Below are positions 1-64,000 of a DNA stretch of 64,000 nucleotides, in pieces. How positions within the stretch are numbered: the stretch's first letter is position 1; each line of letters starts with the position of its first letter. The position numbers were made by a program, and so were the translations under genes. The stretch is from Planctomycetota bacterium. GTDB taxonomy: Bacteria; Planctomycetota; UBA8108; SXIK01. The stretch spans positions 8,800,001 through 8,864,000 of the forward strand of contig OZ244999.1 in the NCBI GenBank assembly GCA_965223265.1. Reading direction: 5' to 3'. The notes beneath the pieces were generated by a model. That model was not told the origin of the DNA. It ran no database searches and was given only the letters and a program-made list of their open reading frames with translations.

Positions 1-96
1 GTCGGCTCGGAATGGCGACCAATTGAACATCGAGAGCCGAAGCAGCGGACGGACGGCTGAAGAAAGATTTCGACAAATACCTCCGACGGAGAGACG

Positions 97-975
97 GTGA
101 GACGAACGATGAAGACGAACCAAGTGGCTGTCTGGGTTTCGTTGTTGATGCTAGCGGTTCTGGGCGGGAGTGCGTGTGAGAATGGAAGCGCACCGACTGA
201 CGACAAAGCGACGGGTGCGGACACGACCACGGGTGATGCGAAGGCGAAGGCTGACGCCGCTGCCGGGGACGCCGTCAAGACGACGGAAGACGCTGCTGCG
301 AAAGCGAGTGCTACCGCTGACGACGTCGTCAAGGCGAGCAAAGATGCGGCGGCGAAAGCTGTCGAGGAATCGAAGGCGAAGGTGGAACCAGTGATTCAAT
401 CGATTGAGACGTTCATCGGTCAGGCCAATGTCGACAAAGAGAACTCCAACTGGCGCACGTCGCTTCCGAAACCGCCCAAGGCCACGTTTCCTGAGGGCGC
501 GACCTATTTCTGGAATCTCAAAACGAACAAAGGTGACATCACCGTGAGTCTGATGCCGAATGTCGCTCCGATGCACGTCACCAGCACGATTTACCTGACG
601 CTGCTTGGGTTCTACGATGGGCTCATCTTTCACCGTGTGATTCCTGGGTTCATGGCTCAAGGCGGCTGCCCGCTCGGGAGGGGCACCGGCGGACCGGGTT
701 ATCAGTACCAAGGTGAGTTCGACCGGTCGGTGCGCCACGACCGTCCCGGTCTTCTCAGCATGGCGAACGCCGGACCAGGAACCGACGGCAGCCAGTTCTT
801 CTTGACGTTCGTGCCGACGCCTCATCTCGATGGTAGGCACACGATTTTCGGCGAAGTCACGGCTGGACTCGAAACCCTGAAGGCTTTAGAAGCATTGGGC
901 TCTCGCTCTGGCGCCACGAGCGAGCGGCTGGTGATCGAAAAGGCGACGATCACGACGGGGGACGACGCCCGCTGA
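97..975 (+). CDS. Cyclophilin-type peptidyl-prolyl cis-trans isomerase with N-terminal lipoprotein-like signal and Ala/Lys/Asp-rich linker
   Basis: Motifs FHRVIPGFMAQGG, LSMANAGPGTDGSQFF and HLDGRHTIFGEV. Hydrophobic N-terminus ending GSAC. Start may be 109. Confidence 0.93.
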   Translation: MRRTMKTNQVAVWVSLLMLAVLGGSACENGSAPTDDKATGADTTTGDAKAKADAAAGDAVKTTEDAAAKASATADDVVKASKDAAAKAVEESKAKVEPVIQSIETFIGQANVDKENSNWRTSLPKPPKATFPEGATYFWNLKTNKGDITVSLMPNVAPMHVTSTIYLTLLGFYDGLIFHRVIPGFMAQGGCPLGRGTGGPGYQYQGEFDRSVRHDRPGLLSMANAGPGTDGSQFFLTFVPTPHLDGRHTIFGEVTAGLETLKALEALGSRSGATSERLVIEKATITTGDDAR

Positions 976-1452
976 AGAGCGGCGGGCTCGCGCCTCTCCG
1001 AGGGTCCGGTCGGCAAACAGAAGGAACGCAACCGTGGGCCCGGAGGCGGGGCTCGTCGGCAGCAGGTACACATTCAGACTCTGCGCGGGGCGAAGCCTCT
1101 ACCGCCATCGTGCGGACTCTTGGGACCTCGAAATCGCTACCGGTCGGTCGGCGAGCCATGTTCGATCGCAGGCCCTCCATGGGCTGGCAAGGTGACCACA
1201 CAGGGGGTCTGCGTTCGGGGCCGGCGCGCTGGCTCCTACCCGATCACTTCTCGAGATTTTCTCGGTCGCGTCCCATAATCTCTTCAGGCTCTCGTACCTT
1301 CCAGCCGAAGAGAAGGTTCTCGGAAGGCGCCTGCGTGAGGCGATCTTCCGGAAATCCTCGGCTGTCTCTTGCCGCACGCGGCGCGTGCAGGATCAGCGCA
1401 GAGCGGCCGGAGTCTGACGACTGTCGGAATGGTGAGCTGATCGGAGGAGCGC

Positions 1453-2610
1453 ATGGCTTGGCAGACGATCAACGAGGCGGGCAGGCATCGAGTCGTTGTC
1501 ACGCGCGATCTACCTGGAGAGAGGTGGCGGCAGACACTCATCGACGCCGACTGCCGCATCGAAGTGAGGCAAGAAGAGGAAGGCTCGATGCGACCTTTGG
1601 GTACCGATGCGCTGAGAGCCGCCATCGGCGAGCGCTGTGACGCCGTGATCGGTCAACTCAATGAGCGCTGGGACTTCGAGCTTTTCGAAGCACTCCGGCG
1701 TGCAGGCGGCCGCGTCTACAACAACTTCGCGGCGGGGTATGACAACGTCGATGTCGTTGCAGCGACGGCCCGCAAGATCGCAGTCGGCAACACACCTTCG
1801 GTGCTGACTCGAGCTACCGTCGAGCTCGCGGCGGCGTTGACATTTGCTGCGGCGCGGCGGTTGGGGGAGGCGGAAGTCTATCTGCGCGTCGGTAAGTTTG
1901 ACGGTTGGTCCCCGAAGCTATTTCTCGGCAAAGAGCTTTACGGGGCGCGGCTAGGAGTCGTTGGAGCAGGACGCATAGGAAGTGCTTACGCTCGACTCAT
2001 GGGCGGCTGCGGCATGAACGTGTCGTATTTCGATGCCGAAAGAAACCTCGAGCTCGAGAACTACTTCACTCGCTGGAGCGAAATCGTCACGTCGCAAACG
2101 GCGCCGAGGTCCGTGTGCACCTTTGTTCCTGATCTCGATCAACTCCTCGCCGAGAGCGACGTCGTGTCGCTCCACGTGCCGCTTGAGGAGAGCACGCGTC
2201 ACTTGATTTCTGCGGAGCGCTTGGCGCGCATGAAGCCCGACGCGATTTTGATCAACACGAGTCGCGGAGCGGTGATCGATGAGGCCGCATTGGTTGCTCA
2301 CCTACGCGCTTGCCCCGAGTTTCGTGTCGGGCTCGACGTCTTCGAAAACGAGCCAGCACTCGAGCCGGGGCTCGACGAACTACCGAACGCGGTTCTCTTG
2401 CCGCACGTTGGCAGCGCGACAACACGGGCTCGTGAAGGGATGGCTGTCGTCGCCGCGGCCAACGTCGCGTGCATCCTACGCGGCGATCCGGTAGCGACGA
2501 CGGCGGTCTCTGAGAATTACGGCGAGGAAGAAACACCGCGGGCGGCGCCTTCGATCGTCAACTGCCGTGAGCTCGGCCTCGAGATCGTCCAAACCAAAGA
2601 GAAGGCGTAG
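1453..2610 (+). CDS. D-glycerate dehydrogenase / hydroxypyruvate reductase (D-2-hydroxyacid dehydrogenase family)
   Basis: GAGRIG Rossmann motif, NTSRG, GLDVFENEP, PHVGSAT. GGAGGAG RBS. Confidence 0.9.
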   Translation: MAWQTINEAGRHRVVVTRDLPGERWRQTLIDADCRIEVRQEEEGSMRPLGTDALRAAIGERCDAVIGQLNERWDFELFEALRRAGGRVYNNFAAGYDNVDVVAATARKIAVGNTPSVLTRATVELAAALTFAAARRLGEAEVYLRVGKFDGWSPKLFLGKELYGARLGVVGAGRIGSAYARLMGGCGMNVSYFDAERNLELENYFTRWSEIVTSQTAPRSVCTFVPDLDQLLAESDVVSLHVPLEESTRHLISAERLARMKPDAILINTSRGAVIDEAALVAHLRACPEFRVGLDVFENEPALEPGLDELPNAVLLPHVGSATTRAREGMAVVAAANVACILRGDPVATTAVSENYGEEETPRAAPSIVNCRELGLEIVQTKEKA

Positions 2611-2734
2611 CCGCCGCTCCAGACAGCACCCGTGCGCGACGGCGCGATCGCGTCCGGTTCAGCTTGCGCGGGGGAGTCCGTATGTGCCACACTGGCTCCC
2701 ATCAGTCTCCCCCGACCAGATGAGAGAGGATTTC

Positions 2735-3997
2735 ATGCTGAGAATGAGCCGCAGTGGTGAACGTGCACCTCGACTTTTGCTTTCGATCATTCGTTTCGCC
2801 GTCGTCCTTGTCACGGGCGTCGCGGTATGTCTCTCGGACACCGTCGCGTCTGAGTTCGCCATCCGCGTGCAGGCGGGAAATCACGATCGCTCCGCGACAC
2901 CCGTGCGCGTTGATCTGCCGGACGGACTCCAGCTTCGAGGCGAGTATCGATTGATCTCCCCCGACAGCGGCGATGCGGTTGCCGTGCAGCTGGTCGCCGA
3001 CGGCAGAGCGATCGAATTCATTCTCGATCAACCGCTCGCTGCGGGCGCTGCGCGAACGTATCGTCTCGAGAAAGGCATCTCGACGCACGGCCTCGAGCTC
3101 ATCGATCGTGACGGACGCCAAGCGCTCTTTCGTTACGGCGGGAAGAACATCCTGCGCTACAACTACGGCACGATGGAGCCGCCGGAGGGAATCGAACCGA
3201 TCTATGCGCGAAGCGGATACATTCATCCGCTATGGAGTCCTTCCGGGCGTGTGGTGTCGAACGATTTCCCGCTGCGCCATAAGCACCACCACGGAGTCTG
3301 GTTTCCTTGGACGAAGACCGTCTTCGAAGGCCGCGAGGTCGACTTCTGGAACATGGGTGCCGGCAAAGGACTCGTCGAAAGCGTCGGCGTCGACCGTCGC
3401 TACAGCGGCAATGTCTTCGCGGGGTTCACAGCGCGTCACCGCTTCATCGATTTGAAAGCACCGGACGGACCGAAGCCCGCGCTCAACGAGGTTTGGGACG
3501 TCAAGGTCTACGCCCTGGACCGTTACTTCGTCGTCGATTTCGAATCGATCCAGGAGTGTGCTTCGGATTCCCCGCTCGAGCTCAAGCAAAACCGCTACGG
3601 TGGATTCGGGTTCCGAGGCTCCGGTGAATGGGAAGGCGAGACCGGCTGTGCGTTTCTCACTAGCGAAGGCAAGACGCGGCTCGACGGTCATGCTACCTCG
3701 GCGCGCTGGTGTGCGATCTACGGCAAGGTCGATGGCGCTGACTGCGGCGTCACATTCTTTGGCCATCCCGAGAATTTTCGCGCGCCGCAGCGCATGCGCC
3801 TCCATCCTAAGGAGCCGTTCTTCAACTTCGCGCCGTGTCAGAACGGTGATTTCAAGATCAAGCCGGGAGAACCCTACCGCTCGCGCTATCGCTTCGTCGT
3901 CTACGATGGTCGTCCCGAGGTGGCGGAGATGGAACGGCTGTGGTACGACTACTCCGAGCCGCCAGTTGCCGCCGTGGTGCTGTCGTCCAAGCAGTGA
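2735..3997 (+). CDS. Secreted DUF6807 (PmoA-like family) protein
   Basis: Signal-like N-terminus, RSGYIHPL, HKHHHGVWF, RYGGFGFRG. GAGAGGA RBS before ATG 2735. Confidence 0.7.
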   Translation: MLRMSRSGERAPRLLLSIIRFAVVLVTGVAVCLSDTVASEFAIRVQAGNHDRSATPVRVDLPDGLQLRGEYRLISPDSGDAVAVQLVADGRAIEFILDQPLAAGAARTYRLEKGISTHGLELIDRDGRQALFRYGGKNILRYNYGTMEPPEGIEPIYARSGYIHPLWSPSGRVVSNDFPLRHKHHHGVWFPWTKTVFEGREVDFWNMGAGKGLVESVGVDRRYSGNVFAGFTARHRFIDLKAPDGPKPALNEVWDVKVYALDRYFVVDFESIQECASDSPLELKQNRYGGFGFRGSGEWEGETGCAFLTSEGKTRLDGHATSARWCAIYGKVDGADCGVTFFGHPENFRAPQRMRLHPKEPFFNFAPCQNGDFKIKPGEPYRSRYRFVVYDGRPEVAEMERLWYDYSEPPVAAVVLSSKQ

Positions 3998-4045
3998 GCC
4001 GCGGGGGCAGAACGTGCGACGCGTGCGGAGAGAGGTGCTCTCTCC

Positions 4046-4342
4046 TTACTCGAACAGAGCGGCGGTTTCTTCGTCAGTGAGAAAGACGAACAGCTCCTCA
4101 TCGTCAGGAACGTCGTCGGAGAGGATGCCGAGTTCTTTCAAGAACGACACCGACGGAACGTTGTAGGCGCCGCGAAGTTCGAGGAGCGCCTTGCCGTCGA
4201 GGTCGCCGTCGACGTATCTCAGGCCGACCGCGAACGGGCGTTCAATCGACAGAATCTTGTAGATGGCTTCGTTGTGGATCAGAAATTGACCAGCCCGGAC
4301 GCAGTCGGCCGGGAGGCGCTTCATCGCGCGTGCTGTGATCAT
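4046..4342 (-). CDS. Small hypothetical protein (~98 aa)
   Basis: Protein-like composition with acidic C-terminus. Start uncertain. Confidence 0.45.
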   Translation of the reverse strand: MITARAMKRLPADCVRAGQFLIHNEAIYKILSIERPFAVGLRYVDGDLDGKALLELRGAYNVPSVSFLKELGILSDDVPDDEELFVFLTDEETAALFE

Positions 4343-4698
4343 CGCTGGTTCCGGTGGTGGAGGGGCTTGAGGTGGGGAGGGCGAGGGAAAACAGGCTAGG
4401 TAAGGAGTCGGAGATCTCTCAGCAGTTGTAACGAGCAAGCACCGTACCGGTGTTTTCGTGTTTTCTTAGCCAGGGGTGAAACAGCCGGCGAAACGCAGTC
4501 TCTTGAGAAAGTTCTCCGAGGTTGCTTGTGTCTTGCTGGGCGTGAACGAGCCAGTTTCTCGAACTAGTTTCGTCCACAGCTGCTCGTGCTGCACGACTGC
4601 GGTGTGTCCAGTTGATGGACACCGGAATTCCGCGGACGAACGTCCAAGTCTTAGACGTCCGCAAACGTGGCGAGTACGCGCGCCGAGTTTCTGCGGGT

Positions 4699-6654
4699 TC
4701 AGCGGTGCTCTTCGCCGCGCAGGAGCGGCTTGACGCGCCAGTCGGCGCGTTCGCCGAAGCGGAAGTTTTGACCCGCGTGACCGGCGTGTTGGTCTCGATA
4801 AATGGCCCGGATAGCGGCTGTCTCTAAGGGCGGGACGACCAGGAAGCAGGCTGCGAGAGCCACGACGGCCAGGCGCAGCCGGCCGCGGAAATCGGTCGCT
4901 TGCTCCGGCACGTCGATCTTTTCACGCTCCGGAAGCGTGAACAGCAAGAGGGTGCAGATGAGCGCGTTCATCAGGATCACCCATTCGGTAAGGAGTCGCT
5001 GTGGGTGAAAGGAGACGATCGCCTTTGTTGCGTTGCCGATCGTGAAGACCCAAAGGAGAAGAAAGTATGCCAGCTGCCCTCGACCCAGCCAGGTCATGGA
5101 GAAGATTCCCAAAGGCCGGTGACAGTGAAGCCAGAGGACGATCCCCGCGACGACGAGGGCCGTCCAGGCGAAGGAGTTGAACCAGAAGAGCGCCGACGGC
5201 GCGGCATCAAAGAACTCCTCGAGCTTGATCAAGGGAGGATGCATGCTGGCTGGAACGGACTTCGCTCTCGTCCAGTCGTTGACGTTCTTCACCATGTTGA
5301 CGTAGATCACGATCGGTAGTGCGAAGAAGATCGCGAAACCTTCCGTCCACCGGCTGCGCGGGGCATGGTCGTTCAGCGGGCCTGTGCGATTGACGAGGAG
5401 CGCCATCGCGATCGCGACACCGACGCCGTTGACGAAACCGTAGGACTGTTCGAGGAAGCTGTGCCAGTTCTGGTGTTGCCAGTGTTGCCACGCCTCGACG
5501 ACTGCAGGGTCGCTGACAATGTTTGGATTGCCAAACGAAACCAAGACAAGTTTCAGCCACACCATGCCAGAGAAACCGATGCCGCCGATCAAGCCGCAGA
5601 CCACGGAGGCGTACACGATCGAACGGAGGCCGCTACGGAGAAAGTAGATATAGGCCCCGGCGACAAGTCCGAGGACTCCAGCCCAGTTGTCACCACGCGG
5701 CTCGGTCATGCGTAGTCCGAGCAGGACTGGCAGCAAAAGGAACACCGCAAACCAACCGAGGCACATGTGCAGAAAGAGAGAAGATCCGCAGCGGAATTTG
5801 CCATACCGGCAAAAGTAAACCGCGACACCAACGATCGCACCGAGTCCCCAGCCGATGTGAGCCTTTGCATGAGTCAAGAAAAGCGGCCAGTTCGTCACCA
5901 AGCGGGCCTTCTCGAACTGATCGCTGTCACCATGATGCCGCGTCAGCAAATCGGCGATGACTTCTGAGAGCCCGACCACGCTGAGGAGCCTGTGAATGAT
6001 GAAGCCGAACACCGCCCCGAGGGCAACGAAGAGCGCGAGACGGCCAAGGTTGTCGCCGCGTCGATTCCACACGTCGAATACGAGGAGTGCAGCAATGGCT
6101 GCTAAGACTTGCAACCAATCGCTGTCGAGCCAATAGAAGGCTCGTTCGTGCCTTCTCAGTCCCTCCAAGGTCTCTTCCGGGGTCCATTTCAGTTCGAGAG
6201 TGTTCAGCACACCGTCGCGGAAGAAATAGAGAAAGATCTGGGCTGCGATGATGAAACCAAGCGGCTTGAAAAGCTCCGTGAGAGCGCGTCGTTCGAGTAC
6301 TGCGGGGAGGGCGGTCCCGGCGCCACCAAGGGATGCCCACAGATAGCCGAGAACGAAGAGCATCGCGAAGCCGTACGCAACGCTTTCGCGATGCCCAGAG
6401 TGGGTATAGGAAACGACCTGCATGTACGAGAATGAGCCGCCGAGTCCCCAACCGACAGCGCCGAAGAAAGCGAAATACGCGACGCGCTGGCGCCAGTCTT
6501 GCCTTCCGGAGAGAAGGCAAACGGCGATCGCAGTCAGCGCACCCGGTAGCATGGCGCCGAATTCGTGACCGTAGTTACCGCGGATTCCCCAGCCGATCGA
6601 AAGCGACAGCGCCGCGAACAGGATGTGGGTTGGCTTGAAGAGAGGGTTCATCAT
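4699..6654 (-). CDS. Polytopic membrane protein of unknown function
   Basis: 651 aa with many hydrophobic segments. N-terminal GWGIRGNYGHEFGAMLPG motif. Confidence 0.8.
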   Translation of the reverse strand: MMNPLFKPTHILFAALSLSIGWGIRGNYGHEFGAMLPGALTAIAVCLLSGRQDWRQRVAYFAFFGAVGWGLGGSFSYMQVVSYTHSGHRESVAYGFAMLFVLGYLWASLGGAGTALPAVLERRALTELFKPLGFIIAAQIFLYFFRDGVLNTLELKWTPEETLEGLRRHERAFYWLDSDWLQVLAAIAALLVFDVWNRRGDNLGRLALFVALGAVFGFIIHRLLSVVGLSEVIADLLTRHHGDSDQFEKARLVTNWPLFLTHAKAHIGWGLGAIVGVAVYFCRYGKFRCGSSLFLHMCLGWFAVFLLLPVLLGLRMTEPRGDNWAGVLGLVAGAYIYFLRSGLRSIVYASVVCGLIGGIGFSGMVWLKLVLVSFGNPNIVSDPAVVEAWQHWQHQNWHSFLEQSYGFVNGVGVAIAMALLVNRTGPLNDHAPRSRWTEGFAIFFALPIVIYVNMVKNVNDWTRAKSVPASMHPPLIKLEEFFDAAPSALFWFNSFAWTALVVAGIVLWLHCHRPLGIFSMTWLGRGQLAYFLLLWVFTIGNATKAIVSFHPQRLLTEWVILMNALICTLLLFTLPEREKIDVPEQATDFRGRLRLAVVALAACFLVVPPLETAAIRAIYRDQHAGHAGQNFRFGERADWRVKPLLRGEEHR

Positions 6655-6971
6655 CGAAATCGGGCAGGGTGCTCTCCCCGGGGTTCGCCATAGCTTCGGA
6701 AGCTTTGTGTAGCCGAGTATAGTTGAACTCGTTTGGCGAAGCTTGCTGCATCTCGCCCGCGCAGAGTCTTGTCCCGAATAAAGGTCTAACTCGTGATGTC
6801 TCGTTCAGCGTTCTCGATCGGGCATGGGGCGGACGTCCGGGCCGCCAGCCGAAGACGTCGCGAAGGATCGCGCCCGATCGAGAACCCGTCGGCCCTGCAC
6901 TCGTGTGCCCTTGGATGCCACGGTGCGACCTTTCTCGGAGACGTCTTCGGAGCGCGACCCAGCTTGTCGCG

Positions 6972-7748
6972 TCACGAAACGCGCGAGCGAATCCTCGCAT
7001 AGGCGTCGCGTGCGGTTTGGATCATGTAACCGAGCTCGCCTCCGACCTGCAGCCACTGACACCCAATGGAAGCGGCGTAGACGGCGAACTCGGGATCAAC
7101 GTCCATACCACTGCCCACGTATCGACCCGCGGCGCGGGCGCGACTGACGATGGATTCGATCGCTTGCCTGACTTCCGGATCGCCGAGCTGGCCGGGCTTA
7201 CCGAGAGAGAACGCGAGGTCGTGAGGGCCGAGCGCGATCGAATCGAGTCCATCGATCTGGAGGATTTCATCGAGGGCGTCGTAACCGCCGCGATTCTCGA
7301 TCTGCACGGCGACGAAGAGCTGGGCGTTGGCCTCAGCGAGGTAGGTCTCGTTCGCCACGTGACCGTAATTCGCTGCGCGTCGTGGCCCGTAGCCACGGCT
7401 GCCCTGCGGCGTGTAGCGACACGCTTCGACGACGCGCCGGACCTCCTCGGCGGAAGTGACTTGCGGCACCAAGACTCCGGGCGCCCCGGTGTCGATCACG
7501 CGCTTGATCATGCCGATGTCACTGGACGGCACGCGGACGATAGCGGGAGTTACGGTCGCGCGCGCCGCCATGAGGTGCGCCTGGAGGCTCTCAAGTCCGA
7601 GCGGCGTGTGCTCGAGATCGAGCCAGACGAAGTCGACCACGGGACCGAGCGCCTCGGTCACCGCTGGATCTGAGACGGAGATCCCAGAGCCAAGACAGAG
7701 GCGTCCAGAGTCAAGGTCGGCGCGAAACTTCTTCATCGCTGCAAACAT
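6972..7748 (-). CDS. HpcH/HpaI aldolase family protein
   Basis: WLDLEH, VRVP, QIEN and GPHDL motifs. Confidence 0.9.
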   Translation of the reverse strand: MFAAMKKFRADLDSGRLCLGSGISVSDPAVTEALGPVVDFVWLDLEHTPLGLESLQAHLMAARATVTPAIVRVPSSDIGMIKRVIDTGAPGVLVPQVTSAEEVRRVVEACRYTPQGSRGYGPRRAANYGHVANETYLAEANAQLFVAVQIENRGGYDALDEILQIDGLDSIALGPHDLAFSLGKPGQLGDPEVRQAIESIVSRARAAGRYVGSGMDVDPEFAVYAASIGCQWLQVGGELGYMIQTARDAYARIRSRVS

Positions 7749-7835
7749 GTGAAGATTCCTTCGTCTTGGTTGTGGTGTGTCCGGATCGAGGGTGCGCGGG
7801 TTGTGATTGGGCCACCCGTCGGAGAGCGCCCCTGA

Positions 7836-9257
7836 TTAGAGCAGTCCCCGTTTCATGGCTTCGGAGAGTGCCAAGCAGATGAGGATGATCAGAACGGATC
7901 CGAGGAGAAGGGAGGCGCCGACTCGCCCCATGCGGACGCGGCGATCCGTCTGGAAGGCGATCCAGCAGATCGCTAGCATCAGAACGGGGGTGTTGAAGAT
8001 GCCCGCGAGGTATTGTCCAAGTTTGACAATCTTTCCTGGATTCTCCGAGGCGACGAAAAAGTGCACGACGAGAAGGAACAGGAGAAACACGGCCTGTACG
8101 ATCTGGTGGCAGCGCTGCCGCGACCGCTCGTTGTCCCGCGCCAGGACGCCGAGGCTGGCAAGGAGATCAGCCCACATGCGCCCCGTGGCCGCTGTGGCAA
8201 CGACGAGCGTCGAAAAGAGGGTACAGAAGGCGCCGGCGTAGAAGATGCCGCGCGCCCAACCGCCATAGGTCGTCGTGTAGATGCTCGAGAGCTCGTCGAC
8301 AACCGCGGGGCCTTCTGGGGTGATTCCCTGGCGAAAGAGAATCGCCGAGCCAAGGAGAAAGTACGCAGCGGTGACGATCGTCGCGAGGAGCGTAGCAAAA
8401 CCGGCGTCGTAACGGATGACCCGGATCCAGCCTCGGGCACGCTCTTCCCATCCAGGCGACCCCGCCTGACCGATGAAGCCGTGGTAGCCTTTTTCGAGGA
8501 TCCAGTAGGGGTACATGAACAGTTCGTTCGCCGTCGTCCCGAGCGCCCCCATAAGGCTGATGACCGCGAACGCGGCCTCCGCCTTGTACTCGCCGAGCGA
8601 GAACGTCAGACCAGAAAACACCTCTTCGGAAGTCACCGCGTGTTCCGTGCCTTGAATCAGCACCAGGCCAACGGCCACGGAGACGCTGAACACGCCGACG
8701 AGGACCGCAACCAAGCGTTCGAGGTGGTGGTAGATGCTCTTCCACAGAATCAGGAGCGTGAAGAGTAGCAGGGCGACGGCCCAAGCATCGCGGCCGGCCC
8801 TCTCGGCGTTCTCGGCGTTGCCTTCCCCCGCAGTAAGTCCCAAGAACTCTACAAAGGAATCCAGCGGTATTAGAGTGCTCAAGAGTCCCGCGATGGCGCT
8901 CAGAATCGCTCCGATCGTCACCATCGAGATCATGTAGAAAACCATGAACACGATGCCGATCCACGAGGTGTTGAAGAGGCGTGGGCCGGGACAGAGGTTG
9001 AGCGCTTCGAACGTCGTGCGGTTGTGAATCAGCGCGTGGCGAGCGATCTCTACCTGCAGGAAGTACTTGATCACGCAGGCGATGATCACGACCCAGAGGA
9101 GTACGAAACCGAACTTGGCCGCCTGAAGCGGTGTGTTGATGATCTCTCCGGCGCCCATGACCGATCCGGCGACGACGATCGCGGGTCCCGAGGCGGCCAA
9201 GGTCAAGAAGAAGCCACGCGGCGCATTGCGCACGTAAGGTTCGGTGGGCTCACTCAA
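7836..9257 (-). CDS. Nramp-like divalent metal transporter family protein
   Basis: GPAIVVAGSVMGAGE, FGFVLLW, about 11 TM segments. TTG start with GGAG upstream. Confidence 0.8.
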   Translation of the reverse strand: MSEPTEPYVRNAPRGFFLTLAASGPAIVVAGSVMGAGEIINTPLQAAKFGFVLLWVVIIACVIKYFLQVEIARHALIHNRTTFEALNLCPGPRLFNTSWIGIVFMVFYMISMVTIGAILSAIAGLLSTLIPLDSFVEFLGLTAGEGNAENAERAGRDAWAVALLLFTLLILWKSIYHHLERLVAVLVGVFSVSVAVGLVLIQGTEHAVTSEEVFSGLTFSLGEYKAEAAFAVISLMGALGTTANELFMYPYWILEKGYHGFIGQAGSPGWEERARGWIRVIRYDAGFATLLATIVTAAYFLLGSAILFRQGITPEGPAVVDELSSIYTTTYGGWARGIFYAGAFCTLFSTLVVATAATGRMWADLLASLGVLARDNERSRQRCHQIVQAVFLLFLLVVHFFVASENPGKIVKLGQYLAGIFNTPVLMLAICWIAFQTDRRVRMGRVGASLLLGSVLIILICLALSEAMKRGLL

Positions 9258-9491
9258 GCTGCCGTTCTCCTCGGGGGCGATCGGAGGCGTTCGTTCAAGG
9301 TTCGTCGATCGAACCTCGACGCGGTCGCACGGGACGAGCGACCATTGTCGCGAGGCGACGGGGAGATGTCGAGGGGCAGGCCGATCCGATCTGGACCTCA
9401 AGGCGCAAGACCTTACGTCATGCAGCTGCCGCAGAACCCACAGAAACAGAGGTCGCTGATCGACGCAGGCGCGAGGGCGATGTGCCGGCTG

Positions 9492-10487
9492 CTATCTCTT
9501 CTCAGACTTCGGATGCGTCCGCGCTTCGGGATAGAACGTCCGAAGCGCGAAGTAGTAGCCGCTGATGCAAGTGACGCCCTTGAGTTCCGAATCGCAGTTG
9601 AGTACACGCTCAGCGGCGTCGTAGCTCAACTTGATGCGCCTTCGACCGACGCGGACGATGGCCCGCTTCTTCGCCGGCGGCAGGTGCGTGACCGGAACGA
9701 TGAGCGCATCCTTGCCGATTTCAATGAGTAGCGACCACGCTTTCGTGGGGACACTTTTGTCGCTATGTTTGACCGGAAAGAAGAGACGCGGCGACTCGGC
9801 GTAATCGGCGTACGGCGTGCGGCGGTAGTCGCGGCGGAACCCGGTCTCGGTCGACAAGACCTGCGCCTTCGACGAGCGTTTGAGCGCTGCACCGAGCGTC
9901 TCGAGGCGCGACGGAATCACCGTGAGCTTGAGACCTTTGTGTTTTCCCGTGACGCCCTGTCTGAGAAGCTGGGACCAAAGCGAGTCCGTTTCGCGATCGT
10001 AGAGGAGGACGTCACTTTGATACAGCAGGCCTGAAACACCGAACGTCAGAGTGTTGTCGCGAACGCGACGTGAGAACACCACACCAGTACCGCAAAGCGG
10101 GCAGTACGTAACGGAGATCGGCGTCTCGTCAATCGTGTCGTTGACGATTTCGTGCCAATTGAGTACGGCGAGCGGATAGAACTTGGTCGCGTCGCCCTCG
10201 GTCACGACTATGCCGCGTTCGTTCGCACCATAAAGCGTGAGTCCGGACTCCGCGGAGATGAATTTGGGCTCGTTGATCGCCGGGATCCCGTCGCGGGGTG
10301 GGCCGCCGCCAAGGATCTCGCTGCGCGGTATCAGGCTACCGGAGAGGTCGAAGCCGTTGGGGCGGTCGCGACTGTCCTGGGCTCTGATGCCGCCTACGAC
10401 GACGAGCGCCGCGGCGCCGAGGGCAAGCCAGACGATCGCGCGGCGCTGGGGCCTCTTGGTCAGGCGAGAGAAGCTCGAACGGTGCAT
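9492..10487 (-). CDS. DUF3179 domain protein
   Basis: GGPPRDGIPAI, WHEIVND, TYCPLCGTG, GVSGLLY, DRETDSLWSQ. Confidence 0.88.
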   Translation of the reverse strand: MHRSSFSRLTKRPQRRAIVWLALGAAALVVVGGIRAQDSRDRPNGFDLSGSLIPRSEILGGGPPRDGIPAINEPKFISAESGLTLYGANERGIVVTEGDATKFYPLAVLNWHEIVNDTIDETPISVTYCPLCGTGVVFSRRVRDNTLTFGVSGLLYQSDVLLYDRETDSLWSQLLRQGVTGKHKGLKLTVIPSRLETLGAALKRSSKAQVLSTETGFRRDYRRTPYADYAESPRLFFPVKHSDKSVPTKAWSLLIEIGKDALIVPVTHLPPAKKRAIVRVGRRRIKLSYDAAERVLNCDSELKGVTCISGYYFALRTFYPEARTHPKSEKR

Positions 10488-10501
10488 GGACTGACGGAAA
10501 C

Positions 10502-10684
10502 TCAATAGTTTCTGGAGCCGGAGCCGCTCGGGCGGGATCGCGTCGGCTTTGACGTTGGCTCCGTTGAGGTCGGCTCGCCGACGTGCGTTTGGTCGTCGGT
10601 GCCGGGGCAACCCACGAGCGCCAAAGACAGCAGAGCGGGCAGGAGGACTGCAAGGAGTGCGGCTTTGCGTGTGCGCAGCTTCAT
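10502..10684 (-). CDS. Putative small lipoprotein (60 aa)
   Basis: MKLRTRK, hydrophobic stretch, LVGC lipobox. GGAGA RBS. Confidence 0.55.
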   Translation of the reverse strand: MKLRTRKAALLAVLLPALLSLALVGCPGTDDQTHVGEPTSTEPTSKPTRSRPSGSGSRNY

Positions 10685-10704
10685 CTCGAAATCTCCGGAG
10701 GGAT

Positions 10705-10930
10705 AGCCCCCATTTCTCACCAGAATCCTACTGCGGTCCGTAAGTCGCGCTTTCGTCCTCCCTCCTCGGTCGGACTCAACTACGTCAGACTTCACGATTC
10801 GATCCTCAATGTGCAGGAGGCACCTTCGCCCTCCCGCCTTGGTCGGCCTCAGCGGTCGCATCGCAAAGTCTTCCTTGCCACGACACGACTTACGGCTCCT
10901 CGCTACGGATTCTGGTGAGAAATGCGGGCT
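10705..10930. repeat. ~45-bp imperfect inverted repeats enclosing ~140 bp (MITE-like or structured element)
   Basis: AGCCCCCATTTCTCACCAGAATCC...CCGTAAGTCG (10705-10747) is the near reverse complement of 10886-10930. Confidence 0.8.
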
Positions 10931-11063
10931 GGGTTTTTCGCTGGCGCCGACTCCCGGCCTCCAGCGGGCCGGCACGCCCTAGAAAAGAAAACGACTCTCG
11001 AGCGCGATTCGTTCCCGAACCGTGATCTGATATGATCGGCGCGTAGGAGAGAGAGGTGTAGTC

Positions 11064-14000
11064 ATGATGCAAAATGTGTTGCTGCGTCGCCATGGTGGCC
11101 TTGTTCTTCAAGAGCGTCGGGCGCGCTTGACGGACCCGGCGGGACGGCGGAGAGTCTTCCGTCACGTGGCTTTTTGTCTTCTATCGTGCTTTCTGGCGAG
11201 CGCTGCGACAACATACGCCGCCGACTGGCCGACGTTTCGCGGCGACATCGCGCGCAGCGGTGCCACCCCGGAGGCCGCGCCGAGGCAGCTCGAAACCCGC
11301 TGGGTCTACACGGCGCCAGCAGCCCCGAAGATCGCTTGGTCGGGTCCGGACGGTCGTACCATAGAAGGCAAGGAGCTCCGACACCGCGTCGACTTCGACG
11401 CCTCCCTCGGGGTTGTCGTTGCCGAGGGACGCGCCTTCGTGAGTTCATCTGTGGATCACCAAGTGCACGCGATCGACGTTTCAAGCGGCGAAGAGGCGTG
11501 GACCTTTTTCACCGGCGCCCCAGTGCGACTCGCCGCCACGGTGTGGCAGGGTCGCGTCTTCTTTGGTTCTGATGACGGTCATGCGTATGCGCTCGATGCA
11601 GCAAGCGGTCAGTTGATTTGGCAGGTTCGCGCCGGCCCGGAGGATGATTGGCTACTGGCGCGCGGGGAAATGATTTCACGTTGGCCAGTTCGTACGAGTG
11701 TGCTTGTCGACAAGGGTGTTGCCTACTTTGGCGCCGGGATTTTCCCCCACGAGAACATTCAGATCTACGCGGTGAGCGCCAGCAGCGGTGAGGTGATCTG
11801 GCGACGCGACGACATCAGTCAGTCGAACGCCGGCCGCAACGACCTCTCGCCCCAGGGCTACTTGCTCGCCACGCAAGATCTCCTCTTCGTGCCTTCGGGA
11901 CGTTCACTGCCGGCGGCGGTGACTCGAGCGACCGGAGAGCTGCTTCACAAACGCATCCACGGGTGGCGGCGCGACGCCGGCGGTGTGGTCGGCGGCGCGC
12001 GTGCTCTTCTCGTGGATGGTCAGCTCTTCGCCGCTGGCACCCATCACATGCTCGCCCTCGACCAAAATACGGGAGACGTCGGTCACGGCTGGTTCGCCGG
12101 ACGACAAATGGCGGTAGCTGGCGAAGCCGCTGCCGTCGCCACGGGCACGGAGATTCGTCGTCTGGATCGAAAGACTTATGCATTAGCCAGCCGCGAGCGA
12201 CACAAGCTTGAGGTCGAGATTTACGACGCGACGAGGAAGCTCCGCAGGCTCGAGGACGAGTCAGAGAAGAAGACACTGCGCGCTGCCATCGAGGAGAAGA
12301 AAAGCGCCCTCAAGAAGATTGAGAACGAAGGTATCGTCTGGAGGGTCCCGTCCGAGCTTCAATCCGACGTGATCATCGCGGGTGACGTGGTTGTCGCCGG
12401 TGGCCAGGAAAAGGTGACGCTGCATGACATGGCGAGCGGCAGAGAGATCGCGCAGGTCGCGGTCGACGGGGATGCCCGCGCTCTCGCGGTTGCCAACGGC
12501 TGCCTCTTCGTGACGACCACCCGTGGAAAAGTCTACTGTTTCGCAGCGAACCCAGAACAGGCCGAACGTGTCGCCGATTCCCGCGGCGCGCCCACCGCGA
12601 CGCGACAACCGTTTGCGCAAGACGAGTGGACGGAAACCTACCGCCATGCAGCGACGGAGATTCTTGAGCAGAGTGGCGTCCAGCGCGGGTTTTGCCTCGT
12701 CGTCGACAGCGACACCGGACGACTAGCGTATGAGCTGGCGCGTCAGAGCGACCTGAAGATCTACGCCGTCCATCGTGATCCACAGAAAGTTGCGACGGCG
12801 CGACAAGCGCTCGCTGAAGTCGGTCTCTACGGACACCGCGTCACGTTTCACGTCGCCGAGTCGTCACGTCTTTCCTACTCGAACTACTTCGCCAACCTGA
12901 TCGTCTCTGAACGTTTCCTAACGACTCGCCGGCCGCCGGCGTCCCACGAAGATCTGATGCGTCACCTCAAACCGTGCGGCGGCGTGCTCTTCCTTGGCCA
13001 ACCGACTGTGGCCGGCTCCGCAGCCTCACCACCGCCATCGCTTCGCGACTGGGTGGCACGAGTTCAGCTGGAGGGGGAGGCTGTCGTCAGCGAGTCCGGA
13101 CCCTGGATGTCGCTCGTCCGCGGCCCACTGCCGGGAGCGGGAGACTGGTCGCATCAGTACGGTGAGCCAGGCAACACGGCGTGTAGTAACGACCAGCGCA
13201 TCAAAGGTGGGCTGGGTGTGCTCTGGTACGGCGACCCTGGGCCGGGGAAGATGGTCAATCGTCATGAGGGAGCCGTCGGTCCGGTCGTGGTCTATGGGCG
13301 ATTGTTCGTCCAAGGAGAGAACAGTATCCTCGCGTACGACGCGTACAACGGCGTCTTTCTATGGGAGCACAAGAATCCGCTTTCTCTGCGCACCGGTGTC
13401 TTCAAAAACGAGAATCCGTCCAATCTCGTTGCGGGCGACGACAGCGTCTTCTACATGGTTGGCGCCAAGTGTGTCGAGCTCGAGGCGGCGACCGGCAGCG
13501 TCAAAGCTGAGTACGGGTTGCCGCTCGCGAAGAGTTCCGGCGAGTACGAGTGGGGCTATCTGGCTTACAACTCTGGACGCATTTTCGGCAGTGCGACGAT
13601 TCGGAAGCGTCTCGAAGAGAAGTTGATTCGCCGCGGTAAACAGACGGACGAATTCACTGACGCGGTCTTCGCGATTGACGTACGTAGTGGGGAACATCTG
13701 TGGACCTACGAAGGGCAAAGCGTCGAGGCGCAGACGATTGCGATCGATGCGCGCCGAGTGTTTTTCGTCGACAGCACCGTCACAAGCGAAGAGCGCGAAG
13801 CGATCTTGCGCCGGGATAAGAGCGAGCTCGTCGGCCTCGAAGGAGAGGAGCGCGAGCTCGCCGAGAAGCGACTCAAGGAGATGGATGTCCGGCGCGTCGT
13901 GTGCTTGGACGCGAAGACCGGTGAGAAGCGTTGGTCGCGAGCGGTCGACGTCACCGACTGTAGCGAAATTGGAATTGGCGGCGGGAAGCTCACCGTAATG

Positions 14001-15113
14001 GTCCACGACGGAACGATTCTTCTCTGCGGGGCGAACGCCAACGGGCACTACTGGAAGCAGTTCTTGGCAGGCGAGTTTTCTCGCCGTCGCCTGGTCGCGC
14101 TCTCGGCAGCCGACGGGTATCAGCTCTGGGCCAAGGATGCGAACTACCGTCATCGCCCGATCATCGTCGGCAACCGCGTCCTCGCCGAGCCGTGGGCGTT
14201 TCGGCTCGACAGTGGTCAGGAGATTCAGCGTGACCATCCACTGACAGGCGCCAAGGCTCCATGGAGCATGATTCGCCCGGGTCACCACTGCGGCATGATC
14301 TCCGCGTCGAGCAACATGCTCCTGTTTCGGTCTGGCTACACGGGATTCTACGATCTGGAAACCGACGATGGGACGCGCCACTTTGCCGGCCATCGACTGG
14401 GGTGCTGGATCAATGCGATTCCTGCAGCTGGTCTTGTGTTGATTCCTGAAGCGAGCGCTGGCTGCGTGTGCCTTTTTTCGATCGCTTCGACGGTCGCTCT
14501 GCAGCCGCGTCAAGCCCGAAGGCCATGGACGATCGTCAGCGCGGTCGGTCCTGTGCAGCCGGTGAAACATATGGCGCTCAATCTCGGCGCGCCCGGCGAT
14601 CGCCGCGACGTCAACGGGAATCTCTGGCTTGCCTATCCGCGTCCCGCACTACGTCGGGAAACCGGACTCGACTTGGCGTTCGAGGTGAAGACGGAGTTTG
14701 CCGAAGGCGGCGGCTTCTCGGATTCCGAAGCTGCCCCGAAGGATATGGCCACGCCGGAGCCGGCATGGCTCTATCAGTCCGGTGCGCGTGGACTGCAGAG
14801 CTGCGTCTTGCCCCTGATCGGCGCAGCCGATGAGACAGCCGCTGTCTATTCGATCACCCTTCACCTCGTGACAACGGCGGAAGCGAGCGCGAAGAAGTCG
14901 CCGGAGTATTCGGTTCGTGTCCAGGGGGTGACCGTTCCACTCGACGGCGTGCAGGCGGCGCAGGATTCCGAGGGCTCTCGTGTGTTGGTGCACTCCGTTG
15001 ACGGTGTCGACGTCGAGCACGACCTAACCGTCGAGTTGGTCGCGGATTCTTCGAGTGCGAACGTCCCCGTGCTCTGTGGCGTCGAGGTGAGGAGGACATC
15101 AGGCGACGAATAG
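11064..15113 (+). CDS. Large PQQ-binding-like beta-propeller repeat protein with central SAM-methyltransferase-like region
   Basis: DWPTFRGD after signal peptide, repeated DAxSGxxxW blades, second module WSHQYGEPGNT, C-terminal Cys motifs. True start may be slightly downstream. Confidence 0.85.
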   Translation: MMQNVLLRRHGGLVLQERRARLTDPAGRRRVFRHVAFCLLSCFLASAATTYAADWPTFRGDIARSGATPEAAPRQLETRWVYTAPAAPKIAWSGPDGRTIEGKELRHRVDFDASLGVVVAEGRAFVSSSVDHQVHAIDVSSGEEAWTFFTGAPVRLAATVWQGRVFFGSDDGHAYALDAASGQLIWQVRAGPEDDWLLARGEMISRWPVRTSVLVDKGVAYFGAGIFPHENIQIYAVSASSGEVIWRRDDISQSNAGRNDLSPQGYLLATQDLLFVPSGRSLPAAVTRATGELLHKRIHGWRRDAGGVVGGARALLVDGQLFAAGTHHMLALDQNTGDVGHGWFAGRQMAVAGEAAAVATGTEIRRLDRKTYALASRERHKLEVEIYDATRKLRRLEDESEKKTLRAAIEEKKSALKKIENEGIVWRVPSELQSDVIIAGDVVVAGGQEKVTLHDMASGREIAQVAVDGDARALAVANGCLFVTTTRGKVYCFAANPEQAERVADSRGAPTATRQPFAQDEWTETYRHAATEILEQSGVQRGFCLVVDSDTGRLAYELARQSDLKIYAVHRDPQKVATARQALAEVGLYGHRVTFHVAESSRLSYSNYFANLIVSERFLTTRRPPASHEDLMRHLKPCGGVLFLGQPTVAGSAASPPPSLRDWVARVQLEGEAVVSESGPWMSLVRGPLPGAGDWSHQYGEPGNTACSNDQRIKGGLGVLWYGDPGPGKMVNRHEGAVGPVVVYGRLFVQGENSILAYDAYNGVFLWEHKNPLSLRTGVFKNENPSNLVAGDDSVFYMVGAKCVELEAATGSVKAEYGLPLAKSSGEYEWGYLAYNSGRIFGSATIRKRLEEKLIRRGKQTDEFTDAVFAIDVRSGEHLWTYEGQSVEAQTIAIDARRVFFVDSTVTSEEREAILRRDKSELVGLEGEERELAEKRLKEMDVRRVVCLDAKTGEKRWSRAVDVTDCSEIGIGGGKLTVMVHDGTILLCGANANGHYWKQFLAGEFSRRRLVALSAADGYQLWAKDANYRHRPIIVGNRVLAEPWAFRLDSGQEIQRDHPLTGAKAPWSMIRPGHHCGMISASSNMLLFRSGYTGFYDLETDDGTRHFAGHRLGCWINAIPAAGLVLIPEASAGCVCLFSIASTVALQPRQARRPWTIVSAVGPVQPVKHMALNLGAPGDRRDVNGNLWLAYPRPALRRETGLDLAFEVKTEFAEGGGFSDSEAAPKDMATPEPAWLYQSGARGLQSCVLPLIGAADETAAVYSITLHLVTTAEASAKKSPEYSVRVQGVTVPLDGVQAAQDSEGSRVLVHSVDGVDVEHDLTVELVADSSSANVPVLCGVEVRRTSGDE

Positions 15114-15140
15114 CCGATCCCAGCACCGCAAGGCAGAAAC

Positions 15141-16142
15141 CTACGGTGTCTCCCACTGGCCCCTCTCACTAGAGAGAAAGAGGGCGTCGATGACCTTCAT
15201 GTTGGCGATCGCGTCTTCGAGCGGAATAGGAACGTCGGTGTCGTCGAGAATCGCCTGCGAGAAGCGGTCACCTTGGACGGTGTACTGGTCGCACATCTCG
15301 AATATCTGCGTCTCGATCTTTGTGCCGAGAATGTCGCCGTCGTCAATGAAGATTCGGCACGGCCGATCGAATGGCGCGTTGAACGGAATCTCGATCTCAA
15401 TCCTGCCCTTCGTGCCAACGAAGTGCATGCGCTGGTACGGAGCGAGCTGTGTGCTGCACATGAACGTCGCTTGCCCGCTCGGAAAATCGAGAATCGCCGA
15501 ACTCAGACGATCGGTGTGCATGTTCGGGTCGCGCTCGAGCAGGCTGACGACGCGCGTCGGCTCCTCCCCGAAGACAAGACGCGACGTCGTGATGGGATAG
15601 CAGCCGATGTCCATGAGTCCGCCGCCACCGTACTCCAGAATGTTTCGAATGTTTTTCGGGTCGACGTTGTAGTAGCTGAAAAAACCTTGGACGGCGCGGA
15701 GGTCGCCGATGCGCCCCGAGCGGACGCGTTCAACCGTTCCCAACCATTGCGGATGAGTCTTCACCATGAAGGCTTCCTGCATCTTGACGCCCGTTCGATC
15801 CCTGACGGCGATCAGTTGCTTGGCCTCATCGCTCGTGAGGGCGATTGGTTTCTCGCAGAGGACGTGTTTGCCCGCTTCAGCGGCTTTCGTCGACCACTCG
15901 ACGTGCATGTGATTGGGTAGCGGGTTGTAGATGGCCTCCACGTGTGGATCGGCGAAGAGTTCGTCGTACGATCCGTAGGCTTTGGGGATGCCGAGGTCGT
16001 CTGCGACGGCCTGAGCTCGGGAGAGGTCGCGCGATGCGATCGCAACGACCTCCGTCAATTCTCCCTCCTGCATGGCAGGGATGACTTTCTCTGTGCCGAT
16101 CTTGGCGACACTGATAATTCCCCATCGGACCTTACGGCTCAT
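15141..16142 (-). CDS. Gfo/Idh/MocA family oxidoreductase
   Basis: KVRWGII, GKHVLCEKP, GGGGLMDIGCY. Confidence 0.92.
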   Translation of the reverse strand: MSRKVRWGIISVAKIGTEKVIPAMQEGELTEVVAIASRDLSRAQAVADDLGIPKAYGSYDELFADPHVEAIYNPLPNHMHVEWSTKAAEAGKHVLCEKPIALTSDEAKQLIAVRDRTGVKMQEAFMVKTHPQWLGTVERVRSGRIGDLRAVQGFFSYYNVDPKNIRNILEYGGGGLMDIGCYPITTSRLVFGEEPTRVVSLLERDPNMHTDRLSSAILDFPSGQATFMCSTQLAPYQRMHFVGTKGRIEIEIPFNAPFDRPCRIFIDDGDILGTKIETQIFEMCDQYTVQGDRFSQAILDDTDVPIPLEDAIANMKVIDALFLSSERGQWETP

Positions 16143-16194
16143 TCCGATCACCCTCTCAATCGTTTGACGCTGGACTCTGTCCGAACTGATGAAG

Positions 16195-16632
16195 CTACTC
16201 GCCAGCGAGCGCTTCCACTGTTGCTGTCACGGTGACCAAACCATGGAGCGCCTTGGAGATCGGACACAGCGTTTCTGCTTTCTCAATCGCGCGCTGCGCC
16301 CGCTCGATCTGGCTTGGTTCCCGTACCACGATGCGGGGCGAAATCTCAACTCCCGTCACCGCGAAACCCCCCGTTTCCTTTGTCATGGTGCATGTTGCGC
16401 TCGACTCGTAGGAGGCAATGTCGATTTTTGACGCCTGCGCTACGATGAGGAACGTCGCTTGAACGCACGTTGAGGTCGCCGCCGCGAGCAGGTGCTCGGG
16501 GGTCCACTCGCCGCCGGACCCACCGAACTCGCGCGGCACGCCGAACGGTACGGCGGCGCTGACACCGTCAGCCGTCAACTCGCCGCTCAAGCCGCCGGTG
16601 GAGGTGTTCTGCACCGTGAATGTGTGGGCCAT
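16195..16632 (-). CDS. OsmC/Ohr family protein
   Basis: FGGSGGEWTPEHLLAAA..TC and CPISKAL. GGAGGAG RBS. Confidence 0.88.
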   Translation of the reverse strand: MAHTFTVQNTSTGGLSGELTADGVSAAVPFGVPREFGGSGGEWTPEHLLAAATSTCVQATFLIVAQASKIDIASYESSATCTMTKETGGFAVTGVEISPRIVVREPSQIERAQRAIEKAETLCPISKALHGLVTVTATVEALAGE

Positions 16633-17136
16633 CTGGTCTCCTCCGCTGTTTGTCGTGGCGCGCGCCGCAGGTTCGGTTGGCGATCGTTGCGAACGTGCGC
16701 GCGATTCTATATCGCGTTGGGATCAATTCAGTGGGAGTTAGGGTATCAGAATGCGTGTGCGGATGCCGCCGTCTTGCAGAGAGCCGCCGCACTCGCGAAG
16801 AGCGTTCGTCATCGACAGCGAACCGCTTTCTGCCGTTTTGTGGCGAGTTCGGCGAGCAGACGGACTTGGCGTGGAAGTAGACGACGGTCGAGTCGGGACA
16901 GGGGAGACGCGCACACGGAGCCGAGGCCGAGAACGGGTACGGAGCGAACGACGAGCGTCGGCACGGAATGTTTCTTGAGCGCGCGCGGTTCAAAAACTGG
17001 CAAGTCGGTTCCGAATCGCGCGCCCTTCGTGATACCCTACACCTCATACACCCGAGCGGCGTGCCACCTGATATGAACGCCATTTTTTCGGGTCGAAGAT
17101 GAGATCTTCAATCAATCTCAGGGAGGTCGACGCATC

Positions 17137-17886
17137 TTGAAGTCTTTAGCAGTCGAAATCGTGCTGGTCCTAGGGCTCGCGGCGGTGGCCGGAGTGGTCG
17201 CGAACCTATCGCGTGGGAAGGAATCGGAGAACTACTTGCCTTGGACGACCGACATCTACTCGACTTCCGCGCGCGCGCCGGAAACTGCTTCCGGCAAGTC
17301 TCCTGCAGCGACGACGAAGACGTCGGGTGGCGGTACTGGGCCGTCTACGCCCGACGGCGGCTCAACCTTGGCCTCGACACCAAAGAGTCCGAATCCACCG
17401 GTCCTGGGCGCTGGCGGCGTTCCCGACGAGTCGAGTGTGCCACAAAGTTCTGGCGATTCGACGATCAGCGACGGTGCGCCAGCGGACGGTGCGCCAGCGG
17501 AGGATGGCGAGTTTCGCCGCATCGAGCTGGCAGAGGCAAAACAGGCGTTTGAAGACTTCGCAACATTTGTCGACGCGCGCCGCACGAAGGAGTACGTCAA
17601 GGGACACATCACAGGGGCCTACTCCATGTCGCCGTATGAGCAAGGCACTCTCGCTGACAAGGTCGTGCAGCTCCAGGAGGAAGTGCCAGAAGAATCGCAG
17701 ATCGTCGTCTACTGCACAGCGAGCGCCGACTGTGAGGACTCCCTTTTGATCGCACGTCAACTCGCCGGTGCCGGGTTTGTGTCTGTCGAGATCTATAAGG
17801 GCGGTTTCCCAGAGTGGAACGCGAAGATCACCGAAGGGCGAGAAGTCTACATCACCGTTGGCGAGGAGCGCGGCGAACGGCCATGA
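17137..17886 (+). CDS. Membrane-anchored rhodanese-domain protein
   Basis: N-terminal TM, Pro/Ser/Gly linker, FVDAR..EYVKGHITGA, VVYC...C, YKGGFPEW. Confidence 0.85.
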   Translation: MKSLAVEIVLVLGLAAVAGVVANLSRGKESENYLPWTTDIYSTSARAPETASGKSPAATTKTSGGGTGPSTPDGGSTLASTPKSPNPPVLGAGGVPDESSVPQSSGDSTISDGAPADGAPAEDGEFRRIELAEAKQAFEDFATFVDARRTKEYVKGHITGAYSMSPYEQGTLADKVVQLQEEVPEESQIVVYCTASADCEDSLLIARQLAGAGFVSVEIYKGGFPEWNAKITEGREVYITVGEERGERP

Positions 17887-18371
17887 ACTTTCTGAAGAAC
17901 AAATGGTTGACGCGTATCTGCGCTTGGGTGCTTGGGGGGTTCTTCCTCTATGCCTGCTGGCACAAGATTTTCGATCCGCCAGACTTCGCCAAAAGCGTCA
18001 ACAACTACAAGATCCTTCCCAGCGAGCTCGTCAACCTCGCGGCGATTGTGTTGCCGTGGCTGGAGCTTTTCTGTGGCCTGGCGCTCCTAACCGGGCTCGG
18101 ACGACGTGGAGCGGCGCTGATTTCGGGAGCTCTGTTGACTCTGTTCATCGTCGCGTTGTGCTACAACTTGGCGCGCGGCGTCCCGACGATCTGTGGCTGT
18201 ACACTGAGTTACGAAGAGTCTCTGAAATTCACGGACGAAGAGAAGTTTCGCCAGATGAAGATCGTGATCGCGCGCGACATTGGATTGTTGCTGCTCGCCG
18301 TGCAGGTCTTCTTCGCGACGTGCTGCAGCTGCTGCACTCCGGATCAAGAACGGACGCCTGCAGCGTCCTAA
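17883..18371 (+). CDS. MauE/DoxX family membrane protein
   Basis: KIFDPPDF, LPWLEL, CGC, ARD motifs. ATGA overlap with the rhodanese gene. Confidence 0.85.
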   Translation: MNFLKNKWLTRICAWVLGGFFLYACWHKIFDPPDFAKSVNNYKILPSELVNLAAIVLPWLELFCGLALLTGLGRRGAALISGALLTLFIVALCYNLARGVPTICGCTLSYEESLKFTDEEKFRQMKIVIARDIGLLLLAVQVFFATCCSCCTPDQERTPAAS

Positions 18372-19525
18372 TTCTGAAAACCGTTTTGCGGGCGCGGCGC
18401 CGAACAGCGCAGCACGGTGTAACCACGTTTCCCACGCCATGTGCGCTCAGCGAAGTGTCGTTCACAGATGGCCTGGGCTTTCTCTGTCGCCTTGGTGACA
18501 CACCAGTAGGCGCCACCGGGTGCCAAGACGTGTGCTGACTCGCGGCAGAAGTGTTCGAAGATACGAAAATCTCCGAAGTACGGCGGATTGGCGAGGACGA
18601 CGTCGACGCTCCTCGGCTTCAGCGAACCGAGATCGTAGGCGAGGAGCGGTAAGACGTTGTCGCACGCACAGCTTTTGGCGTTGACTGCGGCCTGCTCAAC
18701 GGCGCGGACGTTCGAGTCTACGAGGATCGCGTGACCCGCGCTGGCGACACGGGCTGCGGCGATGCCGAGAGCTCCTGGACCGCAGCCAAGCTCTACGACC
18801 CGCGAGTCGGTTTCGATCGCCGCGAAGTCCGCAAGCGTGCGAGCGCCGTCGTCCAACCGGCCGTGGGCGAAGACGCCGGGCCGGGTGACGTAATCGATCG
18901 CATGACCGAAAAGCTGCGCAGCGATCCGACGGGTGAAGTCGCGGCGTCGCAGCTGACGGTCGCGCTGTCGACGCGCCACGTAGACGACGCCGCCCCGAGA
19001 TCGGTCGTGGATCGTCGCGTCGCCAAAAATGTCGACGACGCGCTCGCGCAGCCAACGGTCTGACCGGTTGTCTGTAGCGGTCAGTAGCTTGCCTCGTGGC
19101 CGGAGGGCCTCAAAACACTGCCGCAGTAGCTCTCCGGTCAATCGTGCGTCAGCAGTGTGCGGCGCCGCAAAGACAACCCAGTCGAATGCTCCTCGCGGCA
19201 AATCCGACGCGAGATGCGGCGTGACTGCAGCGATATGATTGATCCGGAGGCTCTCGCAGCCGCGGTGGAACTCGTACGCGTCCATGTCGAACGAGTGGAC
19301 GTTCGCACTTGGAAAAAGGAGTCGGACGGCCATGGCGCCGACGCTTTCCGGACTGAGAACGACGAGAATATCTCCTGCCATGGGTTGATCCAGCGCCGCC
19401 AGCAAAACCCGCTGGGCGCGTTGAAGCCCGCGCGCTGAATGGATCTCGATGCGGCCACCGAGGAGAGTCTCACGCCGCCGTGCTTTCGATGGGTTGCCCA
19501 GTGTGACGACGTGTTTCTCAGTCAC
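18368..19525 (-). CDS. RsmC/RlmG-like class I SAM methyltransferase
   Basis: PGVFAHGRLDDG, ELGCGPG, NPPY. Start approximate. Confidence 0.8.
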   Translation of the reverse strand: MTEKHVVTLGNPSKARRRETLLGGRIEIHSARGLQRAQRVLLAALDQPMAGDILVVLSPESVGAMAVRLLFPSANVHSFDMDAYEFHRGCESLRINHIAAVTPHLASDLPRGAFDWVVFAAPHTADARLTGELLRQCFEALRPRGKLLTATDNRSDRWLRERVVDIFGDATIHDRSRGGVVYVARRQRDRQLRRRDFTRRIAAQLFGHAIDYVTRPGVFAHGRLDDGARTLADFAAIETDSRVVELGCGPGALGIAAARVASAGHAILVDSNVRAVEQAAVNAKSCACDNVLPLLAYDLGSLKPRSVDVVLANPPYFGDFRIFEHFCRESAHVLAPGGAYWCVTKATEKAQAICERHFAERTWRGKRGYTVLRCSAPRPQNGFQN

Positions 19526-19730
19526 GATTCTTCTATGTTGAGGCTGGGGGCCGATGGACGCTGGTTGGGATCCTGCCGCGATGGCGCTCGCACGCCTTGG
19601 TTGTACATGAACCGCTGACGGCAGGATGGTGGCAAGACCCGACAAGCCGTGAACGCCTTAGTGTTGTTCACGACAGTTGGTACATCAACGCACTCGTGAC
19701 CGGAAAGTGAGGCCATGCCTACGAACTCAA

Positions 19731-19761
19731 GGCGCGGCGGGTCTGAGGGGAGGCAGAGGCG
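19731..19761 (+). other. Conserved leader motif preceding microsatellite (copy 1 of 3)
   Basis: GGCGCGGCGGGTCTGAGGGGAGGCAGAGGCG. Near-identical at 20630 and 34692. Confidence 0.8.
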
Positions 19762-20018
19762 GAGACAGAGACAGAGACAGAGACAGAGACAGAGACAGAG
19801 ACAGAGACAGAGACAGAGACAGAGACAGAGACAGAGACAGAGACAGAGACAGAGACAGAGACAGAGACAGAGACAGAGACAGAGACAGAGACAGAGACAG
19901 AGACAGAGACAGAGACAGAGACAGAGACAGAGACAGAGACAGAGACAGAGACAGAGACAGAGACAGAGACAGAGACAGAGACAGAGACAGAGACAGAGAC
20001 AGAGACAGAGACAGAGAC
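19762..20018 (+). repeat. Perfect hexanucleotide microsatellite (GAGACA)x42 plus GAGAC
   Basis: Read directly. Followed by (GCCCAC)x3 at 20024-20041. Confidence 0.97.
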
Positions 20019-20064
20019 GGGCCGCCCACGCCCACGCCCACGCACAGCGGTGCGGCGGCGATCG

Positions 20065-20243
20065 CGCCGACGGCAGAGAAGAACTCTGCTGCTCTGGGCG
20101 ATCATGCGGCGGCGGTTTTGTCGATCTTAACCGAAGCCGAGCCGGCCTCAAGGGTGCCCTCGCTGCGCTCGGCGCTTCGCGCCCTTGACCCCGTCTCTGC
20201 TTCGGTTGGCGGCAGTGAAACGCCGCCGCGTCGGGCGTCGGCG
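20065..20243 (+). other. Conserved multi-stem structured element upstream of four-helix-bundle gene (core 20148-20188)
   Basis: Core TCAAGGG-TGCCCTCGCTGCGCTCGGCGCTTCGCG-CCCTTGA inside nested IRs (AACCGAAGC/GCTTCGGTT, CGCCGACG/CGTCGGCG). Confidence 0.75.
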
Positions 20244-20274
20244 ACAGGTCACTGGGCCGTTACCGGAGGCACAC

Positions 20275-20598
20275 ATGGGCTTTCTTGCTCTGGATCACAC
20301 TTTTGGCATCGTTCGTCAACTGCGTCCCCTGGTCTCGAGCATCCGTCGTCACGACTCGAAGCTGGCCAATCAGCTGCGCGATGCCGGTTCGTCTGTGGCG
20401 CTCACCCTCGGCGAGGGCAATCGGCGTCAGGGGCGTGACCGCGGGCATCTTTGGCGCGTTGCTTCGGGCAGCGCCGAAGAGGTGCGCACGGCGCTTCGCG
20501 TTGCTGAAGCTTGGGGCTACATCGACCAAGCCGAGGCTGCTGCGGTGCTCACGGACATCGATGAGCTGCAGGCGATGCTTTGGAAGTTGACGCGCTGA
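20275..20598 (+). CDS. Four-helix-bundle protein (23S rRNA intervening-sequence protein / Avd-like family), 107 aa
   Basis: QLRDAGSSVALTLGEG and VASGSAEEV match the family pattern Q.RRAA.S...N..EG / A.GS..E. GGAGG RBS at 20265. Confidence 0.85.
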   Translation: MGFLALDHTFGIVRQLRPLVSSIRRHDSKLANQLRDAGSSVALTLGEGNRRQGRDRGHLWRVASGSAEEVRTALRVAEAWGYIDQAEAAAVLTDIDELQAMLWKLTR

Positions 20599-20629
20599 CG
20601 CGGGAGCTTTGGCCCGCCGTGCGCTATTT

Positions 20630-20793
20630 GGCGCGGCGGGTTTGACGGGGAGGCAGGGGCGGATACGGATACAGAGCCAGAGGCAGAAGCAGAGTCAGAA
20701 CCAGAGTCAGATACGGATACAGAGCCAGAGTCAGAATCAGAGTCAGATACGGATACGGAGTCGGAAGCAGACTACCACGCCCACGCTCACGCG
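20630..20793 (+). repeat. Leader motif copy 2 plus 18 degenerate GANNCR hexamers (20662-20769) and CACGCN x3
   Basis: GATACG GATACA GAGCCA GAGGCA GAAGCA GAGTCA GAACCA... with strict 6-nt phase. Confidence 0.9.
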
Positions 20794-20822
20794 CGTCGCT
20801 TCATTGGAAACGGCAAGAGCTT

Positions 20823-20848
20823 GCGCCCGCCGCGGATACGGCGGGCGC
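20823..20848 (-). terminator. GC-rich hairpin 3' of four-helix-bundle gene copy 2
   Basis: GCGCCCGCCG-cggata-CGGCGGGCGC. No clear U-tract. Confidence 0.55.
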
Positions 20849-20861
20849 GGGTGGCTCATGC

Positions 20862-21185
20862 TCAGCGGGTGAGCCCGCGAAGAAGTGCTAGCAGGCGATC
20901 GAGCGTCTTGAGCGGAGTGGTGACGTCTTCGTTCTTGAGAACGCCCCAGGCCAGGGCCAGTTGTAGCGCCGTTTCGACCTCGCGCGCACTGCCGCGCGCG
21001 ACGCGAAAGAGGTGCTGGCGATCTTTCCCGGAGCGCTCAGCGCCTTCCGAGAGGTTGAGCGCGACCGAGGAAGCAGCGCGCCGGATCTGCCGGTGCAGGT
21101 CGGGATCGAGCCGCCGAAGCCGCACCAAAGGAGCCCGCAGGTCGCCGATCAAACCGAGACTGACGTCGAGAGCGATGAAGCGCAT
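20862..21185 (-). CDS. Four-helix-bundle protein (23S IVP / Avd-like), 107 aa, copy 2
   Basis: QIRRAASSVALNLSEG and VARGSAREV. GGAGG RBS. Same length and same LTR C-terminal tripeptide as copy 1. Confidence 0.9.
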   Translation of the reverse strand: MRFIALDVSLGLIGDLRAPLVRLRRLDPDLHRQIRRAASSVALNLSEGAERSGKDRQHLFRVARGSAREVETALQLALAWGVLKNEDVTTPLKTLDRLLALLRGLTR

Positions 21186-21263
21186 GTGAAGCCTCCGAAG
21201 AAAAGGTGAGTCAAGAGCCGCCGCGTCCGATCGGCGGTACCTCACCCCCAATGCGGAGCGGAG

Positions 21264-21316
21264 GGACTGTCAAGAGCGCGAAGCGCCGAGCGCAGCGAGG
21301 GCACTCTTGACAGTCC
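21264..21316 (-). other. Conserved upstream hairpin, copy 2
   Basis: 13-bp perfect stem GGACTGTCAAGAG/CTCTTGACAGTCC around the same 27-nt core as 20155-20181. Confidence 0.85.
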
Positions 21317-21369
21317 TGAGCACGGCGTACCATCGACACAACCGCCGTACGGTAAACCGTGTCACAGCT

Positions 21370-21427
21370 CACACACGGTCACGGTCCACGGTCCACGCCC
21401 ACGCCCACGCAAACGCCCACGCAAACG
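21370..21427 (+). repeat. Degenerate CACGGT/CACGCC/AACGCC short tandem repeats
   Basis: Read directly. Confidence 0.8.
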
Positions 21428-21645
21428 GGAATCGGGAGGCCAGCACGGACCGCCAGCCCCGTCCACACACCGAATCTGCGGGCTTGTTTTGCTTCATGTC
21501 ACGGCGCGAGTCCACCAGGCAGCCTACTCTCTGCCTGCCCTGTTCAGCGCGAGGCACTTCTTCAAGCCTCTGCCTCGAAGTCCATGCCTTCCGTTGCTCT
21601 CGTGGATGCCATGCGATACGATCTCGCTCCATGGGAGATCGCAGT

Positions 21646-22731
21646 ATGACCTCAGCGGCGCAGACATCGGCGACGATGCGTGCCGTGGTTTGTGTGGCGA
21701 ACGGCAAGACGGTTTTCGAGCGTCGAGCCGTTCCAATCCCGGCGCGTGGCGAGATTGTTCTACGCCTTCGCGCCTGCGGTCTTTGCGGCACCGATCTTTT
21801 CAAGCTCGCACATCGGAGCGTGCCGAGCGGTACTGTGCTCGGACACGAGGTCGTCGGTGTCGTCGACAACGTTGGCGAAGGTGTCGACCAATTCGAGCCG
21901 GGCGACCGCGTCGTCGTCCCGCATCACGTCGCTTGCGGGAAGTGTCGGTTGTGCCGGCTCGGTAGCGAGACGATGTGCGCGACGTTTCGTGAGAATTTGA
22001 TGGAACCGGGCGGCTTTAGCGAGCGCGTCCTCATCCGCGAGCGCGCCGTGCGCTTGGCGGCGCGTCGACTGCCTGCGAGTGTCAGCGACGCGGCGGCGGT
22101 GTTTATGGAGCCGGCCGCTTGTGTCCTTCGCGGTCTACGCCAAGCGTCGATCGGCCCGGTCGCTGGCGACGACGACCGGCCGCCGGTCGCGGTCATCGTC
22201 GGAGCTGGAAGCATGGGGCTCCTCCATTTGCTCGTCCTTCGTGCATGGCGGCCTGAGGTCAGAATCGTCGTTGTCGATCCGATCGCAGAGCGATGTGATC
22301 TGGCGCTCGAGCTCGGCGCTCAGGTGGCGGTCACTCCAGGGGAAGACGTCGCCCGTCGCGCGGTCGACGAGCAGAGCGGTGGGCTCGGAGCCGATGCAGC
22401 TTTTGATACTGCGGGAGGCCCAGGCACACTAAATACTAGCCTGTCGCTTCTTCGACCTGGTGGTTCGGCCGTCCTTTTCGCGCATGCGCCAGAGGGTGGT
22501 CCGGCGAACTTCGATCTCAACGAGCTCTTCAAGAACGAACAACGCGTGCTTGGGACCTATTCGGGGGGATTGACCGACCAGGCTGAAGTCTACGAAATGA
22601 TCGCGAGCGGTCGCCTCGACGCATCATGTTTGGTCACGCACTCTCTACCCCTCGAGCGCTTCGACGCGGCCGTCGATCTCGTCAGGCGACACGAGGCTCT
22701 GAAAGTGCTTCTGGTGGCTCAAGAAGGATAG
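21646..22731 (+). CDS. Zinc-dependent alcohol/polyol dehydrogenase (MDR)
   Basis: CGTD, GHE, CGKCRLC..C, GAGSMG. Confidence 0.9.
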   Translation: MTSAAQTSATMRAVVCVANGKTVFERRAVPIPARGEIVLRLRACGLCGTDLFKLAHRSVPSGTVLGHEVVGVVDNVGEGVDQFEPGDRVVVPHHVACGKCRLCRLGSETMCATFRENLMEPGGFSERVLIRERAVRLAARRLPASVSDAAAVFMEPAACVLRGLRQASIGPVAGDDDRPPVAVIVGAGSMGLLHLLVLRAWRPEVRIVVVDPIAERCDLALELGAQVAVTPGEDVARRAVDEQSGGLGADAAFDTAGGPGTLNTSLSLLRPGGSAVLFAHAPEGGPANFDLNELFKNEQRVLGTYSGGLTDQAEVYEMIASGRLDASCLVTHSLPLERFDAAVDLVRRHEALKVLLVAQEG

Positions 22732-22750
22732 CCGTATCGGGTCGCGTACC

Positions 22751-23797
22751 ATGGAACTACCGTCGACACAGCGAGTCGTGCACTTGCTTGGTCCCGAGCG
22801 CGTCGAGCTCAGGGACGTGACGCTGGACCAGCCCCGCGGCGGAGAGCTCCTCGTCCAGATTCAGGCCGCCACAACGTGCGGTACCGACGTCAAGGTGTTT
22901 CGTCGTGGAGGCCATCCGCGCATGCTCCAGGCACCGACGCCGTTCGGACATGAGTTCGCCGGCACGGTCGTAGCGCATGGCGAGCGGGCGAGGGAATGGC
23001 GTCTCGGCGATCGTGTCGTGGTGGCGAATTCTGCTCCCTGCGGGGACTGCGACTACTGCCAGTGCGGTCGGGAGAATCTGTGCCGAGATCTTAATTATCT
23101 CAACGGCGCGTTCGCTGAGTACTTGTTGATTCCCGAGCGCTTTGTTGCCCGCAACACTCACCTCCTGCCGGACGCTCTGCCCTTTGAGCGCGCCGCACTC
23201 GCGGAACCACTGGCGTGTGTTTTGCATGGCGTGGATGCCTGCGAGCTCAGCGGAGAAGAGGAGGTGCTGGTCTACGGCGGCGGTCCAATCGGGCTCCTGT
23301 TTGTTGCTGCGCTCGCCGATCGTGGTCACACCGTAGCCTTGGCCGACCCAAACGAACCTCGGCTCCGCGTTGCCAGGCAGATGGGAGCTGCACAGACCGT
23401 GCGCATTGAGCGTGGTGGTGGGCAAGCCGCTGCGGTGAGACAACACTGTTCGTGTCCCGACGGATTCGCCGTGGTGGTCGAGGCGACGGGGGTCCCCGCC
23501 GTGTGGGAGGACGCGCTGCAGTCGGCGCGACCGGGCGGACTCGTCAATCTGTTTGGCGGCTGCGCCCCGGGTACGACCGTGGAGCTTGACACGCATCTCC
23601 TCCACTATAGCGAACTGACGATCAAGGGCGTCTATCACCACCGTCCGGCGACGTTCAAGCGAGCTCTCGCGCTTCTGGCGAGCGGTACGTTCGACGTTTC
23701 GCCTCTTCTCAGTACCGAGCGACCGCTCGAAGAGCTCGATGCTGCGCTCCGCAGCATGATGGCAAAAGAGGCGCTCAAGGTCGTGATGCGCCCCTGA
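22751..23797 (+). CDS. Zinc-dependent alcohol/polyol dehydrogenase (MDR), second paralog
   Basis: CGTD, GHEFAG, CGDCDYC..C, GGGPIG. Confidence 0.9.
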   Translation: MELPSTQRVVHLLGPERVELRDVTLDQPRGGELLVQIQAATTCGTDVKVFRRGGHPRMLQAPTPFGHEFAGTVVAHGERAREWRLGDRVVVANSAPCGDCDYCQCGRENLCRDLNYLNGAFAEYLLIPERFVARNTHLLPDALPFERAALAEPLACVLHGVDACELSGEEEVLVYGGGPIGLLFVAALADRGHTVALADPNEPRLRVARQMGAAQTVRIERGGGQAAAVRQHCSCPDGFAVVVEATGVPAVWEDALQSARPGGLVNLFGGCAPGTTVELDTHLLHYSELTIKGVYHHRPATFKRALALLASGTFDVSPLLSTERPLEELDAALRSMMAKEALKVVMRP

Positions 23798-24020
23798 CCG
23801 GTTGCTTGCTAAAGCAGCTTGGCCAACCTTGAGCTAGCAGCTCTCTGAAAAACGGCGTCCCAGGTGAGGCTGTTGGTTGGAACCCCCTTCGTTTGCTTTG
23901 TTCGATCTCGAAACGAAGAGAGAAAGGAAGGACCGACGCGCGAAACGGACGCCAGAGGTAACAGCGGGGACGACTTACTTTGGCCTTCGGCTCATTAACC
24001 GCCCAGTCTATGAAACTAAG

Positions 24021-25151
24021 CTAAGCTTTCTCCGTGATGATCTCCGGCTCATAGTTGAGCTGCTGAAGATCCGCTGGAAGAAAGAGGCCGTCTTTACGCA
24101 CGAGTTCGTCGTCGAAGTAGATCTCTCCACCGCCGTAGTCAGGCCTCTGGATGGTCACTAGGTCCCAGTGAACCTGCGAGCGGTTGCCATTGTCCGCTTC
24201 TTCGTAGGCCTGGCCAGGTGTGAAGTGGAACGAACCGGCGATTTTCTCGTCGAAAAGGATGTCCATCATCGGATGCAAAATGCGTGGATTGAACCCGAGA
24301 GAAAACTCACCGATGTACCGCGCTCCCTCATCCGAATCCAAGACGTCGTTGATGCGTTTTGTCTCGTTCGCGGTTGCTTCGACAATCTTTCCCTTTTCAA
24401 AGGTTAGTCGAATCTGATCGAAAACGAAGCCGAGGTAAAGGCTCTGTGTGTTGACTGCCAGAGTGCCTTCAACTGAGTCGCGCACCGGGCAAGTAAACAT
24501 CTCGCCGTCAGGAATGTTTCGATCCCCTGCGCAGCCGACGACCGGTATGCCGTCGATCGAGAAGCGAAGATCGGTTCCAGGGCCGACGATTCGGACGTTG
24601 CGTGCAGCGGTCATTCGTTCCTGGAGTGGATTCATTGCTTCGGCCATCGCCGCGTAGTCGACCGTACAGACGTCAAAAAAGAAGTCTTCGAACGCTTCAG
24701 TGCTCATCTTGGCTTGTTGTGCCATCGAAGCGGTCGGCCACCTGAGGACGACCCATTTCGTCCGCGGCACACGCACTTCCATGTGCACTGGATGCATGAG
24801 ATGCTTCATGTAGATCTGCATCTTTTCCGAGGGGATGTCAGAGAACTCGGTGGCGTTGTGGCTGCCGCGGACGCCGACGTACGCTTGCATGCCTTCCATC
24901 AGATGCCGCTCGACCTCACCCCAGAACTGCAGCTGTTCCACCGTGGCTGAACGGTAGATCTCCCGAAGCACCCGATTCTGTTTGGTCACGCAGATCGGCA
25001 GCCCGCCGGCCTCTACGACGGTGCGAACGAGGAGAGCGGAAAACTCTTCCGGAATGTCGAACGTTTCGATGAGGACTCGCTCTCCCGCCTGCACGCAGCA
25101 GGAGTGGTGGACGATGAGCTGCGCCAGTTTTTCTTGTCTCGGATCAGCCAC
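24021..25151 (-). CDS. Aminopeptidase, M29 (AmpS/AmpT) family
   Basis: NIPDGE, IGEFSLG, DEKIAGSFH, NRSQVHWD. Confidence 0.92.
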   Translation of the reverse strand: MADPRQEKLAQLIVHHSCCVQAGERVLIETFDIPEEFSALLVRTVVEAGGLPICVTKQNRVLREIYRSATVEQLQFWGEVERHLMEGMQAYVGVRGSHNATEFSDIPSEKMQIYMKHLMHPVHMEVRVPRTKWVVLRWPTASMAQQAKMSTEAFEDFFFDVCTVDYAAMAEAMNPLQERMTAARNVRIVGPGTDLRFSIDGIPVVGCAGDRNIPDGEMFTCPVRDSVEGTLAVNTQSLYLGFVFDQIRLTFEKGKIVEATANETKRINDVLDSDEGARYIGEFSLGFNPRILHPMMDILFDEKIAGSFHFTPGQAYEEADNGNRSQVHWDLVTIQRPDYGGGEIYFDDELVRKDGLFLPADLQQLNYEPEIITEKA

Positions 25152-25240
25152 GTCGTATCTCCAGATCTTGAGAGTTCGTCTGGCACAGAAGATCGCCAGG
25201 CTTCGCGACGCCGACAGATCGGCGCCATGGTACGGACAAT

Positions 25241-26533
25241 CTATTCGACGCCGACCTCATCCGCAATTCGCTGCGGCTGCCACGGACCTGAGTCCGGACT
25301 TTCGAGCCGTCTTCGAGCGGTGCAGCTGGCGGCGAGTGTTTTGACCTCAGGCCGCTCCTGCATGTCCTCTGGAAGCATGGCGAGGTGTTCGAGCGCGGTC
25401 TCGAACCGTTCGAGTTGAGCCAGACACTCTCCGAGTCGCAGTCGTGCCATAGCGAAGGTCGGGGCGATGGCGAGGCAGGATCTCAGATGTGGCACGGCTT
25501 CCTCTACGCGGTCTGTTCGCGCGCATTGGAGGGCAAGGTCGTAGCGAAGGTCGGGATAGCCGGGCCGAAGAGTCACCGCCTGCGCGAGATGGTGTTCGGC
25601 ACGGATTTCGTCGCCGTTGGCGCTATAGAGGTGCGCCAATTGCTCGTGCGCACGGGCGTAGTTCCCGTCGCACTCGAGCGCTTTCTTGAGCCAACGTGCG
25701 GCGCGATGATGGTGTCCGCTGAGAAACTCCATCCAACCAAGGAGGGTCGCAAAAGGTGCAAAGCGCGGATCGTGCGCAAGCATCTTCTGCAGCTCTGCTG
25801 TGGCCTCCCGAGTCTTCCCCGACATATACAGCCATCGCGCGGTCTCGCAGTGGATCTCGGCGAAGCCAGGCAGTGTCGAGACCGACTCGATTTCGGCCAC
25901 GAAGCGCTCGACGTCTAGTGCCGCGGATTCTTTGACTCCAAGTCGCTCGTAGGAGTCGACGCTGCCACCCTGGGCTCGCGCGCTGTGGAGCAACCACCGC
26001 TGTGCTTCTCGCAGGCGTTCTTCTTGGCAAAGGAGGTACGCGCCCCAGTGGCGAGGCAACGGATGATTCGCATCGAGTTGCGCCGAATGATAGATCGCGT
26101 CCCAGGCGGCGCTCCTCCGTCCATGAAGATAGCAGAGTCGAGCCATGTCGACGAAACGTCGTACGGGATCGTCCGATCCCTTCGCGATGCTCGCCATCAG
26201 GTCGACGGCGCCGAGAAAATCTTCTGACGCAAGAGCGAACGCCAGGTTTGTGCGCGCCTGCTCGTAGCGGGAGTTGCGAGATAGCGCCGCGATGAAGTCT
26301 TTCTTCGCGCCACTGACGTCACCCATGTGCAGCTTTAGGATGCCGCGTCGATTGAGGAGGTCCGGATATGACGGAGTTTGCGCGAGCAAGCCTTCGATTT
26401 CGGCCAAATACTCGGCGTATAAATCGCGGCTGCTGGTGCGTTCGGCTTGGATCTCGTCGCGGTTGGACATCGGAGAGTCGAATCTTTTCACGCCGTTGGT
26501 CGGAAGCGTCCAGGGGGACGACTCCATCTCCAT
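25241..26533 (-). CDS. Tetratricopeptide repeat protein
   Basis: Repeated TPR-like helices (PSYPDLLNRRG, PGYPDLRYDLA). Start uncertain. Confidence 0.8.
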   Translation of the reverse strand: MEMESSPWTLPTNGVKRFDSPMSNRDEIQAERTSSRDLYAEYLAEIEGLLAQTPSYPDLLNRRGILKLHMGDVSGAKKDFIAALSRNSRYEQARTNLAFALASEDFLGAVDLMASIAKGSDDPVRRFVDMARLCYLHGRRSAAWDAIYHSAQLDANHPLPRHWGAYLLCQEERLREAQRWLLHSARAQGGSVDSYERLGVKESAALDVERFVAEIESVSTLPGFAEIHCETARWLYMSGKTREATAELQKMLAHDPRFAPFATLLGWMEFLSGHHHRAARWLKKALECDGNYARAHEQLAHLYSANGDEIRAEHHLAQAVTLRPGYPDLRYDLALQCARTDRVEEAVPHLRSCLAIAPTFAMARLRLGECLAQLERFETALEHLAMLPEDMQERPEVKTLAASCTARRRLESPDSGPWQPQRIADEVGVE

Positions 26534-26650
26534 CGGAACATGGCGCCCAAAGATGAAGGCACAGGCACACGCAGGGGTCGTCGGTGAGGTTTATCAGCCC
26601 TGCCGGGCGAATCTCGCGGTGCCCGACACGTCCCGGTAAAGATAGTTGCT

Positions 26651-27628
26651 CTATGTGCGCTCGATCGGGAAGGGTAGGACGTCGTCGATGTGGTTGGCGC
26701 CCGAGAGCAACATCAAAAGGCGGTCCAATCCCAGAGCCACGCCCGACGCTTCCGGCATTCCTTGCTCGAGCGCTCGAAGGAAATTCTCCGGTAGCGACAA
26801 AGCGTCTTTGCCTTGACGCTCGCGTTCCTCGTTGGCGGCAATGAATCGGCGTCGCTGCTCGACGGGATCTGTCAGTTCGCGATAGCCGTTCGCTACTTCG
26901 ATCCCATCGATGAAGAGTTCGAAACGTTCCGCCACTCTCGGGTCGCGAGGTGATTGTCGTGCCAAGGCGGCTTGGGACACCGGGTACTCAGTCACAAACG
27001 TCGCTCCCTGCCGACGCAGTTCAGGCTGGACGAGCTCTGAGAGGATCAGATCAAGCCACGCGTCTCTGGGTTGCTCTGTAAAGGAAGATGAAACGTCGAT
27101 ACCTCTCGTCTCGGCGAGTCGCGTCAGCGCCGTGACGTCAGCCGTCAGCGGATCGAGACCGGTGATCTGGAGAAACAGTTCGCTGTACGTTTGACGTGTG
27201 GTCGCCTCGAGGGTGCGTGGAGACCTCAAGCGCTCAGCCACGAACCCGACGTAGGCACCCACCTCGCTCATGAGCTGATCGACGCCGAAATCGGGGCGAT
27301 ACCACTCGAGGAGAGTGAACTCGGGGCTGTGAAGGCGTCCCCGCTCGCCGCTGCGGAAAGCCCGGGTGATCTGGTAGATCGCTCCGGTGCTGCCAACCAG
27401 CAAGCGCTTCATGCAGAGCTCGGGTGAGGTCATCAAGGAGAAGTCGTCAGACCCGTGTGTCGGCGACGCACCGATGGCACGACCCGAAACCGCGATCGGA
27501 TCGATGTGAGCGTCGACGGCTCCTTCGCGGCAAAGAACCGGCGTCTCGACTTCGAGCACACCGCGAGCAGCGAAGAACTCTCTGGATGCGGCGAGTAAGT
27601 CTGCCCGGCGCCGAAGAGCGTCGATCAT
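26651..27628 (-). CDS. epmA: EF-P lysine aminoacylase EpmA (GenX/PoxA)
   Basis: EVETP, TSPELCMKRLL, HSPEFTLLEWY, ERFELFIDGIE, GVALGLDRL. Directly downstream of efp. Confidence 0.93.
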   Translation of the reverse strand: MIDALRRRADLLAASREFFAARGVLEVETPVLCREGAVDAHIDPIAVSGRAIGASPTHGSDDFSLMTSPELCMKRLLVGSTGAIYQITRAFRSGERGRLHSPEFTLLEWYRPDFGVDQLMSEVGAYVGFVAERLRSPRTLEATTRQTYSELFLQITGLDPLTADVTALTRLAETRGIDVSSSFTEQPRDAWLDLILSELVQPELRRQGATFVTEYPVSQAALARQSPRDPRVAERFELFIDGIEVANGYRELTDPVEQRRRFIAANEERERQGKDALSLPENFLRALEQGMPEASGVALGLDRLLMLLSGANHIDDVLPFPIERT

Positions 27629-27650
27629 CCGGCTCGAACTGCCGGCACCG

Positions 27651-28226
27651 TCAGGATTTGACTTTGACCCGCTCGACATACTCGCCGGTGCGCGTGTCGA
27701 CCTTGATGAAATCGCCCTGGTTGATGAAGAGCGGAACACCAACTTCCGCTCCGGTTTCGAGGGTCGCCGGTTTCATCACGTTGGTTGCCGTGTTGCCGCG
27801 AGCTCCTGGCTCGCAGTATGTGATCTCCAGGACGACATGGTTCGGAGGCGTCACGGAAATGGGCCTTTCGTTCCAGAACACCACGTCGACCATGGTGCCG
27901 TCCTTGAGCCAGTTGTACGAGTCTGCCAACATGTCGCGGCCAAGTTCGTACTGCTCGAAACTCTCCGGATCCATGAAGTACCAGGTCTTTGAGTCGTTGT
28001 AGAGGTACTGGAGTCTCGATTCACTGACGTCCGCCGCGTCGATCTTATCGCCGCTGCGATAGGTGCGGTCGAGCACGTTCCCGCGAAGCAGGTTCTTAAG
28101 CTTCGTGCGATAGACGGCTTGTCCCTTACCGGGCTTCATGAACTCCGTCTCGACCATGAGGTATGGCTCGTTGTCGATGAGGACCTTGATGCCCTTCTTG
28201 AACTGGCTGGTGTTGTAGGTGGCCAT
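27651..28226 (-). CDS. efp: Elongation factor P
   Basis: KPGKGQA loop, KPATLETG, VDTRTGEY. Confidence 0.97.
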   Translation of the reverse strand: MATYNTSQFKKGIKVLIDNEPYLMVETEFMKPGKGQAVYRTKLKNLLRGNVLDRTYRSGDKIDAADVSESRLQYLYNDSKTWYFMDPESFEQYELGRDMLADSYNWLKDGTMVDVVFWNERPISVTPPNHVVLEITYCEPGARGNTATNVMKPATLETGAEVGVPLFINQGDFIKVDTRTGEYVERVKVKS

Positions 28227-28415
28227 CGGTTTTACGGTGCTCGTCGTCGCTCTAGTGACTTGTCCATCACTTGCCCCGGATTGTCGGGGCGCCATGATAC
28301 TCCGTTGACTACAATTGTCCCAGCGATTTCGCTCTTCGACAGACTGTTCGGCGTGCCAGGACGCTGTGCAGTGGCGATCTCGCTGGCCGCTGAGAACTAT
28401 CTCGACGAGACCGCC

Positions 28416-29423
28416 GTGAATCTTTCGATTTCTACTGAAACGACGACGACCAATTGGAAGAGCGCTCTGGCCGACGCGATTCGCGACCCTGACCAGCTCA
28501 TCGCGCGTCTCGGACTCCCTGACACTTTGCGTTCAGCGGCGCGCCGAGCCGCCCAAGACTTTCCACTGGTCGTGCCGCAAAGCTTTCTCGCGCGTATGCG
28601 CTTTGGCGATCCAGAGGACCCACTGCTGCGCCAAGTCCTACCGCTGCAGGCCGAGACGGAGTGGACCGCAGGCTTTTCGGAGGATCCCGTGGGTGATGCC
28701 GCTGCGGAGCGGGCACCCGGTCTTCTTCACAAGTACCACGGTCGCGCCCTCTTGGTCGTGTCGGGGAAGTGCGCGATCAACTGTCGCTACTGTTTTCGAC
28801 GCCACTATCCCTACGAGCAAGTACCGCGGTCGATGGCGGCCTGGCAGCCGGCGATCGACGCCATCTTGGCAGACAATTCGGTGGCCGAAGTCATCCTTAG
28901 TGGCGGGGATCCACTTGTGCTCACCGACGCCGTCCTTGAACGTTTGATCGATGCGCTCGAATCGATTCCTCACGTGCGGCGCTTACGGATCCATTCGCGA
29001 CTGCCCATCGTGTTGCCGGAGCGGGTCACCCTCGAGCTCTGCCAGCTGCTCGCTAAGACCAAACTGACGTGCGTCTTCGTCCTGCATTCCAATCACGCTG
29101 CTGAGCTCGTGGGTGACTGCGCGGCCGCGATCGTGCGTCTTGCCGATCATGGACTTCAGCTGCTCAACCAGGCGGTGCTACTACGCGGCGTGAACGATCG
29201 ACACGACGTGCTTCAGCGACTCTGTGAGCGATGCATCGAGCTGCGGATGATGCCTTACTACTTGCACCAGCTTGACCCTGTCGCGGGTGCCGCTCACTTC
29301 GCCGTTAGCGAAGCGGAAGGCAAGGAGCTGATAGAGCAGCTGCGGCGGACGCTTCCTGGTTACGCCGTGCCGCGGTTTGTGCGCGAAGTGCAGGGTGCTC
29401 CGAGCAAGACGTTGCTCGTGTGA
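28416..29423 (+). CDS. epmB: EF-P beta-lysylation protein EpmB (lysine 2,3-aminomutase family)
   Basis: DPLLRQ, GLLHKY, CAINCRYCFRR, LSGGDPL, PYYLHQLD. Divergent from efp. Confidence 0.93.
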   Translation: MNLSISTETTTTNWKSALADAIRDPDQLIARLGLPDTLRSAARRAAQDFPLVVPQSFLARMRFGDPEDPLLRQVLPLQAETEWTAGFSEDPVGDAAAERAPGLLHKYHGRALLVVSGKCAINCRYCFRRHYPYEQVPRSMAAWQPAIDAILADNSVAEVILSGGDPLVLTDAVLERLIDALESIPHVRRLRIHSRLPIVLPERVTLELCQLLAKTKLTCVFVLHSNHAAELVGDCAAAIVRLADHGLQLLNQAVLLRGVNDRHDVLQRLCERCIELRMMPYYLHQLDPVAGAAHFAVSEAEGKELIEQLRRTLPGYAVPRFVREVQGAPSKTLLV

Positions 29424-29523
29424 TTCGCGCGCCGTTGCGACCGTTCGATTCGGCGCAGGAAGCGGTATCCCGACTCCTGCATTCGGCGTGAATCCGAGCG
29501 AACGTTCCGCCTCACGTGCTCGC

Positions 29524-32500
29524 TTACAGCACTTCCGCACGCTTCTCTGATGCCCGCAGACCGAGGTTTCCATAGCGGTGGTAGTCGTTCGAGATCGACT
29601 GCTCTCGCACGTACCAGAGAAGTTCGATGCGTCCGTTCGAGACGACGTTGGTTCTCGCGACGTAGAGCGCAGACTCATGCGCTGCTTGCAGTACCCCCAT
29701 TGGGGCTCTCTCCGGCGCTGCGTAGCGAACTCTTTCCGTCTGCAGATCGCGAATCGCCTGAGTGAGGGCGTCGTCGGTCTCGTCGACGAATTCGATGGCT
29801 GCGCCCCACGGTTCCGTCTGGATGCGCAGGGCGTCCAAGGCAGGCGAGCGGAAGCCAGGCGGAACACTGACGGTGATCCGACAACCCGCCGTCTTCGCCG
29901 CACAGACACGTCCGTAGAGATCGAATAGAGTGTCGTCCGGGTGCAGGCGTATCCTTAACTCATCCACTGATCGGTAACGACGAATATTGTCCTGACCTAC
30001 GAGCTTGACGTCGTCGTGCTGCACGCCGAACTCCTGTTCCATCCATTCGTCGTAGCTTTCAATTGCGGCCACCACGCGTCGCAGCTCGGCCGGCGGTAGT
30101 TGCTGCCGAGCTCGTGCTAACTCCGCGAGCTGTGTCTTTAGGGTCTGCAGGTCTGAGTCGGCGACGTCACGATCGCGAGGCCGCGCGTCTGTCTCGTCGA
30201 AGCGCATGAACTGGGAGACGTAGTTGGGGCCACCGGCCTTGATGCCCGGGCCAAACGCCGACTTCCCCATGCCGCCGAATGGTTGGCGTAGGACGATTGC
30301 GCCGGTGGTGACGCGGTTGATGTAGAGGTTTCCGGCGGGAACTTGATCGAGCCATGACTTCTGTTCGCGGTCATCCAAACTTTCGAGGCCGGACGTGAGG
30401 CCGTAGCCGGTTCGGCGCACGAATTGGACCGCCTCATGAAGACTCTTCGCCTTCATGACTCCGAGCACCGGGCCGAAGAACTCCGTGGTGTGCGTGTAGC
30501 TGCCTGGTTGAACGTCCCACTTGACGCCAGGTGAATACAGACATGGGTTGCCCTCGAGTTGACGTGGCAGAACCGCCCACGATTCGCCGGGTTCGAGCTC
30601 TTTGAGGGCCCTCTCTAAGTCGCCGCTCGGCGGGCGGATCATCGGGCCGACGCGATTCTCCAACTTCCAAGCGGAGCCGACCGTGAGGCTCTCGACGGCA
30701 TCGCACAGAGTTTCCTTGAAGCGTGGATCGTCGTACACTTCCTCTTCCAAGATCAGCAGCGATGTCGCGGAACACTTCTGACCGCTGTGGCTGAACGCTG
30801 AATGAATGATGTGCTTGATCGCTTGCTCGCGGTCGCTCAAGGCGGTGACGATCGTTGCGTTCTTGCCACCCGTCTCAGCGAAGAGATCCATGTCCGGCTG
30901 CGCTCCCAACATGTGCAGAGCCGTCTCCGTTCCACCCGTGAGAATCACCGCGTCGACGTCCTTGTGCGCGACCAAATGGGCACCCACCGAGCGTCCTGGC
31001 GCTGGCATGAACTGAAGCACTTGTTTTGAGATTCCTGCGCGCCAGAAGCAGGCGCAAAGCGTGTAGGCGACGAGCGCACTGTCGGATGCCGGTTTCAGGA
31101 TGACATTGTTGCCAGCCGCAAGTGCCGCTGCGATGCCACCACACGGGATCGCAATCGGGAAGTTCCATGGCGAGACGATGACCACGACACCCTTGCCGTG
31201 CTGTTCGACGCCGCGCAGTCGTTCGAATGCGACGGCGCTACGCCGGTAGTACTCAGCGAAGTCGATAGCCTCTGATACTTCGGCGTCGGATTCAGTGAGA
31301 GTCTTGCCGCCGTCAGCCAGGGCGGCGCCCATGAGCTCGGCACGCGCCCTCCTGAGTTGATCTGCAACGCGTGCCAGGAGCTCCGAGCGCTCGACTGCGC
31401 TCGTGCTGCGCCATCCCTCTTGATCACGCTTCGCGCACGCGACGGCGTGGTCTGCATCATCCGATGTGGCATGCCGAAAGTGCGCCACGACGATGTCGGG
31501 GCGAGACGGATCCGAGGAGTGCCGCACTTCACGGTCCTTGAAGATCTCTTTCCCGTCGACGACTAGAGGGACGTCGAGGGCTCGATCTCCTTGCCGCGCC
31601 TCCCAGTCTTCGAGGATGCTTTTTGCCCAGGAAACATTGACGGACAAGCAGAAGTCAGTATCGGGTTCGTTCTTGAACGTCTCGTATTCATGGTCCACTG
31701 CCTCAGTTTGAGCGACTTCGTCGAGTCGCGATTGAGTGCGCCGTGGCGTTTCCGGTAGCGTCTCGATGGCGCTAAACGACTCCACGAACCCTGCTTCCAG
31801 TCGTTTCCACTCCGGAGAATCAACGGTCACCTTGAACGCGTGGCGCAAAAAGTTATCAGGCCCGGTGTTCTCGTCCAGACGCCGGATGAGGTAGCCGATG
31901 GCATTGATGAAGTTCTCCTTGCGTGTCGCTGGCGCGTAGAGGAGTAGATTGCTCGAGACTTCGAAAAGCGCACGGCGTTGATGGTTCGCCATGCCTTCGA
32001 GCATCTCGAACTGGACGTACGCGAGGATTTCCTGCTCTGCGGCGCGGATGAGGCCGTAGGCGACGTCGAAAAGGTTGTGAGACGCGATGCCGACGTGGAC
32101 ACACTTGATGTTCTCCGCCTTGAACGCCTCGTGGAGCATGCGTTTGTAGTTTGCGTCCACCTCTTTCTTCGTACTGAGGATCGGCTGCGGCCAACCATGG
32201 ATGGACGCATCGACACGCTCCATCTCCATGTTGGCCCCTTTCACGATGCGGATGGTCACCGGGGCGCCGCCGGCCGCGGCGCGAGCACGAGCCCACACAT
32301 TGATCTGCTTCTGCAGCGCGAACGAATCCGGTAGATACGCTTGCAGGGCGATCCCCGCCGAGGCGTGTTCGAGCCCGGGGCGAGAGAGTGTGCGCATGAA
32401 TGCCTCTGCCGTCAAGACGGCGTCACGGTACTCCTCCATGTCGAGATAAACGAACTTTGGAACCACTGAGCCGTCGAAGCGCTCGAAGCGGTGTTTCGCG

Positions 32501-33213
32501 GCCGCTCGATACAACAGTTCCAGACGATCGCACAAGATGTTGAGCGTGTGATCCGCCGCCAACGTTGAGATTTGCGAGTAGAGAGTCGAGATCTTAACGG
32601 AGATGACTTCGATCTCCGGGAGCTGAAGCGCATGAAGGTAGAGCGCCAAGCGCCGCTCAGCTTCTGCCTCTCCGAGGAGCGCTTCGCCGACGTAGTTGAC
32701 GTTCATACGCATCCCGCTCTGCTTCCGCGCGCTCAAGTGGGGTGCCAGCAGGTCATGTTCGGCCGGCAGAATGACGTTTGCGGTCTCTTCTCGCATCTTG
32801 TCTTTCACCAGTGGCACTGCGACTCCCGGGAGATAGCTGCCGAAGGACTGGAAGCCGCGCAAGAGCGTTCGCTCTACTGGACTGAAAAAGCGAGGGACGC
32901 CTTGGATGTCGAGAATGTGAACGAGTTGATCCACCGCTCGTTCCGGGTCCGCCGATCGAAACGCTTGGTCCGTCAATTGAGTCAGCGTCGCCTTGTCGCG
33001 CGGACGCTGCATCATCCGCTCGAGCTCAGCCTGCTGCTTCTTCTCTTCGGGTGTCTGCAGCGCGGTGGCTTTTTCCTGCAAACCCCGGGCGAGGAGCACT
33101 GCCTTTTGAATCGCTGGGGCGATCGAACTGTCGGGATTGACGACAGCGGCGTCGAGGAGTCTTTTGAGCCGTGAACGGGAGGTCTCGTCAAGTTGAGCGC
33201 GGACGCTATCCAT
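29524..33213 (-). CDS. putA: Bifunctional proline dehydrogenase / P5C dehydrogenase
   Basis: LDMEEY, RIVKGAN, RRLDEN (PRODH). SPWNFP, ETGGKN, GQKCSA, EFFGPVL (ALDH). Confidence 0.95.
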   Translation of the reverse strand: MDSVRAQLDETSRSRLKRLLDAAVVNPDSSIAPAIQKAVLLARGLQEKATALQTPEEKKQQAELERMMQRPRDKATLTQLTDQAFRSADPERAVDQLVHILDIQGVPRFFSPVERTLLRGFQSFGSYLPGVAVPLVKDKMREETANVILPAEHDLLAPHLSARKQSGMRMNVNYVGEALLGEAEAERRLALYLHALQLPEIEVISVKISTLYSQISTLAADHTLNILCDRLELLYRAAAKHRFERFDGSVVPKFVYLDMEEYRDAVLTAEAFMRTLSRPGLEHASAGIALQAYLPDSFALQKQINVWARARAAAGGAPVTIRIVKGANMEMERVDASIHGWPQPILSTKKEVDANYKRMLHEAFKAENIKCVHVGIASHNLFDVAYGLIRAAEQEILAYVQFEMLEGMANHQRRALFEVSSNLLLYAPATRKENFINAIGYLIRRLDENTGPDNFLRHAFKVTVDSPEWKRLEAGFVESFSAIETLPETPRRTQSRLDEVAQTEAVDHEYETFKNEPDTDFCLSVNVSWAKSILEDWEARQGDRALDVPLVVDGKEIFKDREVRHSSDPSRPDIVVAHFRHATSDDADHAVACAKRDQEGWRSTSAVERSELLARVADQLRRARAELMGAALADGGKTLTESDAEVSEAIDFAEYYRRSAVAFERLRGVEQHGKGVVVIVSPWNFPIAIPCGGIAAALAAGNNVILKPASDSALVAYTLCACFWRAGISKQVLQFMPAPGRSVGAHLVAHKDVDAVILTGGTETALHMLGAQPDMDLFAETGGKNATIVTALSDREQAIKHIIHSAFSHSGQKCSATSLLILEEEVYDDPRFKETLCDAVESLTVGSAWKLENRVGPMIRPPSGDLERALKELEPGESWAVLPRQLEGNPCLYSPGVKWDVQPGSYTHTTEFFGPVLGVMKAKSLHEAVQFVRRTGYGLTSGLESLDDREQKSWLDQVPAGNLYINRVTTGAIVLRQPFGGMGKSAFGPGIKAGGPNYVSQFMRFDETDARPRDRDVADSDLQTLKTQLAELARARQQLPPAELRRVVAAIESYDEWMEQEFGVQHDDVKLVGQDNIRRYRSVDELRIRLHPDDTLFDLYGRVCAAKTAGCRITVSVPPGFRSPALDALRIQTEPWGAAIEFVDETDDALTQAIRDLQTERVRYAAPERAPMGVLQAAHESALYVARTNVVSNGRIELLWYVREQSISNDYHRYGNLGLRASEKRAEVL

Positions 33214-33337
33214 CACTTTTCCTTTTGAAGGCGGTCGACTCCCTATCCGTGCGCGGGTTGGCTCATCGCCCAACTACGGACGACAACCGCCGGAGTCGAT
33301 GTAGTATACTCTCCGCTTTGAGTGGGAGGGAATTCAC

Positions 33338-34675
33338 GTGTCTGTGCGGACGATTCTTGAGATTATCGTGTGGTCTCTTGCGACGGTTCTCCTCGTGGCT
33401 TGCGCCACGATTGACGAGGACGAAATCGAAGTCGGCGCTACCCAGCTGACGAGCATCGTCGTCAATGAAACGGTGCAGCGCGGTGGTGTTGATTGGCCTG
33501 GTTGGCGCGGCGCCGACGGGGATGGCTTCGTTCGTGGACTCGAGATACCACTGGCGTCATTGTCGTCCGCGCGGTGGAAGGAGAGTTGGCGTAGACACGT
33601 CGGGAGCGGATACTCCGGCGTCATCGTCACCGGCGAGCGCGTGTATTGTCTCGCACGCCAGGAGACGGACCATGAGTTCGTCAATTGCTACGATGCAGCG
33701 AGCGGCGACCTGCTCTGGGCTGTGGGGGCCGAAATGGAGCCGTGGAAGCAGCCGTGGATGGCGGGTGGTATCACGAATGGACCGCTCGCCACTCCGACGT
33801 ATGCCGACGGTCACGTTTACAGCGTTGGAATTCACGGACGCGTTCGCTGCCACGACGCCGTCACCGGGCGGCTTGTATTCGATGTGAAGCCGGAGAAACT
33901 TGACGCACGGAAGTCCGAGTACTTGTTTGGGCACGCAAGTTCACCGATTGTCTACGGTGGTCTAGTGATCGTATCGCTCGCAAGTGGCAAGGGAGGAAGC
34001 GTCGTGGCCCTCGATGCGAGCGATGGTTCACTGGTTTGGCGGGCTTTGCCTGAGACCGTCGCCTACACCTCCCCGGCGATGATGGAGGTCGATGGCGTCC
34101 CGATGCTCGTCGTACGTTCATGGGAACGCATCGTCGGGCTGGCGCCGGAAAGCGGCGAGATCCTTTGGCAACACGCGGCCGTAGCGCGCGGCATGCGCCG
34201 CGACTGCGCCTCCCCGGTCATCGCTGGCAACCTCGTGTTCGTCACGAACGAGTACCACGGCACCATCGCGCTACAAGTGTCGTCGAACGACGACGGCGCT
34301 TGGCAGGCCGAGCGACTCTACCGTAGCGGCGGGCTCGCCGCATCTACCTCCACACCGGTGTACGTCAGTGGCAGCCTTTACGGTCTGCACAAACGGGGGC
34401 GATTCGTCTGCATCGACGCGAACAGCGGCCGGCGCCGATGGGGCGTGAAGAAGTTCGACCAACACGCGTGTGTCATCGCGTCAGGATCCCATGGGTTGGT
34501 CCTCGATAATCGAGGTCTCCTTGCGCTCGTCAAGTTCGATTCAGAGCACGCTACGGTGTTGAGAGAGTGGACGATTGGGGCCGATACGTGGGGACATCCC
34601 GCAGCGGTCCGAAATCGACTGTTCTTCCGCGACGGCGAGGATCTCGTCTGCGTTGAGCTCGTGACGTCCCAGTGA
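33338..34675 (+). CDS. PQQ-binding-like beta-propeller repeat lipoprotein
   Basis: LVAC lipobox, DWPGWRG, repeated DAxSGxxxW blades. Confidence 0.85.
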   Translation: MSVRTILEIIVWSLATVLLVACATIDEDEIEVGATQLTSIVVNETVQRGGVDWPGWRGADGDGFVRGLEIPLASLSSARWKESWRRHVGSGYSGVIVTGERVYCLARQETDHEFVNCYDAASGDLLWAVGAEMEPWKQPWMAGGITNGPLATPTYADGHVYSVGIHGRVRCHDAVTGRLVFDVKPEKLDARKSEYLFGHASSPIVYGGLVIVSLASGKGGSVVALDASDGSLVWRALPETVAYTSPAMMEVDGVPMLVVRSWERIVGLAPESGEILWQHAAVARGMRRDCASPVIAGNLVFVTNEYHGTIALQVSSNDDGAWQAERLYRSGGLAASTSTPVYVSGSLYGLHKRGRFVCIDANSGRRRWGVKKFDQHACVIASGSHGLVLDNRGLLALVKFDSEHATVLREWTIGADTWGHPAAVRNRLFFRDGEDLVCVELVTSQ

Positions 34676-34691
34676 GACTGGGCAAGAATTT

Positions 34692-35130
34692 GGCGCGGCG
34701 GTTTGAGGGGGAGACAGGGGCGAAGACGGATCCAGATCCAGATACGGACCCGACAGTTGCATAAGTTTTCGCAGGAAGGGCTCAGAAACCCTTTCCCTGA
34801 GGTTCGATCGGCAGTTGAGGGACGTCGTGGCGGACCTCACGTTTGGTGAGGGTGACGGTGTGCCGTGTTCCCCCTCGCCCACGCACACCCACACGCAAAC
34901 TCTCACTCAATCGCAATCGCGCACGGGCTGTTAAGGCGCGTCTCTTTTGCAACGTTGGGGACAGAGTCAGAATCAGAGACGGATGGCGGATAGAGATACA
35001 GAAGCAGATGACAGAGTCAGAGACGGATGGCGGATAGAGATACAGAAGCAGATGACAGAGTCAGAGACGGAGACAGACACAGATACAGATACAGATGCAG
35101 AGTCAGAGACGGACTCGGATGACGGAGACA
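34692..35130 (+). repeat. Leader motif copy 3, GANNCR tracts, CAC-type tract and a 44-bp tandem duplication (34973-35060)
   Basis: GGCGCGGCGGTTTGAGGGGGAGACAGGGGCG followed by GATCCA/GATACG. Later GAGTCA/GAGACG/GATACA units. Confidence 0.85.
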
Positions 35131-35166
35131 GGGCCAGACGGTACAGAAGTCGCAGGCGCCGTGAGC

Positions 35167-35194
35167 AGCGCCCGCTACGAAAGCAGCGGGCGCT
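35167..35194 (-). terminator. GC-rich hairpin 3' of four-helix-bundle pseudogene
   Basis: AGCGCCCGCT...AGCGGGCGCT, same stem core as 20823-20848. Confidence 0.55.
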
Positions 35195-35206
35195 TGGGCG
35201 CCTCGC

Positions 35207-35387
35207 TCAGCGCGTGAGGCCGCTGAGAAGAGCTAGGAGTCGATCGAGGGTCTGGAGAGGCACTGAGACGTCTTCGGTCTTGAGATCGCCCCGGGCCACA
35301 GAGAGCTGCAAGGCAGTCTCGACCTCCCGGGCACTGCCGCGGGCAACGCGGTAGAGGTGCAGTCGATCCTCCCCAGCGCGCTCGGCG
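35207..35387 (-). pseudogene. 5'-truncated four-helix-bundle gene (copy 3)
   Basis: C-terminal 59 aa match copy 2 at 46 positions (hand count). Fused directly to half of the upstream hairpin (35388-35400). Confidence 0.88.
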
Positions 35388-35427
35388 AGGGCACCCTTGA
35401 CCACGGGTAGCCCACACTGATGTTGGT

Positions 35428-35877
35428 TTGACGACCGTAACGGTCTTCTATCCCTACCACCCCCTTGCGGGACGCTCTCTGCCGGTCGTTCGGCGGACCT
35501 CGAGAGAACCGCCCTGCTACTTGGTTCAAATCGAGAAGCGCCAGCTCTTGGTGCCGTGCTGGATGACCGAGGAGAGCGCTATGTGGGTGGAGCTGTGTAG
35601 ATCGCCCCACATCGACGTGGAGGAGCTCCTCGTCATTGCGGCGATCGTAGAGTCTCGACTCCAAGAAGCACCATCGTCCATCCTTGACTCAGAACCAACT
35701 CGAACCAAGGAGGAGGACGATGGTGTGGACGCAGCTTACTCTACCGTTCTTGCCGCCGGAAGATCAAAGCGTGCTCGCAGTGCTGAGCGCGAAGGAGCGG
35801 GAGGAAATCGCTCGGGCAGTGGCGATTCTCCTGCAGGCGATCATCGAGAACCACGGTGTGGAGGGCGAGAACGATGA
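35428..35877 (+). CDS. Accessory protein of recombinase element (DUF5372/Y4bD-like)
   Basis: YPYHPLAGRSLPV and VPCWMT motifs typical of small ORFs upstream of this recombinase class. C-terminal third overlaps the next ORF. Confidence 0.6.
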   Translation: MTTVTVFYPYHPLAGRSLPVVRRTSREPPCYLVQIEKRQLLVPCWMTEESAMWVELCRSPHIDVEELLVIAAIVESRLQEAPSSILDSEPTRTKEEDDGVDAAYSTVLAAGRSKRARSAEREGAGGNRSGSGDSPAGDHREPRCGGRER

Positions 35878-35887
35878 GGATCGATAG
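35720..35887 (+). CDS. Small helical accessory protein (55 aa)
   Basis: AAGGAGGAGG RBS. Overlaps the recombinase start. Confidence 0.65.
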   Translation: MVWTQLTLPFLPPEDQSVLAVLSAKEREEIARAVAILLQAIIENHGVEGENDEDR

Positions 35888-37964
35888 CAATCATCCAGGT
35901 GGCGTCACTACCGAGCACCTCAGGCGCGCGGCAGTAGTATACATTCGTCAATCGTCGCCAACACAGGTGAAGAACAACGAAGAGAGCACGCGCCTGCAAC
36001 GCGAACTGAGGCACAAGGCGGTCGATCTTGGCTGGCGCGAGCCGATTCTCATCGAGGACGATCTCGGCGAGTCGGCTTCTGGATTCGTCGATCGCCCCGG
36101 CTTCGAGAAACTGAAGAGCTGGGTCATTGCCGGGGAAGTCGGGATTATCTTCTGTCTCGAGATTTCCCGACTGTCGAGGAATTCGGTGGACTGGGCGCGA
36201 CTGATGGAGCTTTGTCAGCACTTCAATACGCTGATCGCGGACACCGAGCAGGTCTACGATCTGTCGCTCTCTAACGACAGACTGTTGATCGGCATCCGTG
36301 GCTCGATCTCAGAAGCCGAGCTTGCGACGATTCGCTTGCGATTGCGCCTAGGTCAGCAGGCGAAAGCGAAGCGAGGTGAGCTGTGGATTCAGTTACCGAT
36401 CGGCTACGTCTACGACGACACTGAGATTGTCTTCGATCCCGACGAGAGAATCCGTACCGCGATCCGCCGTGTCTTTCAGGACTTCCGTGGCTCCAGTAGT
36501 GCCCGACAGCTCGCATTGCATTACCGAGACGCGGGGATCGAGTTTCCGAGTCGGGGCTTGGGCAACAAGACGGTCAGGTGGGCGGTGCCGTCGGCCAAGT
36601 CGCTACACAACCTCCTGGTCAATCCGACCTATGCTGGAGTCTACGCTTGGGGTCGTTCAAGGACGACAAGCAAGATCGCCGATGGGAGGCTGGTCAAACA
36701 GCGTGAACGTCGGCAAGATCCTGGTGAAGCTCGGGTGATGATCCGTGACCATCACCCAGCCTACATCGATTGGTCAGAGTACGAAGCGAACTTGAAGAAG
36801 CTATCGCAGAATCGACCGCGAAGAGGGCTCGACGGCAACCGAGGAGCCGCGCGGGAAGGCCAGGCTCTCCTGGCGGGGATGTTGCGTTGTGGTCACTGTG
36901 GCGATCAGCTGAAGGTCCGGTACCGATACGAGAAGGCCTTCTATTACTGCGACGGCACACGAAAGGGGAACTCACGCATTTGTCTCTCTGTTGGGGCATG
37001 TCGCGTTGACCCGATCGTCGCGCAGCAGTTGTGTCGAGCGCTTGACTCCTCGGGGATCGAGGCTGCGACCAGGGCGTTCGAGCAGATCGAGAAGAGCCGA
37101 GCCGACGAGTTGAACTACGCGAAGCAGCAGGTCGAGGCTGCGCAGTACGCCGCCAGTCATGCATTCGAACAGTTCGACGCGTGCGATCCGAGGAATCGCC
37201 TTGTTGCGGACAACCTCGAGAAACGTCTCAACGACAAGCTTCAGCGGCTTGCCGAGGCAAAGGAGACACTCCACAAGCAGCAGTCGTCGAGATTGACGTT
37301 GACTGTCGCAGAGCGAAAACGTCTCGAGACTCTCGCACGGAACTTCCAGTTGGTCTGGCGATCGACGATTGATGTCAGGCTGAAGAAGACTCTGCTGCGA
37401 GCAGCGATTCACGAGATCATGATCAAGGAGAGCGGCGAGCTCGTTGGATCCAATCGGCAAAGTCGCCGCCTGGAATTGACGATTCACTGGAAGGGCGGCG
37501 TACACTCTACCTCCGAGCTGTTGCGATTCCCCTCTCCGAAGGCATCAAGGGAAGTTTCGGTGCTCGAGCTGATCAAGCGGCTCAGCGCCGCGGCGCATAG
37601 TGACAGCGAGATTGCCTTAGTGCTTAACAGACGAAGGCTCACGACCACACGGTGGACCAAAGACAAGGTGACCGAATTTCGCAAACACAACGGTATCAAT
37701 TCAGCGCAGTCCTCCGATGATGCGTTGTCGATGAACGGCGCCAGCAAGTACCTAGGAGTTTCCTCGATAGCATTACGTACGCTTGTCGAACGAGGATTGA
37801 TCAGGAAAAACCAAGTCGCCGAGTTCGCCCCCTGGCGCGTCTCTCGCCACGAGCTGGACTCCCCAGGAGTCCGGAGCCTCGTGGCGACGCTCAAGGCGAC
37901 GGGTCGATTCCCGCCTAAGGAGGGCTGCGCGAAGAACCAGATGACGCTCTTCGACGACCTATGA
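35874..37964 (+). CDS. Large serine recombinase (resolvase, recombinase, Zn-ribbon/coiled-coil and C-terminal HTH-like domains)
   Basis: YIRQS catalytic motif, EDDLGESASG, EISRLSRN, NPTYAG, CGHCG...C..C. Confidence 0.95.
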   Translation: MRIDSNHPGGVTTEHLRRAAVVYIRQSSPTQVKNNEESTRLQRELRHKAVDLGWREPILIEDDLGESASGFVDRPGFEKLKSWVIAGEVGIIFCLEISRLSRNSVDWARLMELCQHFNTLIADTEQVYDLSLSNDRLLIGIRGSISEAELATIRLRLRLGQQAKAKRGELWIQLPIGYVYDDTEIVFDPDERIRTAIRRVFQDFRGSSSARQLALHYRDAGIEFPSRGLGNKTVRWAVPSAKSLHNLLVNPTYAGVYAWGRSRTTSKIADGRLVKQRERRQDPGEARVMIRDHHPAYIDWSEYEANLKKLSQNRPRRGLDGNRGAAREGQALLAGMLRCGHCGDQLKVRYRYEKAFYYCDGTRKGNSRICLSVGACRVDPIVAQQLCRALDSSGIEAATRAFEQIEKSRADELNYAKQQVEAAQYAASHAFEQFDACDPRNRLVADNLEKRLNDKLQRLAEAKETLHKQQSSRLTLTVAERKRLETLARNFQLVWRSTIDVRLKKTLLRAAIHEIMIKESGELVGSNRQSRRLELTIHWKGGVHSTSELLRFPSPKASREVSVLELIKRLSAAAHSDSEIALVLNRRRLTTTRWTKDKVTEFRKHNGINSAQSSDDALSMNGASKYLGVSSIALRTLVERGLIRKNQVAEFAPWRVSRHELDSPGVRSLVATLKATGRFPPKEGCAKNQMTLFDDL

Positions 37965-38155
37965 AGGTAAATCGACCGGGTTGTATCAAAGATTCGTCAG
38001 ATTACGTCGGCTTACACCGAAAGGACTTACGACAGCGGAAGGTTGGAGGTGCATTGTGTGCTCGACTTCACACCCGTGAGCACCGCGTACGCTCGACAAT
38101 GACCGCCGCCGTACGGTGACCCGGGTTCCCCCTCCCCCTCCCCCTCTCGCAAGAG

Positions 38156-38185
38156 CGGACGGCACACGGCGACGTGTGCCGTCCG
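38156..38185. other. Perfect 13-bp hairpin with GCGA loop
   Basis: CGGACGGCACACG-GCGA-CGTGTGCCGTCCG, followed by (GACCGY)x6 at 38186-38221. Confidence 0.8.
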
Positions 38186-38215
38186 GACCGTGACCGTGAC
38201 CGCGACCGTGACCGC

Positions 38216-38377
38216 GACCGTGAGTCTCGGCGGCACGTCTTAAGAAATTCACAGCCTCGGCGTGCGCCCGCTACTTTAGGAAACCCCACTCCCACTCCCC
38301 CTCCCACTCGTGACCGTCAGTTTCGGCGGTGCGTTCTAAAAAACTCACAGCCTCGGTATGTGCCCGCTACTTTAGGA

Positions 38378-38380
<3 letters not shown>
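38216..38380 (+). repeat. Two diverged ~69-bp direct repeats (period 96), each followed by hexamer repeats
   Basis: 38216-38284 and 38312-38380, both ending GCCCGCTACTTTAGGAAAC. Confidence 0.85.
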
Positions 38381-38605
<225 letters not shown>

Positions 38606-38633
38606 AACCCGGACTCCCCCCGGCGCCCGAACG

Positions 38634-40160
38634 TCAGCTTGCGCCTTTGTCGAGCAGCCCCTTTGCCACGGCCGCGTGCGTCAGCGATGGATCCGTCAGC
38701 GTTTCTTCGCGGCCGGAATGCTCGTACGTCAGCGTCTCGTGGTTAATCCCCAGTTGGTGCAGGATCGTCGCGTGGAGGTCCGCAACGCTGACTCGATCGA
38801 CCGCGGCGCGGTAGCCGACCTCGTCAGTCGCGCCGTGAATGTGGCCGCGCCGAAAGCCGCCGCCGGCGACCCAGAGAGAAAAAGCGTTGCGGTTGTGATC
38901 CCGCCCGGTGCCGTTTTGCGACACGGGTAGCCGCCCGAACTCACCGGACCAAAGGACAATCGTGCTGTCGAGAAGGCCGCGCTCTTTGAGATCGCGGACG
39001 AGACCTGCTGCCGGGAGATCTGTCTCACCGCAGATGTCGTCGAGACCTGAGCGCGTCTTGTTGTGGGTGTCCCACGGTTGGAACGGCTTCGGATGCACCT
39101 GCACGAAACGCACCCCAAGCTCGACGAGTTTGCGGGCCATCAGACAGCGTAGGCCGTAGCTTCTCGTCTTTGCATCATCGAGGCCGTAGAGGCGGCGGAC
39201 TTCTTCGGTTTCATTCGAGAGATCCAGAACGCGAGCCGCCTCGAGCTGCATGCGCGCGGCGAGCTCGTAGTTTTGGATTCGTGTCTCGAGATCGCTCTCC
39301 AGCGGAAATCGTCTCTGATGGAGACGATTGAGCGAGGCCAGAAAGTCGAGATTGCGGCGTTGTTCCTCGGGTAACTGCTGGCGCGCGGGTCGCAGATTGA
39401 GGATTGGAGAGCCTTCGGAACTGAACTCCGTGCCGCGGAAGAGAGCAGGCAACCAGCCGGAAGTCCACGTCAGGGTGCCGCTGGTGTTGTATCCCTTCGG
39501 GTCACGGAGGACGACGTACGCGGGGAGACTTTGGTTTTCGGTCCCGAGCGCGTAGGTGATCCATGATCCGAACGTCGGCCTGCCCTGAAAGATCTTTCCC
39601 GTCATGAACATGACGAGACCTTCTGTGTGGTTGTTGTGCCCCGTGTGCATGGATCGAACGAGACAGAGATCGTCTGCAACGCTTCCGATGTGCGGGATCA
39701 CGTCAGCCAGCTGCATCCCACATTTCCCGTAGCGCTGAAATCTGAATGGACTCCCCAGGAGCCGATTCTCCTCGCTTCCAGCCTGAAACATCTCGACCTT
39801 GATCGAGTGCTGCTTGCCGTTGTAGCGGGTCAGTTCCGGCTTTGGATCGAAGAGATCCATCTGACTCGGACCGCCGTTCTGCATCATCAGGATGACGGCT
39901 TTCGCCTGCGGCTGAAAATGCGGTGACTTCGGTTCCATGCCGAAAGCCTCCGCGGAGCTTCCGACGGAGTCTGCGGCTCGAGCGTTGCGTGGCGCGTCAG
40001 CCGCACCGAGATAGTCCAGAGCGATTCCACCCAACCCGAGTCCCGTGAGAAGGCCGGAGCGCAGTAGGTCTCGCCGAGTTGGGAGGAGCGTCGATGGAGA
40101 GCTCTTTGCCTCGTCGGGCTCGCAGGTTGGAGCCGTGTCGACTCTCGGTTCACTGGACAT
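38634..40160 (-). CDS. DUF1501 domain protein
   Basis: Tat-like [34 protein letters not shown]. Confidence 0.93.
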
Positions 40161-42969
40161 AGAGAAACTCACTCGCGTTTAGGAGCATGTGACAAAGGTT
40201 GGTGAGAGCTCTCAGCGACCGTTCCTCGACGGGAACATTATTCGCCTCGAATTGGATCAGATGCTGGCGTATCAGCTGCCGACTCAGACGACGCTCTTCC
40301 GCCGTCGGGGAGCGGCTGAGCGCGAGTCGGAAGCAGGTCGCGATGCGGCGGTCGGGATCCGAGCCAGCGAACGCCGCGGCGCGTGCCGCGAAACGCTCCG
40401 CCTGCGTCATCGTGAACTCGCCATTGAGCATGGTGAGCGACTGCAAGACGACCGCCGATGGGACGCGTCGAGTGCAGTTGTGCGCGACGAGCGGCTGGTC
40501 GAAGACGTTGAGCTCTGTGAGGTGATAGTTGCGACGCGCGAAGATGTAGACGCTGCGGCGGTGAGCGTCCTGAGGTGAAGCTAAAGATTTCGTGTCGATC
40601 AAGACACTACCGTCAGGCTTCGGATCGAGAGGGATCGGCGGTCCGCCCAGCTTCGGCGCAAGCATTCCGGCGACGGTGAGGACAGCGTCACGGACTGCTT
40701 CCGATTCCAGGCGTCTCAACGGCATGCGCCACAAAAGACGATTTTCAGGATCGACGCGCTGCGGATCGACTTTGCTGAGGTTGACCTCGCTGGAGCTGAC
40801 CTCGCCTTGCCCTCCTCGACGAGTTCCGGCGGTGCTGAGCGCGTTGAAGTCTCGTGTTTTGGGCGTGGCCGGTGCGACCGCAGACCTCTGTGCGATCGGC
40901 GGGGTACCTTCTGCGCGGCGGCGGCGCGAAGTCTGCCGGTAGACGCTCGACGTCACGATGGTGCGGTGCAGTCGTTTGAGACTCCAGCCGCCGCGAATGA
41001 ATTCGGTTGCCAACCAGTCGAGAAGTTGAGGATGCGTCGGTTGTGCCCCTGAACGACCGAAGTTTGAGGTCGTCGCAACGAGGCCACGCCCGAAGAGGTG
41101 CTGCCAGACACGGTTGACAAAGACGCGCGCCGTCAGAGGGTGGCGCGGATGGGCGAGCCATCGCGCAAGAGCCTGCCTTCGACCTGTCGTGTTCCCGGCT
41201 GCTTCGTTCGACGGCGGGACAAACCGTGCGTGAGTATTCAGCACCGTGGGTACTCCAGGATCGACCGCTGGACCGGGCGTCTCGAAGACTCCCCGCCGGT
41301 AGAGATACGCGTCCGGGTTGCCGACGTCCCACAGAGCCTGAATTCTTCCGTAAGTCTGTTTACGCGCTTCGAGGTCTCCAGCTCGTATCTGCAGAGCATC
41401 GATCTCCGCACGCACCCGCGATTCGAGGCGCGCGTCGATCTCCTTTGCGGTAACCGCAAGTCGGGGGCCGAATTTTTCCACCAAGTATTTTTGCACGGCG
41501 CTGCGCTTCTTTGCATCGGTCGCCAGCGCCTCGCGCGTGTCATCGCGCAGCTGCTCGGGCACCTCCGCGAGTTTAGATCCCAGCAGCTCCGCCCGCACGG
41601 GGCGCCGTATTGACTCGATCGACTCTTTCGCCTGCGCGATGGCTTCATCCAGTCGTTTGTTGTCGGCGTCGATCGTCGCTCTCTCCGCGTCTGCGACATC
41701 GAACAAGAAGCGTTCCTTGGCATGTTGCCAATTCTGTGGGTCGTAGGCAGGCATGAACAATGCCGCGAACCGATAGTAATCGGCGTGTGAGATCGGGTCG
41801 AACTTGTGTGTATGGCACTGGGCGCAGTGAAGGGTCAGTCCGAGGACGTTTGTGCTGACGAGCTGAACAGTGTCGAAAAGCACCTGCGTGCGGATATCCG
41901 CCGTGTTGAGCTCCGGCGAGCCGGTGTCGTCGGCCGCTTGTCGTAGGAATCCCGTTGCGACGAGATGGCGGTTCACTTCCGCGGTGCGGAGATCCGACTG
42001 CTGCCAGTCAACGATGTCGGTCCCAGCGAGCTGTTCGAGAAGGAATCGGTCATACGGTAGATCGGCGTTGTATGCATCGATGACGTAGTCCCGGTACCGC
42101 CAAATGCCATCGCGTGGAATCATAAACGAGTCGTTGTCGGCGCCGATCGTATCGACATACCCTGCCGCGTCGAGCCAATGGCGTCCCCAGCGCTCGCCGT
42201 AGTGGGGCGAGGCGAGGAGGCGATCAACAACGAGCACGTACGCCTCGGAGGATGTATCGGTGAGAAAGGCGTCAAGCTCGTCCAGGGGCGGCGGTAGGCC
42301 TACAAGGTCGTAATAAAGGCGCCGCATGAGCGTTTCCTTGTCAGCCTCGGGGGAGAGGTTCAGACCTTGCTCCTCCAATCGACGGAGGACGAATGCATCC
42401 ACAGGAGTGCGCGCGCGTTCCGCGGCGGCGACGTTCGGAACGTCGGGACGCCGTGGCTCTTGAAATGCCCACCAACTATGGTCTTCAGCGGAGAGTGGCG
42501 GCGACTCGCGCTGGCTCAGAGGTCGAGCGCGGTACTGAGCTGGTGCGCCGGCGTCGATCCAGGCGCGAATCGTCTCACGATGCGCAGGGGTTGGTTTCAC
42601 CGGTGAGTAGATCACGTTTGATTGTGTCGCCTTGTCCGGCGGCATCTCTCCGGCGGTGATCTTTTGGTACAGCACACTCTTTTCAGCTGCTCCCGGGACG
42701 ATGACGGCTCCGTTCTCACCGCCGCGCAGAATGAGCGGCAGCGTACGAAGGTCGAGGCCTGAGGCTCGGCCGCCGCTGCCGTGGCACGACCAACAGTAGG
42801 TACGAAGAATCGGTGCAACGTTGGTCTCGAAAAGCGGAGTGGCGCTCGCTGCCGTCTGAGTGTCCGGGGACGCATCGAGTCGAGGAGCCGCTGGGACATC
42901 AAGACTGACCCATATCGCCACGAGGGCGAACGGCGAGAGCAAATTGTGGCGCCGGGTGCGGCGTTGCAT
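40150..42969 (-). CDS. DUF1549/DUF1553 (PSD1) protein with planctomycete cytochrome c domain
   Basis: CWSCH, YGERWGRHWLD, CAQCHTHKFDP, RVFVNRVWQHLFGRG, PTHPQLLDWLA. Confidence 0.94.
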   Translation of the reverse strand: MQRRTRRHNLLSPFALVAIWVSLDVPAAPRLDASPDTQTAASATPLFETNVAPILRTYCWSCHGSGGRASGLDLRTLPLILRGGENGAVIVPGAAEKSVLYQKITAGEMPPDKATQSNVIYSPVKPTPAHRETIRAWIDAGAPAQYRARPLSQRESPPLSAEDHSWWAFQEPRRPDVPNVAAAERARTPVDAFVLRRLEEQGLNLSPEADKETLMRRLYYDLVGLPPPLDELDAFLTDTSSEAYVLVVDRLLASPHYGERWGRHWLDAAGYVDTIGADNDSFMIPRDGIWRYRDYVIDAYNADLPYDRFLLEQLAGTDIVDWQQSDLRTAEVNRHLVATGFLRQAADDTGSPELNTADIRTQVLFDTVQLVSTNVLGLTLHCAQCHTHKFDPISHADYYRFAALFMPAYDPQNWQHAKERFLFDVADAERATIDADNKRLDEAIAQAKESIESIRRPVRAELLGSKLAEVPEQLRDDTREALATDAKKRSAVQKYLVEKFGPRLAVTAKEIDARLESRVRAEIDALQIRAGDLEARKQTYGRIQALWDVGNPDAYLYRRGVFETPGPAVDPGVPTVLNTHARFVPPSNEAAGNTTGRRQALARWLAHPRHPLTARVFVNRVWQHLFGRGLVATTSNFGRSGAQPTHPQLLDWLATEFIRGGWSLKRLHRTIVTSSVYRQTSRRRRAEGTPPIAQRSAVAPATPKTRDFNALSTAGTRRGGQGEVSSSEVNLSKVDPQRVDPENRLLWRMPLRRLESEAVRDAVLTVAGMLAPKLGGPPIPLDPKPDGSVLIDTKSLASPQDAHRRSVYIFARRNYHLTELNVFDQPLVAHNCTRRVPSAVVLQSLTMLNGEFTMTQAERFAARAAAFAGSDPDRRIATCFRLALSRSPTAEERRLSRQLIRQHLIQFEANNVPVEERSLRALTNLCHMLLNASEFLYVQ

Positions 42970-43326
42970 ACACTCCTCCGCGGCAGGGATCTTCTTCCCG
43001 TGTGATCGCAGCGGGCGGCAGACATCTGGTACTCATCGTGCGCGGACGTCCAAGCCTTGGCAAGCGAAGAGTTTTCGGCGCGCCACAGGACGGGGCGTGT
43101 GCCGGCAAACACGTTCAAGAGTTCAGCGGACGACGCGGTTTGGCCAGCGAACATTCCCCAGCGCCCGTTGAATGTCGCCTTCCATCTCTGATATATGAGG
43201 AGGTCCGCAGGTCACGACGATTCTTGCCCGTTTTTGCCTCTTTTGGCGATCGGGAGATCGCCGTCGAAGGCGTCCGATCGGCCAGCCTGCACGGCCGCGA
43301 TCCACGTTGCCCACTGGAGGACTTGT

Positions 43327-44238
43327 GTGACTCCCGAACCCGATCAATCCGCCCCGTTGCCGGGCGCCCGTCCGGTGCCGAGCCCGTATCTCGTGCCGTT
43401 CGACGGTACGTTTCAGATCTCCTCAGCCCCGACCGAGCCGCCGGAGGACGCGCCGGGTAAGTCCGAGTGCGGTAAGCGCCTCAAGCGTCTTATTCGACGC
43501 ATGCGTGAGCACCAACGTCAACTCTACGCGAGCGATCGCTTCGCGCTCCTCTGCGTCTTTCAGGCGCTCGATGCCGCCGGGAAAGACTCGACGATCCGAG
43601 CTGTAACGCGCGGAATCAATCCCGCGGGCTTTCAGGTCTTTTCCTTCAAGCAACCATCGCGTGAAGAGCTGGATCACGATTTCTTGTGGCGTACCGCCAA
43701 GTGTACGCCTGAGCGTGGTCGCGTCGGCATCTTTAACAGGAGTTACTACGAAGAGGTCCTTGTTGTTCGCGTTCATCCATCCTACCTGGAGGGACAGCGA
43801 CTGCCATCGACCGACGATCTCGACGCGCTTTGGCAGGAGCGTTTCGAATCGATCCGTGAACATGAGAGGCATCTGAGCCGCTCCGGCACCGTCGTTCTGA
43901 AGTTTTGGCTCAACGTCTCGAAAGAGGAACAACGGCAGCGTTTTCTTGCACGGATCGACGAGCCCGAAAAAAACTGGAAGTTCTCGATGGGCGATGTGCA
44001 CGAGCGGAATCATTGGGACTCCTACATGGAAGCCTATGAGGCAGCTCTGAACGCCACGTCGCGGCCGTTCGCGCCGTGGTACGCGATCCCTGCCGACTCG
44101 AAACCATTCATGCGCCTTCAAGTCGCTGAGATCATCGAAGGCGCTTTGACACAGCTCGGCCTGGAGTATCCTCAACTCGACGGTGAAGCGAAATCCGAGC
44201 TGCAGGCGATGCGAGACGTTCTCGAACGTGAGGAGTGA
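43327..44238 (+). CDS. Polyphosphate kinase 2 family polyphosphate:nucleotide phosphotransferase
   Basis: QALDAAGKDS, FNRSYYEEVL, KNWKFS, APWYAIPAD. GGAGG RBS. Confidence 0.93.
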   Translation: MTPEPDQSAPLPGARPVPSPYLVPFDGTFQISSAPTEPPEDAPGKSECGKRLKRLIRRMREHQRQLYASDRFALLCVFQALDAAGKDSTIRAVTRGINPAGFQVFSFKQPSREELDHDFLWRTAKCTPERGRVGIFNRSYYEEVLVVRVHPSYLEGQRLPSTDDLDALWQERFESIREHERHLSRSGTVVLKFWLNVSKEEQRQRFLARIDEPEKNWKFSMGDVHERNHWDSYMEAYEAALNATSRPFAPWYAIPADSKPFMRLQVAEIIEGALTQLGLEYPQLDGEAKSELQAMRDVLEREE

Positions 44239-44621
44239 TGGTCTTTTCCAAGGCACAAACAGTGGATGAGTACCTTGCGCAACTCAGTGGCGAGCGTCGG
44301 CAAGCCCTTGCCGCGCTACGAGAGATCGTCCAATCGACGGTGCCAAACGCAACCGAGACGATGACCTACGGCATGCCGACATACTTCGTCGACCCACCAC
44401 CGGCGAAACCTTTTTGCTCGTTCGCGTCGCAAAAGAACTACATGGCGCTCTACATCTGTGATACGGACCTGCTTGCGGCGCGTCGAGCTGAGTTTGATGG
44501 GATGAGTGTGGGAAAAAGTTGCGTCCGATTTGGCGCGTTGGATGAGCTACCGCTCGACGTCGTCGAGACGCTCGTGGGGCAGGCAGCGAAGAAGACCAGA
44601 GACGAAAACAATACGAACTGA
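44238..44621 (+). CDS. DUF1801 (YdhG-like) protein
   Basis: TVDEYL, YGMPTY, FASQKNYMALY, GKSCVRF. Confidence 0.85.
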   Translation: MVFSKAQTVDEYLAQLSGERRQALAALREIVQSTVPNATETMTYGMPTYFVDPPPAKPFCSFASQKNYMALYICDTDLLAARRAEFDGMSVGKSCVRFGALDELPLDVVETLVGQAAKKTRDENNTN

Positions 44622-44631
44622 GGATGGTGAC

Positions 44632-45432
44632 GTGAATCCAGACGCAATCCAGTCGGCCGCGAAAATTCTCTGGGACGCATGGAAGGAGCGTCGGACGATC
44701 GCTCAACTGCCGACCGACTGCCGCCCGCTCACGCGCGTCGACGCCTACACGATTCAAGAGGCGGTGGTCGAACACGCGGGAGACGCCACCTTCGGCTGGA
44801 AGATCGCGGCAACGAGTACCGCCGGGCAGGCTCACATCGGCGTCGATGGACCTTTGGCTGGCCGTCTCTTGAAACGTACCGTTTTGAGAAGCAGTGGGGG
44901 CGGTGCCGAGGCAGTGTCGCTCGCGGGAAACACCATGCTGGTTTCGGAGGCGGAGTTCGCATTTCGTCTTGGGCGCGACTTGCCGCCGCGGGCCGAAGAG
45001 TACTCGGTGGACGAGGTGATGGCCGCGGTCACAGCGCTCTACCCCGCCATCGAGATACCGGATTCTCGCTTCGAAGATTTTGTTGCCGTCGGGGCAGAGC
45101 AACTGATCGCAGACAATGCCTGTGCGTGTGCATTTGTGCTAGGCCCTGAGTCCCCGGAGGTGTGGCGTCAGATTGATCTCGCCGCGCACCCCGCGTCCAT
45201 GGCAAAGAGCGGTGAAACCGTGGCTGAAGGTGGTGGCGCTAACGTCCTCGGTGATCCGCGTGTTGCACTTACCTGGCTCGTCAACGAGTTGGCGCGTTTC
45301 GCCGGCGGCGTTCGCGCGGGCGAAGTCGTTACCACCGGAACGTGCGTCGCTCCAGTGAAGATCGCCTCAGGTGACATGCTGCGCGCAGATTTCGGCGAGC
45401 TCGGTACCGTGGATGTGCAACTCGTCGGTTGA
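44632..45432 (+). CDS. 2-keto-4-pentenoate hydratase / FAH family
   Basis: AYTIQ, GWKIA, EAEFAF, AIEIPDSR, IADNA, VTTGT. Confidence 0.9.
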   Translation: MNPDAIQSAAKILWDAWKERRTIAQLPTDCRPLTRVDAYTIQEAVVEHAGDATFGWKIAATSTAGQAHIGVDGPLAGRLLKRTVLRSSGGGAEAVSLAGNTMLVSEAEFAFRLGRDLPPRAEEYSVDEVMAAVTALYPAIEIPDSRFEDFVAVGAEQLIADNACACAFVLGPESPEVWRQIDLAAHPASMAKSGETVAEGGGANVLGDPRVALTWLVNELARFAGGVRAGEVVTTGTCVAPVKIASGDMLRADFGELGTVDVQLVG

Positions 45433-45521
45433 CGCCTTCGCAGCGTGAGGATCGCCGCTCAGATCAACCTTTGATTTTCGAGGCGGTGTCTGTGCTTTGG
45501 AGCGCGAGCGACGAGTCCTTG

Positions 45522-46019
45522 TCAGTCGCGGAGTTGATCGACGGTCTCGAACACTCGATAGCCGTAGTGCCGCATTCCCAAGCGTTCGTACGTTTCGATG
45601 GCACGATCATTGTGCGCGTGCGCATAGAGGCGGACACCACAGCAACCTTGCGCGCGTGAGAGCTGTTCGATGTGGCGAAAAAGAGTCTTGAAGACGCCGC
45701 AGCGGCGATTGGAAGCATGCACGTAGACGCTTTGAATCCAGAAGAACAAACCGTCGCGCCAGTCGCTCCATTCGTAGGTGATCATGAGCATGCCGATCAC
45801 GTCGCCATCGATCTCGGCAACGAAGTAGCGGCCCTTGTCGCCGTCGGCGAGCACACGTGCGACGCCGCGCTCGACTACGGACGGGTCGAGCTCAAGTTCC
45901 TCCGTCTCCCAGGCGAGCGCGCAGTTGAACTCCACGAGACGCGCGGTGTCGTCGGTCCGGGCGTCACGAATGTGAAACGAACGGTCAGCATCGAAAGCCC
46001 CGGTCTCGCTTGGCGCCAT
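45522..46019 (-). CDS. GNAT family N-acetyltransferase
   Basis: TYEWSDWRDG, WIQSVYV...RRCGVF. AGGAGG RBS. Confidence 0.9.
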   Translation of the reverse strand: MAPSETGAFDADRSFHIRDARTDDTARLVEFNCALAWETEELELDPSVVERGVARVLADGDKGRYFVAEIDGDVIGMLMITYEWSDWRDGLFFWIQSVYVHASNRRCGVFKTLFRHIEQLSRAQGCCGVRLYAHAHNDRAIETYERLGMRHYGYRVFETVDQLRD

Positions 46020-46078
46020 GCGACCCTCCTCCTTTTACTGTGGGATGCGACCGCCGCATATGCATCACCGGCGGCGAA

Positions 46079-49000
46079 TCAGTTGGCCTGGAGTCGCTGC
46101 TGGAGCGCTTGGATCCTCGCGTGAGCGTTCTTGCTCTCTGGATTTTCCTCCAGAGCGGCGCGATAGTCCTTGAGCGCTTCCTGATGTTGCCCGAGTCGCT
46201 CCTGCGTGAACCCGCGATTTTCGTAGATTTGACTCCGAAGTTGTCGGTTGCTCGTCAGCGTCAAGGCATGGTTGAACAGGCGTATGCCTTCGTTGGGTCG
46301 ATGGCTCGCCGCGTAGAGAATACCGAGAAGTTCGCTCAGCTGAGCGTCGTTCGGGCTCGATTTCGCGATCGCCTCAACAGCTGGAATCGCTTCAGCCTGT
46401 TTTCCGAGCTCGAGTGCCAGTCGACCATAACGAAGGACTACGGAGAGATCGCTTCCGCTTACGTAGCTGCCGGCGAGATTGAAAAAGTTGGTTCGCAGGT
46501 CAGCGCGCATTCCCTGCGTCGCAGCGGTCGAGACAAAGAACCTGGCTAAGGTCGCTCGCAGAGTCGGTGCCGGCTGCACTCCAAACATCGCTGCTGCGAG
46601 CTGATTGGCGCGACTCTCGAGCCATGGATCGTTGATCGCGCGCAAGCTTTCCGCGACGGAAGTTATGGCGCCAATCTGTTCTTGAGCCCTGCGAAAGAGA
46701 TCCTCGGTGGCCGGGTTCTTCTTCTGACGTCGCATGCGCTCTACATCCTGGCGCAGTCGATACTCTGCTTCGCGTGCGACCTGGTATCGGAGGAACGTCT
46801 CCTGGAGGGCGTTCGCTCGTGCGACGTCATCGTCGGAGACGCCATTCAGCCAGGTCCTGTCGAGCGGCGAACGACCGATCGTGGTGAGGTCACGGTAGGC
46901 ATCAAAGTCATGGCCGTACAGTCCGTACGGACAGGAGAACTCGAGGACAGGAAAGTTGTCCGTGTTAGTTGGACCTTCACCGACGAAGGCGCGGAGCTTG
47001 TCGGCGTTGAGACGAAACTGCTTCAGGAAGGTTGGGATGTCGATGATCCCTAGCGCCTTGAGATCTTTTTGAATGAGAGGGTTCTGCATCATCGATTCGA
47101 GCCGAGCGGCGTCGAATTTGACCGGGCCATTGCTACCGATCAGCATGCAGTCGAGGCCAAGATCCCAAAGCTGTGCGTGATCTCCGAAGACAGCGACGAA
47201 CGTGCGCAAGACGGTTCGAAAGTCTTCTTTGCGCATGTTGATTTTGTGGATCCAGTTGCAGAGAATCCCGCCTTCATTGAGTTTGTCGCGGCATGTCTCG
47301 AAGAATTCGACGGTGAAGAGGTTGCCGATTCCAGCGATCCACGGATTCGAAGGGACTGACGTGATGACGTCGAAGGTTGCCGGCGTATATCCCAAGTGAT
47401 TTCGGCCGTCACCGATGATGTTGCGCACTTTTGGGTTGGCGATGGCATCATGGTTAGACTTCGCAAAAAACACTCGTGCCGCTTCCACCACTTCCGGTGA
47501 AATCTCGAGGCTGTCGATCGTCTCCGGTTCGGGGTAAAGCGTCAAGGTGCCGAGCGTTACGCCGCCACCAAGCCCGAGAGTCGCGACGCGGCGGGGATTC
47601 GAGTGCAGCAGCATGGGCAGATGGCCTGCCATGATCTGGTGCGGCAGGTCGGCGTTGTCATCACCGTCCTTGGCGATCGACGCTTCGACTTTGCCGGAGA
47701 TCCGCATCGCAGTCTCGCCGGTCGTCGGATTGCGAACAATGGCGACTGGCGCGTGGACACCTTCCTGATAGAGAAGGACTTCATTCGATTTGCGCAGGCC
47801 TGCAACGAGGTCTGGGGTCGCTAAGACACTGCCGTCGGAGCGGTAGTAGGCGCCTTTGAAGTACGCATAGGCACCGCGTGCCATGATCGCAGGATCCCAG
47901 TAGTGCTGCTCTGCGCCAAGCACGCGGAATGGCCGAAGTGGAAAGTTGATCGCGACGATGGCCACGACCAGGCCGCCGACAACGGCGACGCGACGCGCGA
48001 GCGACTTCTCGAGCGAGTGAAAGATCACGAAGGCGCCAAGCGCTATGCTCAGGCCGGCACCAATGTAGAGCGTGTAGAACACCTTGCCGAGCAGAGGAAT
48101 CAGCACGAATCCCGAAACCAACGTGCCGAGAATCGATCCGAACGTGTTCCAAAAGTAGGCGCTACCGACGGCGCTGCCGACTTCTTCTACCGCTCGTGTC
48201 CGGATGCGGCCAACGACGGGAAAAACCATCCCCATAGCGACCGTGCACGGCAGAATCACCGCGGAGAGCCAGAATACTTGAATCCCGAGGAACGTGCTGT
48301 AGTCGGGCGTGACGACTTTGTCGAACGCGCGCGCGCCCAGAATCGGGAAGTGGCCAAGAAACGGAATCGTCATGGAGACGAGAGCGCCCGTGGTGAAAAT
48401 GATCGCTCCAAGGAGTCGCAACGGCTGTTGCACACGATCGATAAACAGCGACACCGCGCCACCGCCGATAGCGATGCCGAGAATGAACAAGGTCACAATA
48501 AGGCTGAACGCGTAAGTGCTATTGCCAATCGTCAAGACAATCGCCTTCGTCCAAGCGATTTGCAGCAGCATGTTGACGAAACCGCTCAGGCCGAATGCGA
48601 AAATCGCGATGCGAATGTCAGGCGTCAAGTGTGCCCCGCGCTGCTGAGCCGCGGTCTGCGACCCCGGCAGCTCGACCGGAAGGGGGGATTCCCGGCGCGC
48701 TACCAGCAGGATCAGACAGCCGAGTGCCAGATCGATCGCGACGCCGAGGATCGTGCATCCCCAAAGTCCCAAGTGTGGTATCGCGAAGAATCCGGTCGTC
48801 GCAACGCCGACCACGGCGCCGAGAGTGTTGAGCGTGTAGAGAAGACCAAGAGTTGATCCGACGCTGTCGAGTTGGCGTGTGAAGTAGCGCGACAGTGCCG
48901 GCAGTGTGGCACCCATGAATGTCGTCGGCACGAGCAGAAGCAAGCTGCAAAACGCCAGGCGGGCCGTGAGAAGTGGGGTCGCTTGCGGCTCACCTTCGTA

Positions 49001-49309
49001 GAACTGGTAGAGCCACGCGAACATCGGCCTCCCGGCGTGCGTCAGGAGTGGAACGAGAAGGCACGCGATTCCGGCACCAACCGTGATCAGGCCGTAAAGC
49101 CGGAGAGGCCGCGCCGTGCGATCGGCCAGGCGTCCGCCCAAATAACTACCGATCGCGAGGCCACCCATGAAGACAGCGACCACCATGGTGATCGAGAAGT
49201 GCGTGTTGCCGATGATGTGCCCCATGAACCGGGTCCAAATGACCTGGTAGACGAGGCCAGTGGTTCCCGACAGGAAGAAGCAGAGAAGAGCGAAAAGTCG
49301 GAGGGACAT
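46079..49309 (-). CDS. Fused MFS-like membrane / spermidine synthase-like methyltransferase with C-terminal TPRs
   Basis: FFLSG..LVYQVIW, MGATLP, GLGGGVT, GDGRNHL, PSNPWIAG, TDNFPVLEF. Confidence 0.9.
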   Translation of the reverse strand: MSLRLFALLCFFLSGTTGLVYQVIWTRFMGHIIGNTHFSITMVVAVFMGGLAIGSYLGGRLADRTARPLRLYGLITVGAGIACLLVPLLTHAGRPMFAWLYQFYEGEPQATPLLTARLAFCSLLLLVPTTFMGATLPALSRYFTRQLDSVGSTLGLLYTLNTLGAVVGVATTGFFAIPHLGLWGCTILGVAIDLALGCLILLVARRESPLPVELPGSQTAAQQRGAHLTPDIRIAIFAFGLSGFVNMLLQIAWTKAIVLTIGNSTYAFSLIVTLFILGIAIGGGAVSLFIDRVQQPLRLLGAIIFTTGALVSMTIPFLGHFPILGARAFDKVVTPDYSTFLGIQVFWLSAVILPCTVAMGMVFPVVGRIRTRAVEEVGSAVGSAYFWNTFGSILGTLVSGFVLIPLLGKVFYTLYIGAGLSIALGAFVIFHSLEKSLARRVAVVGGLVVAIVAINFPLRPFRVLGAEQHYWDPAIMARGAYAYFKGAYYRSDGSVLATPDLVAGLRKSNEVLLYQEGVHAPVAIVRNPTTGETAMRISGKVEASIAKDGDDNADLPHQIMAGHLPMLLHSNPRRVATLGLGGGVTLGTLTLYPEPETIDSLEISPEVVEAARVFFAKSNHDAIANPKVRNIIGDGRNHLGYTPATFDVITSVPSNPWIAGIGNLFTVEFFETCRDKLNEGGILCNWIHKINMRKEDFRTVLRTFVAVFGDHAQLWDLGLDCMLIGSNGPVKFDAARLESMMQNPLIQKDLKALGIIDIPTFLKQFRLNADKLRAFVGEGPTNTDNFPVLEFSCPYGLYGHDFDAYRDLTTIGRSPLDRTWLNGVSDDDVARANALQETFLRYQVAREAEYRLRQDVERMRRQKKNPATEDLFRRAQEQIGAITSVAESLRAINDPWLESRANQLAAAMFGVQPAPTLRATLARFFVSTAATQGMRADLRTNFFNLAGSYVSGSDLSVVLRYGRLALELGKQAEAIPAVEAIAKSSPNDAQLSELLGILYAASHRPNEGIRLFNHALTLTSNRQLRSQIYENRGFTQERLGQHQEALKDYRAALEENPESKNAHARIQALQQRLQAN

Positions 49310-49537
49310 CGCATTCGTGCGCGGCTGCGACTGGACGGGAACTCCGTTCGGCCTGGTCAAGTGTCGCGGCGACGCCACCCCGCAGCTCGCAGCGGGACAC
49401 GCGTCGGAGAGGGGCGATCAATCGGTTGATTGTAGCACGAAAGGTACGCCGCGAAAGATGGTTGCTGAATGTTCAGCCCTCGCCGCGCTCCAGCGACAAC
49501 GCAAGGACGGGATTTGCTGACTGGAAGATCTTTGCTG

Positions 49538-49939
49538 TCAAAATGAGCGCGCGCGCTGCCCGAGAGCCGTACGGCGGCGAACACCCAACTTGGTGAAGAT
49601 CGTGCGCAAGTGGGCCGCGACGGTCGCTGGACTGAGCCCCAGAAGATCGGCGATGTCCTTGTTGGTGTGGCCTTCGGCAACGAGCAGCGAGATCTCGCGC
49701 TGGCGTGTCGTCAGCGGCACAGCCTCTTCGACCCGAACGCGTGTCAGCACGTATCGGTAGCCGTCGATCTCTGCCGTGGCGGTCTGAATCACCTGCGCCC
49801 GCGGTCGCACCTTGAGCAGTCTCGGGTGGCGACTGGAGAAACTTTTTAGCCAGCGAGTGAGTGCCGGCTCGAGCTTCTCGTGCAGTTTCGCCAGTGAAGT
49901 CTTTGCGGGCGCGCGTCGCGACCGTTTTCGCTTCGCCAT
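49538..49939 (-). CDS. LuxR-family HTH regulator
   Basis: LTTRQREI..LVAEGHTNKDIA..LGLSPATV..HL..IFTKLGV. AAGGAG RBS. Confidence 0.9.
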   Translation of the reverse strand: MAKRKRSRRAPAKTSLAKLHEKLEPALTRWLKSFSSRHPRLLKVRPRAQVIQTATAEIDGYRYVLTRVRVEEAVPLTTRQREISLLVAEGHTNKDIADLLGLSPATVAAHLRTIFTKLGVRRRTALGQRARSF

Positions 49940-50127
49940 GAAAGCTCCTTGGGCATAGCCTCACGAAGGACCGTTACGCGCCGCGCTGGCCGAAAGCCGT
50001 GATTCTCGGCGCGAACTCGATCAACTCGACAGAACGGGTCTCGAAACAGGGGCTCGCCCTCGGGCTCGTGGCCGAAGCCATGGATCAGCGGCGGCCCGTG
50101 TGTGCCAGCGAGCTCCCGGACACAACT

Positions 50128-50245
50128 GAACGCTCTGAACCGCACGTAACAGACGGTACATCGTTCGGGCTGCCATGAAAAGCTCAACTCACGCGAGGCG
50201 CGGGCTCTGTCGGCCCGCCGGTTGAAGGGTCTGCGGAGCTCGAGC
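50128..50245 (+). repeat. ~118-bp dispersed repeat, copy 1
   Basis: Closely matches 52574-52688. Confidence 0.85.
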
Positions 50246-50633
50246 TCTGAGGGCAGCGCGCGGGCGGACGATCTCGACGAGAACTTCCAAGCCTTTGCGG
50301 AGAGGGACTCTCGTCGAGGACGTAGCGCGGTTCGCGTTACGGACGCGAGTCCGCCGCGACGCCTCGAAGCCGCCGATCGAGTCGTCGCCCCACCGCCTGC
50401 GCAAGACTCGGTTCCGGCGGTCGCCAACTTTGCCGGACGCGACGGGGAGTTGTTGATAGAGGTCGACGAGGACCGTCAGGGCGCACCTCGATCAGTCAGG
50501 CGCAGAACGTGTGCATGCATTGACAAACTACTTCGAGAGGAAGATCATCCGATGCGTCGCCAACAGTCCGGTCGAGGAATCCAAACGGCTCTCCAACCCA
50601 CCGCTTGCCATTTGCATAGAAGAAAGGTCGTCG

Positions 50634-52400
50634 ATGTCTCCGTCTGCTTTTACTCTGCTGCTCCTGTCTGCCTCCTTGGCGGGCCCCGGGACGACGATCA
50701 CGATCACGACACCGACACCGCCGCCGGCTTGGGCTCTTGCCGAGCGCGCGCTTTTGGAGGCGGGCGTTGAGGCCGCAGAGGAGTACGCCGCGAAGTATCT
50801 TGACGAACGCGGCTACTTGCGCTGCGTCGAGCGCTGGGGCGGCAACGACGGGCCCGACGACGCCATGGAGAACTTTCACAATTGGCCACTTTTTCACGCC
50901 TTGGGAGCCGACGACCGCATCCTCGACCTCTACAAGTTGGCGTGGGAAGGACACCTCAAGCAGTATACGGAGGCACGGGCACCGGGAATCCCGATGGCGC
51001 AGGACGGCATGTTCTACCGCGAATTCATCACCTCCTTCGACTGGGAACACACCGGTGAAGGGCTGCAGGCCTTCTTCTTCTATGGTCTGTCGGCGCCAGA
51101 CGACCTTCGCTACCTGAGCCGCGTGCGCCGTTTTGCCGGCTTCTACATGAACGAGGACGCAGAAGCCCGCAACTACGACCCGAAACACAAGATCATCCGC
51201 AGCCTCCACAACGGCAGCCGCGGTCCGAAGCTCACGCCGGCAACACAGGAGGACTGGGGAGGACTTCCTGTGCCTGGTAAGCCGGAGCGCTTGAGCCGGT
51301 ATGACACTGCAGCGAATATTCGGGGCGACCATCCGCTCAATCTCTGTGCTTGTACGCTGGCGATGACCGCCTATCTGCTGACACAGGAGACCAAGTATCG
51401 CGATTGGATCTTGGAGTACTCGAACGCGTGGCGCGATCGGATCCTCGAGAACGGCGGCAACATACCGACCAACATAGGACTCGACGGCACGATCGGCGGG
51501 GAATGGGATGGCAAGTGGTACGGTGGAACGTTCGGCTGGAACTTCTATCCACAGAGTAGCGGTCGCAACTATTACATCCGGGGGCCGCGCATTGCCTTTG
51601 GGGAGTGTATCTTGCTCACCGGCGACCTGAGCTACATGGAGCCTCTGCGCCAGCAAATCGACAACCTCTACGAAGCGAGCAAGGTCATCGACGGTGTTCG
51701 GATGTTTCCGAACAAACACGGAGATGACGGTTGGTACGGGTACACCTCCTCCGCCCGGCCTGACGTACAGCGCAACACGTATCTCTTCTCTATGAACCCA
51801 CACGACAAACGGCGTCTGCTGGACGATCCGTGGCTTTCGTTTCTGGCCGGGCGCAATCCGGAGTACCCGCTGCGGGCTCTCCAAGATGCCTTCGCCGCTG
51901 TGCGCCAACGCATTGCGGATCTGCGGGCTGACCCTACGACCGAGGAGACGCGAGGCTCTGATTGGACGCACGACTACAATCCGCTGACCACGGCCGCTCT
52001 CGTCAATCTGATGCTCGGCGGCGTTGACCCCGGCAAAGCGGGAAATGTGCTCCACACGCAGGTGCGATACTTCGATCCGCAGCGACGGCGGGCCGGTCTG
52101 CCGCAAGACGTTGCGGCGCTCATCGACCGGATAGAACCGGAGGCCGTGTCGCTCACGCTCGTTAACGTCAGCCCGCAGCACGCGCGGACGGTGATCGTGC
52201 AGATGGGCGCATACGCCGAGCATCACTGCCGCGCCGTCGAGGTCGGCCAGCGCAGTGAAACCGTGGACGCGACCAGTTTCACAGTGTCGCTTCTCCCGGG
52301 CACGAGCGCCAAGATGCGGGTGACCCTGGAGCGCTATGCGCATCAGCCGACGCTCAGCTTTCCCTGGGACCGAGCTTGGATGCTCGACGAAAAGCCGTGA
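50634..52400 (+). CDS. Conserved secreted hypothetical protein (possible alpha/alpha-toroid enzyme)
   Basis: Signal-like N-terminus, aromatic-rich, RWGGNDGPDD and DWEHTGEG motifs. GAAAGG RBS. Confidence 0.8.
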   Translation: MSPSAFTLLLLSASLAGPGTTITITTPTPPPAWALAERALLEAGVEAAEEYAAKYLDERGYLRCVERWGGNDGPDDAMENFHNWPLFHALGADDRILDLYKLAWEGHLKQYTEARAPGIPMAQDGMFYREFITSFDWEHTGEGLQAFFFYGLSAPDDLRYLSRVRRFAGFYMNEDAEARNYDPKHKIIRSLHNGSRGPKLTPATQEDWGGLPVPGKPERLSRYDTAANIRGDHPLNLCACTLAMTAYLLTQETKYRDWILEYSNAWRDRILENGGNIPTNIGLDGTIGGEWDGKWYGGTFGWNFYPQSSGRNYYIRGPRIAFGECILLTGDLSYMEPLRQQIDNLYEASKVIDGVRMFPNKHGDDGWYGYTSSARPDVQRNTYLFSMNPHDKRRLLDDPWLSFLAGRNPEYPLRALQDAFAAVRQRIADLRADPTTEETRGSDWTHDYNPLTTAALVNLMLGGVDPGKAGNVLHTQVRYFDPQRRRAGLPQDVAALIDRIEPEAVSLTLVNVSPQHARTVIVQMGAYAEHHCRAVEVGQRSETVDATSFTVSLLPGTSAKMRVTLERYAHQPTLSFPWDRAWMLDEKP

Positions 52401-52573
52401 ATCTCGACGTGTCGAGTGCAGTCCTGCGGTGGCCGGCGGCTCGACGCAACCTTGGCTGGGAGCCCGACCAAGAAACCCTCGTCAAGACCGAGGCCGACAG
52501 GCCGAACCAGATGCGCCTCTGGAGGCCTCTCCACACTTCGAGAGCTTGGCCGTCCCGATCTCGCTGAGAAGAG

Positions 52574-52688
52574 GAACGCTCTGACCGCCGGTAACAGACG
52601 GCACATCGATCGGGCCGCCAAGAAAAGCTCAACTCGCGCGAGGCGCGGGCTCTGTCCGACCCCCGTGAAGGGACTGCGGAGCTCGAGC
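52574..52688 (+). repeat. ~115-bp dispersed repeat, copy 2
   Basis: Closely matches 50128-50245. Confidence 0.85.
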
Positions 52689-52837
52689 GCCCTCTGAATC
52701 GTCTAGCTGGTCGACGGCAGCTTGCAGCGGATCCGGGCGCAGCGACCCCGACCACACGTCTCCGAGCGGTTTTTTTTCATCCCTCTTGCGAATAAAACGA
52801 GCACATGCGTCGTCCAAGCTTCGGCGACTAGCCTAGC

Positions 52838-52889
52838 AGCCCGCCCGAAAGAGTCATTCGGCTGAGAAACCGGCCTCTTCACGCCCAGA
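52838..52889 (+). mobile_element. Solo MITE end homologous to 54176-54228
   Basis: CAGCCCGCCCGAAAGAGTCATTCGGCTGAGAAACCGGCCTCTTCACGCCCAGA preceded by CTAG. Confidence 0.7.
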
Positions 52890-52909
52890 TCAGCCGCGGC
52901 GAGCCTCGC

Positions 52910-54091
52910 CTACCGCCTGTAGAACCTGTCGATGACGGCGACGATCCGCTCGACATCGTCGGCGCTCATGTACTGATGAACCGGCAGCGAAATGACTTCG
53001 CTTGCGGCCTGCTCCGCCTCGGGAAACGAGCCCGGTCCGTAGCCCAGCTCCTGAAATATCGGCTGCATGGGCAGCGGAATCGGATAGTAGACGCCCGAGG
53101 AGATGCCCTCCTCCTGCAGCGCTTGGCGCAGTTCGTCGCGACGTGTGGCGCGCAGCGTGTACTGATGGTACGTCGCGACTTCGCCCGCCTCGGGTTGCGG
53201 CGGCAGCGCCAGCAGGTCGGCGCGGTCGAGCAAACCGCTGGCGCGGAAGAGACGGTCAAAAAGCGCTGCGTTTTCACGTCGACGAGCGTTCCAGCGATCG
53301 AGGTGGCGTAGGCGAACGCCCAGCACCGCGGCCTGCAGCGCATCCATGCGACCGTTGCCGGCGAGGAGCACGTGCCGATACAGGCCATCCATGCCGTGGT
53401 TCCGCAGCATCTGGACGCGTTCGGCGAGCCGCTGCTGTGACGTGACGACGAGTCCAGCTTCGCCACAAGCCGGAAGGTTCTTCGTTGGATAGAACGAGAA
53501 GCAGCCGAAGAGCCCCAGCGTGCCCGCCGCGACGGCGTCTCCTGAGGCGGCGAGGCAGCGCGTCCCGAGTGCCTGCGCGGCGTCTTCGATGACCGCGATC
53601 GGTTCGTCTGGCTCTGCCGCTAGCTCGAGATAACGGCGCATCGGGGCCGGATGGCCGTAGAGATGGACCGCGATGATCGCTCGCGTGCGTGGCGTGATCG
53701 CGGCCGCAAGCGCATCAGGTGCCATTTGATATGTCACCGGATCGATATCCACGAAAACCGGACGTACGCCGAGGCGCGCTACGCAGGTCGCGCTGGCGAT
53801 AAACGTGAACGCCGTCGTGATCACTTCGTCTCCAGGGCGAACGTCGAGCGCCTGAAGAGCGGTCAGGAGCGCCTCGGTACCGGAAGAGACGCCAAACGCG
53901 TGAGCCGAACCGAGATAGTCGCACGCCGCGGCTTCGAACTCCTCGACGCGAGGGCCGAGTGCGTACCGCCCCGACGCCAGAACCTCAAGCACCGCAGTCT
54001 CTGTCTCCTCGCGCAATTCCTCGAAGACAGCTTGTGGATCGACGATTGCGATGTTACGTGACTCTTGCCGGATCGGGCTCAAGTGCTTCAC
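52910..54091 (-). CDS. DegT/DnrJ/EryC1/StrS aminotransferase
   Basis: SSGTEAL, VHLYG, IEDAAQA, FSFYPTKNL. Confidence 0.93.
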   Translation of the reverse strand: MKHLSPIRQESRNIAIVDPQAVFEELREETETAVLEVLASGRYALGPRVEEFEAAACDYLGSAHAFGVSSGTEALLTALQALDVRPGDEVITTAFTFIASATCVARLGVRPVFVDIDPVTYQMAPDALAAAITPRTRAIIAVHLYGHPAPMRRYLELAAEPDEPIAVIEDAAQALGTRCLAASGDAVAAGTLGLFGCFSFYPTKNLPACGEAGLVVTSQQRLAERVQMLRNHGMDGLYRHVLLAGNGRMDALQAAVLGVRLRHLDRWNARRRENAALFDRLFRASGLLDRADLLALPPQPEAGEVATYHQYTLRATRRDELRQALQEEGISSGVYYPIPLPMQPIFQELGYGPGSFPEAEQAASEVISLPVHQYMSADDVERIVAVIDRFYRR

Positions 54092-54175
54092 CTCTTGCTG
54101 GATGCAGGGACGGCAGACGGAACGGACAGATTATATTCGTTCGCTCCGCTCCGGAAACCAAAACTTGCCCCTTAA

Positions 54176-54353
54176 CAGCCCGCTTGAAAAAGTCATTCGG
54201 CCGAGGAAACTGGTCTCTTCACGCCCAGACGGGCCTCGTCAATACTCGCCATCAGAATCGAAAGAAGAGGGCCCGAAGATTGCCTGCGTTTGCCGCGGCC
54301 GATGGACGCGAAGAGACCAGTTTTCGGCTCGAAGTACTTTTTCAGGCGGGCTG
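54176..54353. mobile_element. MITE with ~50-bp imperfect terminal inverted repeats
   Basis: CAGCCCGCTTGAAAAAGT / ACTTTTTCAGGCGGGCTG (17/18). Flanks TTAA and CTAA. Confidence 0.8.
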
Positions 54354-54357
54354 CTAA

Positions 54358-54610
54358 CTCGAGTTCGGCCATTTCGCGTCGAGCCTGCCAGCGCCAGGAG
54401 CGTCGAGGCCAAGGAACGACTCGGGCGCGATCCCGCTCGGGTCGTGGCGGAGGAGTGACGCAGGCATCGGCGCTCCTGGCGTTCCCCGAAGGGCCGGACA
54501 GGAGTTTTTGAATGGGCACAAGGGTTCTCAGGGTACGAAAAAGTCGAAAGGGCCTCGGAACCCCCGTGAAACTCGTCCGGCCAGGCCGGCGCGAAATGGC
54601 CAAACTCGAG
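54358..54610. mobile_element. Second, unrelated MITE-like element abutting the first
   Basis: CTCGAGTTCGGCCATTTCGCG / CGCGAAATGGCCAAACTCGAG (20/21). Inner IR CGCCAGGAGCG/CGCTCCTGGCG. Confidence 0.75.
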
Positions 54611-54758
54611 GCTAACCCGGAGGCAGCGCAGCGTCCGCGACCTCATGCTTCGAGTCGCGACCCGAACGTAGCCACGCGGTGCAGCGGGCTCCCCCGGTGC
54701 ATCGACTTGCGCGTGGTGACGAGCGAGCAATCGGCGCCGCCCTGCAGTGCGATCTGCT

Positions 54759-55712
54759 TCACTGCTTCTGCGTGCGGAACCACTTCACGAAGCGCGCGAT
54801 TCCCTTTTCTAACGGAAACGAGGGTTGGTACGTCAGCTCTGCTTGTGCGCGTTGAATATCGGCGCATGTCAGGGGCACGTCGCCCGCTTGCGGCGCTCGC
54901 CACGCGATCCGGGCGTCCTTGCCGAGTGCGGACTCGATATGCTTGACCAGCTCGACGATGCTCGTCGTGCGATGGTTCCCAAGGTTGTAGATTCGATAGC
55001 CCGACGGTCGCTGCAGTGTCGAGACGATTCCGTCGATGATGTCGTCGACGTAGGTGAAGTCGCGTTGCGAGCTGCCGTCGCCGTAGACCTCAATCTCCTC
55101 CTCCGCGTCGATGAGCCGAACGAACTTGTGGATTGCCATCTCTGGACGCTGTCTCGGCCCATACACCGTAAAAAATCGCAGGCAGGTGACGGCACTTTGC
55201 GTCAGATGATGGTGAGCATAGCAAAGCAGCTCACCAGCCTTCTTCGTCGCTGCGTAGGGTGACACCGGCGCATCGACATTGTCGTCCTCGTGAAACGGTC
55301 CGTTCGTACGAGATCCATAGACCGAAGACGAAGACGCAAAAACGAACTTCCGCACGTTGTGTCGGTGCGCCGCTGCCAAGAGCCGCGCGGTGCCGTTGAC
55401 ATTCACATCGACGTAGAGTTCTGGGTCCACGACCGAAGGACGTACCCCCGCGCGTGCAGCCAGGTGGATGATCGCTTCAAAATCGTGCTGAGCTGTTATA
55501 GACTCGACAAGCTCTCGGTCGCGAATGTCGCCTTCGATGAGCTGGAATCTCTCCGCAGCGTTGGCTGTTCGGAGGTTTTCGCGCTTGATGGCTGGATCGT
55601 AGTACGCGTCGAGGTTATCAAGCCCGACGACTGTGAACCCAGACTGCAGAAGACGTTCCGTTAGATGGGACCCGATGAACCCCGCCGCGCCGGTTATCAA
55701 CACGTGTGGCAT
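54759..55712 (-). CDS. NAD-dependent sugar epimerase (UDP-glucuronate 4-epimerase-like)
   Basis: TGAAGFIG, HLAARAGVR, ASSSSVYG, YAATK, FTVYGP. Confidence 0.92.
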   Translation of the reverse strand: MPHVLITGAAGFIGSHLTERLLQSGFTVVGLDNLDAYYDPAIKRENLRTANAAERFQLIEGDIRDRELVESITAQHDFEAIIHLAARAGVRPSVVDPELYVDVNVNGTARLLAAAHRHNVRKFVFASSSSVYGSRTNGPFHEDDNVDAPVSPYAATKKAGELLCYAHHHLTQSAVTCLRFFTVYGPRQRPEMAIHKFVRLIDAEEEIEVYGDGSSQRDFTYVDDIIDGIVSTLQRPSGYRIYNLGNHRTTSIVELVKHIESALGKDARIAWRAPQAGDVPLTCADIQRAQAELTYQPSFPLEKGIARFVKWFRTQKQ

Positions 55713-55812
55713 GGCAGGATTATAACGACCTTGGCGTGGCTGACAATGCGGCCTTTGAAGCGTATCGCCTCGGCGCCCGTCTTGCCCTTTCCCGGCAGAT
55801 CATCGCTCACTC

Positions 55813-56586
55813 ATGCGTTCTGACCCAGACAGTTACGACTCAAACAGCTGTAACTCAGACCGCGGAGCTGGCGCCAGCGGCGCTCTCGTTCTGTGGAGCG
55901 GTGGGCTGGACTCGACGACGCTGCTGGCCATAGCCAGTGACGAGGGCTTCGAGCCGACCGCGCTCATTTTCAGTTATGGTCAACGGCATGCTGTAGAGGT
56001 CGAATGCGCTTGCCGTGAGGCGGAGCGCCTCAGCGTACCGTACCGCCTGGCCGAGATCGATCTTCGGGCCGTCGGTGGCTCGGCGCTGACGAGCGAAGAG
56101 ATCGACGTACCTGTAGATCGATCTCTGGAGCGCTTCCCGTCGGCAGGCATTCCCTTAACCTACGTTCCAGCGCGCAACACGATTTTCCTCTCGTACGCGC
56201 TGGCGTGGTCTGAGGTGCTCGGAGTCGCCGATATTTTTATCGGCGTCAATGCCGTCGACTATTCTGGGTATCCAGATTGCCGCCCCGAGTACATCGATGC
56301 GTTCGTGCGCATGGCGAATCTCGCCTGCCGATCGACGACGCAAGACGGGGTGACGCTGAAGATCCACACGCCACTGATCGATAAGAGCAAAGCCGAGATT
56401 ATCCAGTGGGGGACACGTCTCGGCGTTGACTATTCTCGGACGTGGAGTTGTTACGCCCCCGAGTGGCGGGTTTGCGCATCGGAGAAAGACGCAGTGGCGC
56501 TGGCATGCGGCCGATGTGACAGTTGTCTCCTGCGGCGGCAAGGATTCGTGGAGGCTGGCATGGCCGACCCGACGCGATATCGGTAG
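55813..56586 (+). CDS. queC: 7-cyano-7-deazaguanine synthase
   Basis: SGGLDS, YGQRH, TYVPARN, GYPDCRP, CGRCDSC. Confidence 0.96.
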
Positions 56587-56692
56587 CACCTTCCCAAAGA
56601 AGCGCTTCGAGCTGGGAGCGGGCCGAACAAGCTTGCGCCCATGGCGGGGACGTCTGATCGCGGGCGAGTGAAGCGAAAGCACGGAGTTCTCG

Positions 56693-57775
56693 GTGAATCT
56701 CATTCTTGTGAACGAACGCTTGCCTTACGCGAGCACGACGTTCTATACGCTCGATCTAGCGCTTGAGTTGCAGGCGCGCGACCACCAGGTCAGGCTTTGC
56801 ACGCGCGGCGGCGATCTGCGCCAGGTTTTCCAGAATCGTGGCGTGAAGACCTACAGCGTGAAGCTCAACTACTTTTCGTTCAGGCGACTCCTGGGGTTCC
56901 TCCGTGAGTTTCGGGCCAAACTCATTCACGTTCAGAACGTCCGTAGCGTCGAACTGGGCCAGAGGATTTCGGAGAAACTCTCCGTGCCTCACGTCCTCAC
57001 CGTTCACAAGGTACCTGGTGAGCAGAATCTCGGACTGGCGCATCCTAAGCTTGCCGGTGTGATCGCGCTCAACGAGATGATCCGTGCCGATCTCGTCAAC
57101 GCTCATGGGATTCCGAAGAATCTCATACGAGTCATCAAGCATGGTGTCGACGTGGAAGCGTTTCGACCACGTACCGAGAGCGTGCTGACGCCGCGAGATT
57201 CGGACAAGCTGCCGGTGATTGGGTCGGTTGGACGTCTGGCGGCGGTCAAGGGCCACGACACGTTCCTACGGGCGGCGCGGCGCGTTCTCGATTCAGGCGT
57301 CGAGGCGTTGTTCATGATCGTCGGCGAGGGCACGGAAGAGAGCGCCCTGCGTCGACTCGTCCGCGAGCTCGACTTGCAGGAAAGTGTGACGCTCCTGCCT
57401 CACATGCCCAGTCGGCGGGAACTCTATCGAATCTTCGACATCGTCTCGGTGTCGACGTTGAGAGGCGGCGTCGGCGCGACGGCTTTGGAGGCCATGGCGA
57501 TGGCCAAGCCAGTGGTCGCCAGTGCTGTCGGCGACATGCTCGAGCTGATCCACAACGGCAAGACCGGTCTTCTCGTCGAGCCGCAGAACCCTGAAGCACT
57601 GGCGAGCGCTCTGATCTCGCTCTTGCGCGACCCGGAAGCCGCTGCACAATTGGGACGAGACGCGCGTCAATTCGCCTGCGAGCACTTCTCCCTGCTCGAG
57701 CTGGTCGACACGACCCTCGAGTTTTACGACGACGTCGAAGCGCAGCTCCACGAGCGCTGGCTGGAGCGTTCCTGA
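56693..57775 (+). CDS. Glycosyltransferase family 4
   Basis: GRLAAVKG, LEAMAMAKPVVAS. Confidence 0.88.
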   Translation: MNLILVNERLPYASTTFYTLDLALELQARDHQVRLCTRGGDLRQVFQNRGVKTYSVKLNYFSFRRLLGFLREFRAKLIHVQNVRSVELGQRISEKLSVPHVLTVHKVPGEQNLGLAHPKLAGVIALNEMIRADLVNAHGIPKNLIRVIKHGVDVEAFRPRTESVLTPRDSDKLPVIGSVGRLAAVKGHDTFLRAARRVLDSGVEALFMIVGEGTEESALRRLVRELDLQESVTLLPHMPSRRELYRIFDIVSVSTLRGGVGATALEAMAMAKPVVASAVGDMLELIHNGKTGLLVEPQNPEALASALISLLRDPEAAAQLGRDARQFACEHFSLLELVDTTLEFYDDVEAQLHERWLERS

Positions 57776-57791
57776 GTCGACGGAGCCTGGC

Positions 57792-57820
57792 TTGACAACC
57801 ACGGGGCGAGTTGATACGGT
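57792..57820 (+). promoter_or_regulatory. Putative sigma70 promoter for kdsB-pyrG
   Basis: TTGACA, 17-nt spacer, TACGGT with extended TG. Confidence 0.55.
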
Positions 57821-58101
57821 CTCGCCTGGTTATGGGAACCGCGTTTCCATTGTAAGTCGTTTCTGGAAAACGGCTTGGTGCGGAGGGGCGGCGTCCGAGC
57901 CGCCTTGCTCCCGTGACCGCTGGCCCGCGGTCGCCGGAGGAGTGGAGATGCCGAGAACGTGCCGATGAATGCGCGCCAATCTAACAGTTCGCCTCGGCTG
58001 ACGACGACACTGGCCCGACCAGCGTTCACAGAACTGGGCGTAGCTCGTGTTCGCCGCGGCGCACGCGCTGGCACCGCGCGCTGTCTCCGACGGGGCGGGA
58101 A

Positions 58102-58893
58102 ATGAAAGTTGTCGCCGTGATTCCGGCGCGGCTTGAAGCGAAGAGATTCCCTCGCAAAGTTCTCGCCAGGGAGACAGGAAAGTACCTCTTTCAACACGTC
58201 TACGAGCGTGTCGTTGGGTGCCCTGGAATCGACCGGGTGATCGTCGCCACCGACAGCCGCGAAGTCGCCGAAGCTGGAAGTACTTTCGGCGCGGAGGTGC
58301 AGCTAACTCGCAGCGATCATGTTTCCGGCACGGATCGAGTCGCTGAAGTCGCGCGTTCCCTCGACCACGACATAGTACTCAACGTGCAGGCGGATGAACC
58401 GCTTGTCGAGCATGAGGATCTGCAGACTCTGATCGCTCTCTTCGCCCCTGCTGAGGAGCCGCTGTCCGGCACTGTCCGACCGCTGCCTGTGATGAGCACG
58501 CTTGCGGCGGCACGTCGGGATGCGCGAGGCTTTCGGGACGCGAACGTCGTCAAGGTCGTCATTGGGCGCGGAGGCGATGCGGTCTATTTCAGCCGCGCGC
58601 CAGTGCCGTACGCTCACGCCGATGAATCTGCCTCGACTGTCGCTGAGTGGTTCCAGCACATTGGTCTCTATGCGTACGAGCGTGATTTTCTGCTGCGGCT
58701 CGCCGAGATGGCACCCACCGCGCTCGAGCAGCGTGAGCGACTGGAGCAGATGCGTGTGCTGGAGAACGGCTACCGCATCCGCGTCGGCTTGACGCTACAC
58801 CGCCATGTAGGAGTCGATACCGAAGAGGAATACAAGGAGTTTGTTGAACAATACCGAGCGGCGCAGGTATACCCCGACGCTTGCAAGAAATGA
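58102..58893 (+). CDS. kdsB: 3-deoxy-manno-octulosonate cytidylyltransferase
   Basis: IPARL..KRFPRK, SGTDR, NVQADEP, YFSRAPVP, HIGLYAY, LEQMRVLE. Confidence 0.95.
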   Translation: MKVVAVIPARLEAKRFPRKVLARETGKYLFQHVYERVVGCPGIDRVIVATDSREVAEAGSTFGAEVQLTRSDHVSGTDRVAEVARSLDHDIVLNVQADEPLVEHEDLQTLIALFAPAEEPLSGTVRPLPVMSTLAAARRDARGFRDANVVKVVIGRGGDAVYFSRAPVPYAHADESASTVAEWFQHIGLYAYERDFLLRLAEMAPTALEQRERLEQMRVLENGYRIRVGLTLHRHVGVDTEEEYKEFVEQYRAAQVYPDACKK

Positions 58894-59136
58894 CGGCAGG
58901 CAACAAGCGCCCTCGACGACCGGGTAGGACGCCACGCGCGACGTTGGGGTTGGATTCTGGAGCGCTGATGGGCACTCTCGATCTTTCGATCAATGACTTT
59001 TTTCAATGGGCGGTGGCGCGATGTAAGATGACGGGGGTCCACGGGCGCTGAGTCTGCTCGACTTGCCGGCGATATTTGCGGTCGCCGATCTAACGGTCAC
59101 CTTTGAGCGTGAACGGCGAGTCGACGCACGCAATGA

Positions 59137-60774
<1,638 letters not shown>

Positions 60775-60848
60775 CAGAAGATCCGGTTCGCTCGTGCATC
60801 TGCGACACAGCGTCGGGTCACATGATCGAGGCATCGAGGACAGCAGTC

Positions 60849-61304
60849 ATGGCGAACGATCCCAAAGGCACAGAGAACGCGGCAGCAGAGTCTGAAGCGC
60901 CACAAGGCGACGACAGCTGGAAGACGAGGATCCAGCAAGAGAAAGACACGCTCGATCAAGAAGCGTCGCAGCGTATGCCCGAAGCCTCGTTTCTGTCGCT
61001 CATCGAGGAGTTTTCTTTGCGTGCAATGGTCGCACTGGGGCAGATTCCGAACCCGATGAGCGGTAGCGCGGAGTTCGACCCTGAAGCGGCGAAGTATACG
61101 ATCGACATGTTGGGCGTGCTCGAGGAGAAGACGAAGGGCAATCTGTCGCCGGAGGAGTCTACGTCGCTCGAACAGGTCGTCGGCCAGCTGCGCGTGGCGT
61201 TCGTCCATCTGTCGAAGAACCCTCCGGCGGCCGGCGGAGGCAGCGCTGAGGGCGGTACAGCAGAACCGGATTCCGGTTCTCCCGGCCCTCGAATCATCGT
61301 CTGA
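60849..61304 (+). CDS. DUF1844 domain protein
   Basis: ALGQIPNP, AKYTIDML..LEEKTKGNL. Confidence 0.85.
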   Translation: MANDPKGTENAAAESEAPQGDDSWKTRIQQEKDTLDQEASQRMPEASFLSLIEEFSLRAMVALGQIPNPMSGSAEFDPEAAKYTIDMLGVLEEKTKGNLSPEESTSLEQVVGQLRVAFVHLSKNPPAAGGGSAEGGTAEPDSGSPGPRIIV

Positions 61305-61312
61305 TCACAGAG

Positions 61313-62428
61313 ATGATTCTCTATCAAGGGCTCTTGCGCTCGACTGCGAGTTGGGCGCGGGTCGGCCGCGGCTACATAGGCGCTCTGCTTTCCCGCGGCG
61401 TCGACGTCCGGGCGCTCCATGTGCGAGGGTTTCGTTACCAGGCCAGTTTTTCCGGGATCCCCACTGAACTCCAAGAGTATTCGCTCGATGCGGCGCGCGC
61501 GCTCTCAAACGTGGAAGTCGGCCTGGGTTTTCTGCAGCCGCCTCACGCGCATCGGATCCTCGGAGACCGTCGGGTGAACCTGTTCGTTTGGGAGGCCGAT
61601 CGTCTTCCACAGTCGTGGGTGGAGCTCCTCGAGAGAGACGTCGATTTGGTCCTCGTGCCCTCCCAATTCACGCGCGACGCGTATGTCAATTCAGGCGGCA
61701 GCGTGGATCGCGTTGCCATCGTGCCGTATGGCTTTTGTCAAACGGCCGCTGCCGGTTTCGGAGGGGTTTTTAAGCGACTGCACAACGACTCAGAGACCTT
61801 CACGTTTGCCGCGGTGATGGCACCCCACCGGCGTAAGGGCGTCGGTGAGCTTCTCGCTGCCTACCGCCGGGCTTTTAGCGACAGGGAGGGGGTCCGACTG
61901 ATCATCAAGACGACCTACGACCCCGGTCACGTCCGGCGTCGATTCCCTTTCGAAATCGCCTCGTGGGCACAGGAGATCGCACGTCATGGGCTTGAAGAAC
62001 CGGGCGCGCCGGCCGTCGCGGTGGAGATTGCGGCATTGAGCGACGAGGAGGTTCTCGCGTTCTTCGCAGCCGCGGACGTCGTCGTGCAGCCCTCCCATGG
62101 CGAGGCGTTTGGCTTGGCGATTCTCGAGGCGCAGGCCGTGGGCCGACCAGTGCTGACGAGTGATTGGGGCGGACAGTGCGATTTCACTCCGGCGGGGCCT
62201 GATCGATTGCCAACTCGGCTGCAACCGGCAGGTGCGGAGCTCTACGTCGAAGCGCCGGAGGCCCTCGCGGCGACCGTTGATGTTGATGCTCTCGCGCAGC
62301 GCATGCGGTGGCATTTCGACCATCGCGCTGCATCCGCAGAGCTAGGTGCTACTGCTCGTGCTGCTGTAGCCGTCTGGACGTGGGAGCGCGCTGCGCAGCA
62401 GCTTCTCGACACGCTTGTTACGTCGTAG
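61313..62428 (+). CDS. Glycosyltransferase family 4
   Basis: VWE, VPSQF, RKG, PSHGEAFGLAILEA. Confidence 0.85.
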   Translation: MILYQGLLRSTASWARVGRGYIGALLSRGVDVRALHVRGFRYQASFSGIPTELQEYSLDAARALSNVEVGLGFLQPPHAHRILGDRRVNLFVWEADRLPQSWVELLERDVDLVLVPSQFTRDAYVNSGGSVDRVAIVPYGFCQTAAAGFGGVFKRLHNDSETFTFAAVMAPHRRKGVGELLAAYRRAFSDREGVRLIIKTTYDPGHVRRRFPFEIASWAQEIARHGLEEPGAPAVAVEIAALSDEEVLAFFAAADVVVQPSHGEAFGLAILEAQAVGRPVLTSDWGGQCDFTPAGPDRLPTRLQPAGAELYVEAPEALAATVDVDALAQRMRWHFDHRAASAELGATARAAVAVWTWERAAQQLLDTLVTS

Positions 62429-62441
62429 CCATTGTGCGGTG

Positions 62442-63362
62442 TTACGACCAAACGAAGATCTCGTCTTCGTCGCTGCTGTAGCCGATGAACGTCGCCAGGA
62501 CTACGCGCGGCTCCTCTCCCGCGAGTCCTGGTACTTCGTGAATGGCGCGTGTGTTGAAGAAGTAGAGATCTCCGGGATCGAGCATGACTCGGCAGCTCTC
62601 CACGTCGTGCTCGGCGGCGAATTCATGAAATGTTCCCGCCTCGAGATGCTCTTGAACTCCTGGCTCCCAGAGATAGCGGTGAATCTTTGATTGCGCGGTG
62701 GCGCCGTCGGCCTCAGCATTCTGCAGCACCAGTACGCCCGCGAACTGGTGCGCGAAACGGTACACGGAGAACGTCTCACGCTTTTCACGCAGTCGAACTG
62801 AATCGAAATGTGGCTTGTACGTGTAGGAGCCGTAGTGCGCCCGAAAGATCGCAGGTCCGTAGGTGCGCCCGTCCGGCTCGTAGGCAGTGACGGCTTTCTG
62901 GCGTCCGCCGCTGAGGTCGGTGAGCCGCTCGTAAATGACGTCCACCGGGCTTGGTACGTTCGCAAAGAGCTGCTCGAAGACTTCTCGGGTCTGTGCCGCA
63001 TGCGCAAAGAATGCCTCGGGGTTTGAGCCGCGATACCCGAGGCTGGTTCCGATGTCGAGTCGATGCTTTGCTGCTTTTGAGTCATCTGCCCAGGCGCGGC
63101 GCTCCGCGCTGCTGAGGCCTTCCCGATAGAATCCTTCGGGGATCGCTTCGCGCAGCAGATGGTCGGGCGGCGGCCCCGCCGGGTTGTAGAGAAAGCCCGC
63201 GGCGATGAGTCGCTCGATGAGCTCGGCGCAGAGGTGCGGTGGATACGCCTGACGAAAGATCACTGCTGGGAAGTCGCCGTTCGCGAGTGCATCGAGAGGC
63301 CGCGGCGAGGCGCGGAGTGCCGCGGCGAGGTCTGGCTCAATCGGGGTCCACGCGTTCTTCAT
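62442..63362 (-). CDS. Putative 2OG-Fe(II) oxygenase-fold protein
   Basis: PHFD (HxD), PGDLYFFN..IHEV and distal R. GGAGAG RBS. Confidence 0.6.
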   Translation of the reverse strand: MKNAWTPIEPDLAAALRASPRPLDALANGDFPAVIFRQAYPPHLCAELIERLIAAGFLYNPAGPPPDHLLREAIPEGFYREGLSSAERRAWADDSKAAKHRLDIGTSLGYRGSNPEAFFAHAAQTREVFEQLFANVPSPVDVIYERLTDLSGGRQKAVTAYEPDGRTYGPAIFRAHYGSYTYKPHFDSVRLREKRETFSVYRFAHQFAGVLVLQNAEADGATAQSKIHRYLWEPGVQEHLEAGTFHEFAAEHDVESCRVMLDPGDLYFFNTRAIHEVPGLAGEEPRVVLATFIGYSSDEDEIFVWS

Positions 63363-63544
63363 CTCGTGTCTCTCCGGGGGAGTCGTCGTCACAGAGGCAC
63401 TTCTTCGGAGGCTGCTCAGGGCAGTATCTCCAATGCCTGTAAACAATGGCGAGCAAAAACGGCGCGAAGCTCACGCGGCGAGTTGAGCTTTGTCCGTCGC
63501 GCGCAAGCGGGGCGGTCCTCGTGGCTCTCCGCTCGATGCTCGGA

Positions 63545-64000
63545 TCACGTCGGCAAATGGTCGAAGAGCGTGATCCCCAGCGAGCCAAAGAGGAGCACCG
63601 GCAGCCATGCAGCCAGCAGTGGACTAAAGATCTCCGAGTGGTTTGCCACGTTCATGGAGATTGAGCTGACGAGGTGAAACAGCGCACAGATCAGGAAGCT
63701 GGCGGCGATTGACACGAGAAGGTTTCGATTGCGTACATTCAGGGTGAAGGGGATGCCCAAGAGCAACAGGATCAGGTGGGAGAGCGGAAACGCAAAGTGA
63801 TGGTGCAGTTTCACCGCCAAGTGTCGGTGATGCGGCTGGCGCTGATACTGAACGCTGAGTTCCTTCCACGACAGATACGTCAGGTCGATGTCGCTCGTCT
63901 CAAGGTCGATCGGCCTGACGCTCGTCTCGAGTTTGTAACGTTTGTAGAGCGATTTGAGGCGTTCAAACGTGTTCGCGCTCGTGTTGACGAGCAAGTTGCC
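63545..64000 (-). CDS. LptF/LptG family permease, C-terminal part (runs off window)
   Basis: HHHFAFPL..LILLLLGIP and SPLLAAWLP. Confidence 0.8.
   Translation of the reverse strand, partial: GNLLVNTSANTFERLKSLYKRYKLETSVRPIDLETSDIDLTYLSWKELSVQYQRQPHHRHLAVKLHHHFAFPLSHLILLLLGIPFTLNVRNRNLLVSIAASFLICALFHLVSSISMNVANHSEIFSPLLAAWLPVLLFGSLGITLFDHLPT

What the first reader, a model, noticed from the sequence alone, without database searches (positions are those of the whole stretch)
19731..21430. Candidate undescribed system: four-helix-bundle (IVP/Avd-like) gene cassettes with conserved hairpin and hexamer microsatellite arms
Seen: two convergent 107-aa four-helix-bundle genes, plus a third broken copy at 35.2 kb. 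Each is associated with the same upstream hairpin core, a GC hairpin after the stop, and 6-periodic tracts that start after a shared leader. Copies 1 and 2 are clearly diverged in protein sequence, yet the non-coding parts are conserved. Known: this fold is encoded in 23S rRNA intervening sequences and is homologous to DGR Avd, a nucleic-acid-binding partner of reverse transcriptase. Here there is no rRNA and no RT nearby. Inference: a free-standing, probably mobile protein plus structured nucleic acid unit that spreads or generates repeats, possibly using an enzyme supplied in trans.
Basis: partly seen in the sequence, partly recalled or inferred. Interest (0 to 1): 0.88.

Follow-up and report, generated by a model that had tools for sequence, protein, structure and literature searches.

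The report
Paired Avd-like gene cassettes in hexamer repeats
Two small genes of the little-understood "23S rRNA intervening-sequence protein" family sit tail to tail, each behind a conserved folded leader and embedded in six-base repeat tracts; the same arrangement recurs about twenty times in this genome and in distant bacterial phyla, and what it does is unknown.

Summary
Window 19731-21430 holds two convergent 107-aa PF05635/TIGR02436 genes, called A and B here (49% identical). Each has a ~125-nt structured leader with an invariant apical motif and a GC hairpin after the stop. Period-6 tracts lie on both sides.

The 9.18-Mb genome has 38 such genes (36 intact, dN/dS about 0.14), including 7 convergent A/B pairs, in unrelated contexts. 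None lies in the single 23S rRNA gene and none is near a reverse transcriptase.

- 36 of 38 genes adjoin a hexamer array, against 5.7% of random windows.
- Array polarity is locked to gene orientation (A 18 of 18 same, B 20 of 20 opposite).
- Only 46 of 460 hexamer loci adjoin a gene, so the tracts do not need the gene in cis.
- Hexamer-rich genomes are those carrying this IVP clade, in Planctomycetota samples; Myxococcota loci show similar pairs and flanking hexamers, with a weak model match to the leader.
- Reverse transcriptase does not co-occur.

Best reading (about 0.45): a selfish, non-autonomous two-gene cassette that lives in, and spreads with, polar hexamer microsatellites. "Generates the repeats" is not supported. 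I found no description in print. Interest is moderately high.

The parts
19731..19747 (+). Solo leader GGCGCGGCGGGTCTGAG: the right arm of an A-type terminator hairpin with no gene upstream
   Evidence: listed as solo, with 134 bp of array downstream
19750..20018 (+). R-type hexamer array (GAGACA)x44.8, of the form C-R-G-A-N-N
   Evidence: 98% matches, score 517; polarity matches gene 1
20023..20043 (+). C-type hexamer array (CGCCCA/CCCACG)x3.5, of the form A-C-K-C-N-N
20106..20229 (+). Structured 5' leader of gene 1: a long hairpin with the invariant apical segment at 20155-20181
20275..20598 (+). IVP gene 1, subfamily A, 107 aa (stop included)
20612..20641 (+). GC hairpin after the stop of gene 1, followed by TTTGAC and the array
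20650..20793 (+). Degenerate R-type array, then a short C-type array (20775-20793), shared by the two convergent genes
   Evidence: a 538-nt contig spans it in 3 runs
20823..20848 (-). GC hairpin after the stop of gene 2
20862..21185 (-). IVP gene 2, subfamily B, 107 aa (stop included)
21228..21357 (-). Structured 5' leader of gene 2 (main hairpin 21264-21316, same invariant apex)
21374..21427 (+). C-type hexamer arrays (CACGGT, CCACGC, CAAACG) upstream of gene 2
34692..34707 (+). Second solo leader. Locus 3 looks like an A/B pair that has lost its A gene
34745..34958 (.). Module of about 215 bp with terminal inverted repeats (CCCGACAGTTGCA...TGCAACGTTGGGG), inserted in the R-type array. It lies in either orientation in 5 of the 7 A/B spacers
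34960..35131 (+). Degenerate R-type array downstream of broken gene 3
35207..35390 (-). Broken B-type IVP gene (C-terminal part only)
35403..38062 (+). Large-serine-recombinase element (ORF 35874-37964) inserted in the B-type leader hairpin
38063..38122 (-). Left (outer) arm of the leader of gene 3, split off by the recombinase element
38127..38608 (+). C-type hexamer arrays with two REP-like hairpin modules, upstream of gene 3

Best explanation
The locus is one of about 20 loci of a dispersed family of free-standing IVP (Avd-like four-helix-bundle) cassettes.

Shown. Each cassette has three parts: a sense-strand structured 5' leader of about 125 nt with an invariant apical motif, a 107-codon ORF under purifying selection, and a GC hairpin after the stop. 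Two paralogous subfamilies, A and B, often sit tail to tail. Every copy is embedded, in a fixed orientation, in polar period-6 microsatellites (C-R-G-A-N-N, then A-C-K-C-N-N). The cassettes lie in unrelated genomic contexts.

Inferred. The cassette is a selfish, non-autonomous unit that carries no recombinase. It persists and spreads together with its flanking arrays. Because similar arrays exist at hundreds of loci, they can serve as portable homology arms for host recombination or gene conversion. The arrays themselves arise by replication slippage, since their polarity follows the direction of replication, and not by reverse transcription. The leader most likely acts as RNA: a long stem that controls processing or translation of the ORF, as the stems of 23S intervening sequences do, and probably a binding site for the protein itself. 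The A and B proteins probably act together.
For: Family and copies. There are 38 PF05635 hits, 18 A and 20 B, including 7 convergent pairs. 36 are intact 107-codon ORFs, with dN/dS 0.144 (A, 136 pairs) and 0.130 (B, 171 pairs) and dS about 0.5.

Leader. 95.3% of cells are paired, against 35-56% for slid controls. There are 85 double-change cells against 26.5 +/- 3.8 in shuffles (0 of 500 reach the observed value). G:U pairs fall on the sense strand.

Arrays beside the genes. 36 of 38 genes have one, against 5.7% of random windows. Orientation lock: A 18 of 18 and B 20 of 20 (3828 vs 48 and 2406 vs 48 bases).

Unrelated contexts. Only 18 of 76 outer flanks share 150 bp or more with another copy's flank. 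All 18 are explained by the recombinase element, the partner gene or an IS-like element.

Patchy distribution. None were found in the three same-family genomes, against 13-18 in G007.

Co-occurrence. In 31 relatives, the five genomes with 100 or more CNGANNx6 matches are the five with A/B-like IVP genes. In 151 genomes of the phylum, all 4 genomes with an A1-profile hit at E < 1e-15 are among the 7 hexamer-rich ones.

Other phyla. Pairs of two subtypes flanked by (CGGANN)n occur in an Anaeromyxobacteraceae genome, where 5 of the 15 listed array loci adjoin the 4 pairs. The leader model hits there at E 0.0036.

Slippage. 198 of 286 arrays have their polar strand on the leading strand. RT does not co-occur.

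Arrays attract other small mobile DNA: REP-like hairpins, a module with terminal inverted repeats, and IS-like elements.
Against: - No empty site, target-site duplication or excision product was seen, so movement is inferred.
- With dS about 0.5, the copies are old. No recent spread is visible.
- Purifying selection on 36 copies fits a host function as well as a selfish one.
- The arrays keep 3-4 of 6 positions fixed while the others vary freely. Plain slippage plus neutral decay does not predict this.
- Two hexamer-rich genomes have only one weak IVP hit each (G085, G128; both fragmented assemblies).
- The orientation lock could be inherited from duplication of cassette plus array, and so would not show ongoing coupling.
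- Kin genomes are not independent. In one search only 31 candidates per genome were scored.
- No RNA data exist for this organism in the runs offered.
Confidence: 0.45

Rival explanations
1. Domesticated partner. The A and B proteins are host factors that bind the hexamer arrays, as DNA or as transcribed RNA, across the genome. They might act as insulators or termination aids between convergent genes, or as nucleoid proteins. The genes sit beside arrays because they act nearby, and the leader gives autoregulation.
For: - Purifying selection acts on all 36 intact copies.
- Arrays outnumber genes about 10 to 1 and have a constrained form.
- Oriented arrays are enriched between convergent genes: 44 of 84 against an 18% baseline, by a crude gene call.
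- Arrays and this IVP clade co-occur at genome level.
- Two-gene pairs are conserved across phyla.
- The closest solved relative, 2GSC, matches at E 6.6e-11. It is described as an assembly of five four-helix bundles in a title seen in a reference list.
Against: - A host factor rarely needs 38 diverged copies.
- Close relatives lack both genes and arrays and evidently do without them.
- Copies break and are targeted by other mobile DNA.
- No binding data exist.
Confidence: 0.25
2. Repeat generator. The cassette's protein and leader RNA, with a polymerase supplied in trans, synthesise or expand the hexamer tracts. Solo tracts are products made in trans, or scars of lost cassettes.
For: - Hexamer-rich genomes are those with this IVP clade.
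- Polarity is locked to gene orientation.
- Variation within arrays is phase-specific, as if part of the unit were templated and part free.
- The family is homologous to Avd, the accessory protein of DGR reverse transcriptases (passages of PMC10053308).
Against: - RVT_1 does not co-occur. G007 and G017 have none, and G000's four identical copies are far away.
- 414 of 460 array loci lack a gene within 1 kb.
- Only 3-4 solo leaders exist.
- Arrays occur inside ordinary coding genes.
- By my own reading of the motif, not a tool result, no hexamer-complementary template lies in the invariant apex.
- Array polarity tracks replication.
Confidence: 0.1
3. No specific link. Small selfish genes and microsatellites both pile up in permissive intergenic repeat islands, and the adjacency is a by-product.
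For: - Arrays also hold REP-like hairpins (202 of 427 seeds lie within 250 bp of an array), a module with terminal inverted repeats, and IS-like ends.
- Most arrays have no IVP gene.
- Many IVP-rich genomes have no arrays.
Against: - The orientation lock holds in 38 of 38 copies.
- 36 of 38 copies adjoin an array, against 5.7% of random windows.
- In a genome with only about 15 listed arrays, 5 flank the 4 IVP pairs.
- The same arrangement occurs in Planctomycetota and Myxococcota.
Confidence: 0.12
4. Assembly artefact in repeat-rich DNA.
For: Short-read contigs break at the arrays and at the repeated cassette parts. The 269-bp (GAGACA)n tract could not be checked.
Against: - The genome is a single 9.18-Mb contig.
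- The unique middle part, 20466-21003, is identical in contigs of 3 runs.
- The same architecture is seen at about 20 loci and in independent assemblies of other phyla.
Confidence: 0.02

Closest known systems
23S rRNA intervening sequences (IVS) that encode an S23p/PF05635 protein (Leptospira, Coxiella, Xanthomonas)
   Same: The same protein family. A small ORF is associated with a long RNA stem. In Coxiella the IVS is described as a selfish element (start of the abstract of PMC4990558).
   Different: The cassette is not in rRNA: the single 23S gene has no IVP. The stem precedes the ORF and does not enclose it. The genes are paired, multi-copy and flanked by hexamer arrays.
Avd, the accessory protein of diversity-generating retroelements
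   Same: A homologous four-helix-bundle family (passages of PMC10053308). It is a nucleic-acid-associated accessory protein next to structured RNA.
   Different: There is no RT nearby or co-occurring. No TR/VR pair was looked for. PADLOC and PHROGs give no hit.
Free-standing 'four helix bundle protein' genes (TIGR02436) scattered in bacterial genomes, for example inside cas operons
   Same: The same family, found as small solitary insertions between unrelated genes (passages of PMC3936711). 67 of 151 genomes sampled in the phylum have some member.
   Different: No leader structure, gene pairing or hexamer arrays are described there. IVP-rich genomes of other subfamilies lack the arrays.
REP elements with their RAYT transposase
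   Same: Short structured repeats dispersed in intergenic regions. This genome has such a system, and it shares the repeat islands.
   Different: The IVP leader is not the REP. Only 17 of 38 cassettes have a REP in their flanks, and the two genes in the finding have none. What is known of REP and RAYT is recalled, not read here.
Ordinary bacterial microsatellites (contingency-locus repeats made by slippage)
   Same: Pure tracts of up to 45 units, and a strand bias with replication.
   Different: These arrays have period 6 with 3-4 fixed and 2-3 free positions. Two array types follow each other in a fixed order. There are 460 loci, and they are linked to one gene clade.

Membership tests
PF05635 / TIGR02436 (23S rRNA IVP, four helix bundle protein) | Profile score above the curated cut-off | tested here: met
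   53.6 and 56.9 bits against 33.8; 54.2 and 57.2 bits against 24
PF05635 / TIGR02436 (23S rRNA IVP, four helix bundle protein) | Conserved R..S...N..E motif (GxxRxxxSxxxNxxE in PMC3936711, passage seen) | tested here: inconclusive
   By eye on alignment A1, gene 2 has R-AASSVALNLSE. Gene 1 has T in place of N (ALTLGE), while the other A copies have N.
PF05635 / TIGR02436 (23S rRNA IVP, four helix bundle protein) | Four-helix-bundle fold assembling as a pentamer | not tested
   Only a sequence match to 2GSC (E 6.6e-11, residues 30-106). No fold or oligomer was predicted.
23S rRNA intervening sequence element | Inserted in a 23S rRNA helix | tested here: not met
   There is one 23S gene, at 2007925-2010917 (2993 nt for 2925 model positions). 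None of the 38 IVP hits lies in it. No Rfam family is found in the window.
23S rRNA intervening sequence element | Long terminal stem that encloses the ORF | tested here: not met
   The supported stem (20106-20229) ends 45 nt before the ATG.
Diversity-generating retroelement | Reverse transcriptase next to the Avd gene | tested here: not met
   The RVT_1 hits lie at 1.90, 3.42, 3.52 and 5.91 Mb only, while the window is at 8.80-8.86 Mb. There is no co-occurrence across 31 genomes.
Diversity-generating retroelement | Template and variable repeat pair differing at adenines | not tested
   No TR/VR search was run. The free positions of the hexamers are not the adenine positions.
REP / RAYT system | GTAG plus a hairpin in hundreds of copies, with a single Y1 transposase flanked by them | tested here: not met
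   The genome has such a system. The IVP leader is a different sequence, and the two genes of the finding have no REP within their flanks.
IS / MITE-type transposable element | Terminal inverted repeats and a target-site duplication at defined ends | tested here: inconclusive
   Both ends of the cassette run into arrays, so no unique junction can be read. Outer flanks are unrelated between copies.
Slippage microsatellite | Head-to-tail short units of variable number | tested here: met
   604 period-6/12 arrays at 460 loci. The phase-specific constraint is unusual. Variation in length between strains was not testable.

The most novel reading that the evidence does not exclude
The paired Avd-like proteins, their conserved leader RNA and the polar hexamer arrays form one undescribed genetic system, shared by Planctomycetota and Myxococcota. 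In it the proteins recognise the leader or the hexamer nucleic acid, and either drive the spread of the unit or the growth of the arrays without a reverse transcriptase. This would be a new class of protein-plus-microsatellite element, not a variant of the rRNA intervening sequence.
Probability: 0.2. Interest if true: 0.9.

Novelty: new variant of a known kind. Interest (0 to 1): 0.7.

Why it matters
PF05635 proteins are very common: 67 of 151 sampled genomes of this phylum have one. Outside DGRs nobody knows what they do.

This clade offers concrete handles for the question:
- an RNA leader with covariation support that could be filed as a new RNA family;
- an obligate-looking two-paralogue arrangement conserved across phyla;
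- a strict, oriented association with a peculiar class of microsatellites (GANNCN) that marks whole genomes.

Together these make the function directly testable by binding assays, end mapping and strain comparison. They may also explain why certain large genomes are littered with hexamer tracts, including tracts that have entered coding genes as acidic linkers.

Tried and rejected
Searches that gave nothing.
- Rfam: nothing relevant at E <= 1 in 19000-22000 (one chance-level ar14 match at E 0.15). Nothing at gathering score in the whole window.
- PADLOC and PHROGs: no family for either protein.
- The promoter and terminator consensus scan found nothing in the cassettes.
- The search for related loci with gene 1 alone found no relative. 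The alignment query did.

Reverse transcriptase as the trans enzyme is rejected, because it does not co-occur.

RAYT mobilisation through flanking REPs was considered, because one B subgroup is bracketed by direct REPs. It is rejected as a general mechanism: 21 of 38 cassettes have no REP in either flank, including both genes of the finding.

"Arrays are coding" is rejected as a general reading. The median open frame is 39 codons upstream and 60 downstream. It is true for a minority: 21 of 127 R-type arrays have 150 or more open codons upstream in the GAN-NCN frame, against 1-8 in the other five frames.

"The shared leader starts all tracts" is rejected. My loose pattern gave 56 hits: 14 at A-gene 3' ends and 42 elsewhere. 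By eye, only 3-4 of those 42 are true solo leaders.

My crude ORF-based gene call placed 19,419 of 34,404 array bases inside "genes", because the arrays create open frames. Only the flanking-gene orientations are used, and with caution.

Sequencing runs. No RNA holder was listed. Joints that skip 698-1349 bases all have sides of 33 letters or fewer at 90% likeness. I read them as other repeat loci, not as empty sites.

In one search only 31 first-look candidates per genome were scored, so its negatives are weak. I rechecked five genomes with PF05635.

Steps not run: structure prediction, complex prediction, the search for homologous proteins, the search of protein representatives and the protein atlas. 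The family is clear, and a passing A-B complex would only reflect likeness to solved homopentamers.

Literature searches that found no description of IVP cassettes with hexamer arrays are. Supplements were not opened. Subscription papers are not covered.

Papers.
- PMC10053308 and PMC3936711: passages only.
- PMC4990558: search listing and start of the abstract only.
- Ralph & McClelland 1993 and Lin et al. 2006: seen only as entries in reference lists.
- Avd structure and function, and REP/RAYT biology, are recalled.
Full report
WHAT IS THERE. The window is G000:C1:8800001-8864000 of a single-contig 9.18-Mb genome with 60.8% G+C. DUF-type neighbours and the named relatives found point to Planctomycetota.

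Between a leftward gene that starts at 19645 and a rightward dehydrogenase-like ORF starting near 21647 lies this composite:
- a solo leader, 19731-19747
- (GAGACA)x44.8, 19750-20018
- (CCCACG)x3.5, 20023-20043
- a structured leader, 20106-20229
- gene 1, 20275-20598 (+)
- a GC hairpin, 20612-20641
- degenerate hexamers, 20650-20793
- a GC hairpin, 20823-20848
- gene 2, 20862-21185 (-)
- its leader, 21228-21357
- hexamers, 21374-21427

Both genes encode 107-aa proteins that pass PF05635 and TIGR02436. Their alignment matches the solved protein XCC0516 (2GSC) at E 6.6e-11. The two proteins are 48.6% identical.

THE FAMILY IN THIS GENOME. PF05635 finds 38 places. They fall into two subfamilies, A (18, like gene 1) and B (20, like gene 2), with 7 convergent A/B pairs.

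36 are intact ORFs of exactly 107 codons. Within each subfamily the mean DNA identity is about 86%, dS is about 0.5, and dN/dS is 0.144 (A) and 0.130 (B). The copies are therefore old, and the protein is under purifying selection.

None lies in the single 23S rRNA gene. The four RVT_1 hits are megabases away.

Flanks 700-1400 bp away are unrelated between copies. The exceptions are flanks that hold the partner gene, a recombinase element or an IS-like element (18 of 76). The dispersed unit is therefore 2 kb or less, not a segmental duplication.

THE LEADER. A 20-nt core is found, with at most 1 mismatch, at a fixed distance upstream of about 36 genes, and at 4-5 remnants without a gene.

I aligned 29 G000 copies and 3 copies from another family's genome (G007). 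Nine copies were left out: five with the recombinase element in the left arm, one with another insert, and three truncated.
- RNAalifold predicts 34 pairs, 13 of them with compensatory changes.
- For the structure I specified, 95.3% of cells pair, against 35-56% when partners are slid. There are 85 double-change cells against 26.5 +/- 3.8 in shuffles (0 of 500).
- G:U pairs at three positions sit on the sense strand. This points to RNA, or to sense-strand single-stranded DNA.
- The apical 27 nt are identical in A and B, although dS between A and B is saturated at 1.36.
- Single folds have z-scores of -3.07 and -4.49.
- Rfam has no match.

THE HEXAMERS. TRF finds 604 period-6/12 arrays at 460 loci, 34.4 kb in all. 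They dominate the short tandem repeats of the genome.

They come in two forms that follow each other in a fixed order on one strand: C-R-G-A-N-N (such as GAGACA), then A-C-K-C-N-N (CCCACG, CAAACG). I also made phase profiles with no motif assumed. These show that variation within an array is confined to particular phases: ACGCnn 16, AGnCnG 12, AGAnnC 10 and AnnCnG 9, out of 150 arrays. Read as codons, GAN-NCN gives [D/E][S/T/P/A].

A minority of arrays are indeed linkers inside long ORFs in that frame (21 of 127). Most are intergenic. Oriented arrays are enriched between convergent genes (44 of 84 against an 18% baseline, by a crude gene call). 198 of 286 have their polar strand on the leading strand.

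HOW GENE AND TRACT ARE LINKED.

For a link:
- 36 of 38 genes have an array in their flanks, against 5.7% of random windows.
- Array polarity matches the gene's direction in 18 of 18 A copies and is opposite in 20 of 20 B copies.

Against dependence in cis:
- Only 46 of 460 array loci (34 of the 155 that are 60 bp or longer) lie within 1 kb of a gene.
- True solo leaders number only 3-4.

The arrays also hold other small repeats:
- a REP-like GTAG hairpin (427 seeds, 202 of them near arrays) whose single RAYT-like gene is flanked by it;
- a module of about 215 bp with terminal inverted repeats, which sits in either orientation in 5 of the 7 A/B spacers;
- IS-like ends.

OTHER GENOMES.

Among 31 relatives, CNGANNx6 matches (forward plus reverse) number:
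- 1284 in G000, 1732 in G007, 1339 in G014, 504 in G017 and 110 in G005;
- 68 or fewer in all the others. G016 has 68, but its control has 62.

The same five genomes, from three families whose other genera lack both features, are the ones with A/B-like IVP genes. G021 has three IVP hits of another type and no hexamer matches.

In an even sample of 151 genomes of the phylum:
- Seven have 100 or more matches (G000, G128, G085, G176, G111, G108, G005).
- All seven have at least one PF05635 hit, though G128 and G085 have only one each (29 and 42 bits).
- The four genomes with an A1-profile hit below 1e-15 are all among the seven.
- Genomes rich in more distant IVP genes have almost no hexamers: G042 31 hits and 7 matches, G056 25 and 0, G158 16 and 8, G125 11 and 0.

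G007 copies carry the same leader, with a compensatory change in the apical mini-hairpin, and have CAGAGA-type tracts upstream. Many lie at contig ends.

A scan of species-representative genomes found relatives at 40-52% identity in Planctomycetota, Anaeromyxobacteraceae, Myxococcales, Kofleriaceae and Bdellovibrionota MAGs. 8 of the 13 loci I inspected have (CCGANN)n or (CGGANN)n in the flanks shown.

In the Anaeromyxobacteraceae genome, 8 of 9 IVP hits form 4 convergent pairs of two subtypes. 5 of the 15 listed array loci adjoin those pairs. The layout is array, long leader hairpin whose 3' arm holds the ribosome-binding site, gene, shared hairpin, gene, leader, inverted array.

A covariance model built from the planctomycete leaders hits that leader at E 0.0036, and a second one weakly at E 0.67. 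Two-gene pairs are also seen in G033 and G034 (convergent) and in G031 (divergent).

RVT_1 does not follow this distribution.

THE THIRD COPY. Window 34692-38608 is a decayed A/B locus. From left to right it holds:
- a solo A terminator arm;
- a short array;
- the module with terminal inverted repeats;
- an array;
- the B terminator;
- the C-terminal part of a B gene, 35207-35390.

Next comes a 2.7-kb element encoding a large serine recombinase (Resolvase, Recombinase and Zn_ribbon_recom domains). Then come the outer arm of the B leader (38063-38122) and long C-type arrays.

The element has 6 copies at 99.4-100% identity, and every one sits at the same place in a B-type leader hairpin. The hairpin is therefore itself an attachment site for another mobile element.

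READING. My preferred reading (0.45) is a selfish, non-autonomous two-gene cassette that persists and spreads with its polar arrays, by host recombination between arrays. The leader would act as RNA and the arrays would be made by slippage.

The rivals are:
- a domesticated array-binding factor (0.25);
- a repeat generator with an unknown polymerase (0.10);
- no specific link (0.12);
- an assembly artefact (0.02).

Shown: the anatomy, copy number, selection, leader structure, orientation lock, co-occurrence, and the presence of similar pairs with flanking hexamers in other phyla. Inferred: mobility, the role of recombination, RNA function, and binding.

LIMITS.
- There are no RNA data.
- The long GAGACA tract was not verified by reads.
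- Related genomes are not independent, and many are fragmented.
- One search scored at most 31 candidates per genome.
- The literature check covers open-access text only.

Noticed in passing
window 35403-38062; also G000:C1 near 2581195-2583935, 6779054-6781815, 7186418-7189154, 8597838-8600574, 8979573-8982309: A 2.7-kb element encodes only a large serine recombinase (696 aa) and one small ORF. It has 6 copies at 99.4-100% identity. Each is inserted at the same position in the left arm of a B-type IVP leader hairpin, so the hairpin serves as its attachment site.
   Followed up: partly
G000:C1:4206488-4207145 and genome-wide (for example window 38216-38406): There is a REP-like module: GTAG followed by a GGCACAC...GTGTGCC hairpin. 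A 14-nt seed gives 427 hits, 202 of them within 250 bp of a hexamer array. Some form 59-nt tandem arrays of hairpin plus 3-4 hexamers. A single Y1_Tnp (RAYT-like, HUH motif) gene is flanked by these hairpins on both sides.
   Followed up: partly
window 34745-34958; spacers of the A/B pairs at G000:C1 7.19, 7.45, 8.30, 8.37 and 9.14 Mb; also 8354387: A module of about 215 bp with imperfect terminal inverted repeats of about 17 bp sits inside R-type arrays at the same array position, but in either orientation. It is either an invertible segment or a MITE that targets the arrays.
   Followed up: no
G000:C1, for example 805071, 4488058, 6393309, 3455278, 8254136: The same GANNCN hexamer arrays occur inside long ORFs, in the one frame that reads [D/E][S/T/P/A]. 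There they form acidic low-complexity linkers. The microsatellites therefore seem to enter coding genes where they are tolerated.
   Followed up: partly
G000 whole genome: Array polarity follows replication: 198 of 286 arrays have the written strand on the leading strand (skew minimum near 7.95 Mb, maximum near 3.52 Mb). A genes point with the fork in 17 of 18 cases. B genes point against it in 16 of 20.
   Followed up: partly
G000:C1:488998-496008, 743442, 5868174: An IS-like repeat whose end abuts (GAGGCA)n arrays. Five copies stand in tandem with a period of about 1.75 kb, just upstream of IVP gene A_496337.
   Followed up: no
G000:C1:403706, 403904, 404102, 5606567, 5652485, 5870097, 9028017: A second repeat carries a near-copy of the leader's invariant core, with 3 mismatches to the 20-nt leader core. 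It is not next to IVP genes. Three copies stand in tandem 198 bp apart, upstream of A_404664.
   Followed up: no
G000:C1:8664837-8664960 and 5573712: These are internally deleted cassettes. At 8664837 the leader core is joined almost directly to the last codons of an A gene, followed by the terminator and an array. At 5573712 a leader has no gene. Cassettes therefore decay by deletion while their arrays stay.
   Followed up: no

Follow-up and report, generated by a model that had tools for sequence, protein, structure and literature searches.

The leader of about 35 nt that recurs on the + strand of the window (the whole stretch of 64,000 nucleotides analysed here) consists, with a probability of roughly 80%, of the 3' arm of a hairpin, a short T-run and the first worn units of a hexamer array, its copies being the paralogous 3' ends of a multi-copy gene cassette that we denote type A. 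The leader would accordingly fall into three parts: the stem-loop 3' arm GGCGCGGCGGG; a run of 2-5 T or C; and the first two or three degenerate GANNCR units, so that the microsatellite would start directly behind the T-run. Such a leader would have been copied along with the gene as an ordinary gene-end signal, not as a repeat-making device. The likeness of the three window sites would stem from shared descent, each being a paralogous copy of one multi-copy cassette's 3' end, and the repeats behind them would differ because microsatellite interiors change fast while their edges stay fixed and decay. At position 20630, the gene and the whole hairpin are present; at 19731 and 34692, neither gene nor left arm is left, and what remains, the right arm, T-run and array, borders unique DNA. 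The latter two sites would represent truncated cassette blocks, produced either by a deletion ending at the hairpin or by the copying of a block that ends there.

The sequence shared by the three sites, all on the + strand, starts with GGCGCGGCGGGTCTGAGGGG at 19731, GGCGCGGCGGGTTTGACGGGG at 20630 and GGCGCGGCGGTTTGAGGGGG at 34692, and each copy continues into GANNCR hexamer repeats. The first-pass annotation of this DNA had described three + strand leaders followed by unlike repeats, and both the positions and the differences in repeat content and length were confirmed from the sequence. The sites and the gene preceding the third one are as follows.

19731..19766, + strand: leader copy 1, gene-less; 3' arm GGCGCGGCGGG, TCT, then the first degenerate hexamers (profile E 0.019)
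20630..20665, + strand: leader copy 2, the gene-linked reference form; 3' arm, TTT, then the array units GACGGG GAGGCA GGGGCG (profile E 8.6e-8)
34692..34727, + strand: leader copy 3, gene-less; 17 nt past the stop of the PQQ/BamB-like gene (profile E 0.012)
33338-34675: PQQ/BamB-like beta-propeller gene, upstream neighbour of leader copy 3

Inside the window, the evidence for a 16-mer motif is weak by itself: an ungapped test allowing up to 3 mismatches yielded 5 matches against 1.58 expected, a number reached by 4 of 100 shuffles. Only the two matches with 0-1 mismatches correspond to previously noted sites; the third leader site carries a 1-nt deletion and was therefore missed by the ungapped test. 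Across the genome, a single contig of 9.18 Mb with 60.8% G+C, the leader motif is clearly non-random, with 17 matches to the 18-mer TTGGCGCGGCGGGTTTGA (up to 2 mismatches) and none to the reversed control. The same 18-mer has 0-2 matches per genome in 40 related genomes, and the leader is specific to this genome. A leader profile was built from 17 gene-linked copies, with 20630 held out and with 19731 and 34692 never included. It matched at 20625-20668 (genome-wide E 8.6e-8), 34688-34727 (0.012) and 19732-19768 (0.019). Judged by sequence alone, the matches at 34688-34727 and 19732-19768 would be marginal; they become convincing because each sits exactly where one of the 138 GANNCR arrays of the genome starts. 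A search of window positions 17000-40000 with Rfam models gave no matches at E up to 1.

The genes linked to the leader encode four-helix-bundle proteins of the PF05635 family (23S rRNA intervening-sequence protein), which is represented at 38 places in the genome. The translations comprise 18 type-A proteins (ending in ...LWKLTR/H; one frameshifted), 19 type-B proteins (ending in ...GLTR) and one degraded copy. Those in the window, and the recombinase gene next to one of them, are listed below.

20275..20598, + strand: type-A four-helix-bundle gene (PF05635, 107 aa; Pfam 53.6 bits, cut-off 33.8)
20862..21185, - strand: type-B four-helix-bundle gene (PF05635, 107 aa; Pfam 56.9 bits), convergent with the type-A gene
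35207..35404, - strand: type-B gene, 3' half only (PF05635 23.3 bits, profile positions 54-105, below the cut-off)
35856-37964, + strand: large serine recombinase gene (Resolvase, Recombinase and Zn_ribbon_recom domains)

The type-B copy at 35207-35404 has lost its 5' half to an inserted element and has the serine recombinase gene alongside; a motif search of the window did not find the missing half. When the leader profile was run against the entire genome, as the first-pass annotation had suggested doing with the motif, the expected proximity to four-helix-bundle genes was recovered: of the 23 copies at E<0.05, 18 lie behind, and directly adjoin, the 18 type-A genes, and five have no intact gene. 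Four of these five are gene-less, namely 8819732 (window 19731), 8834688 (window 34692), 7515227 and 6782712, and the fifth, at 8664935, adjoins an internally deleted gene and retains the full hairpin. In the latter locus (8664850-8664980), the type-A 5' region is fused to what remains of the gene, about its last 30 nt, with an intact hairpin, leader and array behind it; such near-total gene loss indicates that cassettes decay by internal deletion. Seven convergent type-A/type-B pairs share a single inter-gene array, for instance the pair at window positions 20275-21185, and three more type-B genes face a gene-less leader. Over about 1.8 kb, the A-B pair loci share 90-97% identity, suggesting that the whole pair was duplicated recently as one block.

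A GC-rich stem-loop contributes its 3' arm, GGCGCGGCGGG, as the first 11 nt of the leader, and type-B genes are followed by a stem-loop of their own.

20611..20643, + strand: terminator-like stem-loop of the type-A gene (left arm 20611-20622, right arm 20631-20642, TTT 20641-20643)
20823..20848, - strand: stem-loop behind the type-B gene (-34.4 kcal/mol, z -5.2, 0 of 200 shuffles as good)

In all 18 type-A genes, the stem-loop begins 13-20 nt past the stop codon and is followed by a few T residues; the T/C-run after the stem measures 2-5 nt in each of the 23 leader copies. The right arm is GGCGCGGCGGG or a one-base variant of it (the GCGCGGCGGG type) in 16 of the 18 genes, and is different but still pairing in the other two. 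Standard pairs occupy 212 of the 216 pair cells across the 18 hairpins, with 4 cells unpaired. None of the 12 stem pairs displays a two-sided compensatory change in this set; all stem changes are one-sided (C-G to U-G, U-G to U-A or C-G), so that the hairpin structure rests on conservation among paralogues of shared ancestry. The window hairpin folds into a 12-bp stem that includes two G-U pairs with the T-run, at -30.7 kcal/mol in a 61-nt context. With a z of -1.75 and 13 of 200 shuffles folding as well, this is not clearly better than shuffles of the same GC-rich stretch. A hairpin of the form found at 20823..20848 stands behind 19 of the 19 type-B genes.

Most likely, the terminator-like type-A stem-loop ends or stabilises the transcript of the small gene. 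It would then belong to the terminators with a short U-tract, a kind common in GC-rich bacteria. A simple terminator and promoter scan of positions 19300-21500 returned no sites: the U-tract rule asks for at least 5 T in the 8 nt following the stem, and the T-run of the type-A hairpin falls short of that. At 19731 and 34692, where the gene is missing, the leader copies fold no stable hairpin (z +0.19 and +0.13, respectively) and hence cannot act as terminators in a like manner.

The repeat tracts that surround the leader copies in the window are the following.

19750..20018, + strand: (GAGACA)x44.8 microsatellite (TRF period 6, 98% matches, score 517)
20023..20043, + strand: CGCCCA x3.5, a second, C-rich hexamer type (TRF)
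20662..20769, + strand: mixed GANNCR array (GATACG, GATACA, GAGCCA, GAGGCA and others; sequence and TRF)
~34716-34749, + strand: short tract after leader copy 3 (sequence and TRF)
34750..34960, + strand: MITE-like insert in the array, ~213 bp, with inverted ends CCGACAGTTGCA ... TGCAACGTTGGGG
34960..35131, + strand: GANNCR-type array resuming after the MITE-like insert (TRF)

The tract at 19750..20018 is the array upstream of the window type-A cassette, and the stretch matching the arrays that precede other type-A cassettes begins there (8302787-8303717 versus 8819749-8820681). Past the T-run, the first unit opens with GA in 21-23 of the 23 leader copies, and units 1, 2 and 3 fit GANNCR in 11, 12 and 10 of the 23, respectively, so that the leader's 3' part is to be counted as array. 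At least three perfect GANNCR units are present within the match plus 60 nt in 18 of the 23 copies, consistent with the claim that the motif runs into repeats; of the remaining five, two have imperfect tracts and three have two units or none.

Genome-wide, GANNCR arrays of at least 30 nt occupy 138 loci, the longest spanning 348 nt. Only 13 of these arrays start at the leader and 125 lack it. Tracts that mostly lack the motif are the outcome that the first-pass annotation had itself named as speaking against its proposal, and the leader cannot be retained as a general array start. Arrays also abut other recurrent sequences, including the type-B 5' region, the MITE ends and a repeat spaced at about 1.7-1.8 kb. 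The latter is found at 487133-496051, where short GANNCR tracts form part of the repeated unit and an identical 70-nt end precedes the tracts at 489000, 490690, 492487, 494213 and 496010. Overall, TRF reported 856 period-6 rows for the genome, covering about 34 kb.

The arrays have a polarity. C-rich ACKCNN hexamers (at least 3 units, within 80 nt) come after 47 of the 138 GANNCR arrays and before only 2; the units include CCCACG, CACACG, CAAACG and others, and read as (GGGCGT)n-like on the opposite strand. Window examples are 19750-20043, 20662-20795 and 38127-38608. A strict junction palindrome between the two hexamer types, GTRCYGGYAC, was considered and rejected, being present in only 5 of the 138 arrays. 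Hairpins also occur in some of these surroundings. At 38216-38608, two copies of a 96-bp unit each contain a short hairpin together with a motif resembling CTACTTTAGGA; some 37 C-rich hexamers of the ACGCCC type come next, immediately upstream of a DUF1501 gene end. A similar hairpin with CTACTTT/CTACGATAT motifs recurs near other tracts, and a tandem 115-bp unit at 7605579-7606105, in at least 4 copies, combines a hexamer tract, C-rich hexamers and a hairpin. By a crude, home-made gene call (5349 ORFs) that is indicative only, 75 of the 107 intergenic arrays lie after a co-oriented gene and 45 of the 107 lie between convergent genes, compared with 18% of all gene pairs. The arrays thus seem to favour the 3' sides of genes, a preference to which the cassette pairs themselves contribute.

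Among nine closely related cassette loci, the MITE is present in one orientation in five, in the opposite orientation at other array positions in two, and absent in two, which suggests that it inserted repeatedly into the tracts. Within this nine-locus subfamily, the leader-proximal units are common to the copies, and the differences consist of internal indels and MITE insertions, not of growth from the leader. On this comparison, the variation of the arrays appears to be ordinary microsatellite behaviour plus transposon insertion. Public reads yielded contigs of 501-538 nt over 20466-21003 (20466-20966 in X2) that showed no difference of any kind, and hence no variation in tract length, in four of four runs; these runs derive from two samples of one study, probably of the source organism, and do not represent independent strains.

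GANNCR arrays of at least 6 units were detected in 9 of 41 relatives (this genome counted) and in none of the three same-family genomes. At the phylum scale, they are present in 26 of 201 genomes, and PF05635 in 114 of 201. The heaviest loads, counted as pattern matches, belong to G091 (903), G226 (312) and G212 (265). Heavy GANNCR-type tracts are patchily distributed, occurring in the large planctomycete genomes G091, G226, G212, G014, G017, G007 and G005, and other units favoured in heavy-tract genomes are GAGTCG, GAATCG and GACTCG. Type-A-like genes (64-72% identical) are multi-copy in G007, a member of another genus and family, and have other hairpins behind them, without the leader; some type-A-like genes in G007 and G017 also precede other hexamer tracts. 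A dependence of the arrays on PF05635 was entertained and rejected: five of the six type-A-like genomes among the 41 relatives carry arrays, but the relationship fails at the phylum scale. Some large planctomycetes carry such arrays as a trait of the genome, independent of the cassette, and in the present genome the cassette simply sits among them. Nothing specific on hexanucleotide or microsatellite repeats in Planctomycetes emerged from a literature search. Rhodopirellula baltica is listed among satellite-rich species in PMC6749651, and the available parts of that article do not describe a GANNCR repeat family.

The gene-less leaders show where the cassette blocks end. The first window block is flanked by two genes with counterparts in related genomes.

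18368-19645, - strand: methyltransferase gene, left flank of the first window block
21676-22731, + strand: zinc alcohol dehydrogenase gene, right flank of the first window block

The block between them, about 1.9 kb long, contains, in order, a leader, (GAGACA)x45, the type-A gene, a leader, an array, the type-B gene and C-rich hexamers. In all three same-family genomes, the gap between the methyltransferase and alcohol dehydrogenase genes is about 110-165 bp and has no hexamer tracts; because the neighbours are adjacent in all three relatives, the block is an insertion in this lineage. The left edge of the insertion is at or near the leader, to within the precision set by the relatives' intergenic DNA, which is too diverged for base-level placement. 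For the block at 34.7-38.6 kb, a synteny comparison based on the PQQ-like and DUF1501 genes gave only paralogue matches in the three same-family genomes.

In 4 of the 23 copies, the leader or hairpin is the meeting point of a repeated block and unique DNA. The 400 nt upstream of 19731 and of 34692 are unique in the genome, and the 30 nt directly upstream of the leader are unlike the family at both sites, given that 259 of 300 shuffles score as well at 19731 and 177 of 300 at 34692. Homology to the A-B pair loci starts exactly at leader copy 3 (8303664-8304291 versus 8834689-8835386). For the blocks at 6782711 and 8834689, BLAST homology to the A-B pairs starts at one and the same query base, 8303664, at the border between the loop and the right arm, and the BLAST homology of the type-A module stops at the leader end (query 8303699-8303718 in most copies). 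Homology begins at the right arm for 19731, at the border of loop and right arm for 34692, within the left arm for 6782712 and at the left arm for 7515227. The copy at 7515227 keeps the whole hairpin, and the one at 6782712 apparently retains part of the left arm, a likeness that is not significant. The four block edges are ragged, being spread over about 25 nt.

Four independent truncations within about 25 nt of the hairpin are not obviously explained by random decay. In an alternative reading, the hairpin serves a mobile block as its functional end or junction: the stem-loop would be the place where array-bounded four-helix-bundle modules are cut, copied or joined, for example through breakage of a single-stranded hairpin followed by end joining, or by a hairpin-recognising recombinase, and the gene-less leaders would mark genuine ends of the element. 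Compatible with this are the unique DNA directly upstream of the arm or hairpin in four copies, the common query base at which homology begins in two loci, and the insertion at 19.7-21.6 kb, absent from three of three same-family genomes, with its left edge at or near the leader. However, the break points occupy no single fixed position, which is a misfit with a precise recombination site; the insertion edge lacks base-level resolution in the diverged DNA of the relatives; the outer borders of most cassette copies are arrays, not the hairpin; plain deletion also erodes cassettes, as at 8664935; and there is no recombinase gene linked to the hairpin, the one at 35856-37964 sitting in the element that interrupts a type-B gene. 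We therefore consider such a mobile block unlikely, and it is slightly more doubtful still that the type-A stem-loop is a break-and-rejoin hotspot for array-bounded modules, with the leaders at 19731 and 34692 as real ends of transposed blocks; if true, this would amount to hairpin-guided, transposase-free movement of small gene cassettes between hexamer tracts. In its favour are the four independent edges near the hairpin, one of the blocks being inserted relative to three sister genera. Because the break points are ragged and plain deletion variants exist, a dedicated recombination site is no more likely than simple truncation at the hairpin. The "element end" of the first-pass annotation thus survives in part, through the four copies that border unique DNA and the absence of the 19731 block from three relatives, but the ragged break points do not fit a precise site of recombination.

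The other interpretation offered at the outset, a priming site for repeat addition, fared worse. It would make the leader a primer or recognition site at which a polymerase adds hexamers, be it telomerase-like, a reverse transcriptase working with an Avd-like protein, or a primase. Arrays do start 0-8 nt from the T-run in 23 of 23 copies, the leader-proximal units are conserved and the distal content is variable, a pattern that extension from a fixed primer would also produce, and the PF05635 proteins are relatives of Avd, the accessory protein of DGRs. Yet the great majority of arrays (125 of 138) have no leader, GANNCR arrays exist in genomes devoid of it, and the most heavily loaded genome, G091, has a single PF05635 match. 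The far sides of the arrays are not free ends, being closed by conserved C-rich hexamers, the MITE or the type-B hairpin, and paralogous arrays differ internally. There are only four RVT_1 matches, with near-identical scores, at 1.90, 3.42, 3.52 and 5.91 Mb, none of them closer than about 150 kb to a PF05635 gene (the nearest such genes are at 2.04 and 5.66 Mb), so that no reverse transcriptase is found near the cassettes. Repeat addition from the leader is accordingly highly improbable. Only a little more credible, and still very unlikely, is that the G-rich stretch after the hairpin, GAGGGGAGGCAGGGGCGGA, is a candidate DNA- or RNA-binding site under selection, possibly one for the four-helix-bundle protein: copies resemble one another more closely in the first units than in those further on, and each gene type has its own hairpin with its own repeat type behind it, but the stretch differs by subfamily (GACGGGGAGGCA versus GAGGCGGGGGAGAGGCA versus GAGGCGGAACCG), as descent predicts. 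The reading of the leader as the paralogous 3' end of the type-A cassette removes the tempting but wrong lead of a fixed primer that seeds hexamer repeats, and fixes the anatomy of the cassette's 3' end, namely gene, stem-loop and T-run, with the repeat tract beginning immediately behind.

Several known systems share individual features with this arrangement. As in a CRISPR locus, a fixed sequence precedes variable repeats; however, the units here are 6 nt long and have no spacers, whereas CRISPR repeats are 21-48 nt long with unique spacers, most arrays are leaderless, and no cas genes were found among the neighbouring ORFs examined. Integron attC sites resemble the type-A hairpin in that a small cassette ends in an imperfect palindrome, within which some of the block borders are located here, but the cassettes have no attI beside them and no integrase among the neighbouring ORFs, the genes are scattered over 38 places and not stacked, and the break points are ragged. 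The intervening sequence in the 23S rRNA of Coxiella bears an ORF (PMC4990558) and, as far as it is covered in the part of that article available to us, offers a parallel for a small four-helix-bundle gene as multi-copy, possibly selfish DNA; unlike it, the cassettes described here lie outside rRNA genes, are bordered by hexamers and often form convergent A-B pairs.

The type-A stem-loop is similar to intrinsic terminators and 3' stabilising stem-loops in having a GC-rich stem of 10-12 bp located 13-20 nt past the stop codon, followed by T residues, in every gene copy. It differs from them in that the T-run of 2-5 nt fails the classical U-tract criterion, and two of the three window copies have no left arm. 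Among repeat families, species-specific dispersed repeats of 6-8 nt in Burkholderia and the (GATAGRA)n family in Chloroflexus (PMC6749651) are comparable, to the extent that the accessible portions of that article describe them, in that the repeats of the present genome are also species-restricted and dispersed; the latter differ in their fixed GA..C. frame with three free positions, their 138 loci and their polarity towards C-rich hexamers. Finally, the leader resembles the borders of microsatellites: its 3' two-thirds are imperfect GANNCR units that adjoin the tract, mostly in register with it, just as the pure core of (GAGACA)x45 lies beside worn edges.

Follow-up and report, generated by a model that had tools for sequence, protein, structure and literature searches.

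Two convergent genes for four-helix-bundle (4HB) proteins in a Planctomycetota bacterium are each preceded by a 41-nt hairpin, and the question raised by this locus is what such an element does ahead of a 4HB gene and whether it acts as single-stranded DNA, duplex DNA or RNA. The window analysed here is a stretch of 64,000 nt from contig OZ244999.1 (positions 8,800,001 to 8,864,000 of the forward strand). The 4HB "23S rRNA intervening-sequence" proteins are abundant and are relatives of Avd, the accessory protein of DGRs. The element is a gene-linked, covarying fold-back, the apex of which is a module found across phyla. For its mechanism, a promoter active on single-stranded or cruciform DNA is the preferred reading, with a probability of roughly 0.4, and the main rival is a structured leader RNA, which is considered somewhat doubtful.

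The hairpin and its copies in the window

A preliminary description of the locus placed a 41-nt hairpin at 20148–20188 with a second copy at 21270–21310 on the reverse strand, and both are real. The 27-nt core TGCCCTCGCTGCGCTCGGCGCTTCGCG, said to be shared by the two copies, is exactly identical at 20155–20181 (+) and 21277–21303 (-), and 0 of 100 shuffles matched it. The compensatory change described between the stems, TCAAGGG/CCCTTGA (20148–54/20182–88) in copy 1 and TCAAGAG/CTCTTGA in copy 2, is a true replacement of G-C by A-T. The outer stems diverge and still pair, as had been proposed, with AACCGAAGCCGAG/CTCTGCTTCGGTT in copy 1 containing one C.T mismatch and GGACTG/CAGTCC in copy 2. 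The distance to the start codon, given as about 85 nt, is 86 and 84 nt from the hairpin ends to the ATGs at 20275 (+) and 21185 (-), and the words GCGAAGC and GCGCAGC attributed to the opposite strand are both present on the minus strand. A half copy was also reported at 35385–35400. A piece of the core is indeed found there, at 35386–35403 (-), but it is a rearranged remnant and not a simple half, because the core piece is inverted behind a type-C 5' flank; the site is composed of this flank, GTCAAGGGTGCCCT, and then the inverted piece.

These 41 nt form just the tip of a larger fold-back, some 125 nt long (20106–20229), the parts of which are listed in Table 1. Predicted RNA folds of the sense strand reach -28.0 kcal/mol (z -2.59) for copy 1 and -36.1 (z -6.39) for copy 2, compared with -24.3 (z -0.67) and -32.6 (z -4.37) for the opposite strand, while in DNA folds the two strands are about equal in energy. 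Hexamer arrays flank the units in the window, and 60 of the 285 such arrays in the genome are located within 1 kb of a unit. The window arrays on the two sides of the gene were compared and are not complementary, and no inverted arms were seen.

Table 1. Features of the two hairpin–4HB units and of the core remnant in the window
Position	Strand	Feature	Remarks
19750..20043		(GAGACA)x45 then (CGCCCA)x3.5 hexamer microsatellites	upstream of unit 1
20106..20115	+	U1 box GCGGCGGCGG	complementary to D1 (20221-20229); closes the fold-back
20124..20129	-	-10-like hexamer TAAGAT, template strand	T(-12) is the last paired stem base
20129..20147	+	hairpin 5' outer arm	pairs with 20189-20207
20146..20151	-	-35-like hexamer TTGAGG, template strand	16 nt from the -10-like hexamer
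20148..20188	+	apical module (41-nt hairpin)	P2 20148-54/20182-88
20155-72	+	conserved bulge TGCCCTCGCTGCGCTCGG of the apical module	copy 1
20173-81	+	P3 of the apical module, CGC-TTC-GCG	copy 1
20189..20207	+	hairpin 3' outer arm	
20208..20229	+	13-nt unpaired stretch (20208-20220), then D1 box CGCCGCCGC (20221-20229)	
20265-69	+	GGAGG ribosome-binding site	
ATG 20275, stop 20596-98	+	type-A four-helix-bundle gene, 107 aa	PF05635 53.6 bits; TIGR02436
20612..20644	+	GC-rich hairpin then TTTG, 3' of gene 1	terminator-like by eye, conserved among units; no call in a terminator consensus scan
20672..20760		CAGAGT-like hexamer array	between the two convergent genes
20862..21185	-	type-B four-helix-bundle gene, 107 aa	PF05635 56.9 bits; TIGR02436
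21232..21237	-	unit 2 D1 box (sense CCGCCG)	complementary to U1 at about 21340-21347
21270..21310	-	copy 2 of the 41-nt module, core 21277-21303	stems TCAAGAG/CTCTTGA
21307..21333	+	unit 2 template strand: TTGACA (21307-12), TACCAT (21328-33)	15-nt spacer
21374..21427		hexamer arrays CACGGT, CCACGC	upstream of unit 2
35386..35403	-	truncated, inverted core remnant with type-C 5' flank	beside hexamer repeats
35856 to 37964	+	large serine-recombinase-like ORF	near the core remnant

Genomic copies and their link to 4HB genes

The genome (G000) is a single 9.18-Mb contig and contains 39 copies of the core at three or fewer mismatches, of which 22 are exact, 13 have one mismatch and four have two. 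No further copies appear when the limit is raised to five mismatches, and a reversed control pattern gives 0. The covariance model that the preliminary description proposed, together with a genome search, identifies 41 elements here; the two extra matches are a remnant with no gene, at 3154742, and a degenerate copy ahead of the "coreless" gene located at 7738825. A same-strand 4HB ORF of 98–121 aa follows 36 of the 39 core copies, starting 46–109 nt past the core. PF05635 (four-helix bundle) is detected at 38 places in the genome, and 37 of these 38 genes have the element upstream. The placement of the hairpin before 4HB genes, originally described for the two window copies, thus holds genome-wide; the two window genes encode 107-aa members of PF05635/TIGR02436. 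The exception is the gene at 5176314, where the hairpin and leader are precisely deleted between the near-repeats cgTAACCG and cgTTACCG.

Of 35 units scored, 16 are of type A, 14 of type B and five of type C. Between types A and B, identity is 49.9% for the proteins and 54.7% for the coding sequences, compared with 98.0% for the 27-nt core. The hairpin co-diverges with its own downstream gene, A with A and B with B. Convergent pairs occur at seven loci, each of which combines an A unit with a B or a C unit; all other units are single, and no same-orientation unit arrays are present in the genome. Rearrangements of the core comprise the recombinant, chimeric copy at 8372042, the replacement of the type-C flank, the inverted remnant at 35386 and the hairpin deletion at 5176314. 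A second repeat family in this genome contains TTGAC twice, in a direct repeat around the same word.

Anatomy and covariation

Alignments give the order of parts as a variable outer stem, the helix P2 with sequence (G)TCAAGGN/N'CCTTGA(C), an 18-nt bulge on the 5' side, the mini-hairpin P3, an internal loop and the U1:D1 pairing. The bulge follows the conserved pattern T-K-CCCTCGCT-N-Y-GCTCGG (UKCCCUCGCUNYGCUCGG in sense letters). P3 is composed of 3–4 bp and extends up to 7 bp in some copies. An outer conserved internal loop, GTGCTCG versus CTGCGCKC, is featured in type B and in other genera, and the complementarity of U1 and D1 is kept across genera with differing sequences.

Base pairs were counted on 83 sequences, consisting of 61 from metagenomes, 17 from this genome and five from G006, a genome of the same order. 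Paired cells make up 89.8% of the total compared with 75.0% in shuffles, none of 500 of which reached the observed value, and sliding the partner gives 31–41%. For covariation the score is 0.318 against 0.084, and the lack of significant covariation that the preliminary description had named as fatal to its proposal is not seen, as both P2 and P3 covary strongly across the 83 sequences. The seventh pair of P2 (21–53) is GC in 40, CG in 29, AU in eight and UA in six, with 0 unpaired cells in 83, the sixth (20–54) is GC in 78 and AU in five, and the remaining five of the seven pairs are invariant, although these P2 counts are biased, as the metagenome rows were chosen with six of seven P2 bases complementary. 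Among 96 unfiltered metagenome copies (complete, non-redundant and non-permuted), the 7-bp P2 is perfect in 62, with one mismatch in 25, two in six and three in three; the seventh pair is Watson-Crick in 87 of the 87 copies with one mismatch or none. The P3 pair 42–50 is CG in 50, GC in 27, AU in five and other in one. Because five of the seven P2 pairs are invariant and the seventh occurs in all four Watson-Crick forms, the alignment suggests that P2 may be a helix that is read by its sequence, which contains TTGAC.

Distribution beyond this genome

Three other genomes of the same family contain neither the core nor PF05635. G006, which belongs to another family of the order, has at least 13 PF05635 matches, with a homologous hairpin and leader in the loci inspected; its hairpins exhibit independent GAG/CTC and GGA/TCC compensations and a P3 longer by one A-T pair. 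The covariance model has matches in four of 150 other genomes sampled from the phylum. In G043, G120 and G143, a PF05635 gene starts 4–31 nt past the model match at seven of the seven loci examined (28–31 nt where the gene starts with ATG, in G120 and G143), and hexamer repeats are located upstream, as in this genome. No PF05635 gene follows the two weak matches in G138.

Outside the phylum, the apical module is found in genomes labelled Thermoanaerobaculia, Acidobacteriota and Gemmatimonadaceae and in the genomes L147 and L157, with 1–7 copies each, as well as at 121 or more metagenome loci. The modules from metagenomes and other phyla cap long hairpins of about 170–190 nt, the stem sequences of which are unrelated. 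No 4HB gene was found within 400–1500 nt of the copies outside Planctomycetota, using an HMM built from 36 proteins of this genome and Pfam searches of 150 of 387 flanking ORFs (95 aa or longer), of 150 of 203 downstream frames and of 104 ORFs in eight genome loci. Most of these copies have no consistently placed ORF after them. The named neighbours include AbiEii/AbiEi (twice), MobA/MobL, Gp49 (three times), DUF2283, DUF5131, fragments of ISL3 and rve_3, and ordinary genes.

A scan of genome contigs with the 18-mer gives at least 118 loci. Most of these matches are attributed to chance because all but five are without the P2 complement; by our own estimate the expected number of chance matches is in the hundreds. 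Viral contigs have 38 raw 18-mer matches. The comparison with Rfam that had been proposed produced no match in Rfam 15 for the hairpin at E values up to 10, and none for five other loci at E values up to 1. No mention of the core as a literal string was found in papers. BLASTN of positions 20125–20210 against 72,556 plasmid records gives no match. A metagenome copy has three weak partial matches to plasmids by BLAST, one of which is a degenerate module in an intergenic region of a Leisingera plasmid.

A circularly permuted form in attC-like sites

Eleven metagenome copies constitute a family resembling integron attC sites, with AT-rich flanks, RYYYAAC/GTTRRRY ends (e.g. ATCTAAC...GTTAGGC) and an extrahelical base in one arm, CTC[C]TGCCG versus CGGCAGAG. 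Three of these copies are located about 550 nt apart on one 1.6-kb contig. The family is the module in circularly permuted form, in which P3 is open and runs on as the main attC stem while a loop closes P2, and the same two base pairs (CG...CG) join the bulge and the stem. Since the module survives circular permutation, it must work in folded form rather than as a linear duplex site. The sense strand of the module corresponds to the attC top strand, and the GNA loops described below therefore lie on the bottom strand. In attC sites, the bottom strand is the strand that recombines.

Comparison with known repeats and RNAs

The 23S rRNA intervening sequences with an ORF, as in Coxiella and in Leptospira (S23p), resemble the units in combining long hairpins with a protein of the same family, PF05635; these intervening sequences are treated as selfish elements cut by RNase III (PMC4990558). 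Here, in contrast, the element is located outside rRNA, and the hairpin precedes the ORF instead of enclosing it. The 23S gene of this genome (2007925–2010917) is dissimilar to the element, sharing only chance words of 7–10 nt, and the element is therefore neither an rRNA mimic nor an intervening sequence in place.

Short, repeated, GC-rich palindromes are also typical of REP/BIME elements, and the preliminary description allowed that the hairpin might match a generic REP family unlinked to the gene. Within this genome that identity is rejected, because 37 of 38 PF05635 genes carry the element; it is tied to one gene family, and no RAYT partner was found beyond one weak Y1_Tnp match of 27 bits. 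Outside the phylum, the possibility is partly borne out, as the apical module occurs there without a nearby 4HB gene. The conserved part across phyla is the apex and not the ends, which also differs from REP/BIME.

6S RNA, an open-promoter mimic, likewise forms a long hairpin in which duplexes flank a central bubble. It is, however, a single-copy RNA gene, and the Rfam 6S model has no match on the hairpin.

Which strand is active

In sense letters, the P3 loop is TNC in 66 of the 83 sequences (TTC 40, TGC 14, TCC seven and TAC five), TNT in six and other in 11. On the opposite strand the same loops read GNA in 66 of 83, with N being A, C, G or T, and the minus-strand sequence features the G-N-A loop, C-G closure and GC stem of the GNA or GCGNAGC mini-hairpin. 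The N-Y positions of the bulge follow a T-N-Y pattern around GC...GC, which corresponds to GC-RNA-GC on the opposite strand. C(GNA)G and GCGNAGC DNA mini-hairpins are described as exceptionally stable, and GNA mini-hairpins are reported at the ssDNA priming site of phage G4 and related ones, at RSF1010 ssiA and at the N4 hairpin promoters (PMC13037366). The G4 origin, ssiA and the promoters of the N4 virion RNA polymerase share with the element GCGNAGC or C(GNA)G loops on short stems (PMC13037366); the element differs in that its loops are located inside a larger three-part module, and no primase or N4-type polymerase context was found here.

Wobble pairs do not point in one direction: outward gapless stems contain four G.T against 16 A.C, compared with 50 G.U against 33 A.C among isolated 1x1 mismatches, the latter counts being dominated by two recurrent positions. 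The hint in the preliminary description that the element functions as ssDNA rather than RNA gains some support from the GNA loops, from the inner GC-RNA-GC and from a -35/-10 pair on the same strand, but is opposed by the RNA folds, which favour the sense strand.

Promoter-like hexamers on the template strand

On the template strand, opposite to the gene, P2 provides the word TTGACN, and a TAnnnT word follows 15–16 nt on in types A and B of this genome, in G006 and in G043. Among 107 representatives at under 85% identity, 22 have TAnnnT 15–18 nt after TTGNNN on the template arm, compared with 0 on the sense arm. The 22 comprise 13 of 18 representatives from this genome, two of two from G006, three of three from G043 and four of 76 from metagenomes, with 0 of two from G120, 0 of one from G143 and 0 of five from genomes of other phyla. 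Positions 1, 2 and 6 of the word are kept and positions 3–5 vary (TACGAT, TACACT, TAAGCT, TACCAT, TAGCGT and others). Two G120 copies contain, by eye, TGnTAnnnT at 14 nt. A consensus scan identifies no duplex sigma-70 promoter for either window gene, and scans upstream of the G120 copies give nothing consistent.

DNA folds of the template strand contain the hexamer pair in 38 of 50 elements. T(-12) is paired in 31 of the 38 and A(-11) is unpaired in 35. A bubble of 10–15 nt followed by a duplex of 3–11 bp is predicted in 14 of the 38, with a U1:D1 duplex of 9–11 bp after the bubble in seven type-B or type-A copies; in the remaining 24, the minimum free energy structure fills the bubble with small local pairs. 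The 12 elements lacking TAnnnT are type-C copies with intact genes, three copies with CACCAT, and G143.

It is possible, at the probability of roughly 0.4 given above, that the hairpin is the apex of a U1–D1 fold-back that acts as a promoter of the Frpo kind on single-stranded or cruciform DNA. Once in single-stranded form, or extruded into a cruciform, the template strand would provide a pre-opened promoter of sigma-70 type, like Frpo/ssi. In the folded strand, the invariant P2 would supply a duplex -35 (TTGACN) and TAnnnT, 15–16 nt on, would serve as the -10, where pairing ends at T(-12) and A(-11) is the first open base; the unpaired bubble would follow, and then U1:D1, which would correspond to the downstream duplex of the promoter model. 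RNA polymerase, moving from the apex toward the base, would then continue along the template through the leader into the 4HB gene. The fold itself would be seeded and held together by the two GNA-type mini-hairpins, which are on this strand, and the 18-nt bulge may bind a factor. The anatomy, the linkage to the gene, the covariation and the hexamer positions are observed, whereas folding of the DNA in vivo and use of the fold by polymerase are inferred.

Frpo promoters are located before small early genes on plasmids and mimic duplex DNA on the entering single strand, and in the Frpo/ssi systems of F and ColIb-P9 a fold-back duplex of one strand carries the -35 and -10, from which host RNA polymerase transcribes the adjacent small gene (PMC11541004). 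The element has a similar layout in silico, with TTGACN and TAnnnT in the stem on the arm that would be the non-template strand, oriented toward the adjacent gene. In contrast to Frpo/ssi, it exhibits no sequence similarity to plasmids among the 72,556 records searched, is chromosomal with 41 copies in both orientations, has a short spacer of 15–16 nt, and features a GC-rich conserved apical module with no known Frpo counterpart.

The invariant P2, the one-armed TAnnnT, the fold geometry, the GNA loops and the absence of a duplex promoter from the scans are all consistent with the single-strand reading. The 98% identity of the core across proteins of about 50% identity may also count toward it, as may the permuted attC-like module, which is a context of single-strand activity, and the MobA/MobL, AbiE, Gp49 and ISL3 neighbours. 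Several observations stand against a promoter. The spacer of 15–16 nt (14 nt in G120) is shorter than the 17-nt optimum, the type-A -35 matches only four of six positions and has two G.G mismatches in the fold, 12 of 50 elements are without the hexamer, the bubble is filled in 24 of 38 folds and the RNA folds favour the sense strand. In duplex DNA, moreover, the same hexamers point away from the gene. As TAnnnT is present in only four of 76 metagenome and 0 of five other-phylum representatives, promoter activity cannot be the general role of the module.

Alternative explanations

The main rival, judged somewhat unlikely, is that the element is a structured 5' leader RNA of the sense strand, transcribed with the gene and controlling how its message is translated or processed, for instance by masking the ribosome-binding site (RBS) or as an RNase III site or protein-binding site, possibly for the 4HB protein itself. 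A covarying, conserved structure upstream of the gene and on its strand is what a cis-regulatory leader would present, and in five genera the element keeps its orientation and its position 28–109 nt before the start codon. The conserved loops and bulge, together with the strong covariation, are as in RNA motifs; minimum free energy folds close the whole leader, and sense-strand RNA folds surpass the antisense ones. The basal helix takes in the Shine-Dalgarno region in G120 and G143 (CUCCUUA/UAAGGAG and GGCUUCCUU/AAGGAAGCU), and in this genome that region, judged by eye, resembles the 5' arm and might form a helix with the 3' arm. G143 has a long perfect hairpin yet no -10-like hexamer. A leader RNA would, however, require a promoter inside or beyond the microsatellite located upstream of U1, where none was found, and it offers no obvious reason for the invariant TTGAC or for the one-armed TAnnnT. 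The UNC triloops that such an RNA would contain are not known to be stable, whereas their complement is the DNA GNA motif. The absence of an Rfam match and of a consistently placed downstream ORF at most copies outside Planctomycetota also count against a leader. The promoter and leader readings could be combined, in that the whole hairpin of a read-through RNA would hide the RBS and transcripts starting inside the fold would not.

An ordinary duplex-DNA site is improbable. Such a site would be either a TTGACN-15/16-TAnnnT promoter firing outward to the repeats or neighbours, as the order and strand of the hexamers would allow, or a palindromic operator, and the second repeat family described above, with its doubled TTGAC, is in agreement with it. 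This explanation leaves unaccounted for the covarying stems, the complementarity of U1 and D1 across genera, the circular permutation and the GNA loops.

An attC-like or other folded-strand recombination site, by which the unit would become a mobile cassette, is judged very improbable. Like attC, the element resembles a folded single-strand site with variable stems, and the permuted module does occur inside sites with RYYYAAC...GTTRRRY ends, an extrahelical base and a spacing of about 550 nt among three copies. The hairpin base reads TAAC...GTTG in this genome and in G006, and the core rearrangements listed above (recombinant, flank swap, inverted remnant and precise deletion) also count in its favour. 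Full R boxes are, however, found only in the metagenomic permuted family; the window copies have TCTTAAC...GTTGGCG and GGTACGC...ATTGGGG, which share only AAC/GTT with them, and lack an integrase and cassette arrays. An integron integrase is absent from this genome (TIGR02249 reaches at most 96 bits, where the cut-off is 265), and the weak Y1_Tnp match is the only Y1 transposase candidate. The hairpin is also 5' of its own gene, with which it co-diverges, and same-orientation arrays are missing. A selfish palindrome kept uniform by gene conversion, with no function of its own, would fit the near-identical core of diverged paralogues and the chimeric copies but is very improbable, since the conservation of the module extends across phyla, on stems that are unrelated, and to the permuted form, which conversion within one genome alone cannot explain.

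Implications

In a wider scheme, which we regard as unlikely, the apical module, with its two stacked helices, its 18-nt bulge and the GNA triloops of the complementary strand, would be a cross-phylum structural element of ssDNA in mobile DNA, reused in attC sites (there also circularly permuted), in stand-alone hairpins of about 190 nt and in fold-back promoters. The 4HB genes would then be expressed only while their DNA is in single-stranded form, in the course of transfer, replication or repair, and read-through would be silent owing to the hidden RBS.

Whatever the mechanism, a well-covarying, cross-phylum motif that is absent from Rfam merits a curated model. The fixed and conserved control element before the 4HB genes provides a direct experimental handle on them and is plausibly a promoter active only on folded ssDNA. 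If this is true, single-strand promoters would extend from the leading regions of enterobacterial plasmids to the chromosomes of Planctomycetota, and the shared module would provide a structural link between such promoters, integron attC sites and other mobile-DNA hairpins.

Convergent gene pairs and the inverted remnant

Seven convergent pairs of the small PF05635 four-helix-bundle (4HB) genes are present in the genome containing the window (G000), each composed of one type-A gene and one type-B or type-C gene at a spacing of 1.1-1.35 kb. Because the convergent pairs always combine A with B or C, there are hints that the two paralogue classes act jointly. The inverted remnant of the hairpin core (35386-35403, minus strand; region 34947-37964) adjoins hexamer repeats, and the nearby minus strand carries an apparent B/C-type 4HB gene in truncated form. 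Visual inspection of the 702-aa ORF in this region suggests a large serine recombinase.

Coordinates of paired genes, repeats and recombinase-like features (C1, the 9.18-Mb contig of G000)
Feature	Sequence	Position	Remark
Convergent A + B/C pairs	C1	7189146/7190501, 7450410/7451759, 8303186/8304529, 8370692/8372042, 8978417/8979555, 9141542/9142851	
Convergent A + B/C pair	C1	8820155/8821277	Window's own pair
ORF, 702 aa	Window	35856-37964 (+)	Large serine recombinase-like by eye
Hexamer microsatellites	Window	19750-20043, 20672-20760, 21374-21427	Flank units
Second repeat, ~198 nt	C1	403600-404200	Non-coding; three tandem copies
Second repeat, ~198 nt	C1	5606570, 5652488, 5870100, 9028022	Non-coding
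Tyrosine-recombinase model matches	C1	96878, 2249231, 3519399, 3569525	Identical scores
Degenerate module CCAAGGGCGCCGCTGCGCGGCGGCTGCGCCGGCCTTGAC	NZ_CP081066.1 (L363)	2500-2550	Leisingera caerulea plasmid

Associated repeats and mobile elements

Hexamer arrays are also found around units (a 4HB gene with its upstream hairpin) elsewhere in G000, where 60 of the 285 period-6/12 arrays lie within 1 kb of one. Comparable repeats (GGGAAA, AGCCAG, CAGAGA, CGGACT) occur upstream of 4HB genes in four other genomes (G043, G143, G006, G005), and in G006 a stretch of the leader, TCTCTCTG, can pair with the CAGAGA array. The ~198-nt repeat, which adjoins hexamer arrays as well, shares the word CCTCGCTGCGCTCGG with the hairpin element, twice in some copies; a small hairpin comes after the word, and direct TTGAC repeats lie on the flanks. 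The 4HB unit at 404469 on C1 has one such set immediately upstream.

Three genomes of the same order (G005, G009, G010; loci L039, L040, L046) encode different long hairpins directly 5' of 4HB genes, and in G005 a perfect palindrome at this position includes the ribosome-binding site AAGGGAGG. The four tyrosine-recombinase matches of G000 have open frames of 316-352 aa and probably represent a multi-copy mobile element. On the alphaproteobacterial plasmid, the degenerate module is intergenic, between convergent genes.

Natural deletion of the hairpin

In one 4HB unit, at 5176314 on C1 (L058), a deletion between the near-repeats cgTAACCG and cgTTACCG has removed precisely the hairpin plus leader, and U1 box-gatcgTTACCGGAGTCACACATG remains (U1 being the outermost 5' box). 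This hairpin-less gene could serve as a natural control in expression studies.
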